This document shows positions 1 through 47,989 of a stretch of DNA of 47,989 nucleotides, piece after piece (the stretch's first letter is position 1; the number at the start of each line of letters is the position of its first letter). Below the pieces are notes generated by a model. That model ran no database searches. It worked only from the letters and a program-made list of their open reading frames with translations, and was not told the origin of the DNA. The position numbers were made by a program, and so were the translations under genes. Origin of the DNA: a virus. Lineage: Duplodnaviria; Caudoviricetes. The DNA lies in the IMG/VR virus record IMGVR_UViG_3300030372_003502, positions 1 to 47,989 of that record; one strand, given 5' to 3'.

Positions 1-180
1 ACAATATACTTGCCTCAAACTCTCTATTAACAGGAGATTCTCCACTTCTATCTACATAGGAAATATAAGGTATGTCTTGATATTGATTTTCACCTACTTT
101 TATTTGTTTCATTATTTTTGAAACATCTCCACCAGATAATGCTTTTTCAAAGCCCAATGGGTCTGCGCTAGTTACTCCAT
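1..180 (+). repeat. Terminal direct repeat, left copy (assembly circularisation overlap)
   Basis: 1..180 matches 47810..47989 except T38/C47847, C76/T47885, T103/C47912. Confidence 0.97.
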
Positions 181-466
181 ATTGTTCCATAAATGCTTTA
201 TTAAAATCTGCCAATTCATTAGCTGTAGAACCTTTACCTGTTAAATAGGGATTAGAGGTAGAAGGCTTTTTAGTTAATATACCCATTAATCCTCCATCTG
301 CAGCTTCAGAAAGCATGTTTAAATCTGCTAAATTAGCATCAGCAGCCATCATTTTTAAGTAATCATCAGTAGAGCGTAATCCAGATACAATACCTGTAGA
401 GCCACCTCCTTGACCACCAAATCCAGTAAAGCCACCGTAGTTTAACTGTCTTATAGGGTCTGCCAT
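1..466 (-). CDS. 5' part of a ~329-aa putative internal virion protein that spans the contig junction (continues to 47286)
   Basis: ATG at 466 overlaps upstream TAA (TAATG); open frame MADPIRQLNYGGFTGFGGQGGG... is in frame with ORF 47286..47966 through the terminal repeat. Confidence 0.85.
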   Translation of the reverse strand, partial: MADPIRQLNYGGFTGFGGQGGGSTGIVSGLRSTDDYLKMMAADANLADLNMLSEAADGGLMGILTKKPSTSNPYLTGKGSTANELADFNKAFMEQYGVTSADPLGFEKALSGGDVSKIMKQIKVGENQYQDIPYISYVDRSGESPVNREFEASIL

Positions 467-1170
467 TATTGTCCCATACCGTATTTTAATAATCCAGCAA
501 ATTGATTAGTCAAGTATTGAGGCATAAACTTACCAGCTTGTTGAGCCGCCATCGATGACTGCATTTTAGCTTGAGATAAAGCGTTTTCTAATTGTGCTTG
601 TTGGTTAAACAAACTAATACCTTTGTCTTGCCTTTGACCTAATTGGCCGCTATAACCTTTTAAAGCTTGTGCAACAGCATCTGTCATCATATTTTGATTC
701 ATCATTTGACCAACACTGCTACCATAAGTTCCAGTAGACCTATTAACATTTCTTTCTACTACATCTTGTAAATGAGATAATTCATCTCCTCTAATAGCGT
801 CCCTTTGTGCTTGATTCATAGCACTATTAGGGTCCATATAAGATTCAGCTAATTCGCCTGTTCTATCAACAGCTCCTTGTAAAGGTTGTAGTTGTTTATT
901 TAATCTATCGTATGTGCTTTGGCTATAAGCATATTTAGGGTCCATCATTGCACCAGAGGTTAGCATTCCTATTAAACCTAAATTAGCGGCTAAAGGGTTA
1001 GACCCTTCTACACCTTGTGTTAGTGCTGGATTGTTTAAAAAATTAAAACTTGTAGGGTTAAACTCACCACTACCAAACCCAAGCCTGTCCTTACCCCAGT
1101 TAGTAACACTCTGTACAGAATCTCTCCAACTTGGCACTTTTTTATCTAAATAACTTGACAGTACAGACAT
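466..1170 (-). CDS. Putative internal virion/ejection protein
   Basis: 234 aa, Gln/Met/Gly-rich, helical-looking; located between tail genes and the giant RNAP-like gene; AGGAG RBS. Confidence 0.6.
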   Translation of the reverse strand: MSVLSSYLDKKVPSWRDSVQSVTNWGKDRLGFGSGEFNPTSFNFLNNPALTQGVEGSNPLAANLGLIGMLTSGAMMDPKYAYSQSTYDRLNKQLQPLQGAVDRTGELAESYMDPNSAMNQAQRDAIRGDELSHLQDVVERNVNRSTGTYGSSVGQMMNQNMMTDAVAQALKGYSGQLGQRQDKGISLFNQQAQLENALSQAKMQSSMAAQQAGKFMPQYLTNQFAGLLKYGMGQ

Positions 1171-1181
1171 ACATTATCTCC

Positions 1182-1631
1182 TTAATATAAACTCATATTT
1201 TGTTGATTCTGACCTAGCATCATTTGCTGTAATTGTGCAGAGTCAGGAAAATTATTACTAAATTGTGTAGGTTGTGTATTAAACTGCTGAAAAGCAGGAT
1301 TAACAAACTGATACGGCATATTAGGTTGCTGTGCTATATCTGGGCTTTGTGGGTTTACCATATTTAATAAACCTCCTACATCAAGTCCTCCCAATTGACT
1401 TTTTAAATGTTTTTTACCATGATGCAGTAAAGCACTTTTAGCGCCTTCTTTAGTAAGTAGGCCACCCATAAAACCTGACTGACCAGTTCCTAAAGCTTTG
1501 CCTAAAAGACCTCCTACTCCTGGTATTAATGAAGCTGCACCTAATCCTAATAATGCAGTACCGTGCTTTTTAAACGTAAGCTTTTTGGCTGCTTTCTTTA
1601 ATTTTTTAGCTGCACTACTTAACCAACTCAT
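1182..1631 (-). CDS. Putative ejection/pilot protein
   Basis: 149 aa; basic N-terminus, then Gly/Leu hydrophobic segment (ALLGLGAASLIPGVGGLLG), Gln-rich tail, as in podovirus DNA-transfer proteins. Confidence 0.55.
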   Translation of the reverse strand: MSWLSSAAKKLKKAAKKLTFKKHGTALLGLGAASLIPGVGGLLGKALGTGQSGFMGGLLTKEGAKSALLHHGKKHLKSQLGGLDVGGLLNMVNPQSPDIAQQPNMPYQFVNPAFQQFNTQPTQFSNNFPDSAQLQQMMLGQNQQNMSLY

Positions 1632-1654
1632 AAAATAACCCTTTTCATCGTCCT

Positions 1655-1683
1655 AATATAAGAATTATTGTGCATTAATCCAA
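1655..1683 (-). promoter_or_regulatory. sigma70-like promoter TTGGAT-N17-TATATT ahead of ejection-protein/RNAP genes
   Basis: Identical hexamers and spacing to the element at 18487..18515; both followed by AGG. Confidence 0.65.
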
Positions 1684-1784
1684 TCAATAATTTCATTAAT
1701 CTTATCTATACAATTCTTTATAAGAGCACCTTCTTCAGTTGTTTCTAATAAAGCATCAGTATTATCATATTCTATTTTATCCAT
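1665..1784 (-). CDS. Small protein (39 aa), possible tail-fibre associated/chaperone
   Basis: Not in ORF track; TAATG-coupled to tail fibre gene; MDKIEYDNTD...KINEIIDWINAQ. Confidence 0.6.
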   Translation of the reverse strand: MDKIEYDNTDALLETTEEGALIKNCIDKINEIIDWINAQ

Positions 1785-3316
1785 TATACGTATACTCCTT
1801 TTAAATTCATACTAAACTCAAAATAATAATAAGTGCTTGTATCTGTTGTGGTTCTTCTTAATGCTGGTATAATAATATCTCCTGCCGATAAAGAAACAGA
1901 TAATCCAGTTTCTCCAATTTTATATAAAATATTTCCAGTAGCACTAACTGATTGAGTGCTTCCAATAGCGCTTAAAGTATAATTTCCAGCACTTCCATAA
2001 GTTACGCCAGTTCCTTTCAGCATACATAGTTCATAAGTTTGCGAGCTTGTAAAGTTGCCATAAAAATAATATTCAGTTAATGTTATATCGTCAGTGATAA
2101 CAAGGCAAGGATTATATGAGTCTAACCATGTTGTTCTTTTGGTTGAACTGGAAGATGTACTGCTCCAATTAACAGAGTTCATTCCATAAACTGTCGATGG
2201 ATAATACCAATTATCATATCTAGTATAAAACCTAGCGTTTTGATGATACCTCCACCTATTATCTACAGTTGCACCATTGTTTGTTAGCTGAACATTATTA
2301 CCAACATCATCTCTAAAATAAAGATTATTAGGCGTATCATTCTTTACCCATAATTGCCCGTATTCTTGCTCAATACCTGGACTACTAGCAGCTTCTTTTA
2401 AATTTAAAGTAGAATGATATATAAATCCAGTCTCACTTCCATTAGGTTTAAAAATAATATGCTTACCACTTGCACTAGTATCTCTGCCGTCAAGAATAAC
2501 AGTTTCTCTGCAATCTATTGTAGCATGTCCATCAACAGTAAAGGTTAAATTAGCTGCACCACCTGCAGTATCGTGAGTTGTTAAAGTTGTTGCTCCATGC
2601 TCTTCAACATCTAATTTCATATAATCATCTGAAGATGAACCACCTTGCTCATACATTGTAAGTCTACTATAACTTCCATCTTCTGCTGCAAATGATGCAA
2701 ATGTAGTACCTCCAACATTGCATTGTATTGAGTCTGTTGCACCATCTTCTACAGCAAATTTAATTTTACCGTCAGGAGAAAATGTTAAATGACCTTCGGC
2801 TCCATCGGAATCGTATGTTGAAAATAAAGTTTCCCCGTTTGATGTTACAGTAATTCTCATATAGTCATCAGTGTCACCATTTTTATAAAAGAAATATCTC
2901 CCATTTCCTGAGTCTAAATATATACCTTGTGAAGAATCAAGAGTAATACTTTCTGTAGAGTTTAGCTTTATTTTTTTACCAGAATGTAATTCTAGATTTT
3001 GTTTGCCATATATTACATTATTAATATTTAAGCGACCATTGCTATCTATTTTAGGCGAATTTTTGTATAAATTACCTTTGCCTTGAGCTTGTGCTGTTAC
3101 TGATGCCCAACCTGCGCTTGTCTTTCCTTCTATTCTAAAATTATCTTTCCCTTCATATATTGCCCTTACAGAGCCTTCTAATGCCTCATTTCCGTAGTTT
3201 TGTGCGTTAGCCGATATAGATGTTAGAAGTTTATTAACTTGACGATATAACTCATCTATAGCTATTTTAGTAGCATTGTCTTGTATAATAGGTGGCTTTA
3301 ATACAGACTTAGACAT
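1784..3316 (-). CDS. Putative tail fibre/spike protein
   Basis: 510 aa; N-terminal coiled-coil anchor, Gly/Ser/Thr/Asp-rich beta-type repeats, GQLWVK...LYFRDD segment typical of fibres, C-terminal aromatic-rich domain. Confidence 0.7.
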   Translation of the reverse strand: MSKSVLKPPIIQDNATKIAIDELYRQVNKLLTSISANAQNYGNEALEGSVRAIYEGKDNFRIEGKTSAGWASVTAQAQGKGNLYKNSPKIDSNGRLNINNVIYGKQNLELHSGKKIKLNSTESITLDSSQGIYLDSGNGRYFFYKNGDTDDYMRITVTSNGETLFSTYDSDGAEGHLTFSPDGKIKFAVEDGATDSIQCNVGGTTFASFAAEDGSYSRLTMYEQGGSSSDDYMKLDVEEHGATTLTTHDTAGGAANLTFTVDGHATIDCRETVILDGRDTSASGKHIIFKPNGSETGFIYHSTLNLKEAASSPGIEQEYGQLWVKNDTPNNLYFRDDVGNNVQLTNNGATVDNRWRYHQNARFYTRYDNWYYPSTVYGMNSVNWSSTSSSSTKRTTWLDSYNPCLVITDDITLTEYYFYGNFTSSQTYELCMLKGTGVTYGSAGNYTLSAIGSTQSVSATGNILYKIGETGLSVSLSAGDIIIPALRRTTTDTSTYYYFEFSMNLKGVYV

Positions 3317-6300
3317 TACCTAACTTTCATTCCTCTGTAGATAATTCCTATTGAATATATTTGTTTTTCATCATTTCCTGCTAAAGATATCTGTATCTTC
3401 CTACCTTTTTTATTAGTAGTTATTTTCCATTCATTTGTACCAGCAGATACTAATGTGCAGGTAGCTCCATCTACTTTTACTGTAGGAGCAGAAGAAAGAG
3501 CAGCATCAGCTTCTATCTTGACTTTCTTAAACCTTTTGTCATTAGTATCTTGACCTAATGTAAAATCTTTAGACTCCCATGTTATCTGACCGTAATCAGA
3601 ACTACCTTCTATTTCTACAAGCTTACTTGAGGCATCTGTTGCTAAATCACCCTTACCTTGCAATCCTGTAAAAGCGTAAATATCTCCACCTAATTTAGAT
3701 ATATGCAACAAACTATTCTCTAAGTTTTGAGCATCAAAAGTATTGCTAGCGTTTTTAATACTAACATATCTGTAGTCCCATCTTTGTTTTAATACATGAT
3801 AGGTAAATACTCTAGAAGTACCTGAAGCCAATGTGGTTACAATCATAAGCAAGTTTAATTTAGATGAAAAATACATTTTTATCTTATGAGAGCCTGTATT
3901 ATGTAATGTCCAACTTTGACTATTGCCCGTATCTATTGGATAACTTATTATTTCTACAGAACCTCCTGTGTATTTGTATATATGATTTCTATCTGCAAAA
4001 AATAAACCATACTCTGTTTCTACAACACAATCTTTATTTATACAGCCAAATCCTTGTATTTCATCTATAATCTGATTAGTATTAACATCTATTTTGTAAA
4101 TCTTATTTAATGAAAATACAAGCAATACTCCATTGTAATATTTTAATGCTGTAATATCATCATCTAGGTCCATTCTGTCATTCTGTATGTCAAATTGACT
4201 ATATTTACCTTCTTTAGACCATGCTAATGAGTTGTTACCTTCAGGTAATAAAGAATGTCTAAAACCTGCTACATAAAGTTTATTGCCTCCACTACAAGAT
4301 ATAATATAATTTACATTTGTATTAACAACGGTTTCAGATATTCCAGACCAATCTTTATATATTTCATTGGAACCGTCAAATCCATCTACAATTTCTCTTT
4401 CATAATATTCTCCAGAAGCATCATCTACTTTAGACCATCCAGCACCTGTTTGTAATTTTAATCTAGCAACTTTTCTATAAGCCTCACCTGTAGTATCGTT
4501 TTCTATTAATCCTCTTCTCCAAACTAATACAGCTGATATTCTAGAAGATAGGTTAAACGGTATTCTTATTTTTATCTTTATATTTTTAAATTTATCCGAT
4601 GAAGAAGTATTTGTATATACATAAGTACTTGTGGTTAATGGCGAATCTTGGAATCCATCATACTCATAAGACAATTTATAGTACCTAGATACTTCTGGTG
4701 GAAAATTAGGGTAATCTCCATCGTTATCCACACCATCAACATGAGCTTCTCCATTTTCAAACTCAACACTAGTTTTTTTAGTGTATTCATATAATCTATT
4801 AAGATACTGCCTATATCTAAAATTAGGTCCAAATAAAGTTGCATACCCAAAACTATCTAATTTTCCATAATCATTTGCAGATTCTGCCTGAACTATGCTT
4901 GTTAAACTGCCGTAATACATATTATTTTTACCACCTTTATTAAAATAAGTAAAATAGTAATCACTGGCTAAATATTGACTTCTTCTGCCTTCATCACTAG
5001 CTCCTGTGCCATCGCTTAAAGCTGCAGCTCCTTTTGGCCAAACATATGCTACAGTAAGATTATTAATATCATCAACATCAACATTAGTAGGAGTCATATC
5101 ATTTGCCCCTTCAGGTGCATAAATATAGCCGTATTTAGTAATAGTACCGTTTTCTGGAGGATGGCCTGAAACTGAAACATTTTCCCAGGGGCCGTAAGAA
5201 TGTATAACAAAACCTTTTTGCAAACTTTCGCTTCTTAATATTATAGCTTGATTATCTGCAATACTATGTTCTGCTTCTGTAAATATATTAGAAACAGTTG
5301 TTGCACTAGAGCCATTATACCATGCTTTTCTAAAAAATCCATTTGTATCAAAATAAGATATAACTCCTGGGCCATTTGGCAATACTTCATTAGGTGCCTC
5401 TGGTGTACCACTATGTAAGCCTGAATGACCAGAAAGAGCTTCTACGGTTAAACTGCTATTGTTGGTAACATCTTGCGAGCTACCTCCTCCATTAGACTGT
5501 ACTATTGCATTTTCATTTATAGTATTTGTCTCATCTGCATCAGTACCGCCACTATTTCCTATAATAAAACCACTTCCAGATGTGCCTGTGTGGTTAGCGT
5601 ATCCTGCAAGACCTGTTTCTGCATCATCTATAATAGTAACTTCATTTCCATGTGCATTAGTAATATTGTCAATAGTATCTGCTTGTTCTACTGTTGTGTT
5701 TAGCCTTACAGCTAAGCCTTTTACTGTACCAGTTGAATTTCCATCATCATCTACTGAATTATATGTTATAAATAAGCCGCTAAACCTAGAGTCCCTATCG
5801 TTGTATGTTTGAAACCCATTATAAGAAGTAAGGGCTGTGTTTCTTGCAATAGAAGTTATGCCAGAACTAGGTATAGTGTCGCTTAATACTTTTATTTGCC
5901 TAACTACTTTATCTGCTTTATCAAAACCCAATGTACTTAATGGAATATCGTCTAAATGATTAGCATCATTTCCTTTGTTTGAGCCAGTTGCAATATATCC
6001 AAAAGAATTACTTCTAACGTAATGAGCTCCATAATTAGCTATGTCTGCATTTGTTATCCATAAAAAGCTTTTTCCTGCCATACCAATTAATCTAAGCCCT
6101 TTTGTAACTTCATGGTCTGCTGCAGTGTCAGCAACTTGATTGTCATGATGAGTCATCCACATATCTTCTAAAAAAACAGGGCTTGTAGTATCGCTCATTT
6201 TTACAACACAACCAACAACATGGTCAACTCCATCATAGAGGTCTGATAAATCGACTAGACTATAAGGCATTGGTTTAAAATTTCCCCACCTATTTTCACC

Positions 6301-8334
6301 GTTTAACTGATAAACATTATTAGCTAGGCTTATACTAGAACTTACCGTTGCATTATGTCCAAAAAGAGTTCCAGTTCTACAATCTGTAAAATCATACTGA
6401 AATGTACCTTTCATACATGCATGGTCAGTAGGTGCACTTGATTGGGGCTGAGAGAAAAAATTAGAGCTATATGGGGTGCTATACCAATAACTTCCACCAT
6501 GAACTAAACTAAAATACCTTTCCTCACCGTCATCAAAATCAGTTGCTGTTTCAAAAATAAGATGTTTAGATGAGCTTTGTTTTCCATCTGGACTAGCTGG
6601 TTCTGTATATCCACCAGAAGCTCCTGGAGCAGACCTTTTTATTGTACTTATATAAAAATTAGCACTTGCCGAATCTCCTGTTTGCCCAGAAGTAGAAGTG
6701 TTTCTTCCTGCGAGTTTAAAAAAATTAGTATGCGTAACATCTGTATGGTTTGCACCGCCTACGTCATATTGAAGAACATTTCTTGCAGAAGCCATATCAT
6801 TTATATGAGACATTGGCATAGATTTATCGTTAAAATAAGTAGTTACAGTAGTTCCATCTTGCAAATCTCCATCTATATTGCTATAGCTACACCAAATAAA
6901 CCTGTGTAAAAGCATTTGCTCTTCTTCTAACATATTAGCTGTTCTAAACCACTCGTTTCTTTCACTCTCCCCTTGAGGGCTAGCTAATATCCATAATTTA
7001 CCGTTTCCAGAGCTATCTACTGTTTCTAATATATCAGAAACTTGGGGTATTGGATTTGGATAATCGGCTCCACTAGTGTTACTATGCAAACCACCATTAT
7101 ATATAGGCTCAGATGGATAACCGCTATTATGGTCTTGCCCCCAATGACAATCATGACTATGTTTAAAAGTTAAAGGTATTCCTATAGGAAATTCTGCATT
7201 ACTGCTTAAATTAATAGGGTTTGTATCTTGAAAGTCAAATATTTCATAACAATGTATCTTACCAGGTTTTGTTGCAAATTTAGTTAAATCATCTATTTCC
7301 TCATATAGCCAAACTCTAGCGTCAGTTTTACAAGAAACTACCTTAGCTATAGCTGTAATAGAAAAACCTATATTTATAGACCTATTAACAAAACCTGAGT
7401 CTCCATCTATTATATATATGTATTCTTCGCCTTTTGTAAATGCTACATGAAATACACCTGTTTCATTATCAATTAAAGGGAGCTTTGTTGTAGCGGTAGA
7501 CGAGTCTGTAGTAGTATACTGGTAAGTTATTATTTTATCATAAGAACTATTACCAGCTCCAAAATCAGGAGATAAAAGCTCTGCATCTTCTAGTATAAAT
7601 CCTTTTTTAGCTTTCAAGGCTAAATCTCCTACCTTGCCCATCCATTTAGATTTAGTACCAGGCCCAGTGCCTATATAGTAAGAAGCTCCTTTTCTTACAG
7701 CAGATATTGTATCAGAATGATTTATTGAAAAGGGAAAGTTTGTAAAATCGTCACTAATTAATGTTGAATTTATACCACCACCAAGAGTTCCTGATTCATG
7801 GGTTTGTATATCTTCTATACCATTTATACTTCCTTCTTGGTCAAATATGATAACATTTTCTATATCTTCATCAACATCTTTTACATATGCAACTAACTCC
7901 ATAGGAGTAGGTATTTTATATACAATACTATCAACAGCAATTTCAACAGGATTGCCTACATCAAAAGTTCCATATCGACTAGTACCAGTAGAAACAGTTT
8001 TTGTTGCAGAGTTTACTCCTGTTACTTGCCAAGCATAAGCACCTATTGATATCCAGTCTCCTCTAGTTAAAGAACTTACATCGCTTAACACCATAGAACT
8101 ATTTACATTATTAAATGCAGTCGTTACTACTATACCTGTGTCAACTTTATACTTTGCATAGTCTCCACTACCACCTTTATATCTATCTTGAGGAGTACCT
8201 CTTAATATACCATTGGGTGCATTAGAATCTATACCTCTAGAAAATGAAGCAGCTTCATCAGCAACCTCTCTAGTATCTGCATTGTATATATTACCAATAT
8301 TAAAGTTTCTTATTTCTTTTAACTGTCTAGGCAT
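3316..8334 (-). CDS. Tail nozzle/stabilisation-like protein (P22 gp10/T7 gp12 type ends) with very large insertion
   Basis: 1672 aa; C-terminal WESKDFTLG..KRFKKVKI..GRKIQISL..IYSIGIIYR and beta-propeller-like strands typical of podovirus nozzles. Confidence 0.7.
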   Translation of the reverse strand: MPRQLKEIRNFNIGNIYNADTREVADEAASFSRGIDSNAPNGILRGTPQDRYKGGSGDYAKYKVDTGIVVTTAFNNVNSSMVLSDVSSLTRGDWISIGAYAWQVTGVNSATKTVSTGTSRYGTFDVGNPVEIAVDSIVYKIPTPMELVAYVKDVDEDIENVIIFDQEGSINGIEDIQTHESGTLGGGINSTLISDDFTNFPFSINHSDTISAVRKGASYYIGTGPGTKSKWMGKVGDLALKAKKGFILEDAELLSPDFGAGNSSYDKIITYQYTTTDSSTATTKLPLIDNETGVFHVAFTKGEEYIYIIDGDSGFVNRSINIGFSITAIAKVVSCKTDARVWLYEEIDDLTKFATKPGKIHCYEIFDFQDTNPINLSSNAEFPIGIPLTFKHSHDCHWGQDHNSGYPSEPIYNGGLHSNTSGADYPNPIPQVSDILETVDSSGNGKLWILASPQGESERNEWFRTANMLEEEQMLLHRFIWCSYSNIDGDLQDGTTVTTYFNDKSMPMSHINDMASARNVLQYDVGGANHTDVTHTNFFKLAGRNTSTSGQTGDSASANFYISTIKRSAPGASGGYTEPASPDGKQSSSKHLIFETATDFDDGEERYFSLVHGGSYWYSTPYSSNFFSQPQSSAPTDHACMKGTFQYDFTDCRTGTLFGHNATVSSSISLANNVYQLNGENRWGNFKPMPYSLVDLSDLYDGVDHVVGCVVKMSDTTSPVFLEDMWMTHHDNQVADTAADHEVTKGLRLIGMAGKSFLWITNADIANYGAHYVRSNSFGYIATGSNKGNDANHLDDIPLSTLGFDKADKVVRQIKVLSDTIPSSGITSIARNTALTSYNGFQTYNDRDSRFSGLFITYNSVDDDGNSTGTVKGLAVRLNTTVEQADTIDNITNAHGNEVTIIDDAETGLAGYANHTGTSGSGFIIGNSGGTDADETNTINENAIVQSNGGGSSQDVTNNSSLTVEALSGHSGLHSGTPEAPNEVLPNGPGVISYFDTNGFFRKAWYNGSSATTVSNIFTEAEHSIADNQAIILRSESLQKGFVIHSYGPWENVSVSGHPPENGTITKYGYIYAPEGANDMTPTNVDVDDINNLTVAYVWPKGAAALSDGTGASDEGRRSQYLASDYYFTYFNKGGKNNMYYGSLTSIVQAESANDYGKLDSFGYATLFGPNFRYRQYLNRLYEYTKKTSVEFENGEAHVDGVDNDGDYPNFPPEVSRYYKLSYEYDGFQDSPLTTSTYVYTNTSSSDKFKNIKIKIRIPFNLSSRISAVLVWRRGLIENDTTGEAYRKVARLKLQTGAGWSKVDDASGEYYEREIVDGFDGSNEIYKDWSGISETVVNTNVNYIISCSGGNKLYVAGFRHSLLPEGNNSLAWSKEGKYSQFDIQNDRMDLDDDITALKYYNGVLLVFSLNKIYKIDVNTNQIIDEIQGFGCINKDCVVETEYGLFFADRNHIYKYTGGSVEIISYPIDTGNSQSWTLHNTGSHKIKMYFSSKLNLLMIVTTLASGTSRVFTYHVLKQRWDYRYVSIKNASNTFDAQNLENSLLHISKLGGDIYAFTGLQGKGDLATDASSKLVEIEGSSDYGQITWESKDFTLGQDTNDKRFKKVKIEADAALSSAPTVKVDGATCTLVSAGTNEWKITTNKKGRKIQISLAGNDEKQIYSIGIIYRGMKVR

Positions 8335-8485
8335 CCTCTATTTTCCTTTTTAAATCATATAACATGCTACGCAAAGTCCTAACCTCTGTTTCTAATCTAC
8401 GAATCTTAGCAGCATCAGGATTCATTCCTAACTTCTGCTGTATAATTCTTTCTATCTGTCCTATTAATGCTTTTTTAATTATCAT
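8327..8485 (-). CDS. Hypothetical protein (52 aa, coiled coil)
   Basis: Not in ORF track; ATGA-coupled to upstream gene, fills gap before nozzle gene. Confidence 0.55.
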   Translation of the reverse strand: MIIKKALIGQIERIIQQKLGMNPDAAKIRRLETEVRTLRSMLYDLKRKIEDA

Positions 8486-8655
8486 TTTCCTGCTAATTTC
8501 ATGGCTATTTGATGAGCTTGAGTAAAAGTTTTTCCGCTCAAAATAGCTTGCATCATTATCTTTATATGATTAGGGCTGTGATGAACTGAATGCCTTTTCA
8601 TAGCATCTTGTTCTCTTGGACTTAATTTACTTACATCTACACCTTTTATTTTCAT
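8482..8655 (-). CDS. Small His-rich hypothetical phage protein
   Basis: Likely start MKIKGVDV at 8655 (TAATG overlap); HSVHHSPNH...FTQAH motif. Confidence 0.65.
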   Translation of the reverse strand: MKIKGVDVSKLSPREQDAMKRHSVHHSPNHIKIMMQAILSGKTFTQAHQIAMKLAGK

Positions 8656-9020
8656 TATTTTTCCTTCCATTTACTTAAATCTAACATTTGAAGAGGCTTT
8701 TCTATTATCTGGTCTTTTAGCTTATCGTTTTGTATTTGTATCTTAGTTCCGCCTTTTACATAAGGCTCACCATTAGCTATACCTATATCATAAGCAAAGA
8801 ATGTCGTCTTCCACATGCCCACTCGTACTATTCTGGCAGGACGACCATTCAATATTACTACATCGTCTGTATTCAGGTCTTTTCCTAGAAATACTTTTAT
8901 ACTCTCTACCAGTGACTCTATAGTCGACTTCATTAGTAGAAGTACTACACCAGATAGGATAAAGTACATGATATACCCTAGTATTCCCTCTGCTTGACTC
9001 TGTAGTTCTTGTTCGTTCAT
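8655..9020 (-). CDS. Minimal MscS-like membrane protein (TM helix + beta domain)
   Basis: N-terminal hydrophobic helix then DDVVILNGRPARIVRVGMWKTTF...IQIQNDKL resembling the MscS middle beta domain. Confidence 0.55.
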   Translation of the reverse strand: MNEQELQSQAEGILGYIMYFILSGVVLLLMKSTIESLVESIKVFLGKDLNTDDVVILNGRPARIVRVGMWKTTFFAYDIGIANGEPYVKGGTKIQIQNDKLKDQIIEKPLQMLDLSKWKEK

Positions 9021-9022
9021 TT

Positions 9023-9802
9023 TTAGTTACCATCTATATATTTACCCCACACAGATGTTCGCCCATCAATTATCTCTACTACTTCAACCTTGAAATCGCC
9101 ATTAGCAAACCAGTCTACTATAGCAAATGCATGGTTCCAATTGTGCAAGTTGCCTCTTAACCATTTATTCTTATCAGAACTCATATCTTTTAAGCATCCC
9201 ATGCTCCAAGCACTTTGAGTTCCTCCTAAGCCAGTATCGGTAAATCTCTGTAGGTCATGTGTATGTCCATACATTATATTCTCTTTATAAGAAGATAAAT
9301 GCTTTTTAGCATGGTGTATAGGCACATAATCACCGTGTGTAAAGTTTAACTTGCCTATCTTTAACTTCTTATGAGAAATATATTCCCAATACTTATACTT
9401 TCTTTCTTTTAACTTTAAAGCTTTCTTAGTTTCATATTGAGGTAGGTAAGGATGCTTAGTTACAAACTTGTCTAACCATACTTCGTGGTTACCTTGTATA
9501 AAATGTCTTTGTTTGCATTTAGCTTTATCCAAAGACGCATCTATAATATCCATACCTTCATTAACTAATTCAACTTCTCTGTCTAGCATTGGAATCAAAA
9601 CCTCCAAAGGTGGTTTCTCTCTATCTTTCCAATAATGACTACTAAACATTTCCCATTCTCCAGTATCGCCTAAATCTATATAAATATTAGGCTTAACCAA
9701 CTCGATTGCCTTACAGACCACTTTTATTGCTGTATAGTCTGCTAGTGGAAAGTGCTTATCTGGAGTGACAATAGCACGTTTCACTACGCCTTTTCTAGCC
9801 AT
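9023..9802 (-). CDS. Calcineurin-like metallophosphoesterase
   Basis: Motifs DKH, DLGD, GNHE, HG, GHTH in canonical order. Confidence 0.9.
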   Translation of the reverse strand: MARKGVVKRAIVTPDKHFPLADYTAIKVVCKAIELVKPNIYIDLGDTGEWEMFSSHYWKDREKPPLEVLIPMLDREVELVNEGMDIIDASLDKAKCKQRHFIQGNHEVWLDKFVTKHPYLPQYETKKALKLKERKYKYWEYISHKKLKIGKLNFTHGDYVPIHHAKKHLSSYKENIMYGHTHDLQRFTDTGLGGTQSAWSMGCLKDMSSDKNKWLRGNLHNWNHAFAIVDWFANGDFKVEVVEIIDGRTSVWGKYIDGN

Positions 9803-9809
9803 ACTTCTC

Positions 9810-10154
9810 CTAGTTAAATTCCTCTTTAGGGTAATAACCCCAGTCTTCTGGGCAAGTGTATGTATCCTTTACTAATTCGAGGAACTTATTGGTTTTGTCT
9901 TTAGTAAATCTAAGATATCTTTCATCACACTTCATACATTGCCATATTAAGCTGTCTTCATAGGCTCCTAGTACTAAAACACCCATTACAGCTTCACTAT
10001 TGCAACAAGGGCAAGTCTCTGGTTTAGTTGCAAATCTTTTTGACCCTAGTATGCCTAATTTAGAAACCATATCAGGTTTATTAGGAAAACATACTAAATC
10101 GCCACATATCGTAAGCAAAGGCTCATTTCCATGTGGCGAAGCATCGTTAGGCAT
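9810..10154 (-). CDS. Zn-ribbon hypothetical protein
   Basis: CPCC...CMKC pairs; probable start MPNDASP at 10154 (ORF track extends to 10190). Confidence 0.65.
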   Translation of the reverse strand: MPNDASPHGNEPLLTICGDLVCFPNKPDMVSKLGILGSKRFATKPETCPCCNSEAVMGVLVLGAYEDSLIWQCMKCDERYLRFTKDKTNKFLELVKDTYTCPEDWGYYPKEEFN

Positions 10155-10162
10155 TATAAATC

Positions 10163-10312
10163 TTATATCTTGCTTTTTACTGTTGCCCATATCTTATCAT
10201 CTAACTTGTTTTTAGTTGACGCTACTAAGTGGTCACCCAAAGCAATAAACATCTGTTTTTTCATTGCTGGAGTAAATACCATCTTTAATAACTTAGATAT
10301 TATTATCTTCAT
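10163..10312 (-). CDS. Small protein (49 aa) with TxNxLDD motif, possibly lysis-associated
   Basis: Not in ORF track; MKIIISKLLKMVFTPAMKKQMFIALGDHLVASTKNKLDDKIWATVKSKI; GGAG RBS upstream. Confidence 0.65.
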   Translation of the reverse strand: MKIIISKLLKMVFTPAMKKQMFIALGDHLVASTKNKLDDKIWATVKSKI

Positions 10313-10320
10313 TCATTCTC

Positions 10321-10569
10321 CTATTTGTTAAATAACCATGTTATTAAGGCACTAAATGCGCCAAATATAACGCTTCCCATACCAAATATTCTAGAAATAG
10401 ACTTTTCGTTTTTTCTAACTCGTCCATTCTGTTCTCTTAATAAAGTTCTTTGGTCAACTAAAGTTTCCTTAATATGTCTAACATCATGTTTAAGAACTTC
10501 TAAACTAATAACCATTTCCTGTCTATACTTATCTAAATCAAAATCTTTACTTGTCTTTTTTTGAGCCAT
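10321..10569 (-). CDS. Putative holin/XhlA-like protein
   Basis: 82 aa; coiled coil followed by a single C-terminal TM helix. Confidence 0.5.
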   Translation of the reverse strand: MAQKKTSKDFDLDKYRQEMVISLEVLKHDVRHIKETLVDQRTLLREQNGRVRKNEKSISRIFGMGSVIFGAFSALITWLFNK

Positions 10570-10678
10570 CTTTCTCCTTCATCATCTCTTCTATTAGCTC
10601 GATAGCTCCTTGTAGCTTTAAAAACAGCTCTTTAGCTATAGCTTGTTGTTTCTTAAGTTCTTCTAGTTTCTTCTCCAT
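10547..10678 (-). CDS. Small coiled-coil protein (43 aa)
   Basis: Not in ORF track; AGGAG RBS; MEKKLEELKKQQAIAKELFLKLQGAIELIEE. Confidence 0.65.
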   Translation of the reverse strand: MEKKLEELKKQQAIAKELFLKLQGAIELIEEMMKEKDGSKKDK

Positions 10679-10686
10679 ACTATCTC

Positions 10687-11433
10687 CTAATAATTATGAG
10701 GAACTAAATGCCCTGTTGTTATGTTATTGCTCCTAGCTCTTTTTTTAGCCTTCTTAACTGCAATCTCATACTCATTATCAAAGTACTGAGCTACATCTAC
10801 TCTTTGATTTCTAGGGTCTTTATATCCTTGAGCTATAGCTTTGTATGTTAAAGCCTCATGATACATACTTGGTATTTCTGGTATATAAGTAGAACCTGAG
10901 CTAGAGTTAGCTGCTAAATGTGTACCTCTAGATATATAGTGTGCTCTTATTTGTAATCCAGCTGTAGATATACTTTGAAAATCAGTTGTTACATCATCTC
11001 TTGTAGTGTTTCTTATACTTTTTTCAACTAAACCAAGTCTTACACCACTATCATCTATTGGATACCAATATCTTTCAGTGCTAGAGCTAACAGGGGTAGA
11101 TAAAGCATTATCAGCACTTTCATGCTCATCATCATCAATAAGCATAGCTTCATCTTTTGAGATTAACCTAGGAGTAAGTACATCATTAACCCATACATTT
11201 AACACTCTTAAGATATCACTACTACCATCTATTGCTGTATCTGTTAATTCGCCTCCTACGGCTGGATAATACCTTTGCCCTGCTACAGTAGTGCCTACAG
11301 TCTTATATCGCTTTAAACACTCTGTTTCGGCCGTAAAATCATCCATAGCTCTATTTATAAGCTTTAAAATCTCAATTTCTCCCATGTGGGCATGATGTTG
11401 TTTTACTAGTTCTAATAATTCTATTCTATTCAT
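10687..11433 (-). CDS. Head-tail adaptor / tail ring protein
   Basis: 248 aa; N-terminal helices (LINRAMDDF) and C-terminal PEIPSMYHEAL..KA motif typical of podovirus adaptors. Confidence 0.7.
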   Translation of the reverse strand: MNRIELLELVKQHHAHMGEIEILKLINRAMDDFTAETECLKRYKTVGTTVAGQRYYPAVGGELTDTAIDGSSDILRVLNVWVNDVLTPRLISKDEAMLIDDDEHESADNALSTPVSSSTERYWYPIDDSGVRLGLVEKSIRNTTRDDVTTDFQSISTAGLQIRAHYISRGTHLAANSSSGSTYIPEIPSMYHEALTYKAIAQGYKDPRNQRVDVAQYFDNEYEIAVKKAKKRARSNNITTGHLVPHNY

Positions 11434-11892
11434 TTACGCTACCGATGCTATTAATACTTCTAAATCACACGCTCCAGTATCTGCCTGGACTTTCATACTT
11501 GTTATATCTGCATTGACAGCTCCAGCAGTTGCTGCATCTGCAGCACTCATAGCTGTCTTATGTGTCCATAGTATAAAGCTCTTTCCAGCTTCTAACTTAT
11601 AGACAAATTCATCACTATTTGCATCTGTTAATCTTAGAGTTACAAAGTTAGTACTATCATAGTTTGTTACTCTAACATATGCTATTTTATCTTCGTCAAA
11701 TTGACTTCCTGCAACATCTGATGCATGAGTTGTATATAGAGTTATTTCTGATGTAGGGCAGGTTATAACCCTTTTAAATATATCATTACAGGTTAAGGTT
11801 TCTGCTACAGATGTAGCTGTATCCATAACTGTAGTACCTACATCTAGTGACTCTGTTATTGTTACTGTTAATGTTCCTGTAGCTATTGCCAT
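11434..11892 (-). CDS. Virion structural protein
   Basis: 152 aa Thr/Ala/Val-rich beta protein within the head-tail gene block. Confidence 0.6.
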   Translation of the reverse strand: MAIATGTLTVTITESLDVGTTVMDTATSVAETLTCNDIFKRVITCPTSEITLYTTHASDVAGSQFDEDKIAYVRVTNYDSTNFVTLRLTDANSDEFVYKLEAGKSFILWTHKTAMSAADAATAGAVNADITSMKVQADTGACDLEVLIASVA

Positions 11893-11895
11893 AAA

Positions 11896-12594
11896 TTATT
11901 CTCCTATTTGCTCTCCTGAGTCTCCTGTTAATCTTTGCATTTCTGCTTGATACATTGCTTGTAATGACTGAGATTGAGCATTTAACATAGCTTGTATCTC
12001 GTCATCCTCATCATCTTGAACTGCATCGCTTATTAATGTTTGTATTATATATATGCTTGCTTTTAAAGCTATAGCATGTTCTGCTTCGTTAGGAAGACCA
12101 GCTGTTTCAGATAAACTTTCTTCATCTGCACCTATAGGGTATGTTATATACCATACTTTAGCTGTATTAACAGTGTCTGCACTTCCTCCAGTTAATGCTG
12201 GAAATACTTTTAGTACGGTTGTTCCACTTTCTGGGTCTTCTGTAAATATAGGGGAAAATGCAGTTGGGTAATAGATACTGTTCGTATCTTGTGTTATTGA
12301 TAAATATTCATCTATATCTATCTTTTCACAAACTCTATGGATAAATATAGCACTATCGTTATTGCCTTCAATCCTAACTACTCTAAGAATCTTTTTACCT
12401 TCTGTATTCATAGTAGGGCTACCAGATGTTAAATCTGTAGGAGCAACAGCGTATTTTAGTAACAAACTTATAGGAAGAGCATCTAATACTTCAGCCGCAG
12501 CTGTTTCTATAGCTTCGTCTTCTGTGTTTATAGTGTTACTAGAATAATCAAATCCAACTAAATCTTGTATTCTTTGTCCTAATGTAGCAGCCAT
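11896..12594 (-). CDS. Second adaptor/ring-like protein
   Basis: 232 aa; GLPNEAEHAIALKA parallels the motif in 10687..11433. Confidence 0.6.
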   Translation of the reverse strand: MAATLGQRIQDLVGFDYSSNTINTEDEAIETAAAEVLDALPISLLLKYAVAPTDLTSGSPTMNTEGKKILRVVRIEGNNDSAIFIHRVCEKIDIDEYLSITQDTNSIYYPTAFSPIFTEDPESGTTVLKVFPALTGGSADTVNTAKVWYITYPIGADEESLSETAGLPNEAEHAIALKASIYIIQTLISDAVQDDEDDEIQAMLNAQSQSLQAMYQAEMQRLTGDSGEQIGE

Positions 12595-12597
12595 ACT

Positions 12598-12702
12598 TTA
12601 CCCTTTTAAGTTCAATTTTCTTTTAGTATTAGGTTTAATGCCTTTATAAGGAACTCCTATACTGCTCGAATATACAACCTTTTTTACTTTTTTCTTAGGC
12701 AT
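12598..12702 (-). CDS. Small basic protein (34 aa)
   Basis: Not in ORF track; MPKKKVKKVVYSSSIGVPYKGIKPNTKRKLNLKG exactly fills the intergenic gap. Confidence 0.5.
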   Translation of the reverse strand: MPKKKVKKVVYSSSIGVPYKGIKPNTKRKLNLKG

Positions 12703-13284
12703 TTAATACTCAATATGGAATATTAATCTTAATGCATCTGCATTCGCATAATCAGGAGTAGTACTGCTTCGCAATATTGCATGACAATAAACACTTGTAG
12801 AACCTGGAGCAGCCTTTAAATATGTTATATTATTATTAGGCTCATTAGGTCCAGAGGCACTAAAAACCTTTGTAATAGTCGCATTATCTAAATCATTACT
12901 AGAAAAAGCTTGGTCTCCATCTTGAAGTAAATATCCGCATATTCCAGCAGCTTTTATATTGGCAGCACTTATATCAGCAGAAGCATTTATCGTTCCAAAA
13001 GCTGTACTTTTTTCTGTAAAGAAATACAATACATCATCTTGCTCAGAAGCAGCTTGGTCGTCTGTATCTAAGACATACATATGAACTAGCTTTGACACAC
13101 CACCTTCTCCTAAAACTGCATTAGGTATTTCGCAACCTGTAAACAGTACATCGTCTACGGCATAAGCATCCGTACTTACTGTTGGTGTTACTGTAATAAT
13201 ATTATATTTATTTTTAGAAACTGAGTTTCCAGCTCTTTTTGGAGTAACTGATACTCCAGCATTTGTTATTGTTAAATCACTCAT
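12703..13284 (-). CDS. Virion structural protein
   Basis: 193 aa acidic beta-rich protein downstream of capsid genes; GGAG RBS. Confidence 0.6.
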   Translation of the reverse strand: MSDLTITNAGVSVTPKRAGNSVSKNKYNIITVTPTVSTDAYAVDDVLFTGCEIPNAVLGEGGVSKLVHMYVLDTDDQAASEQDDVLYFFTEKSTAFGTINASADISAANIKAAGICGYLLQDGDQAFSSNDLDNATITKVFSASGPNEPNNNITYLKAAPGSTSVYCHAILRSSTTPDYANADALRLIFHIEY

Positions 13285-13304
13285 TTTTTCTCCATTAAAT
13301 TAAT

Positions 13305-13328
13305 GTAAGGGGACCGAAGCCCCCTTAC
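13305..13328 (-). terminator. Hairpin terminator/attenuator after capsid genes
   Basis: GTAAGGGGGC-TTCG-GTCCCCTTAC (UUCG tetraloop) followed by an AT-rich tail. Confidence 0.75.
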
Positions 13329-13345
13329 GATTATCTTACCACTTA

Positions 13346-13828
13346 TTATGATGGGTCGGTACCAATACCGCTTATGCTAAATCCTAAATCAGATTTAACT
13401 CCATCAAGCCAAAGCTCGGTAGCTTCAGAGCCTCCACCATAGCCATTAGCAGCTATCATAACAATCTTGACGTATTGTGCATTCTTTGGTAACAAAAATG
13501 CTTCAAGAGTGTCATCTGCTGTTAAGCCAGTTTCTGCGTTACCCTCTGTCGCCTTGGCATCATACCAAGTTTGCGAACTAGAAGATAATGCAGCCGAAGG
13601 GTCTGCACCTACTCCGCCAACAGTCACATCTTGCCCAGAATCCATTGTATACTGAACTTTAGCTGTAATGTTTGTATCTTCATCTGCCTGAGCTAAAACT
13701 ATCTTAGCTCCAGTACAAGGAAGCGAACTTCCAGATGTTTCTACAGCACCACCACTAGAATTAGCAGCAACAGTAATAGTTTCCGTAGCTTTAATGTAAC
13801 CATCTTCTTTTGCGTATGTAAATGCCAT
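13346..13828 (-). CDS. Putative capsid decoration/auxiliary protein
   Basis: 160 aa, directly after MCP and before the terminator; strong AGGAGG RBS. Confidence 0.6.
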   Translation of the reverse strand: MAFTYAKEDGYIKATETITVAANSSGGAVETSGSSLPCTGAKIVLAQADEDTNITAKVQYTMDSGQDVTVGGVGADPSAALSSSSQTWYDAKATEGNAETGLTADDTLEAFLLPKNAQYVKIVMIAANGYGGGSEATELWLDGVKSDLGFSISGIGTDPS

Positions 13829-13839
13829 AAGATACCTCC

Positions 13840-15219
13840 TTAACTAAACTTCAGAACAGCATGAGTTTCTGGTAAGCTTATTTCAAGACCAGCTTCAGTA
13901 ATAACTTGGTCTTGTCTACCATCAACTCCTGGATTCTGAACATTAGTTTCAATGAAAGTATCCCTACTTACACCATTACCAACTAGTGGTCTGTAAGCTA
14001 CATTTTTCATATCTACAGCTACACAGTAGTCTTCCCATGGTCCTCTTAATAGAGGCTCAGCAACAAAGTGTAAATTACCAAATATAGTATTTACCATTGT
14101 CACGCTATGCCCGAAAGCACCAGGGATATTAGTTACATCTAACTTGTATTGAGATGAACCAATTGAATTGTTCATGAAAGAACCACTACCTAATTTATTT
14201 AAGTAAGTAATTACTTTTCTTGAAGCTAGTACTAACTTGTTGCCAGAGTTTCCACCTTCAGGTGCAAAGAAATCTTCCATTGCATCTAAGATAGCGTCAT
14301 ATCCAGAAGAGGCATAAGTCATATTATAAACTTTACCATTAGCTTCTGTATAAGGAAGTATTCCATGAGTATATCTAGCAGCAGTAGCACCAGCAGTAGC
14401 ATTTCCTAGACCAAACAAGAAAGCTTGCTCCATGTCCATTTTATGCTCCATTAGTTTACCTTGCCAGATTCTTTGAAACTCATTCTGAACACCTCTGTAC
14501 TCTGTTGCAAGAGCTGTACCAGAAAAGATATTCATGCCAGTTTTAAATATCTGACAGTATCCTTCAGAGTCAGACATGATATCTTCCCAACCAACAGGAC
14601 TATCAGTTCCCTCTGTCCATGCAGTACCAATTACCTGACCTTTTTGACCAGCATTCATATCTGCACCAGAAGCAACAGCATCGATAGCGATTAAAGACTC
14701 ACCTGTAATCTCTGTATGACCACCAGTAGCATCGTGATTGATAAATTTACCATCACCTGCTGCTGTATTATCATTAGTTGTTACAGACGCATCTTCATCG
14801 ATTTTAAATCGATAAACTTTGCTATCACCATCTGAATAGATAGCAAGAACTTGTCCTGGGACGATGAAAAAACATTCTTCTTCTGATGAAGATATTTTAC
14901 CATCTTTTGTGTAATTACATGAAATGTGCAAATCAGTTCCAGCACCAACTGCATTTCCTGCACTTACTGTACCTGGGTCCCAATCTTCACCTGTTGATAC
15001 AAAGAAATTTCTTCTTTGCCATTGATGACGTTGTTCTAAAAACTTAAACACAGGGTCATTTGTCGCCTTTTTTGCAACTTTTGATAGATATACAAAAAAT
15101 GGAGACTGTTGAGGAGCGAGTTCTGCAACTCTATCCCCAAAATTAAAGACTCTACGGTTATTGTCTAAAGAAACGCCTGAACCAGCGGCTCCACCGCTAA
15201 TACTTGTAAAATTAGCCAT
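13840..15219 (-). CDS. Major capsid protein (SU10/DUF5309-like HK97 fold)
   Basis: 459 aa after scaffold; QSPF, YCQIFKT, EHKMDMEQAFLFG, ITEAGLEI..PETHA motifs. Confidence 0.88.
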   Translation of the reverse strand: MANFTSISGGAAGSGVSLDNNRRVFNFGDRVAELAPQQSPFFVYLSKVAKKATNDPVFKFLEQRHQWQRRNFFVSTGEDWDPGTVSAGNAVGAGTDLHISCNYTKDGKISSSEEECFFIVPGQVLAIYSDGDSKVYRFKIDEDASVTTNDNTAAGDGKFINHDATGGHTEITGESLIAIDAVASGADMNAGQKGQVIGTAWTEGTDSPVGWEDIMSDSEGYCQIFKTGMNIFSGTALATEYRGVQNEFQRIWQGKLMEHKMDMEQAFLFGLGNATAGATAARYTHGILPYTEANGKVYNMTYASSGYDAILDAMEDFFAPEGGNSGNKLVLASRKVITYLNKLGSGSFMNNSIGSSQYKLDVTNIPGAFGHSVTMVNTIFGNLHFVAEPLLRGPWEDYCVAVDMKNVAYRPLVGNGVSRDTFIETNVQNPGVDGRQDQVITEAGLEISLPETHAVLKFS

Positions 15220-15293
15220 TTTAGACCTCTCCTAATTAACACTCAATCTATCAACTGCTTTCGCCTTCAAGATAAGTGCCCCATACGGGATGT

Positions 15294-16226
15294 TTACCAA
15301 GGATTTTTACTTTTAAAATCCGATATCATATTATCCATAATCTTATCAGCTGGGTCCATACTTTGAGCAGCATTGTTTGCTGTAGGCTGAACTCCCATAG
15401 GAGACGGCACAGCTTGTGCTCTTTGTGTTTGCTGGAAAGTAGATGAAGGTTGAGCAGTCTGCCCTTGAGCAGGTGCTGTAGCTCCAATTCCTTTCTGCAT
15501 ACGATACAACTGAACTAGATTATCTACTGTTATAGACGATGGATTTGACATAGTTTCGATAAAACCTTGAGTTTCTTCAGGTGTCATGCCGTATTGACTT
15601 TGAACATGTTGAGAAACAGACTCAAGTTGTCTGGCTTGCTGCATTCTAGCTTGCCTAACTCTTTCTGCCTGAGTTCTCTGTTCTTCCATTTTTTGCATTC
15701 GTTCTTGAACAATTGCATTGTCATACTCACCTTTCAGCTGATTATACTCATCGACATTATCTCTCCATTCATCAATATCGTCTAGGTACCTAGCAGATTC
15801 ACTGTTAGGGTCTTCATAAGCTTCTTGCCTATTGAAGGTTCGTGGTTTAACAGGTCTTTCTGGAGGCGGAGGAAACTCTTCGACAGGCTCTTGAGGCTGT
15901 TGAGCTACATTTTGCTGAATCATTTGCTGCATTTGCTGTAGCTGAGCTTGAGTCTGTTTTAGTTCATTATCTCTCTTAGCTGCTTGAGACTGCCAATATT
16001 GATATCTAGTATCATCATTTTTATTCTCTAACGGCTTAGGTTGTTCCTGCGAGGGTGCCTCTTGTGGGGCCTCTTCTCCAGATGGTTCTGTAAACGCATC
16101 AGTTGGAGTTAATGTATTATCTGCAGAGCTCTCTGGCGTTTCTGCTTGAGGTGCATCTGTAAATACACTTTCGTCAAACATACTATTTGCACTTTGAGGG
16201 GTGTCTGTTCCTTGATTATCTATCAT
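15294..16226 (-). CDS. Capsid scaffolding protein
   Basis: 310 aa acidic, Gln/Pro-rich coiled coil between portal and MCP. Confidence 0.8.
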   Translation of the reverse strand: MIDNQGTDTPQSANSMFDESVFTDAPQAETPESSADNTLTPTDAFTEPSGEEAPQEAPSQEQPKPLENKNDDTRYQYWQSQAAKRDNELKQTQAQLQQMQQMIQQNVAQQPQEPVEEFPPPPERPVKPRTFNRQEAYEDPNSESARYLDDIDEWRDNVDEYNQLKGEYDNAIVQERMQKMEEQRTQAERVRQARMQQARQLESVSQHVQSQYGMTPEETQGFIETMSNPSSITVDNLVQLYRMQKGIGATAPAQGQTAQPSSTFQQTQRAQAVPSPMGVQPTANNAAQSMDPADKIMDNMISDFKSKNPW

Positions 16227-18473
16227 TTATTTCTCCTGTTTTTTTTGCTTGCCTCTCTTGGAGGGTAAAGCTGTTGTTTTGTCTTCTTTCATTGAATCTG
16301 TTACTTGCTTTTTAACGCCAGCAAGAACGTCATCCAATCGCTTTTCGTATAAAGAGCTTGCAGCAGATGATTTATTAGAAAGCTTATCAAGGTCTGCCTT
16401 GAACTTCTCAACCTCAGCTTTTTTGCGTAAGTTGATAGCTTCTCTATCTCTGGTTTGCAAGTCACCTTTAAGTTTTTTGATTTCTTGTTGAGCACCTTGT
16501 AATGCTTGATTGAGTTTTGCAATAGTATCCATTCTTTGTTGAACACCCTCAGCATCAAACACTTCAGTTTTCTTCAAGACCTCTTGTCTATCAATAAGTC
16601 CCATCGAGAATGCGTCTTTGTAAAATTCAAGTTCCGCATATCTATTAGACGGAAGTGTTGAACCTGCTACGCATATAACGTCGTACTTACCAACAGTAAT
16701 ATCGTTAAATATCTTTATCTCATTAGTTTTATCATCAACTAATCTTTGATTAATCACATAATCATTTATAGAGTTATTTGGTTGAACAACTCTAAATACT
16801 TTTTTAGTACTATATAATTGCTGCATTAATGGAATAGCTACTTGAGCTACTCTTGTTAAACCAGCTTCTATGTCAGCTAATTTAGATTTAATTTTTCTTT
16901 GACCAAACTCATCAAGACTTATGGTAGCCTTGTAAGTCTGAGGTGCAGAAGCTGTATTACCCTGCATCATTTCATATATACCTAACTGATGGTCTATATC
17001 ATTCTTGGCTGTCATTTCATTTTGATAAAGCTCGTTAGGTAATGGAGATGGTTGTACAGCCATGGGAGCACCATCGGTCGGGTCGTAAGAAATTGCCACA
17101 CCAGGTTGAGCCCATTTTTGTTCAAACTCAGCCATATCAACACTACCTTCTGGAACAAGTATTTTTGTATTTGTACTAGTGGTTGCATGTGCTATTATTA
17201 ATGACCTTGTTTTATTTATATATTCTTGCATACCTTTAACAAGCCTTACATCGCTAACTGGATAAGGTGTTCTAGTATGTATGTTGATAAACGGTACTAT
17301 AGGGTATTGCTCTATAGGTAAAACACGTTTATATAAAAGCTTATCGCCTATTACTACACATTGATGAACTCTGCACATTAAAACTTGCACCATTTCTATA
17401 GCACCTTGTTCTATTAAATCTGCAAAAGTTACTTCTTGAACTTGTATTTCTTTTTTAGATGGCTGTGGTAGCTGTGCACTAGCATCTAACCCAATCCTTT
17501 CCATTTCAGCTTTAGCTTGCATTTGTTCTTGCATTTGCCTAAGCTCTTCTTGTTCTTGTAGTTGCTTTACTATAGCTTGAGCTTGTCTTTCATCTGGTAC
17601 AATTTGACCTTGTATAATCCAAGCTGGTCTTTGTACATATTGAGCAAACTCTTCATCGTTTAAAACATCTTCTTTGTTTGAAAAGTTCTCATAAACTCTG
17701 TATTCTTTTACATGTTTTTTATAATACCTTTCATAACCTCTAACATAATTAGTATTGTCTAAAGTACCTACATCTTCTGGAAAATGTACCTTACCATCAA
17801 AGTTTCTACCAGTTTCTGGAGCATTCCAGTCTTGTTCGCTATTAGAATCTTCTATATCTTTTTTATACATAGGATATAGCTTTTTAGCCTGGTCTTTAGT
17901 AAATAATCTAGATACTATAATATTTTCTGCATCGTCAAAAAACTTATGCTGACTATTAGGGTCAACATATACATCTAACGGGTCTAGGTCGTGCATACAT
18001 ACTTCACCTTTACCCATATCTTTCATAGGGTCTTGATAAACTTGTATAAAGCCAAGTCCCATAACATAGTAGTCATCAACTACTTTTCTTATAATACTTC
18101 TACCATCAGATATATCATACATATACGAAAGCAAAGAGCTTACAACATTTGCTACTTTTTTATCTGAGTCTTCTCTAGGGGCAACTCTAAAAGATGGTCT
18201 GTTTGCTGTAATCATTGCCTTAGCAGTTTCTACTGCAGGGTGTATACGATTTACAACGATAGGTGCCTGACCTCTTTTCTTTAAAACATCAGCTTGTTCT
18301 GTAGTCCACTGCTTACCTAGTCTAAACTCTCTATCTTCTTTAGCTTCAACAGCCCAATCATCTCTTTTCTTAGAGTATCTTTGGTATATGTCTATCGTTT
18401 CATTAACAAAGTCACGCTCGTCGTGAACTGGCTTTGTATTATTGTCATTATATGGTGTATCTTTTCCTGGCAT
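16227..18473 (-). CDS. Portal protein (P22-like)
   Basis: 748 aa; G.QW..E...L..RGQAP...NRI.P, YPIVPF, QEYINK motifs; C-terminal coiled coil. Confidence 0.92.
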   Translation of the reverse strand: MPGKDTPYNDNNTKPVHDERDFVNETIDIYQRYSKKRDDWAVEAKEDREFRLGKQWTTEQADVLKKRGQAPIVVNRIHPAVETAKAMITANRPSFRVAPREDSDKKVANVVSSLLSYMYDISDGRSIIRKVVDDYYVMGLGFIQVYQDPMKDMGKGEVCMHDLDPLDVYVDPNSQHKFFDDAENIIVSRLFTKDQAKKLYPMYKKDIEDSNSEQDWNAPETGRNFDGKVHFPEDVGTLDNTNYVRGYERYYKKHVKEYRVYENFSNKEDVLNDEEFAQYVQRPAWIIQGQIVPDERQAQAIVKQLQEQEELRQMQEQMQAKAEMERIGLDASAQLPQPSKKEIQVQEVTFADLIEQGAIEMVQVLMCRVHQCVVIGDKLLYKRVLPIEQYPIVPFINIHTRTPYPVSDVRLVKGMQEYINKTRSLIIAHATTSTNTKILVPEGSVDMAEFEQKWAQPGVAISYDPTDGAPMAVQPSPLPNELYQNEMTAKNDIDHQLGIYEMMQGNTASAPQTYKATISLDEFGQRKIKSKLADIEAGLTRVAQVAIPLMQQLYSTKKVFRVVQPNNSINDYVINQRLVDDKTNEIKIFNDITVGKYDVICVAGSTLPSNRYAELEFYKDAFSMGLIDRQEVLKKTEVFDAEGVQQRMDTIAKLNQALQGAQQEIKKLKGDLQTRDREAINLRKKAEVEKFKADLDKLSNKSSAASSLYEKRLDDVLAGVKKQVTDSMKEDKTTALPSKRGKQKKQEK

Positions 18474-18486
18474 AATTTTTATCCCT

Positions 18487-18515
18487 AATATACGTTACAT
18501 TGTCATCCAATCCAA
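18487..18515 (-). promoter_or_regulatory. sigma70-like promoter TTGGAT-N17-TATATT upstream of portal
   Basis: Same hexamers and spacing as 1655..1683. Confidence 0.65.
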
Positions 18516-19988
18516 CACTTTTTTCGTTAGACTGGTATCTTTGGCATTTTCTTCAAAAGTTTTTACTCTACAAGGCTTGTGTCTATCTAGTGCAGTCCAT
18601 ACTGCATCCATAATGTCATCATGCTTTCCTTTAGGGTAAGATAAGAACTCTTGTTGAGCATCTATATCCTCAGGTCTAAAGTGAAATTGTTTTCTTGCAA
18701 ACATTGGAACTAGGGACATAAGTCTTTCGCTTTTAGAGTTTCTAGGTTTTACACCTGACTCTAATCCTGGTATGTATAAATTCTCTTCTCTCATTAAATC
18801 TCTTACAGCTACTCTTAGTGCTTCTTGATATCCAACAGTCTCTACTTTCATTCTTCTTGGTCTGTACTTTTTAAACTTATCAATTAAGATTTGAGGCTGT
18901 TCAGCTGGCGATATACGGTTTCTATAAATATCGATAACGTACTTATTATTGTCAGAATCAACGCCAATAGTAGCCACAACAAAAAAGTCAGCCCTAGAAG
19001 AAAGAGAACTGGCAGGGTCAACACCACAATAGATATCAACTGGTATAATCTTTTTTTCATCGTCTATAGTCCTTGTTAAACAGTTTTGACCATCGATTCT
19101 CTCGTAATCGTAATGGTGCATTTTTACCCACTCAGGTTTAAACGGAGCATTGTCAGGAGACTGTGCTATATTCATATACTCTTGGAAAAATCCGTTTAAG
19201 TTACCTACTGATTCAAACTCCTTTCTTATTCCTAGTATCCTGCTTTTAGGAAATCTTTCTGGCCATATACTTTTCTTATTCTCGTCCCATATAGAAAACC
19301 ATAATACTTTCCATGTTTCCGATTCTTTAGCCCAATATAAGAAACAGTCTTCAGATATTACTGTACCAATCATGCATATCTTACCGTCATCAGATAATGA
19401 CGGAATAACTGCCTCTGTCATCCACTTTCTATTCTTAGCTCTAGCTTCTGGAGTAAATGCATTAAGTTCTGACTCAAAGTCGTCTACTATAATAAGGTTA
19501 GGACGAGTATCTCCTTCGATAAATCCCCTAACTCTTTGACCTGTACCTACTGCTATGATACGAGTTCCATTAGCTAGTACTACATCTGTATGAGTCCATC
19601 TCTGAGCAGTATTAGGCCCCATATCTCCAAATGTCTTCTTAAAGTTTTTACTATGAGTTAAGTGATATTTAATTCTTGACAGGAAGTTTATTGACTGAGC
19701 TTGTGATTCTGATATAATAACCATAAACATATCTTCATCACTTCTTTTAAAAGCCAGTCTCCATAAAGGATAAATGAGAGTGGTAACAGTGCTCTTAGCC
19801 GTTCCCCTAGGGGCAGCTATTAACACTCTCTTTTCGTCGTCGTCAGCTAAAGCAGAATACACTTCGTGGTGGAACGGGGGTGTATGCTTACGGAGGGCAG
19901 TCGGGAAGCAGTACCTTCCAAACAACGCCATATTGTTCCGTAATTTTTGTAAAGCACGTAATTCTTCGTGCTGAGCTTCGTAATCCAT
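18495..19988 (-). CDS. terL: Terminase large subunit
   Basis: Walker A APRGTAKST, Walker B IIVDDFE, RNase H nuclease GVDPA and HDDIMDA. Confidence 0.95.
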   Translation of the reverse strand: MDYEAQHEELRALQKLRNNMALFGRYCFPTALRKHTPPFHHEVYSALADDDEKRVLIAAPRGTAKSTVTTLIYPLWRLAFKRSDEDMFMVIISESQAQSINFLSRIKYHLTHSKNFKKTFGDMGPNTAQRWTHTDVVLANGTRIIAVGTGQRVRGFIEGDTRPNLIIVDDFESELNAFTPEARAKNRKWMTEAVIPSLSDDGKICMIGTVISEDCFLYWAKESETWKVLWFSIWDENKKSIWPERFPKSRILGIRKEFESVGNLNGFFQEYMNIAQSPDNAPFKPEWVKMHHYDYERIDGQNCLTRTIDDEKKIIPVDIYCGVDPASSLSSRADFFVVATIGVDSDNNKYVIDIYRNRISPAEQPQILIDKFKKYRPRRMKVETVGYQEALRVAVRDLMREENLYIPGLESGVKPRNSKSERLMSLVPMFARKQFHFRPEDIDAQQEFLSYPKGKHDDIMDAVWTALDRHKPCRVKTFEENAKDTSLTKKVLDWMTM

Positions 19989-20278
19989 TACTTACTTAAG
20001 CTTTTTGCCCTTTCTTTCCCGCAATTACAATTCCATTTACGCAAAGCTTTGTTTATTCTGCTATTAGGGTCATTTGCTGTTTTAGCACTAGTAAGTCTTT
20101 TTTTCATTCCACACATCCTAGCACAGAAGCTTTTTCTTCTAGCCTTAGCTTTTCCTTTAGGATTTTTTTGAGTAACGGGTGCTTTTAATGTACCACCTTT
20201 ATAAGATGCTCTGCCTTTAGCATTTAACCCTCCACTAGGGCTCTTACCTTCTTTTCGTTGCCATGCTGGACTAGCCAT
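19988..20278 (-). CDS. Small basic protein (DUF6321-like)
   Basis: PAWQRKEGKSPSGGLNAKGRAS...RRKSFCARM; likely start MASPAW at 20278. Confidence 0.75.
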   Translation of the reverse strand: MASPAWQRKEGKSPSGGLNAKGRASYKGGTLKAPVTQKNPKGKAKARRKSFCARMCGMKKRLTSAKTANDPNSRINKALRKWNCNCGKERAKSLSK

Positions 20279-20501
20279 CTTTCTTTCTCCTTTTACCTGA
20301 GGCAGTAACAGACCATTTAACATGATGTGGTCCAGTCTTTTTATAAGCTTCTCTTTTTGGAATACGACTAGCTACAGCAGCAGGTCTGCAAGCTGGATAA
20401 GGTCTATTAGCGTCCTTTTTCCCACTCCGACCACATTTCTTACCTGTTTTGACATCTCTCCAATCTTCAGCAAACCACTTTTTTAATCCTGTTTTTGCCA
20501 T
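20271..20501 (-). CDS. Small basic phage protein
   Basis: GLKKWFAEDWRDVKTGKKCGR..RPYPACRP, pattern common in aquatic phages. Confidence 0.75.
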   Translation of the reverse strand: MAKTGLKKWFAEDWRDVKTGKKCGRSGKKDANRPYPACRPAAVASRIPKREAYKKTGPHHVKWSVTASGKRRKKDG

Positions 20502-20641
20502 TAATATTTACCTCCACGCCTTTTATACTCTTTAACTAACCAAGCACTTCCATAGGCAGAAGGCCAAGTTTTAAACTTGCTTTTAGCTAAAGCTTTTACT
20601 TTTGCGTACAATGATTTATTTTTAGGTGTTGGACTAGCCAC
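20501..20641 (-). CDS. Small basic protein (46 aa; DUF5872-like)
   Basis: Not in ORF track; GTG start; LYAKVKALAKSKFKTWPSAYGSAWLVKEYKRRGGKY; TAATG coupled. Confidence 0.75.
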   Translation of the reverse strand: MASPTPKNKSLYAKVKALAKSKFKTWPSAYGSAWLVKEYKRRGGKY

Positions 20642-20783
20642 CGTAAGAAGTTCTCTTTTTCAAACCTTTTTTATTAACACTTTTCATCTTATTAGTGCTT
20701 TTCATCATTTTAGCTTTTGCTTTCTTTGCTGCTGCTTTACCTTTAGGTGTATAAGCATATTTCTTTCCGTTTACTGTAGGCAT
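20634..20783 (-). CDS. Small Lys-rich protein (49 aa)
   Basis: Not in ORF track; MPTVNGKKYAYTPKGKAAAKKAKAK...; TAATG coupled with GAGGAGG RBS. Confidence 0.75.
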   Translation of the reverse strand: MPTVNGKKYAYTPKGKAAAKKAKAKMMKSTNKMKSVNKKGLKKRTSYGG

Positions 20784-21541
20784 TATTCCTCCTCTTTTAT
20801 ACTTGTTCTAGTTGCCATTAATTTTTGCTCTTCTTCTCTAAGCTCATCAATAAGCTTAACAGTAGAAGTAGCCTCTAATGTATCTGTTGTCTTAACAAGA
20901 TGCTTGTCTTTCATACCATGCATATCTTGCAAATTCTCTATTGCTCTCATAAGATTAGTCACATCGCCTTTATTACTAGCCATGGTTATTGTTTTTTCTA
21001 ATAAATCAAGAGTATAGTTTTCGGTTAAACCATGCTCTGAAAGCAATTTACTTAATTCGTCTCTAACCATTCCTTTAAAAACCTCCGTTCTCATGTATCG
21101 TTTAATCCTTCTATCTTCATTAGGACTAACGTCTCCGCATACTCTTGCTATAGTATCATCAGTATCCATAGTCTGTGCATATACCATAGCTAGGTTCTGC
21201 ATTTTCTTTTGTTTAGCTTTGACCTCGATTGGTCTTTTGCCTGTCATCGTAGTATTCGACTTACGTCCTTTTACTTTTAAAGTTCCTCCTCCTCTTCCTG
21301 GATTGTAAAAAGTATATCCCCAGGCAAATCTGAGGTAGACATTATCGATTTTATCAGTTCCTTTATACGATTTTCTTTTAATAACTTTTGATACGAAACC
21401 ATCGTCAGATAATGCCCATTCTCCTTCTCGTGCATCTTTCCAATGACTATATTCAAGTCCTTCTTTATTGGCTTCTTCTTCTGTGTAGATTTCATAGGTT
21501 TTAGCTCCTATGTCTTTGTGTTTTATTGTAATAGTATACAT
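20783..21541 (-). CDS. Putative terminase small subunit / DNA-binding protein
   Basis: 252 aa upstream of terL; C-terminal helical region (MASNKGDVTNLMRAIENLQDMHGM) resembles TerS oligomerisation helices; mainly positional inference. Confidence 0.45.
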   Translation of the reverse strand: MYTITIKHKDIGAKTYEIYTEEEANKEGLEYSHWKDAREGEWALSDDGFVSKVIKRKSYKGTDKIDNVYLRFAWGYTFYNPGRGGGTLKVKGRKSNTTMTGKRPIEVKAKQKKMQNLAMVYAQTMDTDDTIARVCGDVSPNEDRRIKRYMRTEVFKGMVRDELSKLLSEHGLTENYTLDLLEKTITMASNKGDVTNLMRAIENLQDMHGMKDKHLVKTTDTLEATSTVKLIDELREEEQKLMATRTSIKEEE

Positions 21542-21544
21542 TTA

Positions 21545-22123
21545 TTACCTTACAGGTGTATCAAACAATGCTCTTTCTGCATCTCTTCTATTTTGAAGGC
21601 CTTGTACAAACTCTCCGCTTGCCTTATTAAATCCTGTAGGACCAAAAGCTTCTTCTTTAAACATATCTAGGTCTCCACTTTTTAATGCATCAAAAGCTTT
21701 AGTACCTTTTAAATTACCATATCCTACATTATAAAGCAATGACATTATTGATGCTTGTTGGTTTGGATTAAACATTTGACCACTAAAAGCTCCATCTAAA
21801 GCTCTATCTAGTCTTTTATAATCTGTTTCTAATCTTTTTTTAAATTCTGGAGCTATTGTACTAGAAGGATAGTTTTGACCAACAACAATAGGATTGCCAC
21901 CTACTAAGCCTGTTAAACCAGGACCTACAGTTGCTACTCCTGGCCTTACTGGGTCATCATAAGCAATATAGCTATCACTATCTTTATCGTAATATTTGCC
22001 TGTTTGGTCTTCTTCAAAGCTTATAAATTTATGTGCTATATCGTAAGGGTCATGCATAGCCCATTCATTGGTTTGAATTTCATTGACTAATGCATCTTGT
22101 GTAGGTCCTTCATTAAAGAACAT
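21545..22123 (-). CDS. GH24 phage lysozyme (endolysin or virion muramidase)
   Basis: E...AYDD....ATVGPG, NQQASIMSLLYNVG, GLQNRRDAERALF. Confidence 0.9.
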   Translation of the reverse strand: MFFNEGPTQDALVNEIQTNEWAMHDPYDIAHKFISFEEDQTGKYYDKDSDSYIAYDDPVRPGVATVGPGLTGLVGGNPIVVGQNYPSSTIAPEFKKRLETDYKRLDRALDGAFSGQMFNPNQQASIMSLLYNVGYGNLKGTKAFDALKSGDLDMFKEEAFGPTGFNKASGEFVQGLQNRRDAERALFDTPVR

Positions 22124-22125
22124 TT

Positions 22126-22575
22126 TTATCCAGCTCCGCCTCTACTAAGAAAGTCAACGTATTTTCTTAACTCATCAAGCTTTCTAGCGTTTTTCCTTCT
22201 TGTGCCCCTTTTAAACTGTCTAAATGATGTTGGCTTAAAATCTTTGCGTGGAAAGTTATAGCTTCTTTCTGCTGTTCTTTCAAGAGACTGTAACTCTCTT
22301 AGACCTCTGCGAGTTTTCATTCCTCCTGGTGTATTCTTAACACCTTTAGGAAAACCATGACTAGCAGCTTCTTTAACGCTGGCAAGAGCTCTAGCTCTTT
22401 CCATAGGCACACCAGGGGTAGCTGATGTAGCTTTAAATTTTGACAATGGGTTAAGCATATCCCTGCTTAAGTCACTTGTATTTGATTTCTTTAACATCCT
22501 AAGTAATGCTGCGGCTGCTTTTTGACTTTGTTTAGTACCTGCTTGTAATAATCTTGCTATTACTGCTGCTGCCAT
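22126..22575 (-). CDS. Basic hypothetical protein
   Basis: 149 aa Arg/Lys/Ala-rich; TAATG coupled. Confidence 0.7.
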   Translation of the reverse strand: MAAAVIARLLQAGTKQSQKAAAALLRMLKKSNTSDLSRDMLNPLSKFKATSATPGVPMERARALASVKEAASHGFPKGVKNTPGGMKTRRGLRELQSLERTAERSYNFPRKDFKPTSFRQFKRGTRRKNARKLDELRKYVDFLSRGGAG

Positions 22576-23309
22576 TAATATCCTCCGTTATAATCTGACA
22601 TATTTGGGTTGCTATAATCTTCTTCGTACATTTGATTTTCTACACCAGGTATATTTATACTGTTAACCAACTGGTCTAACCTAGTATTAGGTGTATTTGA
22701 CTCAAATGTTTCCATTGTTGTAAAAGGATTAGAAAAAGGTTGCTGTCCTGCAAGCATGCTAAATATGTTTTTAACTCCTTTACCTGGATACCATCTGTCA
22801 GTTTGTATTGTTTGAGCACCAGAGTCATAAATGGGGTTACCTTGTAAGTCAGTATAAGCTGTTTCATCAATAAGAGAAAACTGGTCTCCTCCTGGAACAT
22901 AAGGGTCATCCTGCATTAACTCTGCAGTCTTCATATCTAAACCATAAGCACCACCTGTTAAATCAGGATTTTGCAATCTAGCCATATCTACTGCTTCTTG
23001 AGTAGGTGCTGACGATATACCAGAGTAAAACATGTCACTTGCTCCACCATCTGAATCTTCTATAAAAGAAGAAAGGGTATTAGAGCCAACATTGCTAGCT
23101 GTTTGAGAAGCTAAATCAGTTAATTGTTGATTCATGTCTTGTGGAGCGTCATATTCTGTAGAAACATTGTAAGTATCTCTCTTATCAAGCATATCCATCC
23201 ATCTAGAGATATTTCTAAAAGGATACCACGAGCCTTTTTGAAAGCCACCTTTGTCTAAATCGTATACATCACGCCAATCTTTTTGGACAAATCTATCTCC
23301 CATAGCCAT
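22575..23309 (-). CDS. Acidic low-complexity hypothetical protein
   Basis: 244 aa; TAATG coupled; two WYP motifs. Confidence 0.7.
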   Translation of the reverse strand: MAMGDRFVQKDWRDVYDLDKGGFQKGSWYPFRNISRWMDMLDKRDTYNVSTEYDAPQDMNQQLTDLASQTASNVGSNTLSSFIEDSDGGASDMFYSGISSAPTQEAVDMARLQNPDLTGGAYGLDMKTAELMQDDPYVPGGDQFSLIDETAYTDLQGNPIYDSGAQTIQTDRWYPGKGVKNIFSMLAGQQPFSNPFTTMETFESNTPNTRLDQLVNSINIPGVENQMYEEDYSNPNMSDYNGGY

Positions 23310-23629
23310 TAATACATACCACCACTTAAAGACTGTCCTAATAAACCACCAAGACCTTGTCCTGCACCAGCTATTTCATAGTTTTTATCCATAGCTGGAG
23401 GTGATTGTGGCAACATTCTTTCACCACCCATAAGCATTTTTCTTAACCATGGAGCCATATCTTGACCCATTGGTGAATCCATAAAATCATCCATGTAAGG
23501 ACCATAGGGATTGCTTTGAGTAGCAAATGCACCTCTGTTCATAGTATTTGCACTAGGTCTTGGTACTGGTGTTGGTCCCATATTTAAACTTGATGGTACT
23601 AAATCTTCATATTCTGACATAAAAGCCAT
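23309..23629 (-). CDS. Met/Pro/Gly-rich hypothetical protein
   Basis: 106 aa; AAGGAG RBS. Confidence 0.7.
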   Translation of the reverse strand: MAFMSEYEDLVPSSLNMGPTPVPRPSANTMNRGAFATQSNPYGPYMDDFMDSPMGQDMAPWLRKMLMGGERMLPQSPPAMDKNYEIAGAGQGLGGLLGQSLSGGMY

Positions 23630-23724
23630 TAGCTTCTCCTTTTTTTAGCTCGTTTATAGGCTTTAATAGCCTTGTTAGCCCTCTTTCTATCTTGTTTACG
23701 TTGTTTTGCTTTCTTGTTTGGCAT
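23629..23724 (-). CDS. Protamine-like very basic peptide (31 aa), first gene of late arm
   Basis: Not in ORF track; MPNKKAKQRKQDRKRANKAIKAYKRAKKRRS; TAATG coupled; 9 nt after a -10 box. Confidence 0.7.
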   Translation of the reverse strand: MPNKKAKQRKQDRKRANKAIKAYKRAKKRRS

Positions 23725-23733
23725 ATAGTGCTA

Positions 23734-23761
23734 AATATACAACAATAAAACCAATTTCCAA
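23734..23761 (-). promoter_or_regulatory. sigma70-like promoter TTGGAA-N16-TATATT at head of late arm
   Basis: Same -10 and near-identical -35 to the other late promoters. Confidence 0.6.
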
Positions 23762-23893
23762 AAATTTTTTTCAAAAATATTTTTATGGGGACTATCACTA
23801 AGGGCTTAGTCTAAGGAAAGTGTATGTTTATTTTAGTTGTAACTGTATATACACTGACTACACTAGCCTATAGCCTAGTCTATATAGACTAAG

Positions 23894-23921
23894 AATATAA
23901 TCAAATAAATGAGAAAAACAA
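23894..23921 (-). promoter_or_regulatory. sigma70-like promoter TTGTTT-N16-TATATT
   Basis: TATATT -10, followed by 16-bp palindrome TAGTCTATATAGACTA (23876..23891). Confidence 0.45.
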
Positions 23922-24069
23922 GCACTTTCTTTCCCTAAACTTGTCTCTCGTCGAGAAAAGGAAGAAAAGGAAGATAAGGAAGTATACTTCACCCACAAAA
24001 AGGAAATAAGGAAGTACCTCTCCCCCACTTTCTAAAAAATATAACGAGAATGGGTACACTAGATATACA

Positions 24070-24169
24070 TTAGGTAGTACCGCTTGGTTTTAAGGGCCTA
24101 TGGGGGTTCCCGCTGTTGAAAGCTAGTCTAGGTTATCGTTTGCCCTTAAAACTAAGCTAGACTACCTGA
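24070..24169. repeat. 28-bp imperfect inverted repeat in the divergent control region
   Basis: TTAGGTAGTACCGCTTGGTTTTAAGGGC (24070..24097) vs reverse complement of 24142..24169 TCAGGTAGTCTAGCTTAGTTTTAAGGGC. Confidence 0.85.
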
Positions 24170-24236
24170 TGTCATCCCCCTCGGTCTTGCAGGATTAGTA
24201 TTTGTTTTTTAATTTATAAATAAAAGGAGTTACGAA

Positions 24237-24572
24237 ATGAAAGATGTAATGTTAGAAATGGTAAGCGTAGTTATGGGTTATTGGGATAATAATAAGTCTC
24301 TGAAGAAAACCTTTAAAGATGGTAAAGTTATTGGAGCAACCTTCAGAGATATAAGATATGATGAGTTGATGTCTGATGAAACTTTCCAGACTATGCTTGA
24401 ATCTGCCGAATCTAATGGTATCAGCGTAAACCATAGAAAGCAAGGCGACAGATTCAAAGTCTGGGATAAAGAGCTTAGTAGATTGGTCACAAAGGAAGTA
24501 CAAGCTGACTATATCTACATTGGCGAAGATGTTAGAACAAGCTACGATAAAGCTTCTGATATCTTTGCATAG
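24237..24572 (+). CDS. First early gene, hypothetical protein
   Basis: 111 aa; strong AAAAGGAG RBS; followed by terminator. Confidence 0.85.
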   Translation: MKDVMLEMVSVVMGYWDNNKSLKKTFKDGKVIGATFRDIRYDELMSDETFQTMLESAESNGISVNHRKQGDRFKVWDKELSRLVTKEVQADYIYIGEDVRTSYDKASDIFA

Positions 24573-24580
24573 ATAGCTAT

Positions 24581-24627
24581 GAGATATGGAGTCTAGAGTA
24601 ATATCTAGGCTCTGTATCTCTTTTATT
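24581..24627 (+). terminator. Rho-independent terminator
   Basis: 17-bp stem GAGATATGGAGTCTAGA/TCTAGGCTCTGTATCTC (with GU pairs) + TTTTATT. Confidence 0.75.
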
Positions 24628-24707
24628 AATATATATCATACACATAGGTATATATTGTGTAAAGTTTAAATAAAGCTGTAAATAACAGCAAAGGAATGGT
24701 AGCTAAT

Positions 24708-24848
24708 ATGAGTGAGCCAAAAGTAAAAAAGTATCTAGGTGGATTAGTAGTGACAGTATCTTCTCGTACTAAACCAAAGCAGGTAAGAGAAGTTTTTACA
24801 GTTAATAGTTTCAAGGAAGCTGTTAACTTAGCTATAGCTAGAGCCTAA
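24708..24848 (+). CDS. Small early protein (46 aa)
   Basis: Not in ORF track; MSEPKVKKYLGGLVVTVSS...; TAATG coupled to next gene. Confidence 0.55.
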   Translation: MSEPKVKKYLGGLVVTVSSRTKPKQVREVFTVNSFKEAVNLAIARA

Positions 24849-24991
24849 TGTTTAGGCAACAAGCATTTACACCTGCTTGGAACAAAAGACAATGGGTTGA
24901 TTGGGCTAGCAAACGCTGGCCTGATGAGCCTGTGTCTAAATTCAAGAAGAAAAAGACAAGTGAGCTTATAGCTATGTATCATAAGTTGTAA
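24848..24991 (+). CDS. Small early protein (47 aa)
   Basis: Not in ORF track; MFRQQAFTPAWNKRQWVDWASKRWPDEPVSKFKKKKTSELIAMYHKL. Confidence 0.6.
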   Translation: MFRQQAFTPAWNKRQWVDWASKRWPDEPVSKFKKKKTSELIAMYHKL

Positions 24992-24995
24992 AATT

Positions 24996-25086
24996 AAAGA
25001 GAGAATTATATGTCCAGAGAGACAGAGCATTCACAATAAAAGTGACATACAGGACTCTAGGTGTACACCGTATAGTTCTCTCTTTA
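24996..25086 (+). ncRNA. Candidate structured intergenic RNA
   Basis: Closing stem TAAAGAGAGAATTATA/TATAGTTCTCTCTTTA enclosing small hairpins. Confidence 0.45.
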
Positions 25087-25112
25087 TAACTTTCAATTAA
25101 AATGAGGTAATT

Positions 25113-25229
25113 ATGGGAACAATGATATGCTTATTAGCGTTATTTATAATCTTATGGTTAATAATAAAACCATTCATTCTATTAATTATAGAAAAGGAGA
25201 ACGAAAAGTATGACAAGACTAACAAGTAG
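25113..25229 (+). CDS. Small membrane peptide (38 aa)
   Basis: Not in ORF track; GAGG RBS; MGTMICLLALFIILWLIIKPFILLIIEKENEKYDKTNK. Confidence 0.55.
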   Translation: MGTMICLLALFIILWLIIKPFILLIIEKENEKYDKTNK

Positions 25230-25539
25230 GCAAAAAGAATTATTTCAAGAAGATAAATATGTACTAGTAGATACTATTATTATTCTTGAAGAAAAGCTTA
25301 GAAGACTTAATGAAGAGCTACAATTCTCTAAAAATGAATTATTATTAGAGGGCGAAGCTCACATAAAAGCTCAAGAAGAAATTGATGATAAAGACGTAGA
25401 CTATATTGCTATGAAAGATATAGAAAAACATCTTGATAAAGCATGGGATGGCGAAATTACATCACAAAACTTTGTAGATACAGTAACTAAAATATTCACG
25501 GGGGACTATTATGCCAAAGATAGCGAAAAAAATACCTAA
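25210..25539 (+). CDS. Hypothetical coiled-coil protein
   Basis: 109 aa; AAGGAG RBS. Confidence 0.75.
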   Translation: MTRLTSRQKELFQEDKYVLVDTIIILEEKLRRLNEELQFSKNELLLEGEAHIKAQEEIDDKDVDYIAMKDIEKHLDKAWDGEITSQNFVDTVTKIFTGDYYAKDSEKNT

Positions 25540-25639
25540 AGAAGAAATAGAGAATTGCTATGGTTGTGCAACACAAAGATATACATGTGACCACGACTAT
25601 TATGCATGGGAAGACCTTTATGAGGAGGATTGGGAATGA
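25511..25639 (+). CDS. Small Zn-finger-like protein (42 aa)
   Basis: Not in ORF track; CYGC...CDH; ATGA-coupled to next gene. Confidence 0.5.
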   Translation: MPKIAKKIPKEEIENCYGCATQRYTCDHDYYAWEDLYEEDWE

Positions 25640-25824
25640 AGAGAATAGCAATCAGATATCATATAGAAATAAAAGAAAGCCACATTGACAAAGTATGTAG
25701 AAAAGCACGATGTGGTAAGCGTGACTTAGAAAATGACATAAAACACATGGCTCAAATAGCTGGTAGACACAGGGTTTACGAGTTTATAGAGCCTTTCATA
25801 GAAATAAAACAGGAGAAAAAGTAA
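25636..25824 (+). CDS. Hypothetical protein
   Basis: Start MKRIAIRY at 25636 with GAGGAGG RBS. Confidence 0.65.
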   Translation: MKRIAIRYHIEIKESHIDKVCRKARCGKRDLENDIKHMAQIAGRHRVYEFIEPFIEIKQEKK

Positions 25825-26168
25825 TGCAAGAAACTAAAACACTAATAGCGTCAATCGCAATAACAACAGCAATAATTGTAAGTGTAGTATTTTGGGGTAG
25901 AGATTATAGCAAAGAAGAATCAACAATAGAAGTGCTATCATTTCCTAATCCAGAACAGGTAAAAGAGGAAGTAAAAGAAAAAGTAGAAGCAGTAGAGCAG
26001 GTAATTGAAGAAAAAGCAGAAGAAATCAAGCAAGAAGTAGAAGAGCTTAAGGAATTGCTTCCATCATTACCAACAATAGAGAAAGCAGAAGAGATTCTAA
26101 TCAAAGAAACTCCTGCTGACTCAACTAAGACAAGTGAACCAGAAAACAAAACAGAAGGAGACGAATAG
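25824..26168 (+). CDS. Single-pass membrane protein with Glu/Lys-rich coiled coil
   Basis: N-terminal TM (LIASIAITTAIIVSVVFWG); AGGAG RBS. Confidence 0.8.
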   Translation: MQETKTLIASIAITTAIIVSVVFWGRDYSKEESTIEVLSFPNPEQVKEEVKEKVEAVEQVIEEKAEEIKQEVEELKELLPSLPTIEKAEEILIKETPADSTKTSEPENKTEGDE

Positions 26169-26170
26169 TC

Positions 26171-26416
26171 ATGGCTAATTCAAACCCTGAGATTAACCTC
26201 TCATCATACAAAAACGGTAATATTCTAACAAAATCTTCAGACTACGCAACACTTGGCGATGTATTAACAGCAGAAGGTATTGCAATGACTGAAGCATCTA
26301 TTGACATCTATGATGTTAATGGACAAGACAAACCTGCTAGACCTGGTACAGTACTTGCTCAAGGCGATACTGTGCAAATAGTTAGGAAGTCTAATAAATC
26401 TGGTATTGTAGCATAA
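26171..26416 (+). CDS. Ubiquitin-like (beta-grasp, ThiS/MoaD-type) protein with C-terminal G-IVA extension
   Basis: 81 aa; TLGDVL helix, VNG, LAQGDTVQIV final strand, then KSG-IVA; precedes E2/JAB/E1 genes. Confidence 0.8.
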   Translation: MANSNPEINLSSYKNGNILTKSSDYATLGDVLTAEGIAMTEASIDIYDVNGQDKPARPGTVLAQGDTVQIVRKSNKSGIVA

Positions 26417-26564
26417 CACACTAACTGAGTCCAAGCCAAAGCTACTTAGTAGCAGAGCTAGCACCAACAGTGTAAGTTAAGTGAGCAATTGAAGAAGAGA
26501 GATGTAAGTCCGATGGCTATGCTAGGGGCATTCTCTCTTTTTCATAACGACAAGGAAATACGAA

Positions 26565-28067
26565 ATGGAATATACATTCAAAGACGTAGACACTATAATC
26601 AAAACTGGTAGTATAAAAGGTTATAGCTGTGTAGTAGAAGAGAAGCCATTACCTATTATTCAAGGCGTATTCGAGGACATGAAGAAAGAATACATCAGAG
26701 CTAGAAATTATCAAACTGATGCATATGTAGGAGAATATGGTGAAGAAGAAGGTATGGAAATAATGAATAGTAGGTATCCAAAGCCTGTAAATATAGATGA
26801 ATTAGCAAATCAGGCTAAAATAATAGCAAATAAATATGAAATATGTGGAACAACTCTATTGGGTAGATGCCCAGGTTTTATCGTAAAGATACCAAATGTA
26901 AGAGTGCGTGTTCGGACATATTGCAATTTAGGCGACTATTATTGTTGGATACAAAAGTACGGTATAGATAAGTTTGTCCTTAAAATTTATCAAGCAATGC
27001 CTAACGAGGAAGGTTACCTTATATTTGGTGGGTCAACTTATCCCCACCCTCATATAGCAGGACCAAATCCTTGTTTAGGTAGTTATGATGGTGTTATTAA
27101 GAACGCTGCAGGACACTTTAATATGGTAGGTGTGTTAAGTAATATTAAAACATATCTAAATTCATATTATGGTAGAAGTGTATATCTAAGACATAGTGAG
27201 TTTAGGCCAATTAAGATACGCACATTACCTATAGAGTTATTAAAAGAGTATCCTGCTAATCACCTCAGTTGGAGTGACTATTACAATCAAGCCTTTAGAG
27301 ATAATCCAGAATCACAGCCAAGTACAGATGATGATGCATACATGGAGCTAAATAAGCTTTATAATGAGAAATACACAGATAATATAGAGCGAATAGAACT
27401 AAAACCTCATGAATGCAGCTTTTACAATAGTACATTTGAATGGAATACTGGATTTATGGCTTATCACTCTGAAATAGTTCATAAAGTTAGATTGGTAGAA
27501 CACAAGTTTGATATAGGATATTATCAAGCTTATGCGTTGTTAATGCGTCACGCATTAGGACTAAGCAGTAACTCTATAGCCTTCGATGAAAAGAACTATG
27601 ACTATAAAGTAGCATGGGAAGATATACGAGAAATATGTATAGACGGTGACACTTTAAAGTATAGTATAGGTTATGGAAGAGGAGCTTCGTTAATGCCTGA
27701 TGAAACACTTAGAACTGCAGGAAACTTACAAGATAAAGCGTATAGTATATACAAGCTTCTTTATCCAACAGATGATGAGGCAATGTATAGTATGAGAGAT
27801 ATGCGATGTAATGACTTTTGGAAATATATCGACAAATTTAAAAGTATAGATGAATTTCTTATACCTCAAGACGATTATGATGAGAGAAAAGAAAAGGCTA
27901 TACTTAAGATTGACAAGTTATATCCAGAAGTAATGGCATATAAAGACGCTTTTAGTAGAAAAATATTAATTGCAATTGATAAACAAAAGAGGAGAATCCA
28001 AAATGGACTTAAACATACCAAACCAACTCCAGAATCAAATCAACTATCTTTTGACACGCTTTCCTAG
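26565..28067 (+). CDS. Prokaryotic E2/UBC-like conjugating enzyme with long C-terminal extension
   Basis: HPHIAGPNPCLG matches the E2 HPN/HPH...CL active-site signature, followed by a helix (VGVLSNIKTYLNSY). Confidence 0.7.
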   Translation: MEYTFKDVDTIIKTGSIKGYSCVVEEKPLPIIQGVFEDMKKEYIRARNYQTDAYVGEYGEEEGMEIMNSRYPKPVNIDELANQAKIIANKYEICGTTLLGRCPGFIVKIPNVRVRVRTYCNLGDYYCWIQKYGIDKFVLKIYQAMPNEEGYLIFGGSTYPHPHIAGPNPCLGSYDGVIKNAAGHFNMVGVLSNIKTYLNSYYGRSVYLRHSEFRPIKIRTLPIELLKEYPANHLSWSDYYNQAFRDNPESQPSTDDDAYMELNKLYNEKYTDNIERIELKPHECSFYNSTFEWNTGFMAYHSEIVHKVRLVEHKFDIGYYQAYALLMRHALGLSSNSIAFDEKNYDYKVAWEDIREICIDGDTLKYSIGYGRGASLMPDETLRTAGNLQDKAYSIYKLLYPTDDEAMYSMRDMRCNDFWKYIDKFKSIDEFLIPQDDYDERKEKAILKIDKLYPEVMAYKDAFSRKILIAIDKQKRRIQNGLKHTKPTPESNQLSFDTLS

Positions 28068-28758
28068 TACAGAATGGTCAGGACCAGCGTGGTACAAGCT
28101 AGAAGAAGATACATGGAACTTAGTATATTTTATACCAATAGACCTAGGTAGTCATAGTGCTACAGAGTTCAAGGGTAAAGATTTGCTAAAGATAATGAAA
28201 GAAGTACAGAAAACAGTCGATATAACAGGCTGTTATCAAGGAATTATACACTCTCATCATGGAATGGGTGCATTTCACAGTGGAACAGATGATACAGAGC
28301 TCAAAGAGGGTGCAAATAGAGTAGGTTATCCATCATTGGTAGTAGCACATACTAAAGAAAAACATGCCTTTAAATGGTCATATGAAGACCAGTTTGGGGA
28401 AGTACACCTAGTAGATGGTGAAGTAAATGTGCAAACACCTGATGTAGAACCAGAAGCTGTATGGGTAGAACAGGCTGATAAAATAGAGAAAGCAGCTAAG
28501 AAGAGACCTAAAGTAGTGACTGGGGTAGGCTACTACAATAACCAAGCTAGTCTATGGGGAAATCAAAACGCAAAGACTAGATATGACGGTTGGGGTAAAA
28601 TATGGCATGACCCAGGCGAAATAGAGTACAACAGTGAGTATGAGAAAATGGAAACTGCAGAAAAGCTCTATCAAGCAGGTAAGATGACTAAGAAAAAATA
28701 TAGTAAAGCTAAAAAGAAATGGGAAGCATTTGAAAAAGACCATTTCGGGATTATATAA
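28003..28758 (+). CDS. JAB/MPN+ (JAMM) metallo-isopeptidase
   Basis: EWSG ... IHSHHGMGAFHSGTD = E..HxH.x7.SxxD; ATG at 28003 with AGAGGAG RBS. Confidence 0.88.
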   Translation: MDLNIPNQLQNQINYLLTRFPSTEWSGPAWYKLEEDTWNLVYFIPIDLGSHSATEFKGKDLLKIMKEVQKTVDITGCYQGIIHSHHGMGAFHSGTDDTELKEGANRVGYPSLVVAHTKEKHAFKWSYEDQFGEVHLVDGEVNVQTPDVEPEAVWVEQADKIEKAAKKRPKVVTGVGYYNNQASLWGNQNAKTRYDGWGKIWHDPGEIEYNSEYEKMETAEKLYQAGKMTKKKYSKAKKKWEAFEKDHFGII

Positions 28759-29534
28759 TGCTTAGATATCTTAGAAATAAAGACCTCATTAATCAATCTT
28801 TACTAGATGAAGTAACTATAATAGGGGCTGGTGGAATAGCATCAGCCCTTGTTACTATGTTAGCTCAAATGGGATTTAATAAGTTTCACATTTGGGATGA
28901 TGACAAACTGGAAGAACATAATTTAAGCACAACAGCTTATCCTCCAAGTCTTTTAGGACAAAAGAAAGTTAAATGTGCTGCAGATATGATTTGGATGTAT
29001 GGTGAAAAACCAGACATAACAATGAATGACAAAAGATGGGAACCAGGAGATTATCTATCTAATATAGTACTATTAACTCCAGATAACATGGAGACAAGGT
29101 TAGATGTCCATATGGATTGGAAGAGAAATACTAATAGAAAAGCTCTAATCGATATGCGTATGGGTGCGTTAACAATGGAAGTTATTTCAGTAGATAAAGA
29201 TAATGATAATTTTGCAAAAACATGGCAACCAAGTAGCAAAATATCAGATGAGGCATGCACAGCAAAGCATACAATCTTTACTGCAAATGTAGTTGCAGGA
29301 TTAGGTGCAAGTCAATTATTTAATGTCTTGCATAATAGGTCCTATTGGCAGTATATTAGGCAGTCGTTGGCACCTCTATCCTTCGGTAGAGAGTTTCCAG
29401 TAAATAAAATAACAGAGGTAAAAGATAATGGCACTGAAAAAAGTGAAAACAAAACCCGTGTCGATAAATCCAGGCATAATGTTATTGTACGGACCACCCA
29501 AGGTCGGCAAGACAACTATGCTAAGCAAACTTGA
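28758..29534 (+). CDS. E1/ThiF-family adenylyltransferase
   Basis: IIGAGGIAS, WDDDKLEEHNL, KKVK, PDNMETR, candidate catalytic Cys in DEACTAK. Confidence 0.92.
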   Translation: MLRYLRNKDLINQSLLDEVTIIGAGGIASALVTMLAQMGFNKFHIWDDDKLEEHNLSTTAYPPSLLGQKKVKCAADMIWMYGEKPDITMNDKRWEPGDYLSNIVLLTPDNMETRLDVHMDWKRNTNRKALIDMRMGALTMEVISVDKDNDNFAKTWQPSSKISDEACTAKHTIFTANVVAGLGASQLFNVLHNRSYWQYIRQSLAPLSFGREFPVNKITEVKDNGTEKSENKTRVDKSRHNVIVRTTQGRQDNYAKQT

Positions 29535-30093
29535 TAATTGCTTGATTATCGATACTGAAAACGGTAGTAGCATGGTAGAAGGCTACATCGAAAAAGTAAA
29601 CAATAGGCAAGAACTTATAAACCTTGTTAAAGAAGCTAAAGATGGACATGATTACAAATACTTTGCTATAGATACTATAGACAAGGTGGTAGACTGGGCT
29701 GAGAAAGCCGTATGTCGAGAGTATGAAGTACCTTCTATAGCTGACTTATCATTTGGTAAGGGTTATGCCTTGACAAGAGAAAAAGTAATGGGAACTATAC
29801 ACAATTTAAAAAGCTGTGTAGACCATTTAATTGTAATAGGGCATAGAAAAGTAGCAAGAGCAATCGTAGACGGCAAAGCAATAGTAGAACCTGAAAGCTT
29901 AGATATTACAGGTAAACTAAAAAACATGATAATGTCAGATTGTGATGCTATTGGCTATGTTCATAGAGAAGAAGATAAACTAATGATTTCATTCAAAGCA
30001 AACGAAGCTGTAGAAGCTGGCAGTAGATGTGAGCATCTAAAAGGTCAAATTATTGACTTTGATTGGAGCGAAATATACAAAAAGGAGAAATAA
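29428..30093 (+). CDS. Sak4-like AAA ATPase (ssDNA annealing recombinase)
   Basis: YGPPKVGKTT, IIDTENG, AIDTID, FGKGY, IGH motifs. Confidence 0.85.
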   Translation: MALKKVKTKPVSINPGIMLLYGPPKVGKTTMLSKLDNCLIIDTENGSSMVEGYIEKVNNRQELINLVKEAKDGHDYKYFAIDTIDKVVDWAEKAVCREYEVPSIADLSFGKGYALTREKVMGTIHNLKSCVDHLIVIGHRKVARAIVDGKAIVEPESLDITGKLKNMIMSDCDAIGYVHREEDKLMISFKANEAVEAGSRCEHLKGQIIDFDWSEIYKKEK

Positions 30094-30711
30094 ATGGGTA
30101 TTATAAGACCTAAAGGTAAAAGTAGTAACGAAACAAGCAATTATTATGGTATTTGCGATATAGCAGTACTATCATTTAGAGATAAAAGTGAAAACTTTGA
30201 TTGGGCTGATGTCTATCTAGAAGTCGAAGTCCAACAAAAAGGCAGTGATTACACAAAAACGATTAGATTAGCTGGCTCATTAGATAGAGACCCAGATGGC
30301 TCCGTAACAGGTGGCTCAGTACTTAATCGCCTATACCACTTCTTTGATGTGCTAGGTGTAACAGCGGGTATTAACGCTAAAGGTGCATTCGAGACCGAAG
30401 ACGGACAACCCATAGAGAATATATCTAAGTATCTAACCGAGAATCACTCATGTGGAACAGAAGAGCCAACTACTTTTCCATACCTAGCTTATGTTTACAA
30501 AGAGAAGCCTAAGCAACCAGGTGGGAAAGTATACACAAGAGTTCACCATAAAATAAATGTCAACAGCGAAGAAGGCAGAAGGAAGCTTACAGAAGATGTG
30601 ACATGGTTCAAGAGCAAAGGCTTTATTAAAGAAGCAGCTCCAGAACAGCCTAAATCTACAGCAGCAGAGGTCGAAGAAATCTTTGGCTCTGATGCATTGG
30701 GCAATATGTAG
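30094..30711 (+). CDS. Putative single-stranded DNA-binding protein
   Basis: Follows Sak4-like gene; beta-rich with acidic C-terminal tail; positional inference. Confidence 0.55.
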   Translation: MGIIRPKGKSSNETSNYYGICDIAVLSFRDKSENFDWADVYLEVEVQQKGSDYTKTIRLAGSLDRDPDGSVTGGSVLNRLYHFFDVLGVTAGINAKGAFETEDGQPIENISKYLTENHSCGTEEPTTFPYLAYVYKEKPKQPGGKVYTRVHHKINVNSEEGRRKLTEDVTWFKSKGFIKEAAPEQPKSTAAEVEEIFGSDALGNM

Positions 30712-32471
30712 TGGACTATATTGAGATAGCAAAAGGGAGTCCGAGAAATCGTGGCTCCCTTATTCTCAAAAAAGACCTACTAAGGCATCTAGATAAAAAT
30801 GTACCTCTGTATAGGAGTGTTTATCTGTATGATAAATCAGCCTATGAGTTTGCAGAAGCAACAGGTAGTCTTAAAAACTACTTTGGTAAAAGAGGTATAG
30901 ACCATATTATACTAGACATAGATAAAGGAGATAGTTCAAATGAGCATACAAGACAAAAAGCAATCGGGATTGTGGTCAGCCTTGAAGAGTTTGATATATC
31001 ACAAAACTCTATCCAATGCTATTTTTCTGGCACTGGTTACCATATTGTTGTCCCAAATGCTTGCTTTGGCTTTACACCTAGTGATAACCTTCATTACAGT
31101 GTTAAATCGACTATAGCAAAGTTATTTCCTTCAGCAGATAATAGTATATTTATGCGAACTGGTATTTACAGAGTAGCACATACTGTAAATAGAAAGACTA
31201 ACTTATACAAGATACCTATAAGTGTACAAGAGTTATTTGACACAGATATAGATATGGTAGAGTTGGCTAAAGATGCTAGAATAGGATACGCCTACAGCGA
31301 AAGAGTAGGCAATAACGAGCTAAGTAAGTACATAGTAACAGAAGCACCTAGAATACAACAGGCTAAAAAGACAAACGAGCCTATGGATGTAGTGCCTTGC
31401 GTGCAGAAAATGCTTAAAATGGGACCTCAAGAAGGTAATAGAAATCAAACCTTGATGAGGATAGCTTCACATTGTGCTAGACACGGCATACCATCAGAAT
31501 ATGCAAAAGCAATGATACTTCATTGGAACAACAACTCTTTAGATAGGAACGAAGTTATCGAAAAGACAGAGTATGTTTACAATAGAGGTTACAAGTATGG
31601 ATGTCAAGACTCTATCATGAGTGAAAACTGTCAAACCAGATGTATTTACTTTAAACGAAAAGACTATCTTGTTGACGTAAAGAATGTAGAAGACCTACAA
31701 GCAGACTTAACAGCTAGATTGACAACAGATTTTAGTGGTCGAACTATTAATGTTGGCAAAGCACTAGGTATACAAGCAGATTGCGAAATATATCCAGGCG
31801 AACTAGTAACTATATTTGGACCAACGGGTTCAGGTAAAACTACTTTTGCACAGAATCTAGCATTGGGTGTTGATTTCGCTAATGATAAAATAAATACGGA
31901 CTCTCAAATTCCATGTTTATATTTATCACTAGAGTTATCAGCATGGTATATGCATCGTAGAAACCTACAGATAGTAAGTGGGCTAGATAAAGACCAAGTA
32001 ACAAACAACTTTGAAGAAGTGTATAACTTGCACAAAGAAAAGCTTAGTCATTTGGTTATACAAACTGTAGCACCAAATCTAGACCAGATACAACAAAAAG
32101 TTAGAGAACTTCAACCAGCCGTAGTAGTTATCGACTATATCGATTTAATAAGCACAAATTCACGGTATATGGGCGAGTATGAGCAGATTAAACAAGTTTC
32201 TCATTATTTATCTAACTTAGCAGTCAACATGGATATAATAATAATACAGATAAGCCAGGTGAGTAGAGATTACAGCCGAAACGAGGCATTAGACCTGTAT
32301 GCAGGTAAAGGTTCAGGTGCGATAGAGAATGCCAGTCGTAAAGTTATAGGCTTAAACGGCCAAGCAAATGAAGATACAAAGAAAGTTAGTATGTTTAAGA
32401 ATACTGACGGTGAGCTATTTGATACTGATGTTGTTTGGCAGCCTTCATTTAGATTAAGGAGAACAGAATGA
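30711..32471 (+). CDS. AEP primase(-polymerase) / PriCT / SF4 DnaB-like helicase fusion
   Basis: ILDID, FSGTGYH, EGNRNQTL, Cys cluster, Walker A GPTGSGKT, SLEL, VIDYIDLI, QISQ, GSGAIE. Confidence 0.9.
   Translation: MDYIEIAKGSPRNRGSLILKKDLLRHLDKNVPLYRSVYLYDKSAYEFAEATGSLKNYFGKRGIDHIILDIDKGDSSNEHTRQKAIGIVVSLEEFDISQNSIQCYFSGTGYHIVVPNACFGFTPSDNLHYSVKSTIAKLFPSADNSIFMRTGIYRVAHTVNRKTNLYKIPISVQELFDTDIDMVELAKDARIGYAYSERVGNNELSKYIVTEAPRIQQAKKTNEPMDVVPCVQKMLKMGPQEGNRNQTLMRIASHCARHGIPSEYAKAMILHWNNNSLDRNEVIEKTEYVYNRGYKYGCQDSIMSENCQTRCIYFKRKDYLVDVKNVEDLQADLTARLTTDFSGRTINVGKALGIQADCEIYPGELVTIFGPTGSGKTTFAQNLALGVDFANDKINTDSQIPCLYLSLELSAWYMHRRNLQIVSGLDKDQVTNNFEEVYNLHKEKLSHLVIQTVAPNLDQIQQKVRELQPAVVVIDYIDLISTNSRYMGEYEQIKQVSHYLSNLAVNMDIIIIQISQVSRDYSRNEALDLYAGKGSGAIENASRKVIGLNGQANEDTKKVSMFKNTDGELFDTDVVWQPSFRLRRTE
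30733..30764 (+). terminator. Terminator-like hairpin within 5' end of primase-helicase gene
   Basis: AAGGGAGTC-CGA-GAAA-TCG-T-GGCTCCCTT then ATT. Confidence 0.55.
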
Positions 32472-32698
32472 TGCTAGGCTTATTGTTAACAATCATGAAA
32501 AGTGGGAATGCGTTATACTTTAGAATACTAAACCTGTTTCATATCGGATTTATCAATAAAAATGATAAAGAAGGTACTGGAGCAAAAGTCATACTAGGTA
32601 TACACAGATTACAATTCGACTTTTCAATAACCATGAGGAACTATGATTATGTCAAATACAGAGTCAAAAACGAAGAGGGTCCTACGGCATCTGCTTAG
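32468..32698 (+). CDS. Hypothetical protein
   Basis: 76 aa; ATGA coupled; AAGGAG RBS. Confidence 0.65.
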   Translation: MMLGLLLTIMKSGNALYFRILNLFHIGFINKNDKEGTGAKVILGIHRLQFDFSITMRNYDYVKYRVKNEEGPTASA

Positions 32699-32861
32699 TG
32701 GACTAAAGCTAACTCCTATGGAAGCTTATCGAAGCTACCATACAATGCGATTAGGTGCAATAATACATACACTAAGAAACGGATACGAAGGTAAGGCTTA
32801 TAATATAGTCAACCTTAACCCAAGTGGGAAACATGCGGAATACCAAATCCAAAAAGACTAG
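32643..32861 (+). CDS. Winged helix-turn-helix protein (HTH_39-like)
   Basis: VLRHL..G..LTPMEA.....MRLGAIIHTLR..GY pattern. Confidence 0.8.
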   Translation: MIMSNTESKTKRVLRHLLSGLKLTPMEAYRSYHTMRLGAIIHTLRNGYEGKAYNIVNLNPSGKHAEYQIQKD

Positions 32862-33312
32862 GAGAAGGCAACAAGTGGACTGGGAGAAGCTTTATATGAA
32901 GAAGCTTCTTCCTATCCACAAGAACCATTCTAAAAAGATTTATCATAGAATGATGAAGAAGTCTTCGACCCTCAAATCCTCATTAAAAAGAAGGAGCAGG
33001 GAGTATGAAGTGGAATTTAAAGTATCACTTACTGAAATTAGACAATTACTTTATAAATCTTATGGGAGACCATGCGTATATTGCAACGAAACTTTGGTTG
33101 TGGGTAATATGGCATGTGACCATATTATCCCTTTATCTTTGGGTGGTGGTTCGATTATCAAAAACCTACATATAGTATGTGGTAGGTGTAACACCAGAAA
33201 AGGGCCATTAACACATATAGATTATAAAAATCTACTAAAAAGCCTTAGCAAGCTACCAGAAGATGTGTCTAAGTATGTATTAAGAAAGTTAGCGAAATCA
33301 GAGATGTTTTAA
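32824..33312 (+). CDS. HNH endonuclease
   Basis: CVYC..DHIIPLSLGG....NL...CGRCN..KG; real start may be GTG at 32875. Confidence 0.9.
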   Translation: MGNMRNTKSKKTRRRQQVDWEKLYMKKLLPIHKNHSKKIYHRMMKKSSTLKSSLKRRSREYEVEFKVSLTEIRQLLYKSYGRPCVYCNETLVVGNMACDHIIPLSLGGGSIIKNLHIVCGRCNTRKGPLTHIDYKNLLKSLSKLPEDVSKYVLRKLAKSEMF

Positions 33313-33317
33313 TAAAT

Positions 33318-33397
33318 AAGTTGCCCTGTGAGACTCACGTCAGGTTGAGCGATACGGAACAGCGTATGCGATAGAACTACCGAGCATGGGCAACTTT
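33318..33397 (+). ncRNA. Candidate structured leader RNA before radical SAM gene
   Basis: Closing stem AAGTTGCCCTGTG/CATGGGCAACTT with internal hairpins CTCA/TGAG and ATACG/CGTAT. Confidence 0.5.
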
Positions 33398-33411
33398 AGC
33401 AAAGGAGAAAT

Positions 33412-34263
33412 ATGAAATATGTAAATAGGAAAGCTATGAAGATTCGAGAATCTGGTCGTAGCAGTGATTTTATTACACCATCATTTGGCTTTGGTTGTTT
33501 ATACAGATGTAGCTATTGCTATATGCGTAGACATTTACCAAATGGCCTTACAATAGCAGAAAATACTAACGATATACTAACAGCATTAGACAGACATATA
33601 TGGCTGTTAGACTGGCCTAAAAAGCCTAATCAAACGCATGAAAAGTATTATACATACGACTTTAGCTGCAATGAAGACTTTGTACTACATGCTAAATATC
33701 ATGAATGGGAAAAGGTATTTGACTACTTTAAATATCATGACAAAGCGTTTGGTACTGCTGCAACAAAGTATGTAAACAAAAACTTATTAGATTATAATGC
33801 AAACAGAAAGGTTAGAATTAGATTTAGTCTAATGCCACAAGTTATATCTAACAAAGTAGAGCCTGGTACTAGTAAAATTATAGACAGAATTAAAGCTGTT
33901 AATGACTTTTACGAAGCAGGTTATGATGTACATCTTAACTACTCACCTATTATAGTTTACGAAAACTATTTGGATGATTATAAAAAGTTGTTTAAATTGG
34001 TAGACACTATTATTGATGATTCAATAAAAGATAACGTCAAAGCTGAATGCATATTCCTTACACACAACAAGAAAATGCATATTATAAACAACGAAGAAGT
34101 AGAAAGATTACTGTGGAAACCTAGTATACAAGAAACTAAGATATCACAGTATGGAAATAAGAACATACGATATAAGTATGAGCTTAAAAGAAAATTTATA
34201 AATAGCTTTTTAAATGTGCACGAACAAGAAGTGCCATGGCAAAAAGTTAGATATATATTCTAA
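33412..34263 (+). CDS. Spore photoproduct lyase-family radical SAM protein
   Basis: GCLYRCSYCY (CxxxCxxC), DFSCNED (Cys at the position of SPL C141), ATK, RIRFSLMP, EPGT...R, GYDVHLNYSPII. Confidence 0.85.
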   Translation: MKYVNRKAMKIRESGRSSDFITPSFGFGCLYRCSYCYMRRHLPNGLTIAENTNDILTALDRHIWLLDWPKKPNQTHEKYYTYDFSCNEDFVLHAKYHEWEKVFDYFKYHDKAFGTAATKYVNKNLLDYNANRKVRIRFSLMPQVISNKVEPGTSKIIDRIKAVNDFYEAGYDVHLNYSPIIVYENYLDDYKKLFKLVDTIIDDSIKDNVKAECIFLTHNKKMHIINNEEVERLLWKPSIQETKISQYGNKNIRYKYELKRKFINSFLNVHEQEVPWQKVRYIF

Positions 34264-34359
34264 ATTTGGGAAGTAGCTAACTTATTAATTAATTATAACT
34301 AATATGAATAATTCGATTATAAGTTGAAATCTCGTCGAAAAGATGCTTCCCATTAAATT

Positions 34360-34516
34360 AGCAAGTACACGGCTACACCATATGTTTGACAACATTGCCG
34401 AATAAGTTAGGTATCCTACTGCGTGAGCACTGGTGGGGCTACTTCCATGGGTTTTTGGTTAACTCCTTTTGACCCGCTCCTTGTGAGTCCTTTAAAACCT
34501 AACTTTTGTACTTGCT
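34360..34516 (+). ncRNA. Candidate multi-branch sRNA containing an anti-Shine-Dalgarno tract
   Basis: Nested stems AGCAAGTACA/TGTACTTGCT and AAGTTAGGT/ACCTAACTT; loop TTTTTGGTTAACTCCTTTT. Confidence 0.5.
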
Positions 34517-34541
34517 ATATATACTGTTTATTTAGTAAATT
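34512..34541 (+). promoter_or_regulatory. sigma70-like promoter TTGCTA-N18-TAAATT
   Basis: 10 nt upstream of ATG 34552, which has no SD. Confidence 0.5.
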
Positions 34542-34551
34542 TAGAGTCCTT

Positions 34552-34788
34552 ATGATAGAGACTAAACAATGTTTTTCATGTGGACAAATGGTATATGTTC
34601 ACGATTGCCACTATCAGTGTACCCGATGTGGATACGCTGAAAATTGACAAGATATATCTGGGAGGTACTCTCAGAAAGGAAAAGTAAATGAAGTCAAGAA
34701 AAAGGGCGAAAATATTAGAAGGAATGAAGGAAAAGTCGTTAATAGCAGAGAAAAATCTAAGAGACTACATAGAGAAAAAGTACGGTAA
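34552..34788 (+). CDS. Zn-ribbon protein, candidate selenoprotein (TGA 34645..34647 as Sec; 31 aa if TGA is a stop, 78 aa if read through)
   Basis: CFSC..C...CTRCGYAEN-TGA-QDIS; hairpin TCTGGGAG-GTA-CTCTCAGA 9 nt after TGA. Confidence 0.55.
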
Positions 34789-34888
34789 GATAAACCTTGG
34801 TTTCGTCGGCGAAGGTGAGTCAAAATCTTGGATAGGAGAGGACAATGAAGCAAATACTAGCAAAAGGGTTCGCAAAAAAGGACACTAA
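34688..34888 (+). CDS. Hypothetical protein
   Basis: 66 aa; AAGGA RBS. Confidence 0.6.
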   Translation: MKSRKRAKILEGMKEKSLIAEKNLRDYIEKKYGKINLGFVGEGESKSWIGEDNEANTSKRVRKKGH

Positions 34889-35108
34889 AGCCTATAGACC
34901 TGATAAAGAAACAGGTAAATGGAGAGGTGCAGAAACTCAAAATGGAAACTTTGTAACTATTAAGCCAGGCTGGACAGCTGAATTTAAAGTAAATGGTAAA
35001 AAACATACACTAGAGTTATGGGCATTTAACAATAGGTGGGGCGCACAAAGTATGTTCTATAAGCTTAAAAAAGTAAAAGAGGAGGACAGTCTTGAAGAAA
35101 CCATGTAA
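34845..35108 (+). CDS. Hypothetical protein
   Basis: 87 aa; GGAGAGG RBS. Confidence 0.7.
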   Translation: MKQILAKGFAKKDTKAYRPDKETGKWRGAETQNGNFVTIKPGWTAEFKVNGKKHTLELWAFNNRWGAQSMFYKLKKVKEEDSLEETM

Positions 35109-35376
35109 ACCTACATTACAAGAAGAGTATGCCTTTGAACATAAGCAAAGAGTAAAAGCTGAAGAATATATAGCAGAGGTATGGGAAATGAATCAAGAAC
35201 TTACAAATGAGGTTATAAGGCTACAGAATAAGCTAAACAAGCTAACCCCTTACAAAGAAGAAAAACAGCCTTTAACGGCCGAAATAAAGCTTCAGAATAG
35301 AATTAAACAAATTATGGATGACAGAAACAGGTGTTATAGTCAATTTGATACTATAATAAAAAAGGCACTAAAATGA
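35092..35376 (+). CDS. Hypothetical coiled-coil protein
   Basis: 94 aa; TTG start with GAGGAGG RBS. Confidence 0.65.
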   Translation: MKKPCKPTLQEEYAFEHKQRVKAEEYIAEVWEMNQELTNEVIRLQNKLNKLTPYKEEKQPLTAEIKLQNRIKQIMDDRNRCYSQFDTIIKKALK

Positions 35377-35495
35377 GCCCTAATAAAAGAAAAAAACTTA
35401 TACATCATGTATTTAATGTAATGAACAGGAAAGACAAAGGCAGGAAAAGAAAAGCTGCTACAACAAACAAATGGGGAAGGATTATAAATGGATAA
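35373..35495 (+). CDS. Small basic protein (40 aa)
   Basis: Not in ORF track; ATGA coupled, fills the gap. Confidence 0.5.
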   Translation: MSPNKRKKLIHHVFNVMNRKDKGRKRKAATTNKWGRIING

Positions 35496-35802
35496 CTTGC
35501 AACTTAAAACACCTATTAGCGAATGTGGTTTTTCAAAAAGAACTCAGTCTGTATTAAAAAGTGTTAATATAGAATATCTAGAAGAATTGTCTAATATGTA
35601 CAATGCTAATTATTTACTAGTAAATTTAAGAAAATGGAGAAATGCTGGTAGAAAAACGCTTACGGAAATAGAGTATAAAATAAAAGATAAAGGACTAAGT
35701 CGATATCACATAAAAGTAGATTTAGAGCCTTTTAAAAAAGAAGAAAAAAGTATTGCAGACGGCTTATTTGAAATAGCTAAAGCAATAAGGGAGAGCAAAT
35801 GA
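35488..35802 (+). CDS. Stand-alone RNA polymerase alpha-subunit C-terminal domain-like protein
   Basis: TPISECGFSKRTQSVLKSVNIEYLEEL...WRNAGRKTLTEI parallels the RpoA CTD (LTVRSANCLK..I.YIGDL...PNLGKKSLTEI). Confidence 0.8.
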   Translation: MDNLQLKTPISECGFSKRTQSVLKSVNIEYLEELSNMYNANYLLVNLRKWRNAGRKTLTEIEYKIKDKGLSRYHIKVDLEPFKKEEKSIADGLFEIAKAIRESK

Positions 35803-35886
35803 GCACTGATTTAAGGGCAGTAAGAGGTATTTTTAGACAATTAAATAATATTATATTTGGCTATGAAAAGCCGAAAGGGAGGACAC

Positions 35887-36117
35887 GTGGCAAAACAAAA
35901 AAGAACAAAAAGAGAACTAGAAAGTCAAGTAAATGAACTAGCCCAAGGGCTTGGTTCTATGTATATAGAAAATCAAAAACTAGGTCAGTTTATGATTGGC
36001 TTAGAGAATCTAGTAATGTATTTAGCAGAACATCTTGACAAAAAAGAAAGCTTTGAAGAGTTTCTAAAAGTTAAGGTAGAAGAGCATAAAGAGAAAGAAG
36101 TTAAGGTTAAGAAGTAA
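35887..36117 (+). CDS. Hypothetical coiled-coil protein, last gene of early arm
   Basis: Likely GTG start at 35887 after GGGAGG. Confidence 0.7.
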   Translation: MAKQKRTKRELESQVNELAQGLGSMYIENQKLGQFMIGLENLVMYLAEHLDKKESFEEFLKVKVEEHKEKEVKVKK

Positions 36118-36154
36118 GTTTAAAAAAGTTTGTATTGGTAAATAGTGGCGATTT

Positions 36155-39100
36155 TTAAGGTTTGTAGACACCTTCGTCTCTAACTTGTTTAGCCATTCTT
36201 TGCACTCCATACATTGGCATACCTGTAAATTTATCTATCAACATCATTGGGTTTTCAAATAAGTTGTTAGACGCATAAGGCGAAAAGTCTTTTAATATCC
36301 TACCAAATGGAAACATAGTATATATATGGTAATTAGAGAATCTAGTCCAATCATCTGCAATAAAGGCATCTAGACCTGCTATTGGCAACCTTGCTATAGG
36401 AGGTGTTATTAACTGCAATGGAGCTACTTTAGCAGGCCATGTACCCATAAATGTTCTTTCTCTTTCTTTTTCATCACCAAATATCCAGTCAGCAGTATCT
36501 TGTATATAGTTCCAAGGAGCTGGTAATGCTGTGTCAAACAGAGAGTACATAAATACATTTGCCATTGCAAAGACAAACATATCTAATTGTAATGTGCGTT
36601 TAAACTTTTGGAACTCAGGACTACCTTCTCTTAATCCAAATATCTTAGCTTCTCTAGCAATATCATTTCTAAACCTTACAGCATTCCATTGCCATAATTG
36701 GAAACGAGTCATTATCTTACCAAGAGCTGTTCTAGCAAAACCTGGTCTAAATGGTGCAGAATACAAGAACTGTGTAGCCTGTACACCTTTTTTAGCCTGT
36801 TCTATTAAGAAAGGATGGTCAATATTGTCAATAGCACCGTCAAATCTTTTCCAAGCTTGTACATAGTGTGCCATAAACGCTTGTCTTCTTAGCATCATCT
36901 CTGGTTTAGACATAAACGAAGAAGCAATCTGCATCATAGATTTGTTTAACTTGTGCTTATCCATGAGCTCATTAAAAGTCTTTCTAGATATCTTGCCATC
37001 TTGCATATTCTTGACAACATCTTTCATAAAGTCTTGCTTACCACGCTTTTGTACCTCAGGATTTAATCCCCACTCATTTACCATAAAGTCTGGTATAACA
37101 CCATGCTTAATGATAAATCTGTTTATATCATCTTTAGATTTCCACTCTGGATTTATTCTTCTTAAAAACTTTAGGTCTGTACCCTGTTTCCAGTTTTTTA
37201 TACCTGCACTTTGTAATGTATGTATACTACCACCAAATACGTTACCAACAGCAGACTTAGGATGTGCTAATAAAGAAGCCAACTCAAATTTAGCCTCAAG
37301 ATTAGATATCTTTCTAAGAGTGCTGTACGGTATTTCATTCATTAATTTATCTAAATTAGGATATTTAGACTTTTCGGGTACGATAGCATCTTTAATTTTT
37401 TGCATACGCTTTTTAATTCTATTATCAGCCCACCAACCATAAGGAGTAGCTGATATTTTCATACCTGGGTCATTATATATGTAGTCTGGTATTATTGAGT
37501 TACCACCCATAGCATCTTGTGCGTATAGTTTTAAATAGTTTTCCCACTTTTGCAATAGAGAAAAGTTACTACCATCTCCAAAATCTGTTTTATCCCAGCC
37601 TTTTGCTTTAGCTCTATCTGAGAACTGTTTAATCATTGCTCTAGTAAATATTTGATTTAGCTGTCCAAAGTATGTTTGTGCTAAATTGTTTTGATAAACT
37701 TCGTAAGCACTATGGTCAATAGACCAGCCAGGTAGATGTGTATCCCTTGACATCATATTCTTAGAAGACATATCAAGGTCGGTCCATTTAATTTTTTCAC
37801 CTGTTCTTCTGCCCATTATCTGTTGAGCAGCTAAGTCATATTTTTCCCAGAACTCACCATTGGTATCAACCCAATCACCTGTAAGAGTGTTAAGCCTGTG
37901 CATTAATTTCTTTCTTTCAAGATGTTTATCAGCTTCCGATAAGTCACTTTTTTCTATAAACTCTAATTGTCTTTCTAATGATTTTCTAGCTTCTGTTTTA
38001 GAGTGGAACAAATGTGGGAAATATGTACCAAAGTCATACTGACCTGTTTTGGTTAGCTGTGTACGCTCTAGATATGATAATGTTTTTTCAGCAGCGTTCT
38101 TTCTAGCATTATAAGTTTTAACAAATTCATTATCATCTTCAGTTCTATCTTTAAACTTTTTCTTTTGTATAGACTTTAATCTAGCGTCTAATGTTTCTAT
38201 CATTTCAAGCGTTAAATCTATGTTCATAGACCGTGCTATTTGTCTTAATCCATCAATACCAAAATTAGTAGGTATGTCACCATCTTTCTTATAAGCATTA
38301 GCCATATCTTTAACAAATAGTTTCCAGTTAACTACAGGCTCTTTACCTGTTTCGCCTGGCTCTACATCATAATATTCTATGTCACCATTTTTATTCTTTT
38401 TATAATACTTAGAGAGAGCCTCTGGCTCGCCAGCAATAACTTCTTTAAATACCTTCTCATTCATTCTTTTATAAACTTCAGATATTCTTTCAACTATTTC
38501 TGAGCCAGTGACTTTCTCACGATTCCCTTTTGGATTGGTAATCGAATATGTTTTCTTTAAAGCATCTTGAACCTCTGAATCTTTCCACATTTCTTGATAT
38601 CTGGTTTCATACTCTCCAGCTATTACTTTTCTTTGTTCAGCAGTTCTAGAGCTTTGTTTTTCTTTTGTTATATTATGTTTAAGCTGTCTTTCCATTTTTC
38701 TAACAGCAAAACGTCTAAGTGTTTCTCCGTTCTCTACATTGTCTACATAGAATGATAAATTAGTAGCCATTTCCATTTTTAACTTATCGCCTAAATCAAT
38801 AGATTTTTCACCCATACGACTAATCCAGTCTTGTATACCTTCTAGCCACCAAGATGGTTTCTGTATTGTACCAAATACTTCTCTACCTTTTACTTTAAAC
38901 CAGCCTTTTTTCTTTAGCCATAACACGTCGTATTTCATCATTTCTTTATTGACTGCTCTAGGGAAAAGCATATGATAACGAGCTCTCATATCAGGAGTAT
39001 CTTCACCAAACATTCTTTGCCATATAGAGCCTCTGCGTATATCTTTTAGGAAGTTATTTAACGCAATGTAGTCACTCTTATCCATTTCATTTAACGGCTT

Positions 39101-42100
39101 ACCTAATACACCAGCTGTAATCTCATTTAGATTTATACTTTCCTTTTTATGGAAATACTTAAGATTCTCAGCTAATTCTTGTATTATCTTAACTTGGTCT
39201 TTAGGTAGTTTTTGTTTATATATATTGTCATAGCTCATCATGTCTTCAACATAAGTGTCTTTGACTTTCTCAGTAACATCTTTCTCTATAAAAGGTACTT
39301 TAATATCTTCAAACTTTACTGTTTGTTCTGGTAGTTCTTTAGCTATTTCTTGTACTTTTTTAACTTCTGTTTCTTTTAGCTTAAATGTTTTACCTACTAA
39401 TTCAGAATACTTTCTTAAAAATGTTCTTATAGATGACGATGGTATAGCTTCTGATGCAAAACCTATTTTAATCATTTGTGTTTTTGCACCACTAGTTTGA
39501 TACCATTTAGTAACAGCTCCAGTAAATCCTCGCAAATCCCCTTTGTTAGCTGCTTCTTCTGCTATTTTTTGGATTGTTTTGCCTGCTCTATTGTAGCTAC
39601 CTAACATAAGGTAATCAAATAGTTTCTTTTCTTGAGCAGTATTAAGTGTTTTCTTGTACTCTCTTATAGCATTATCTATTTCTGCTTGGTCCATTTTAGC
39701 AGATGTTTCGGGTTCAGCTTTCTTTACACCTGCTTCTTCCTGAGCTTTTTCTATTGCATCAAATGTATTTTTTAATCTCTCAGTTGCATAATTATGCTCT
39801 TCATAAAAAGTATTAACATCCTGTTTTTCTCTTTGTGATAAATAGCTATTATCTTTAATCTCTTGTACTTTTTTATGTATGTCTTTTATAACATCATCAG
39901 TAAGTATTCCTCTGTGCGATTTAATATAGCTTGATAACAAGTCTAAAGATACCATATCGTGTATATCATTAGTAAGCATATAGTCTTCAGCTTTAGCTGT
40001 AATTTCATCAACTATATCTCTTTTTTCTTTATTAGTTAGTTTGCCATCTTTTACATCACTTCTAAAAGCTACTCTAGCTAATTCAGACCTTTTCTTTTTT
40101 AAATCTCTTTTTCTAATAAACTTAGTAGCAAACTCTCTTTCATACTTAGTTGGCGTAAAAGGCAAGTCTTTTATAAACTTATAAAATAAATCAGGCTCTG
40201 TGTTAAAGTTGTCAGTAATAAGCGTTTCTCTACCTGTAATAGTCCAGGGCTCATATTTAGCAGCTAATATTTTTTGTATAAATTGATTTTCTGGAATAGT
40301 AAATGTACCTCTACCCATAACTGTTTCAATCCATTTTGGAGTATCGTCTTGCATTTCCATTTTAAACCGTTTTGCAAGAGTATTCATCTTTCTATATAGG
40401 TCCTTTACTTTATCTATATCTAATTTATTTAGTATATTAGCACTCCAGCGACCTGTTTCAGTTAATAGCTTGCCTTGCTTGGCTAGCATATTAGTTAATT
40501 GACCTTCATATTGCTCTAAAAAGTCTAATTTACCCCTTACTTCCTCTTCTTTCCATGCTCTGCCTGCTGAATAGTTCTTGCTAAATAAACCACTATTTAG
40601 GTCCATAAAATTCTTAACAAGTCCATCTCTTAATATACTAGCTGCATTTTCTATAGGAACTCCAGGGTCTTTACTAGCAAATGCTTCGTAAAACTTATCA
40701 TTAGAATCAATATCTCTAGTTTTTCTAGACTCTCTAACTTCACCTGTTTTTTTGTTAACAGACTCTTCTATTACAGTTATATTTTTAATTTTAAAATAAG
40801 AGTCATGAAGTTCTTTAAAAAGCCTGTTATAGCTTCTTATACCACCTACATCCATAGGGTCAGAAGTAAACGCTATCATAGATGATGTTAGCCTTCTAGA
40901 ATAATCAAGCCAGTTTTTATCTGTCCTTGCTTCTATTTCAACTTCAAAATTTCTTGCATCCTTACCAAAGCCCCTAGAAAACTTTATTGTCTCTGTTTTA
41001 GTAGGAGTGTTTGACAAAATATCATGAGCAGCTCTCATAGTTTGACTCATTGTTGATACACTACCTAGTAGATTACGACTGTCTACAACATTTTCAGACA
41101 ACTGTCTTCTAACATCAGGTGCGTACATCCATATCTTATCTTTAGCTAATTTCTTAGAATAGTCAGATGCACCTAGAGTAAGTAAGTCTTCCATAGTATC
41201 GCCACGATATTTACCATCAGGCCTATTAACTAAACCACGTTTATTATCTGGTATAAATGCAGCATATCTTTTCTTTTGAGAGTCCGATAGTTTAGCATAC
41301 TCTTCTCTAGTTTTGTATTCATACTTTCCGTTAAACTTTTTCTTTCTACTAACATATTGCACATACTCATTCTTATTAGCTTCATATGCATCTTTCCAAG
41401 ACTTCTTCATACCAAAGCCTTCGTTCATTTCGTTTTTACCACCAAAATATACAAATGCTTCATCACCATCAAGGTCAGCACCACCTAACGCTCTCATGCT
41501 TCTAGGATGCATAAGTACACCATGGCCTTGTCTTCCTGTAAAGCCCATAAATTTAAGTGCGTGTGCACCAGATATAGAGTCCATAGGAACCCTAATAACC
41601 ATAGCTCTCATTACTTCTTCAGCTTCTTCTCTAAACTTATTGTATTTACCATCTTGTAAAGCTTTCCAAAAACCACCTAATGTCTTTTCTTTTACCTTTA
41701 AATGTGTTTTTATAGGCATACGTTTATAATCGTCATCTAAAAAGAATATATCATCTCTTTTATTTAGCTCCTTTAACATCTTATTTTTGCCGTCAAAGTC
41801 TTGCTGTAATGCTAAATCATAAGGCCTCATTCTAGCTGCTAAAGAGTTTTCTACTTTAGGTTTTGTAATTTGCGACATAATATAGTTTTTCATAACCTGT
41901 ATTCTATAAGGTCTAATCCATTTATGTGCAAAAATAGGAGATGCAGCTATGCCTTTACCTTTTGATGCGGCTACACCTTCTTTAATTACTCTATCTGTTA
42001 CTGTATGAAAGTCTTCAAGCTCTCTAACATAATCGTTTAACTCATTAGACCTAACACCATCTTCAGTAGAAGTGCTATAAGCTATCTCTTTGTTTATACC

Positions 42101-45100
42101 TAATAGCTTTTGGTAAACTGCATCAGTAAAAGCAACTGTTTCGTTTGCATTAACAACTCTAATTAAATCATTAACACCTATCTTATCTATATTCTCTAAT
42201 AGCTCTAATTCTTTTTTATCAGTAGGATTCTTTTCATATTCTTCTAACTTAGTATTCCAGAATTTCTCACCTACATACTTCTTATATATAGTTTCGTTAA
42301 ATATATCTTCTATAACATCTGTGGGAATAGGAGCTACTGGGACTTTAGAGTTTAGCTGTCCAAACCACTGCTTAGGAATACGGGCGTTATGCATATACAT
42401 ATCTTTACCCTGTTTAACAGAGTAGTTATATTTTATATGTCTAGGGTCTAAAGTATATATGCTATCATTGTCTAAGGTAATATTTTTACCTTTTATAGAA
42501 TAGTTATTCATTTGTCTTAAGCCCATTTGTTTAGCAGAAGATTCGTGAATAATATAATGTACGCCTTTCTTTTTCATTGCTTCAGTTAAAGCATCACCTG
42601 CTTTATGAAACATAAACTTACCATACATAGAGCCTAATTCTTTACCGTCTTTAGCTACTTCAGGACTAACAATAAACGCTTTATTTTGTCCAGACTCTGG
42701 ATGACCAGCATCTTTATTGTTGTAATTAATAACATCGTTTCTCCCTATTATAGCACCATCTACATGCTCTTTGTATAACTGTGCATCAAATTCTAGTAAT
42801 TTTTCTGAATGTAGGTCTTTAGGTAAATCCTTTAAATCTGGTATAACAATGTATCTAAACTTATTACCAGCCTTTATAAAGTCTTTATCAGGAGTTTCTC
42901 CTTTCTTACCAAACACTTGTTCAGCATACTCTCTGCTACCTGCCCATGACGGAGTAAATAATATTTGCAATCTCTTATTATATGCAAGTGCATTATTTAA
43001 AAAGCCATCTTTATTTTCCCATATTTCTCTTAGATTTTTTCTATTTATAGTTAAACCATTCATACCCAGGTCATACAATATATTAGATACAACAGCATCC
43101 TTATGAAGTTTTACTGCTTCTGACTTTTTCATATCCTTAGAAGCTCTTTTTACAAATGCATTTCTTGCTTCTGTATAAGTAGGTTTGTTAAATACTTTAC
43201 TATTTAAATAAGAATTTATATCAGCAGGTAATTTCTTAGTCTTAGGGTGGAATTTAACAAAGAATAGCTTATCAGCATCACCTCTGCCTCCAAACATATA
43301 CATATCTTTATTAGCCATTTCTTTTTGTATTCTAGAAACAACTTCTTCATATACAATCTTTGAATCAGAGTCTTTTCTAAGGTCTGATAATTTCTTGTCT
43401 TTACCCTTAATAGTTATATGGTCTAGCGTTATAAGGGCCTCTACGGACGTTTTACCGACCTTTCCTCCATTATCTATATATACCTGCTCTATAAGCTTTA
43501 ACGGCTCTACAGCTAGCTTTCTGGACCCTCCAGCACTATATGGTAGTTTTGGGTCAAATTCTTCTACTTTTATATTAGATGGCTTAACAACACTACCTTC
43601 AGCATCTTTTACCTCTGGGCTGTATACTACTCTTGTAAACTTTTGTTTGTGCCCTTTATTTAAAGCAGTCATCCATTGCCTAATACCACCTTCGCTTTCT
43701 GTCTCTAGCTTTATTTCAAACTTAGCAGAAATATCTTCCATTATTTTTTTAGTGTCAGGAGATTTACCACGCTTTACATTTTTAGCAAATAGATTGCTAA
43801 GTTCTTTTGCAGCTACTGTTTTAAGGTCTGTTCTTGACTGGGCTGGTAAATTTGCAACATCCCATAATGGTTTTAAATTATTCTCTACAAAATGCAATGC
43901 TCTAGGACCAACTATATCGTAAGAGCCTTCTGCGTTAACCGTCCCTACATCATCATCGTTTGCTTTTTCTACAAAAGGCTCTAGCTCCACACCAATTCTT
44001 TTTATAGATTTATCTAGTGCTTCTTTTTCTAGTAAATCAGTATCTATATTTTTTCTAAGCTCTTCTATCTTATCTTTTGCAAAGCTAATTCTAATAGGGT
44101 CTTGGTTATCCTCAGTCTTTTTTAATTCTGATTGTAAGCTTGTTTCTAGCTTATTTAACTCTTGTGTATTAGTAGATATAGATACGTCTAAATCTTTCAT
44201 TTTTTTAGTAAATCTATCAACAGCAGGAGTAACCTTTACACCTTCTTGTGTCACTTCTGGTTCTGGTAAAACCATTTTACTTTCTTTAAAAGCCGTATCT
44301 AATCCTTCAGTATCGACTTTTTTCATAAACTTGTAGCCATCTTCAGTAACTACGCCATCTTTTATAAGCACACCTTCAGTATTTAGTCCTCGTGCTTCTA
44401 ATTCTTTAATTAAAAAGTCTGCTCTACCTGCTCTTAATGCTACAGATGCAAAACCACCTATTTGTTTTTCTACTTCTGCTTGCTCAAGTTCGTGTAAGTT
44501 TTTCCACTTCTTGCCCATCATAGTAGGGTCTTTCTTATAATCTAGCTCAGCATTATTTGGAAACTCTTTTTCCATTTCACGCAAGAACTTACCAGCTCCT
44601 TGCTTATACCAAGCTTTTTCTCCAGCTCCAAAGTAAGCACCTAATAAATACTCATATACCTGTTCTGCAGAAGTTGCACCTCTTAATGTAGCTGGTAACC
44701 CTTGGAATACTGAGCCAGCCATACCACGAATAATAGTGTCTGATGCTTTATCGCCTGTATTAACTACATTACCTAATGTTCTAAATACACCGCCAAATAC
44801 AGCACCATGGAATGTACTTTCCATAATAGCATCTACACCACCTTGCCAAGCAGATAAACCACTAGCTAAACCTAGATTAAATGCACCTTCTGATACATGG
44901 GTTAAAGCTCTACCTGTTTTATTTTCTAATAAAAACTTAGCAGCTGTAGCTGTAGCACCCTGTCTACCTTTAGCAGCAGTTTGTAATACAGGGTTTATTG
45001 TTTTGCCTAATTTCTCTGTAGCCTTACCAGATATATAAAGAGGGACAGATTTAACCTTACTTAGTCCTCTTGCTAAATTAACTGCTCCTAAAGCTTTTAA

Positions 45101-45481
45101 TGGAGCCGATAGTATTCCAGGAGCAAAACCAACTAAATGTCCTAAACTTCTAGCTATATTTTCATATTCATTGTCAGGATGGTCGCCTGTTTCTAGAGTA
45201 GTAAATCCACTAGCAAAACCTTTACCAAATTGCATAACAGCTTCGCCAAAATTAAAGTCTCCAGGATAAAATGGGACTTGGTGGTAAGCTGCATGATTTT
45301 GTATAGATTCTAATAGTTGTGGATTAAATCCTGTAGGATTGGATTTATATTGTTTAGTTAACCGTATAGTAGCTTTTTTATCTAAAGTAGGTTGAAACTG
45401 AGGTTGCTTAGCTTCCTCGTTAACATGCTGTTCAGCTTGATTAATTTGCTGTTGTACTAATCCAAAAGGGTTTACTGCCAT
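36155..45481 (-). CDS. Giant single-subunit two-barrel (DPBB) RNA polymerase, probably virion-encapsidated
   Basis: 3108 aa; VIRVP...MRALGGADLDGD (RxP + DxDGD), upstream HVDGAIIGR, YGKFMF, HESSAK; last gene of the ejection-protein block; N-terminal Gly/Ala hydrophobic region. Confidence 0.8.
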   Translation of the reverse strand: MAVNPFGLVQQQINQAEQHVNEEAKQPQFQPTLDKKATIRLTKQYKSNPTGFNPQLLESIQNHAAYHQVPFYPGDFNFGEAVMQFGKGFASGFTTLETGDHPDNEYENIARSLGHLVGFAPGILSAPLKALGAVNLARGLSKVKSVPLYISGKATEKLGKTINPVLQTAAKGRQGATATAAKFLLENKTGRALTHVSEGAFNLGLASGLSAWQGGVDAIMESTFHGAVFGGVFRTLGNVVNTGDKASDTIIRGMAGSVFQGLPATLRGATSAEQVYEYLLGAYFGAGEKAWYKQGAGKFLREMEKEFPNNAELDYKKDPTMMGKKWKNLHELEQAEVEKQIGGFASVALRAGRADFLIKELEARGLNTEGVLIKDGVVTEDGYKFMKKVDTEGLDTAFKESKMVLPEPEVTQEGVKVTPAVDRFTKKMKDLDVSISTNTQELNKLETSLQSELKKTEDNQDPIRISFAKDKIEELRKNIDTDLLEKEALDKSIKRIGVELEPFVEKANDDDVGTVNAEGSYDIVGPRALHFVENNLKPLWDVANLPAQSRTDLKTVAAKELSNLFAKNVKRGKSPDTKKIMEDISAKFEIKLETESEGGIRQWMTALNKGHKQKFTRVVYSPEVKDAEGSVVKPSNIKVEEFDPKLPYSAGGSRKLAVEPLKLIEQVYIDNGGKVGKTSVEALITLDHITIKGKDKKLSDLRKDSDSKIVYEEVVSRIQKEMANKDMYMFGGRGDADKLFFVKFHPKTKKLPADINSYLNSKVFNKPTYTEARNAFVKRASKDMKKSEAVKLHKDAVVSNILYDLGMNGLTINRKNLREIWENKDGFLNNALAYNKRLQILFTPSWAGSREYAEQVFGKKGETPDKDFIKAGNKFRYIVIPDLKDLPKDLHSEKLLEFDAQLYKEHVDGAIIGRNDVINYNNKDAGHPESGQNKAFIVSPEVAKDGKELGSMYGKFMFHKAGDALTEAMKKKGVHYIIHESSAKQMGLRQMNNYSIKGKNITLDNDSIYTLDPRHIKYNYSVKQGKDMYMHNARIPKQWFGQLNSKVPVAPIPTDVIEDIFNETIYKKYVGEKFWNTKLEEYEKNPTDKKELELLENIDKIGVNDLIRVVNANETVAFTDAVYQKLLGINKEIAYSTSTEDGVRSNELNDYVRELEDFHTVTDRVIKEGVAASKGKGIAASPIFAHKWIRPYRIQVMKNYIMSQITKPKVENSLAARMRPYDLALQQDFDGKNKMLKELNKRDDIFFLDDDYKRMPIKTHLKVKEKTLGGFWKALQDGKYNKFREEAEEVMRAMVIRVPMDSISGAHALKFMGFTGRQGHGVLMHPRSMRALGGADLDGDEAFVYFGGKNEMNEGFGMKKSWKDAYEANKNEYVQYVSRKKKFNGKYEYKTREEYAKLSDSQKKRYAAFIPDNKRGLVNRPDGKYRGDTMEDLLTLGASDYSKKLAKDKIWMYAPDVRRQLSENVVDSRNLLGSVSTMSQTMRAAHDILSNTPTKTETIKFSRGFGKDARNFEVEIEARTDKNWLDYSRRLTSSMIAFTSDPMDVGGIRSYNRLFKELHDSYFKIKNITVIEESVNKKTGEVRESRKTRDIDSNDKFYEAFASKDPGVPIENAASILRDGLVKNFMDLNSGLFSKNYSAGRAWKEEEVRGKLDFLEQYEGQLTNMLAKQGKLLTETGRWSANILNKLDIDKVKDLYRKMNTLAKRFKMEMQDDTPKWIETVMGRGTFTIPENQFIQKILAAKYEPWTITGRETLITDNFNTEPDLFYKFIKDLPFTPTKYEREFATKFIRKRDLKKKRSELARVAFRSDVKDGKLTNKEKRDIVDEITAKAEDYMLTNDIHDMVSLDLLSSYIKSHRGILTDDVIKDIHKKVQEIKDNSYLSQREKQDVNTFYEEHNYATERLKNTFDAIEKAQEEAGVKKAEPETSAKMDQAEIDNAIREYKKTLNTAQEKKLFDYLMLGSYNRAGKTIQKIAEEAANKGDLRGFTGAVTKWYQTSGAKTQMIKIGFASEAIPSSSIRTFLRKYSELVGKTFKLKETEVKKVQEIAKELPEQTVKFEDIKVPFIEKDVTEKVKDTYVEDMMSYDNIYKQKLPKDQVKIIQELAENLKYFHKKESINLNEITAGVLGKPLNEMDKSDYIALNNFLKDIRRGSIWQRMFGEDTPDMRARYHMLFPRAVNKEMMKYDVLWLKKKGWFKVKGREVFGTIQKPSWWLEGIQDWISRMGEKSIDLGDKLKMEMATNLSFYVDNVENGETLRRFAVRKMERQLKHNITKEKQSSRTAEQRKVIAGEYETRYQEMWKDSEVQDALKKTYSITNPKGNREKVTGSEIVERISEVYKRMNEKVFKEVIAGEPEALSKYYKKNKNGDIEYYDVEPGETGKEPVVNWKLFVKDMANAYKKDGDIPTNFGIDGLRQIARSMNIDLTLEMIETLDARLKSIQKKKFKDRTEDDNEFVKTYNARKNAAEKTLSYLERTQLTKTGQYDFGTYFPHLFHSKTEARKSLERQLEFIEKSDLSEADKHLERKKLMHRLNTLTGDWVDTNGEFWEKYDLAAQQIMGRRTGEKIKWTDLDMSSKNMMSRDTHLPGWSIDHSAYEVYQNNLAQTYFGQLNQIFTRAMIKQFSDRAKAKGWDKTDFGDGSNFSLLQKWENYLKLYAQDAMGGNSIIPDYIYNDPGMKISATPYGWWADNRIKKRMQKIKDAIVPEKSKYPNLDKLMNEIPYSTLRKISNLEAKFELASLLAHPKSAVGNVFGGSIHTLQSAGIKNWKQGTDLKFLRRINPEWKSKDDINRFIIKHGVIPDFMVNEWGLNPEVQKRGKQDFMKDVVKNMQDGKISRKTFNELMDKHKLNKSMMQIASSFMSKPEMMLRRQAFMAHYVQAWKRFDGAIDNIDHPFLIEQAKKGVQATQFLYSAPFRPGFARTALGKIMTRFQLWQWNAVRFRNDIAREAKIFGLREGSPEFQKFKRTLQLDMFVFAMANVFMYSLFDTALPAPWNYIQDTADWIFGDEKERERTFMGTWPAKVAPLQLITPPIARLPIAGLDAFIADDWTRFSNYHIYTMFPFGRILKDFSPYASNNLFENPMMLIDKFTGMPMYGVQRMAKQVRDEGVYKP

Positions 45482-45486
45482 TTAAA

Positions 45487-46056
45487 TTACCAGTTTCTTG
45501 CCCAATGTAAAGAGTCTGTTGTACTCAATGGATTTATTTCAAGCAAGGGGTTATTCATATTACGAGCTTCTTCTTGCGTTATAATGCCTAGCTCATCCAT
45601 GTATTTTTGGTCCTCTTCTTCACGTTGTTTTTGTAGTTCAGCTTGCTCAGCGTCTATTCCAGCTTGAATATCTCTGCTGGTAGGAGTCATTTGCCATATA
45701 TTTTGACCAGTTAAATCTTCTAATGCACTTGTACCAAACTCGTATGCACCTACTGTTCCCAATCCTCTTGAGAAAGGAGCAGCTTTATAATAATTAAATA
45801 ACTTAGACATAACATTAGCACCTTTCCCTGGGTTCATTAAAAACCCCATTAAACCAGCTAATTCTGCCTTATCTGCACCAGACTTAGACAAAGTGCCTCC
45901 TGTTGCCGCATCTAATGTGTTTAACCCTATTCCAGCAGTAGTTTTTGCTACATCTGAAGCTGCTTGACTAGTAACTCCTAATATATCTGTAATAGGATTT
46001 CTAGTTAAACTTAATCTAGGTCTTGTATCTGGCTTTGTTCCTCTCCAAGTACTCAC
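45487..46056 (-). CDS. Putative internal virion/ejection protein
   Basis: 189 aa, Gly/Ala/Thr-rich amphipathic segments; position next to the giant gene. Confidence 0.55.
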   Translation of the reverse strand: MSTWRGTKPDTRPRLSLTRNPITDILGVTSQAASDVAKTTAGIGLNTLDAATGGTLSKSGADKAELAGLMGFLMNPGKGANVMSKLFNYYKAAPFSRGLGTVGAYEFGTSALEDLTGQNIWQMTPTSRDIQAGIDAEQAELQKQREEEDQKYMDELGIITQEEARNMNNPLLEINPLSTTDSLHWARNW

Positions 46057-47264
46057 TATTGACCGCCCTCTTCAGGTAATAGTATCTTTCTATATGGATT
46101 AGCTTGTTGTGGCATTAATGCACTTTCAAAAGGCTTTCTGTCGTCCGACTCATAAAGCCCTTTAGCTAAATTTAATAACTGTAAAGTTGTAAGTACTCCA
46201 AGTCCTAGGCTTGTTTTTCCGCCTAATTTAGAAAGACCTGATTTTGTCAAACCTGCAGAGCCTCCTTTAGGTTTTATATTTGCTGATTTTAACAAAGCTG
46301 AGCTTGTTCTATATTTTTGTCCTTGAACTTTATTAACAATACTAGATTTAAGCTTTTGGTTATCAATTTTAGTTCTTGCATCAGCTGTGCTTCTACCATC
46401 TACTTCATTAATACCTAAAGCTTGAGCTCTTTGTTTTAATTTTGCCATATCATCAGTAGTAACAAGCCCACCTGCAAGCCTATCTCTTAACATGTTTGAT
46501 GCTCCAGTAGTACCGTAATAAGCAGCTGCTCCTCCAGTTCCTAATGTTTGTGCAATATCTTGCTCATAATCAGATGCTCCAAGCATTCCAGCTAAATCTC
46601 CTGCAAAACTAGCTCCTAGCATAGGCAAGCCTTGACCTAAAGCAGTTCTAAGTGTCCCAGCTCCTTTAAATTTAGCCTTTTTAAGCATACCAGTAAGACC
46701 TTTGCCTACTCCAAAAGATAAAAGACCTGCACCTCCATATGCTAAAGGATTTTCTACTATAGATTCTGCTAGGCCTTCACCTTCAGCTTCTGGAATATAA
46801 CTTGACATAGCTTGTACTTTTGCAGGGTCTGTTTCGTTTTGTATAGAGCTTCTTAGTGCAGCTCCATACTCAGGATTTTTTCTGTATAAATCTTCCCATT
46901 TTTCTTCAGGTATACCCATCATTTGAAGAGTTCCTAATTGTTCTTGAAATTTAGAATTTGCAGCAGCACTATACATAGGCCATAACTCCTGCTCAAATTT
47001 CATAACATCAACTTTTAATGGGGGTTTGAACGATTCCGCTTTCCTTTTATACTCATTCCATAAACCCTCTTTGTTAAAAGGTTTAACACCAGGGTTAAAA
47101 GATAAATTGGCTCCATCCCATGAAAGGTTTGGACTTACTTCATAAGCTTGACTTTGTATATATTCAAGAAAGTCTTGCTCGAAATTCATTTGATTCTGTG
47201 CTCTCATTTTTTCTCTTTGAGCACCAAAGTTAAAATCCATCAATGTTGGCATTCCTGTTGCCAT
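46056..47264 (-). CDS. Putative internal virion/ejection protein
   Basis: 402 aa with several Gly-rich hydrophobic segments; AGGAGG RBS. Confidence 0.6.
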   Translation of the reverse strand: MATGMPTLMDFNFGAQREKMRAQNQMNFEQDFLEYIQSQAYEVSPNLSWDGANLSFNPGVKPFNKEGLWNEYKRKAESFKPPLKVDVMKFEQELWPMYSAAANSKFQEQLGTLQMMGIPEEKWEDLYRKNPEYGAALRSSIQNETDPAKVQAMSSYIPEAEGEGLAESIVENPLAYGGAGLLSFGVGKGLTGMLKKAKFKGAGTLRTALGQGLPMLGASFAGDLAGMLGASDYEQDIAQTLGTGGAAAYYGTTGASNMLRDRLAGGLVTTDDMAKLKQRAQALGINEVDGRSTADARTKIDNQKLKSSIVNKVQGQKYRTSSALLKSANIKPKGGSAGLTKSGLSKLGGKTSLGLGVLTTLQLLNLAKGLYESDDRKPFESALMPQQANPYRKILLPEEGGQ

Positions 47265-47285
47265 ATTTATCCTCCTGTTATTCCT

Positions 47286-47989
47286 TTAATATAATAATCC
47301 CTTTATATAATTTAAAGGGTTATTGCTAAATTCTTTAAGTTCCTCAACAACAGTTGGCCCATATTTTTGAATAGCCTCTGTCATATTAAAATTTTCATTT
47401 TCATTTTCATCTTCATTTTCATTTAAATTAACACTAGGTTCACTTAAATTAACATTAGGTTCATTTAAATTTTGAACGTAATTAACTATATCTCCCATTT
47501 CATCATCGCTAATTTCTTCAGGGTAATAATTTTCAGGTAACTCTACAGTATCAAATATATTTGGCTGTACTTCATTTTTAGGTACTGTATTGTTAAAACC
47601 TCCAATCATATCAGAAAGCCTATCTACTACAGACCTACCAGGCATATTAGATAATTCTCCTGTTGCATATGGTAAATACTCTTCTAGTAAATTAGAAAAT
47701 CGACTATCGCCAAAAGTATCATACATTTGTGTAAACTCTGGTCCTAAATTGCCAAATTGGCCTTGATAACGAGCTTTAAATTCATCTTTTGGTAGAGTTT
47801 CGTAATCTGACAATATACTTGCCTCAAACTCTCTATTAACAGGAGACTCTCCACTTCTATCTACATAGGAAATATAAGGTATGTTTTGATATTGATTTTC
47901 ACCTACTTTTACTTGTTTCATTATTTTTGAAACATCTCCACCAGATAATGCTTTTTCAAAGCCCAATGGGTCTGCGCTAGTTACTCCAT
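47286..47989 (-). CDS. 3' part of the junction-spanning ~329-aa acidic protein (starts at 466)
   Basis: In frame with 1..466 via the terminal repeat. Confidence 0.85.
   Translation of the reverse strand, partial: GVTSADPLGFEKALSGGDVSKIMKQVKVGENQYQNIPYISYVDRSGESPVNREFEASILSDYETLPKDEFKARYQGQFGNLGPEFTQMYDTFGDSRFSNLLEEYLPYATGELSNMPGRSVVDRLSDMIGGFNNTVPKNEVQPNIFDTVELPENYYPEEISDDEMGDIVNYVQNLNEPNVNLSEPSVNLNENEDENENENFNMTEAIQKYGPTVVEELKEFSNNPLNYIKGLLY
47810..47989 (+). repeat. Terminal direct repeat, right copy
   Basis: 177/180 identical to 1..180. Confidence 0.97.

Follow-up and report, generated by a model that had tools for sequence, protein, structure and literature searches.

A small gene for a predicted zinc-ribbon protein with an in-frame TGA in a marine phage

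The window analyzed here, 47,989 nt long, spans an entire virus record with an estimated completeness of 94%. It comes from a marine phage whose genes include those for a terminase, a portal, a major capsid protein, a primase-helicase and a Sak4-like protein. Among the small genes past the replication block, on the plus strand, lies a predicted selenoprotein gene (34552..34788). Its ATG at 34552 is followed, after 31 codons, by an in-frame TGA at 34645–34647 (+; codon 32, the predicted selenocysteine, where bacterial homologues have Cys), and the frame then stays open for 46 codons to a TAA ending at 34788. These coordinates agree with an earlier note on this DNA, which had described a zinc-ribbon ORF with an in-frame TGA and an open tail of this length. 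If the UGA is read through, the product has 78 aa, with a conserved part of approximately residues 1–41 and a variable, Lys-rich remainder whose frame differs from that of the next gene, with which it overlaps. The codons ahead of the TGA (34552..34644, +) encode a zinc-ribbon core with C7xxC10, C23xxC26G and an invariant C19 and H20, with predicted strands and weak zinc-ribbon matches; these 31 aa are also the product if the UGA terminates. Beyond the TGA come a 9-nt spacer (34648..34656, +; codons Q/H-D-I), a bacterial SECIS-type hairpin (34657..34675, +) and the next ORF (34688..34888, +), which encodes 66 aa without a family match and is a neighbor only, differing between subfamilies. Directly upstream of the gene lies a conserved multi-stem element (34359..34517, +).

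Marine metagenome runs contain near-identical DNA; apart from two possible source runs, three runs of one study carry 70–95% of the sequence words, and TARA names appear on related contigs. The runs listed include none of RNA, which speaks neither for nor against expression. Contigs of three public runs (X4, X6 and X7) cover the site with the TGA and the stem letters unchanged in all, so the TGA is not an assembly error; run X3 yielded no contig covering the TGA site. Within a hand-picked list of 54 complete ORFs of the phage, 35 end in TAA, 11 in TAG and 8 in TGA (the selenoprotein gene and seven others). The frames of these seven close within 0–33 codons past the TGA, and long phage genes are open under table 11. 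TGA is thus a normal but minority stop in the phage, and the genome as a whole is not recoded by a reassignment of UGA (code 4 or 25). The earlier note had placed the other TGA stops that it checked in ATGA overlaps, which is correct for six of the seven (A-TGA context) and wrong for one (TGA-TAA).

Several other genes of the phage deserve mention. A 3108-aa protein without a PHROG match (36155–45481, −) has a DxDGD motif in its translation and shares 29% identity with a G303 protein over 1330 aa; judged by its sequence, it is likely a virion RNA polymerase. The phage that carries it is half the size of crAss-like phages. A radical SAM gene resembling spore photoproduct lyase (33412–34263, +; TIGR03886, 299 bits, below cut-off) is absent at the matching place in relatives such as L053, L054 and L118. 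A stand-alone RNA polymerase alpha C-terminal domain (35488–35802, +; PF03118 over cut-off) is a possible transcription decoy. A promoter scan returned 4 sites vs 6.1 expected.

Codon 32 is TGA in viral sequences and Cys in bacterial genomes

We assembled 75 distinct homologous DNA sequences (core plus 48 nt) from viral and metagenome contigs and from bacterial genomes. Codon 32 is TGA in all 56 distinct viral or metagenome sequences, with no TAA, TAG or TGG among them, and TGT or TGC (Cys) in all 19 distinct sequences from bacterial genomes, so that a conserved in-frame UGA aligns with Cys. Four contig scans had left codon 32 free or allowed any TGN, and no family member in them had TGG, TAA or TAG. 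The earlier note had held that homologues ending here with TAA or TAG, or a lack of Cys/TGA pairing, would speak against selenocysteine; no such ending turned up in the 56 sequences, and Cys is paired with TGA in the bacterial-genome sequences and in one viral-subfamily member (P0094). The set of 75 leaves out L135 (degraded) and L201 (not parsed by the search pattern), and L011 and L060 end before codon 32. We also dropped 4 of the 32 matches of one contig scan as off-frame unrelated sequence, together with non-family matches among the 37 loci of another.

The TGA forms spread over six deep branches. Aligned distant subfamilies are 36–50% identical to the window protein (the CGY subfamily lies outside that alignment), and three complete phage records with distant forms have capsid proteins 37–69% identical to that of the window phage. 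The genes flanking the selenoprotein gene vary between subfamilies. Because the TGA sequences are related by descent, the 56 are not a count of independent events. A tree of 37 columns requires two Sec/Cys changes; as it is unrooted and many of its forks are open, we do not use it to infer which way the gene was transferred. Within the viral L110/L111 TGA subfamily, next to the TGA form L111, lies the Cys form P0094, which likely reflects a recent Sec-to-Cys change. We found no cellular Sec form, with a whole-GTDB scan that was able to detect Cys forms only; such a lack is unusual. One degraded bacterial copy (L135, 1465–1614; G225:C24) has a TGA at the C23 position and a second in its tail and has lost C10, and looks like a pseudogene, not a Sec form.

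From the protein database come 106 relatives, of which about 66 have Cys (62 parsed, 4 by eye), 26 have Trp, 1 has Tyr, 2 were not parsed and 11 are cut off exactly at codon 32. The Trp entries all come from ENA and from short contigs, the longest 1324 nt, and loci near-identical to them (L064, L074, L100 and L170) have TGA in the DNA; we therefore read these 26 as probably code-4 gene calls on short contigs.

A SECIS-type hairpin follows the TGA

The hairpin consists of an 8-bp stem (34657–34664 with 34668–34675) and a loop GUA (34665–34667) 17 nt from the UGA, with a folding energy of −9.6 kcal/mol; opening the closing pair gives a pentaloop, GGUAC, 16 nt from the UGA. This is the structure that the earlier note had pointed out, an 8-bp stem 9 nt 3' of the TGA with a loop starting with G 16–17 nt out. 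The bacterial SECIS model given in PMC13188914 has a loop of 3–9 nt, a stem of 4–16 bp, a G at loop position 1 or 2 with a G or U after it, a loop 16–37 nt from the UGA and an MFE below −7.5 kcal/mol, and the window hairpin falls within all four published constraints of that model. Taken alone, it does not exceed chance (z −1.54; 15 of 200 shuffled sequences reach an equally good fold), and a lenient version of the published model was passed by 74 of 400 random TGA triplets of the window. Applied across the family at −7.5 kcal/mol, the lenient model passed 21/32 TGA genes and 1/7 Cys genes, against the same 74/400 random TGAs.

Comparison of homologues gave a sharper result. Among 12 distinct close sequences, 95 of 96 cells are paired and 3 of the 8 pairs show compensatory changes, with slid controls at 40–63%, so the hairpin is conserved, contrary to the refuting outcome that the earlier note had named; a shuffle test on close sequences is inflated by their relatedness. 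In L055, a Gly is changed to Glu and the stem is kept. Distant subfamilies have stems of unrelated sequence and keep the place and the loop type (AGUUC, AGUUA, AGGUA, GGUC, AGUU). A narrower test, defined after the family had been seen (a loop of 3–5 nt that begins with G[G/U] 16–21 nt past the codon, and a minimum of 4 pairs), was passed by 48/50 TGA genes, 0/19 Cys genes and 61/1443 background TGAs. Once homologues are used, the hairpin is far above chance.

The element upstream of the gene (34359–34517) is built of an outer stem of 10 bp and an inner one of 8 bp, a hairpin with a GUGA tetraloop, and inserts that vary, and 6 of its 29 predicted pairs are changed on both sides among 16 sequences. 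Searched against Rfam, the window has no match that reaches gathering score, and the stretch 34200–34800 lacks any match even at E up to 1. Nhmmer did not find the element beside distant subfamilies, confining it to the close phage clade, and for this reason we do not count it as a required part. It is possibly an undescribed phage ncRNA or leader.

Coding constraint continues past the TGA

The frame downstream of the TGA behaves as coding sequence. D34, I35, S36 and R38 are invariant in 24/24 close relatives, with synonymous variation, and the three unpaired spacer codons change only at third positions in the same 24. Within the 27 nt that follow the TGA, the ratio of synonymous to non-synonymous alternative codons is 7/7 in the read-through frame vs 2/11 and 3/12 in the two remaining frames. 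Beyond codon 32, homology with the Cys proteins likewise persists. Conservation past the TGA, which the earlier note had proposed as a check, is thus present at residues 34–36 and 38. The tail past about residue 41 is unconserved, and the frame is open for 12–55 codons in all 56 TGA sequences.

The same note had raised the overlap of about 100 nt with the next ORF as a caveat. The overlap with the ORF at 34688–34888 measures 101 nt, and 12 nt separate the end of the hairpin from the start codon of the next gene in the close clade; next ORFs begin 4–99 nt past the TGA in most subfamilies. In L100, L122 and L101, however, the read-through ends ahead of the next gene's start, which removes the overlap as an objection. 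In the L100/L122 subfamily, the gene lies among large, probably structural genes, with one of 306 aa before it and two of 211 and 255 aa after it, and not among small early genes.

Predicted fold and proposed function

The 28 aligned sequences share invariant C7, C10, C19, H20, C23, C26, G27, N31 and position 32; the CGY subfamily, which stands outside this alignment, has Gly in place of H20. Conservation covers all six Cys/Sec positions as well as an acidic residue at the second place past the Sec, in the motif CxxCG-x4-U-x-D/E. Two CxxC knuckles on beta-hairpins, the hallmark of a C4 zinc ribbon, are formed by C7, C10, C23 and C26 in 28/28. The structural model is a three-stranded ribbon with pLDDT 85–88 over residues 1–30 and a mean of 57 over residues 31–40. 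Weak structure and sequence matches are nearly all zinc ribbons, Foldseek gave no match at E 0.001, and the best VIA Z was 3.7; with no specific fold match, we borrow no specific function from the fold. The fold is predicted to be a zinc ribbon, with iron as a possible metal instead of zinc.

In the usual hairpin register of a CxxCG knuckle, as in rubredoxin and consistent with strands at residues 20–22 and 29–30, C19 would lie opposite U32. Given the pLDDT of 57 at residues 31–40, this contact is geometry by analogy and not a measured distance. Four cysteines suffice for the ribbon, which leaves C19 and U32 over; as these two would face each other, we propose a zinc scaffold with a Cys–Sec pair. 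C7, C10, C23 and C26 would bind zinc as the scaffold, and C19 with Sec32 might act as a selenenyl-sulfide switch or a soft-metal site, an assignment by analogy that we offer tentatively, as possible and somewhat less than even in its chances. The phage protein would then be a more reactive mimic of a host redox- or metal-sensing microprotein.

Selenocysteine machinery and a candidate host

ARAGORN and Rfam found no tRNA in the phage window, five related phage records carry tRNA-Asn only (in 2/5), and a PHROGs scan of 46 proteins found no Sec enzyme in the phage. As neither a tRNA nor a Sec enzyme turned up in the phage, the UGA must be decoded with host machinery. In Marinimicrobia genomes, the Cys form sits on the chromosome with housekeeping genes as neighbors. 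This phylum has 7 strong family matches in 301 genomes, and one of its orders (that of G001, with small marine genomes) has the family in 20/74 genomes, one of them degraded (19/74 with the Cys form). SelB scored over cut-off in 61/74 genomes of the order, and SelA did so in 3/4 candidate hosts. SelD has an in-frame TGA in 5/5 candidate hosts, and a SelW-like gene has a TGA in 3/5. The host selD hairpin has a loop AGU(UU), like the viral loops, in 3–4 of the 5, but 31–33 nt out, and MFE folds of 3 SelW-like host genes contained no matching G-loop hairpin.

The phage capsid protein matches 3/301 Marinimicrobia genomes (31–34% identity), with terminase and portal adjoining, and 0/301 genomes of the control phylum (that of G002); the phage terminase matched 0/74 genomes of the order holding the Cys gene. 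One such head module (terminase, portal and capsid; L148, L149), about 30% identical, lies at approximately 214,400–220,300 of G190:C1, within a 2.14-Mb Marinimicrobia contig, and its gene order is repeated in G294:C31 and G007:C75; it looks like a provirus-like relative of the phage group. The phylum of G002 has the family in 1/301 genomes, G002 itself only, and since this locus is nearly identical to Marinimicrobia L125 we treat it as a probable mis-bin.

We consider the host to be probably, though by no means surely, a Sec-using Marinimicrobia (SAR406; Fidelibacterota) lineage with a chromosomal Cys version of the gene, on host tests that covered Marinimicrobia and the phylum of G002. A Sec-utilizing host, implied by the earlier note, was in this way found as a candidate only. 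Among the papers listed for Marinimicrobia with selenocysteine, none has this trait in its title.

Discussion

The conserved recoding site at codon 32 is real, as seen across the homologues, and its UGA is in all likelihood decoded as selenocysteine by host machinery. The gene would most likely belong to a new phage-encoded selenoprotein family decoded by the host, with high confidence on our part; an uncharacterized 78-aa selenoprotein family of Actinomarina, described in the available part of bioRxiv 10.64898/2026.04.03.716425, stood outside the comparison. Inferred from E. coli-type SECIS biology, a host SelB-GTP-Sec-tRNA complex would bind the G(G/U)-loop hairpin 16–21 nt downstream and decode the UGA. 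When selenium is short, the ribosome would stop at the UGA and leave the bare 31-aa ribbon. Since termination would leave an intact ribbon without the Cys–Sec pair, the proportion of the two products would depend on how much selenium is available.

If the TGA were an ordinary stop, translation would yield a zinc ribbon of 31 aa, and the hairpin would act on the next gene, either in regulation or as a stability element. All four ribbon cysteines do lie within the 31-aa piece, 11 database entries end at the codon, and the hairpin alone is not significant. An ordinary stop would, however, be expected to drift to TAA or TAG, which end 46/54 window genes, yet TGA is kept in 56/56; the unpaired spacer varies at third positions only, Cys-protein homology extends past the codon and the hairpin is absent from 19/19 Cys genes. 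Together these make termination very improbable. We judge it very improbable that the UGA is read as Trp or Cys instead of Sec, through a suppressor, near-cognate reading or an alternative genetic code. The 26/106 database proteins with Trp at this column speak for such reading; against it, no family member from the DNA scans that allowed TGG has one, the seven other TGA-ended phage genes have frames that close within 0–33 codons, no tRNA lies in the window and only tRNA-Asn in the five related records, and the codon aligns with a cellular Cys and is followed by a hairpin of SECIS geometry. The conserved stretch might also belong to the 15-codon TTG mini-ORF (34644–34691) that the earlier note had entered as a caveat, or reflect the overlapping downstream gene. 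The mini-ORF is present in the window and in L002, but of 24 close relatives only 2 have its 15 codons, 8 end it after 2 codons and 5 have a CTG start; changes are mostly non-synonymous in its frame, and the conserved codons 33–41 lie upstream of the next gene's start. That caveat has fallen away, and we give the mini-ORF and downstream-gene explanations next to no weight.

Selenocysteine could also be inserted for a regulatory and not a catalytic purpose: the UGA-SECIS would sense selenium or the state of the host and link its translation with that of the next gene, or it would draw SelB and Sec-tRNA away from host selenoproteins. This is compatible with selenocysteine decoding and differs in what is selected. 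The short distances to the next ORFs favor it (4–99 nt after the TGA in most subfamilies), as do the read-through that crosses the next gene's start in the close clade, 12 nt past the end of the hairpin, and the unconserved tail past residue 41 or so. The downstream genes nevertheless vary by subfamily, and in L100/L122 and L101 the read-through frame closes ahead of the next ORF. All six Cys/Sec positions are conserved, as is the acidic residue at the second place past the Sec, and bacteria keep the protein with Cys and without the hairpin, which points to a function at the protein level. A purely regulatory role appears unlikely.

Returning to the selenoprotein itself, we lean slightly toward a broader account in which viruses, not cells, hold the Sec form of a widespread family. 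Marine Marinimicrobia phages would upgrade a Cys microprotein of the host and use the host's SelB, and selenium supply would gate a redox switch during infection.

The gene resembles bacterial SelB/SECIS genes, with E. coli formate dehydrogenase as the prototype, in its in-frame UGA aligned with Cys and its in-ORF SECIS hairpin (model in the accessible portion of PMC13188914). It differs from them in being phage-encoded without Sec machinery, and the Sec forms found are viral or metagenomic whereas the bacterial-genome forms are all Cys. The family is absent from the 119-family table of PMC13188914, in the parts compared, and the words 'phage' and 'virus' do not occur in this 2026 catalogue of 119 prokaryotic families; both are also absent from the BSepDB paper (PMC13326102), and 'phage' from deep-Sep (PMC12013277). 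Four predicted selenoproteins, NF041197 (dual CXXC motif protein), NF049953 (protein DG), TIGR02605 (FmdB family) and NF041374 (GOS_B), are likewise small and Cys-rich with Sec near a CxxC, unlike the present motif CxxCG-x4-U-x-D/E, in which the Sec lies past the second knuckle. No curated selenoprotein model scored over cut-off: NF041197 matched 1/28 members at E 0.025, and NF049953, NF041374 and TIGR02605 matched 0/28 at E up to 0.5. GOS_A, GOS_B and FmdB sequences carry other motifs in the available part of PMC2398784.

HVO_2523-like microproteins (NF041914, PF28087) and the one-domain C(P)XCG Haloferax microproteins (PMC6562870, in its accessible part) share the size, the two CxxC knuckles and an extra Cys; the mechanisms of the haloarchaeal C(P)XCG microproteins are described as unknown in that part of the source. 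The HVO_2523-like model (NF041914) aligns weakly over residues 6–34, with an ESM feature score of 0.91 and 157/256 features shared. Membership in the HVO_2523 family was rejected at 11.2 and 12.7 bits for two Cys members vs a cut-off of 60, with 1/28 members at E 0.036, and no Sec form is listed in that family, unlike here. The earlier note had proposed small Zn-ribbon relatives with Cys at this position; this was right for the bacterial homologues (19/19), but the motif it gave, CxxCG..E.CSD, is that of the HVO_2523-like proteins, a distant look-alike only at 11–13 bits. PHROGs has no family for the read-through protein, Pfam and NCBIfam gave generic zinc-ribbon matches only, below cut-off, and a search of GenBank phages gave a single chance-level match (E 2).

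Viral genes that borrow the host's Sec machinery have a precedent in the poxvirus selenoproteins, molluscum contagiosum MC066L and a fowlpox GPX4 homologue. Those are captured eukaryotic glutathione peroxidases with a eukaryotic SECIS, in contrast to the phage gene, an uncharacterized microprotein with a bacterial-type SECIS. A 2019 review calls these two the only proven viral selenoproteins (PMC6769590, accessible part), only poxvirus selenoproteins are named as established in the portion available of PMC8310308, and tRNA-Sec calls in huge phages appear without a named selenoprotein in the available part of PMC10747093. Our full-text literature search, with most subscription journals outside its scope, found no description of a phage selenoprotein.

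The family also exposes an annotation blind spot, as databases cut such genes at codon 31 or call the residue Trp. The split between Sec in viruses and Cys in cells would offer a natural experiment on the advantage of Sec over Cys, in a protein whose small size allows it to be made synthetically. As a marker for host prediction, the gene would imply a host with selABCD. The retention of the UGA and its SECIS across phages with capsids 37–69% alike indicates that phages are able to rely on the 21st amino acid, and a phage selenoprotein family of this kind would tie marine infection to selenium supply.
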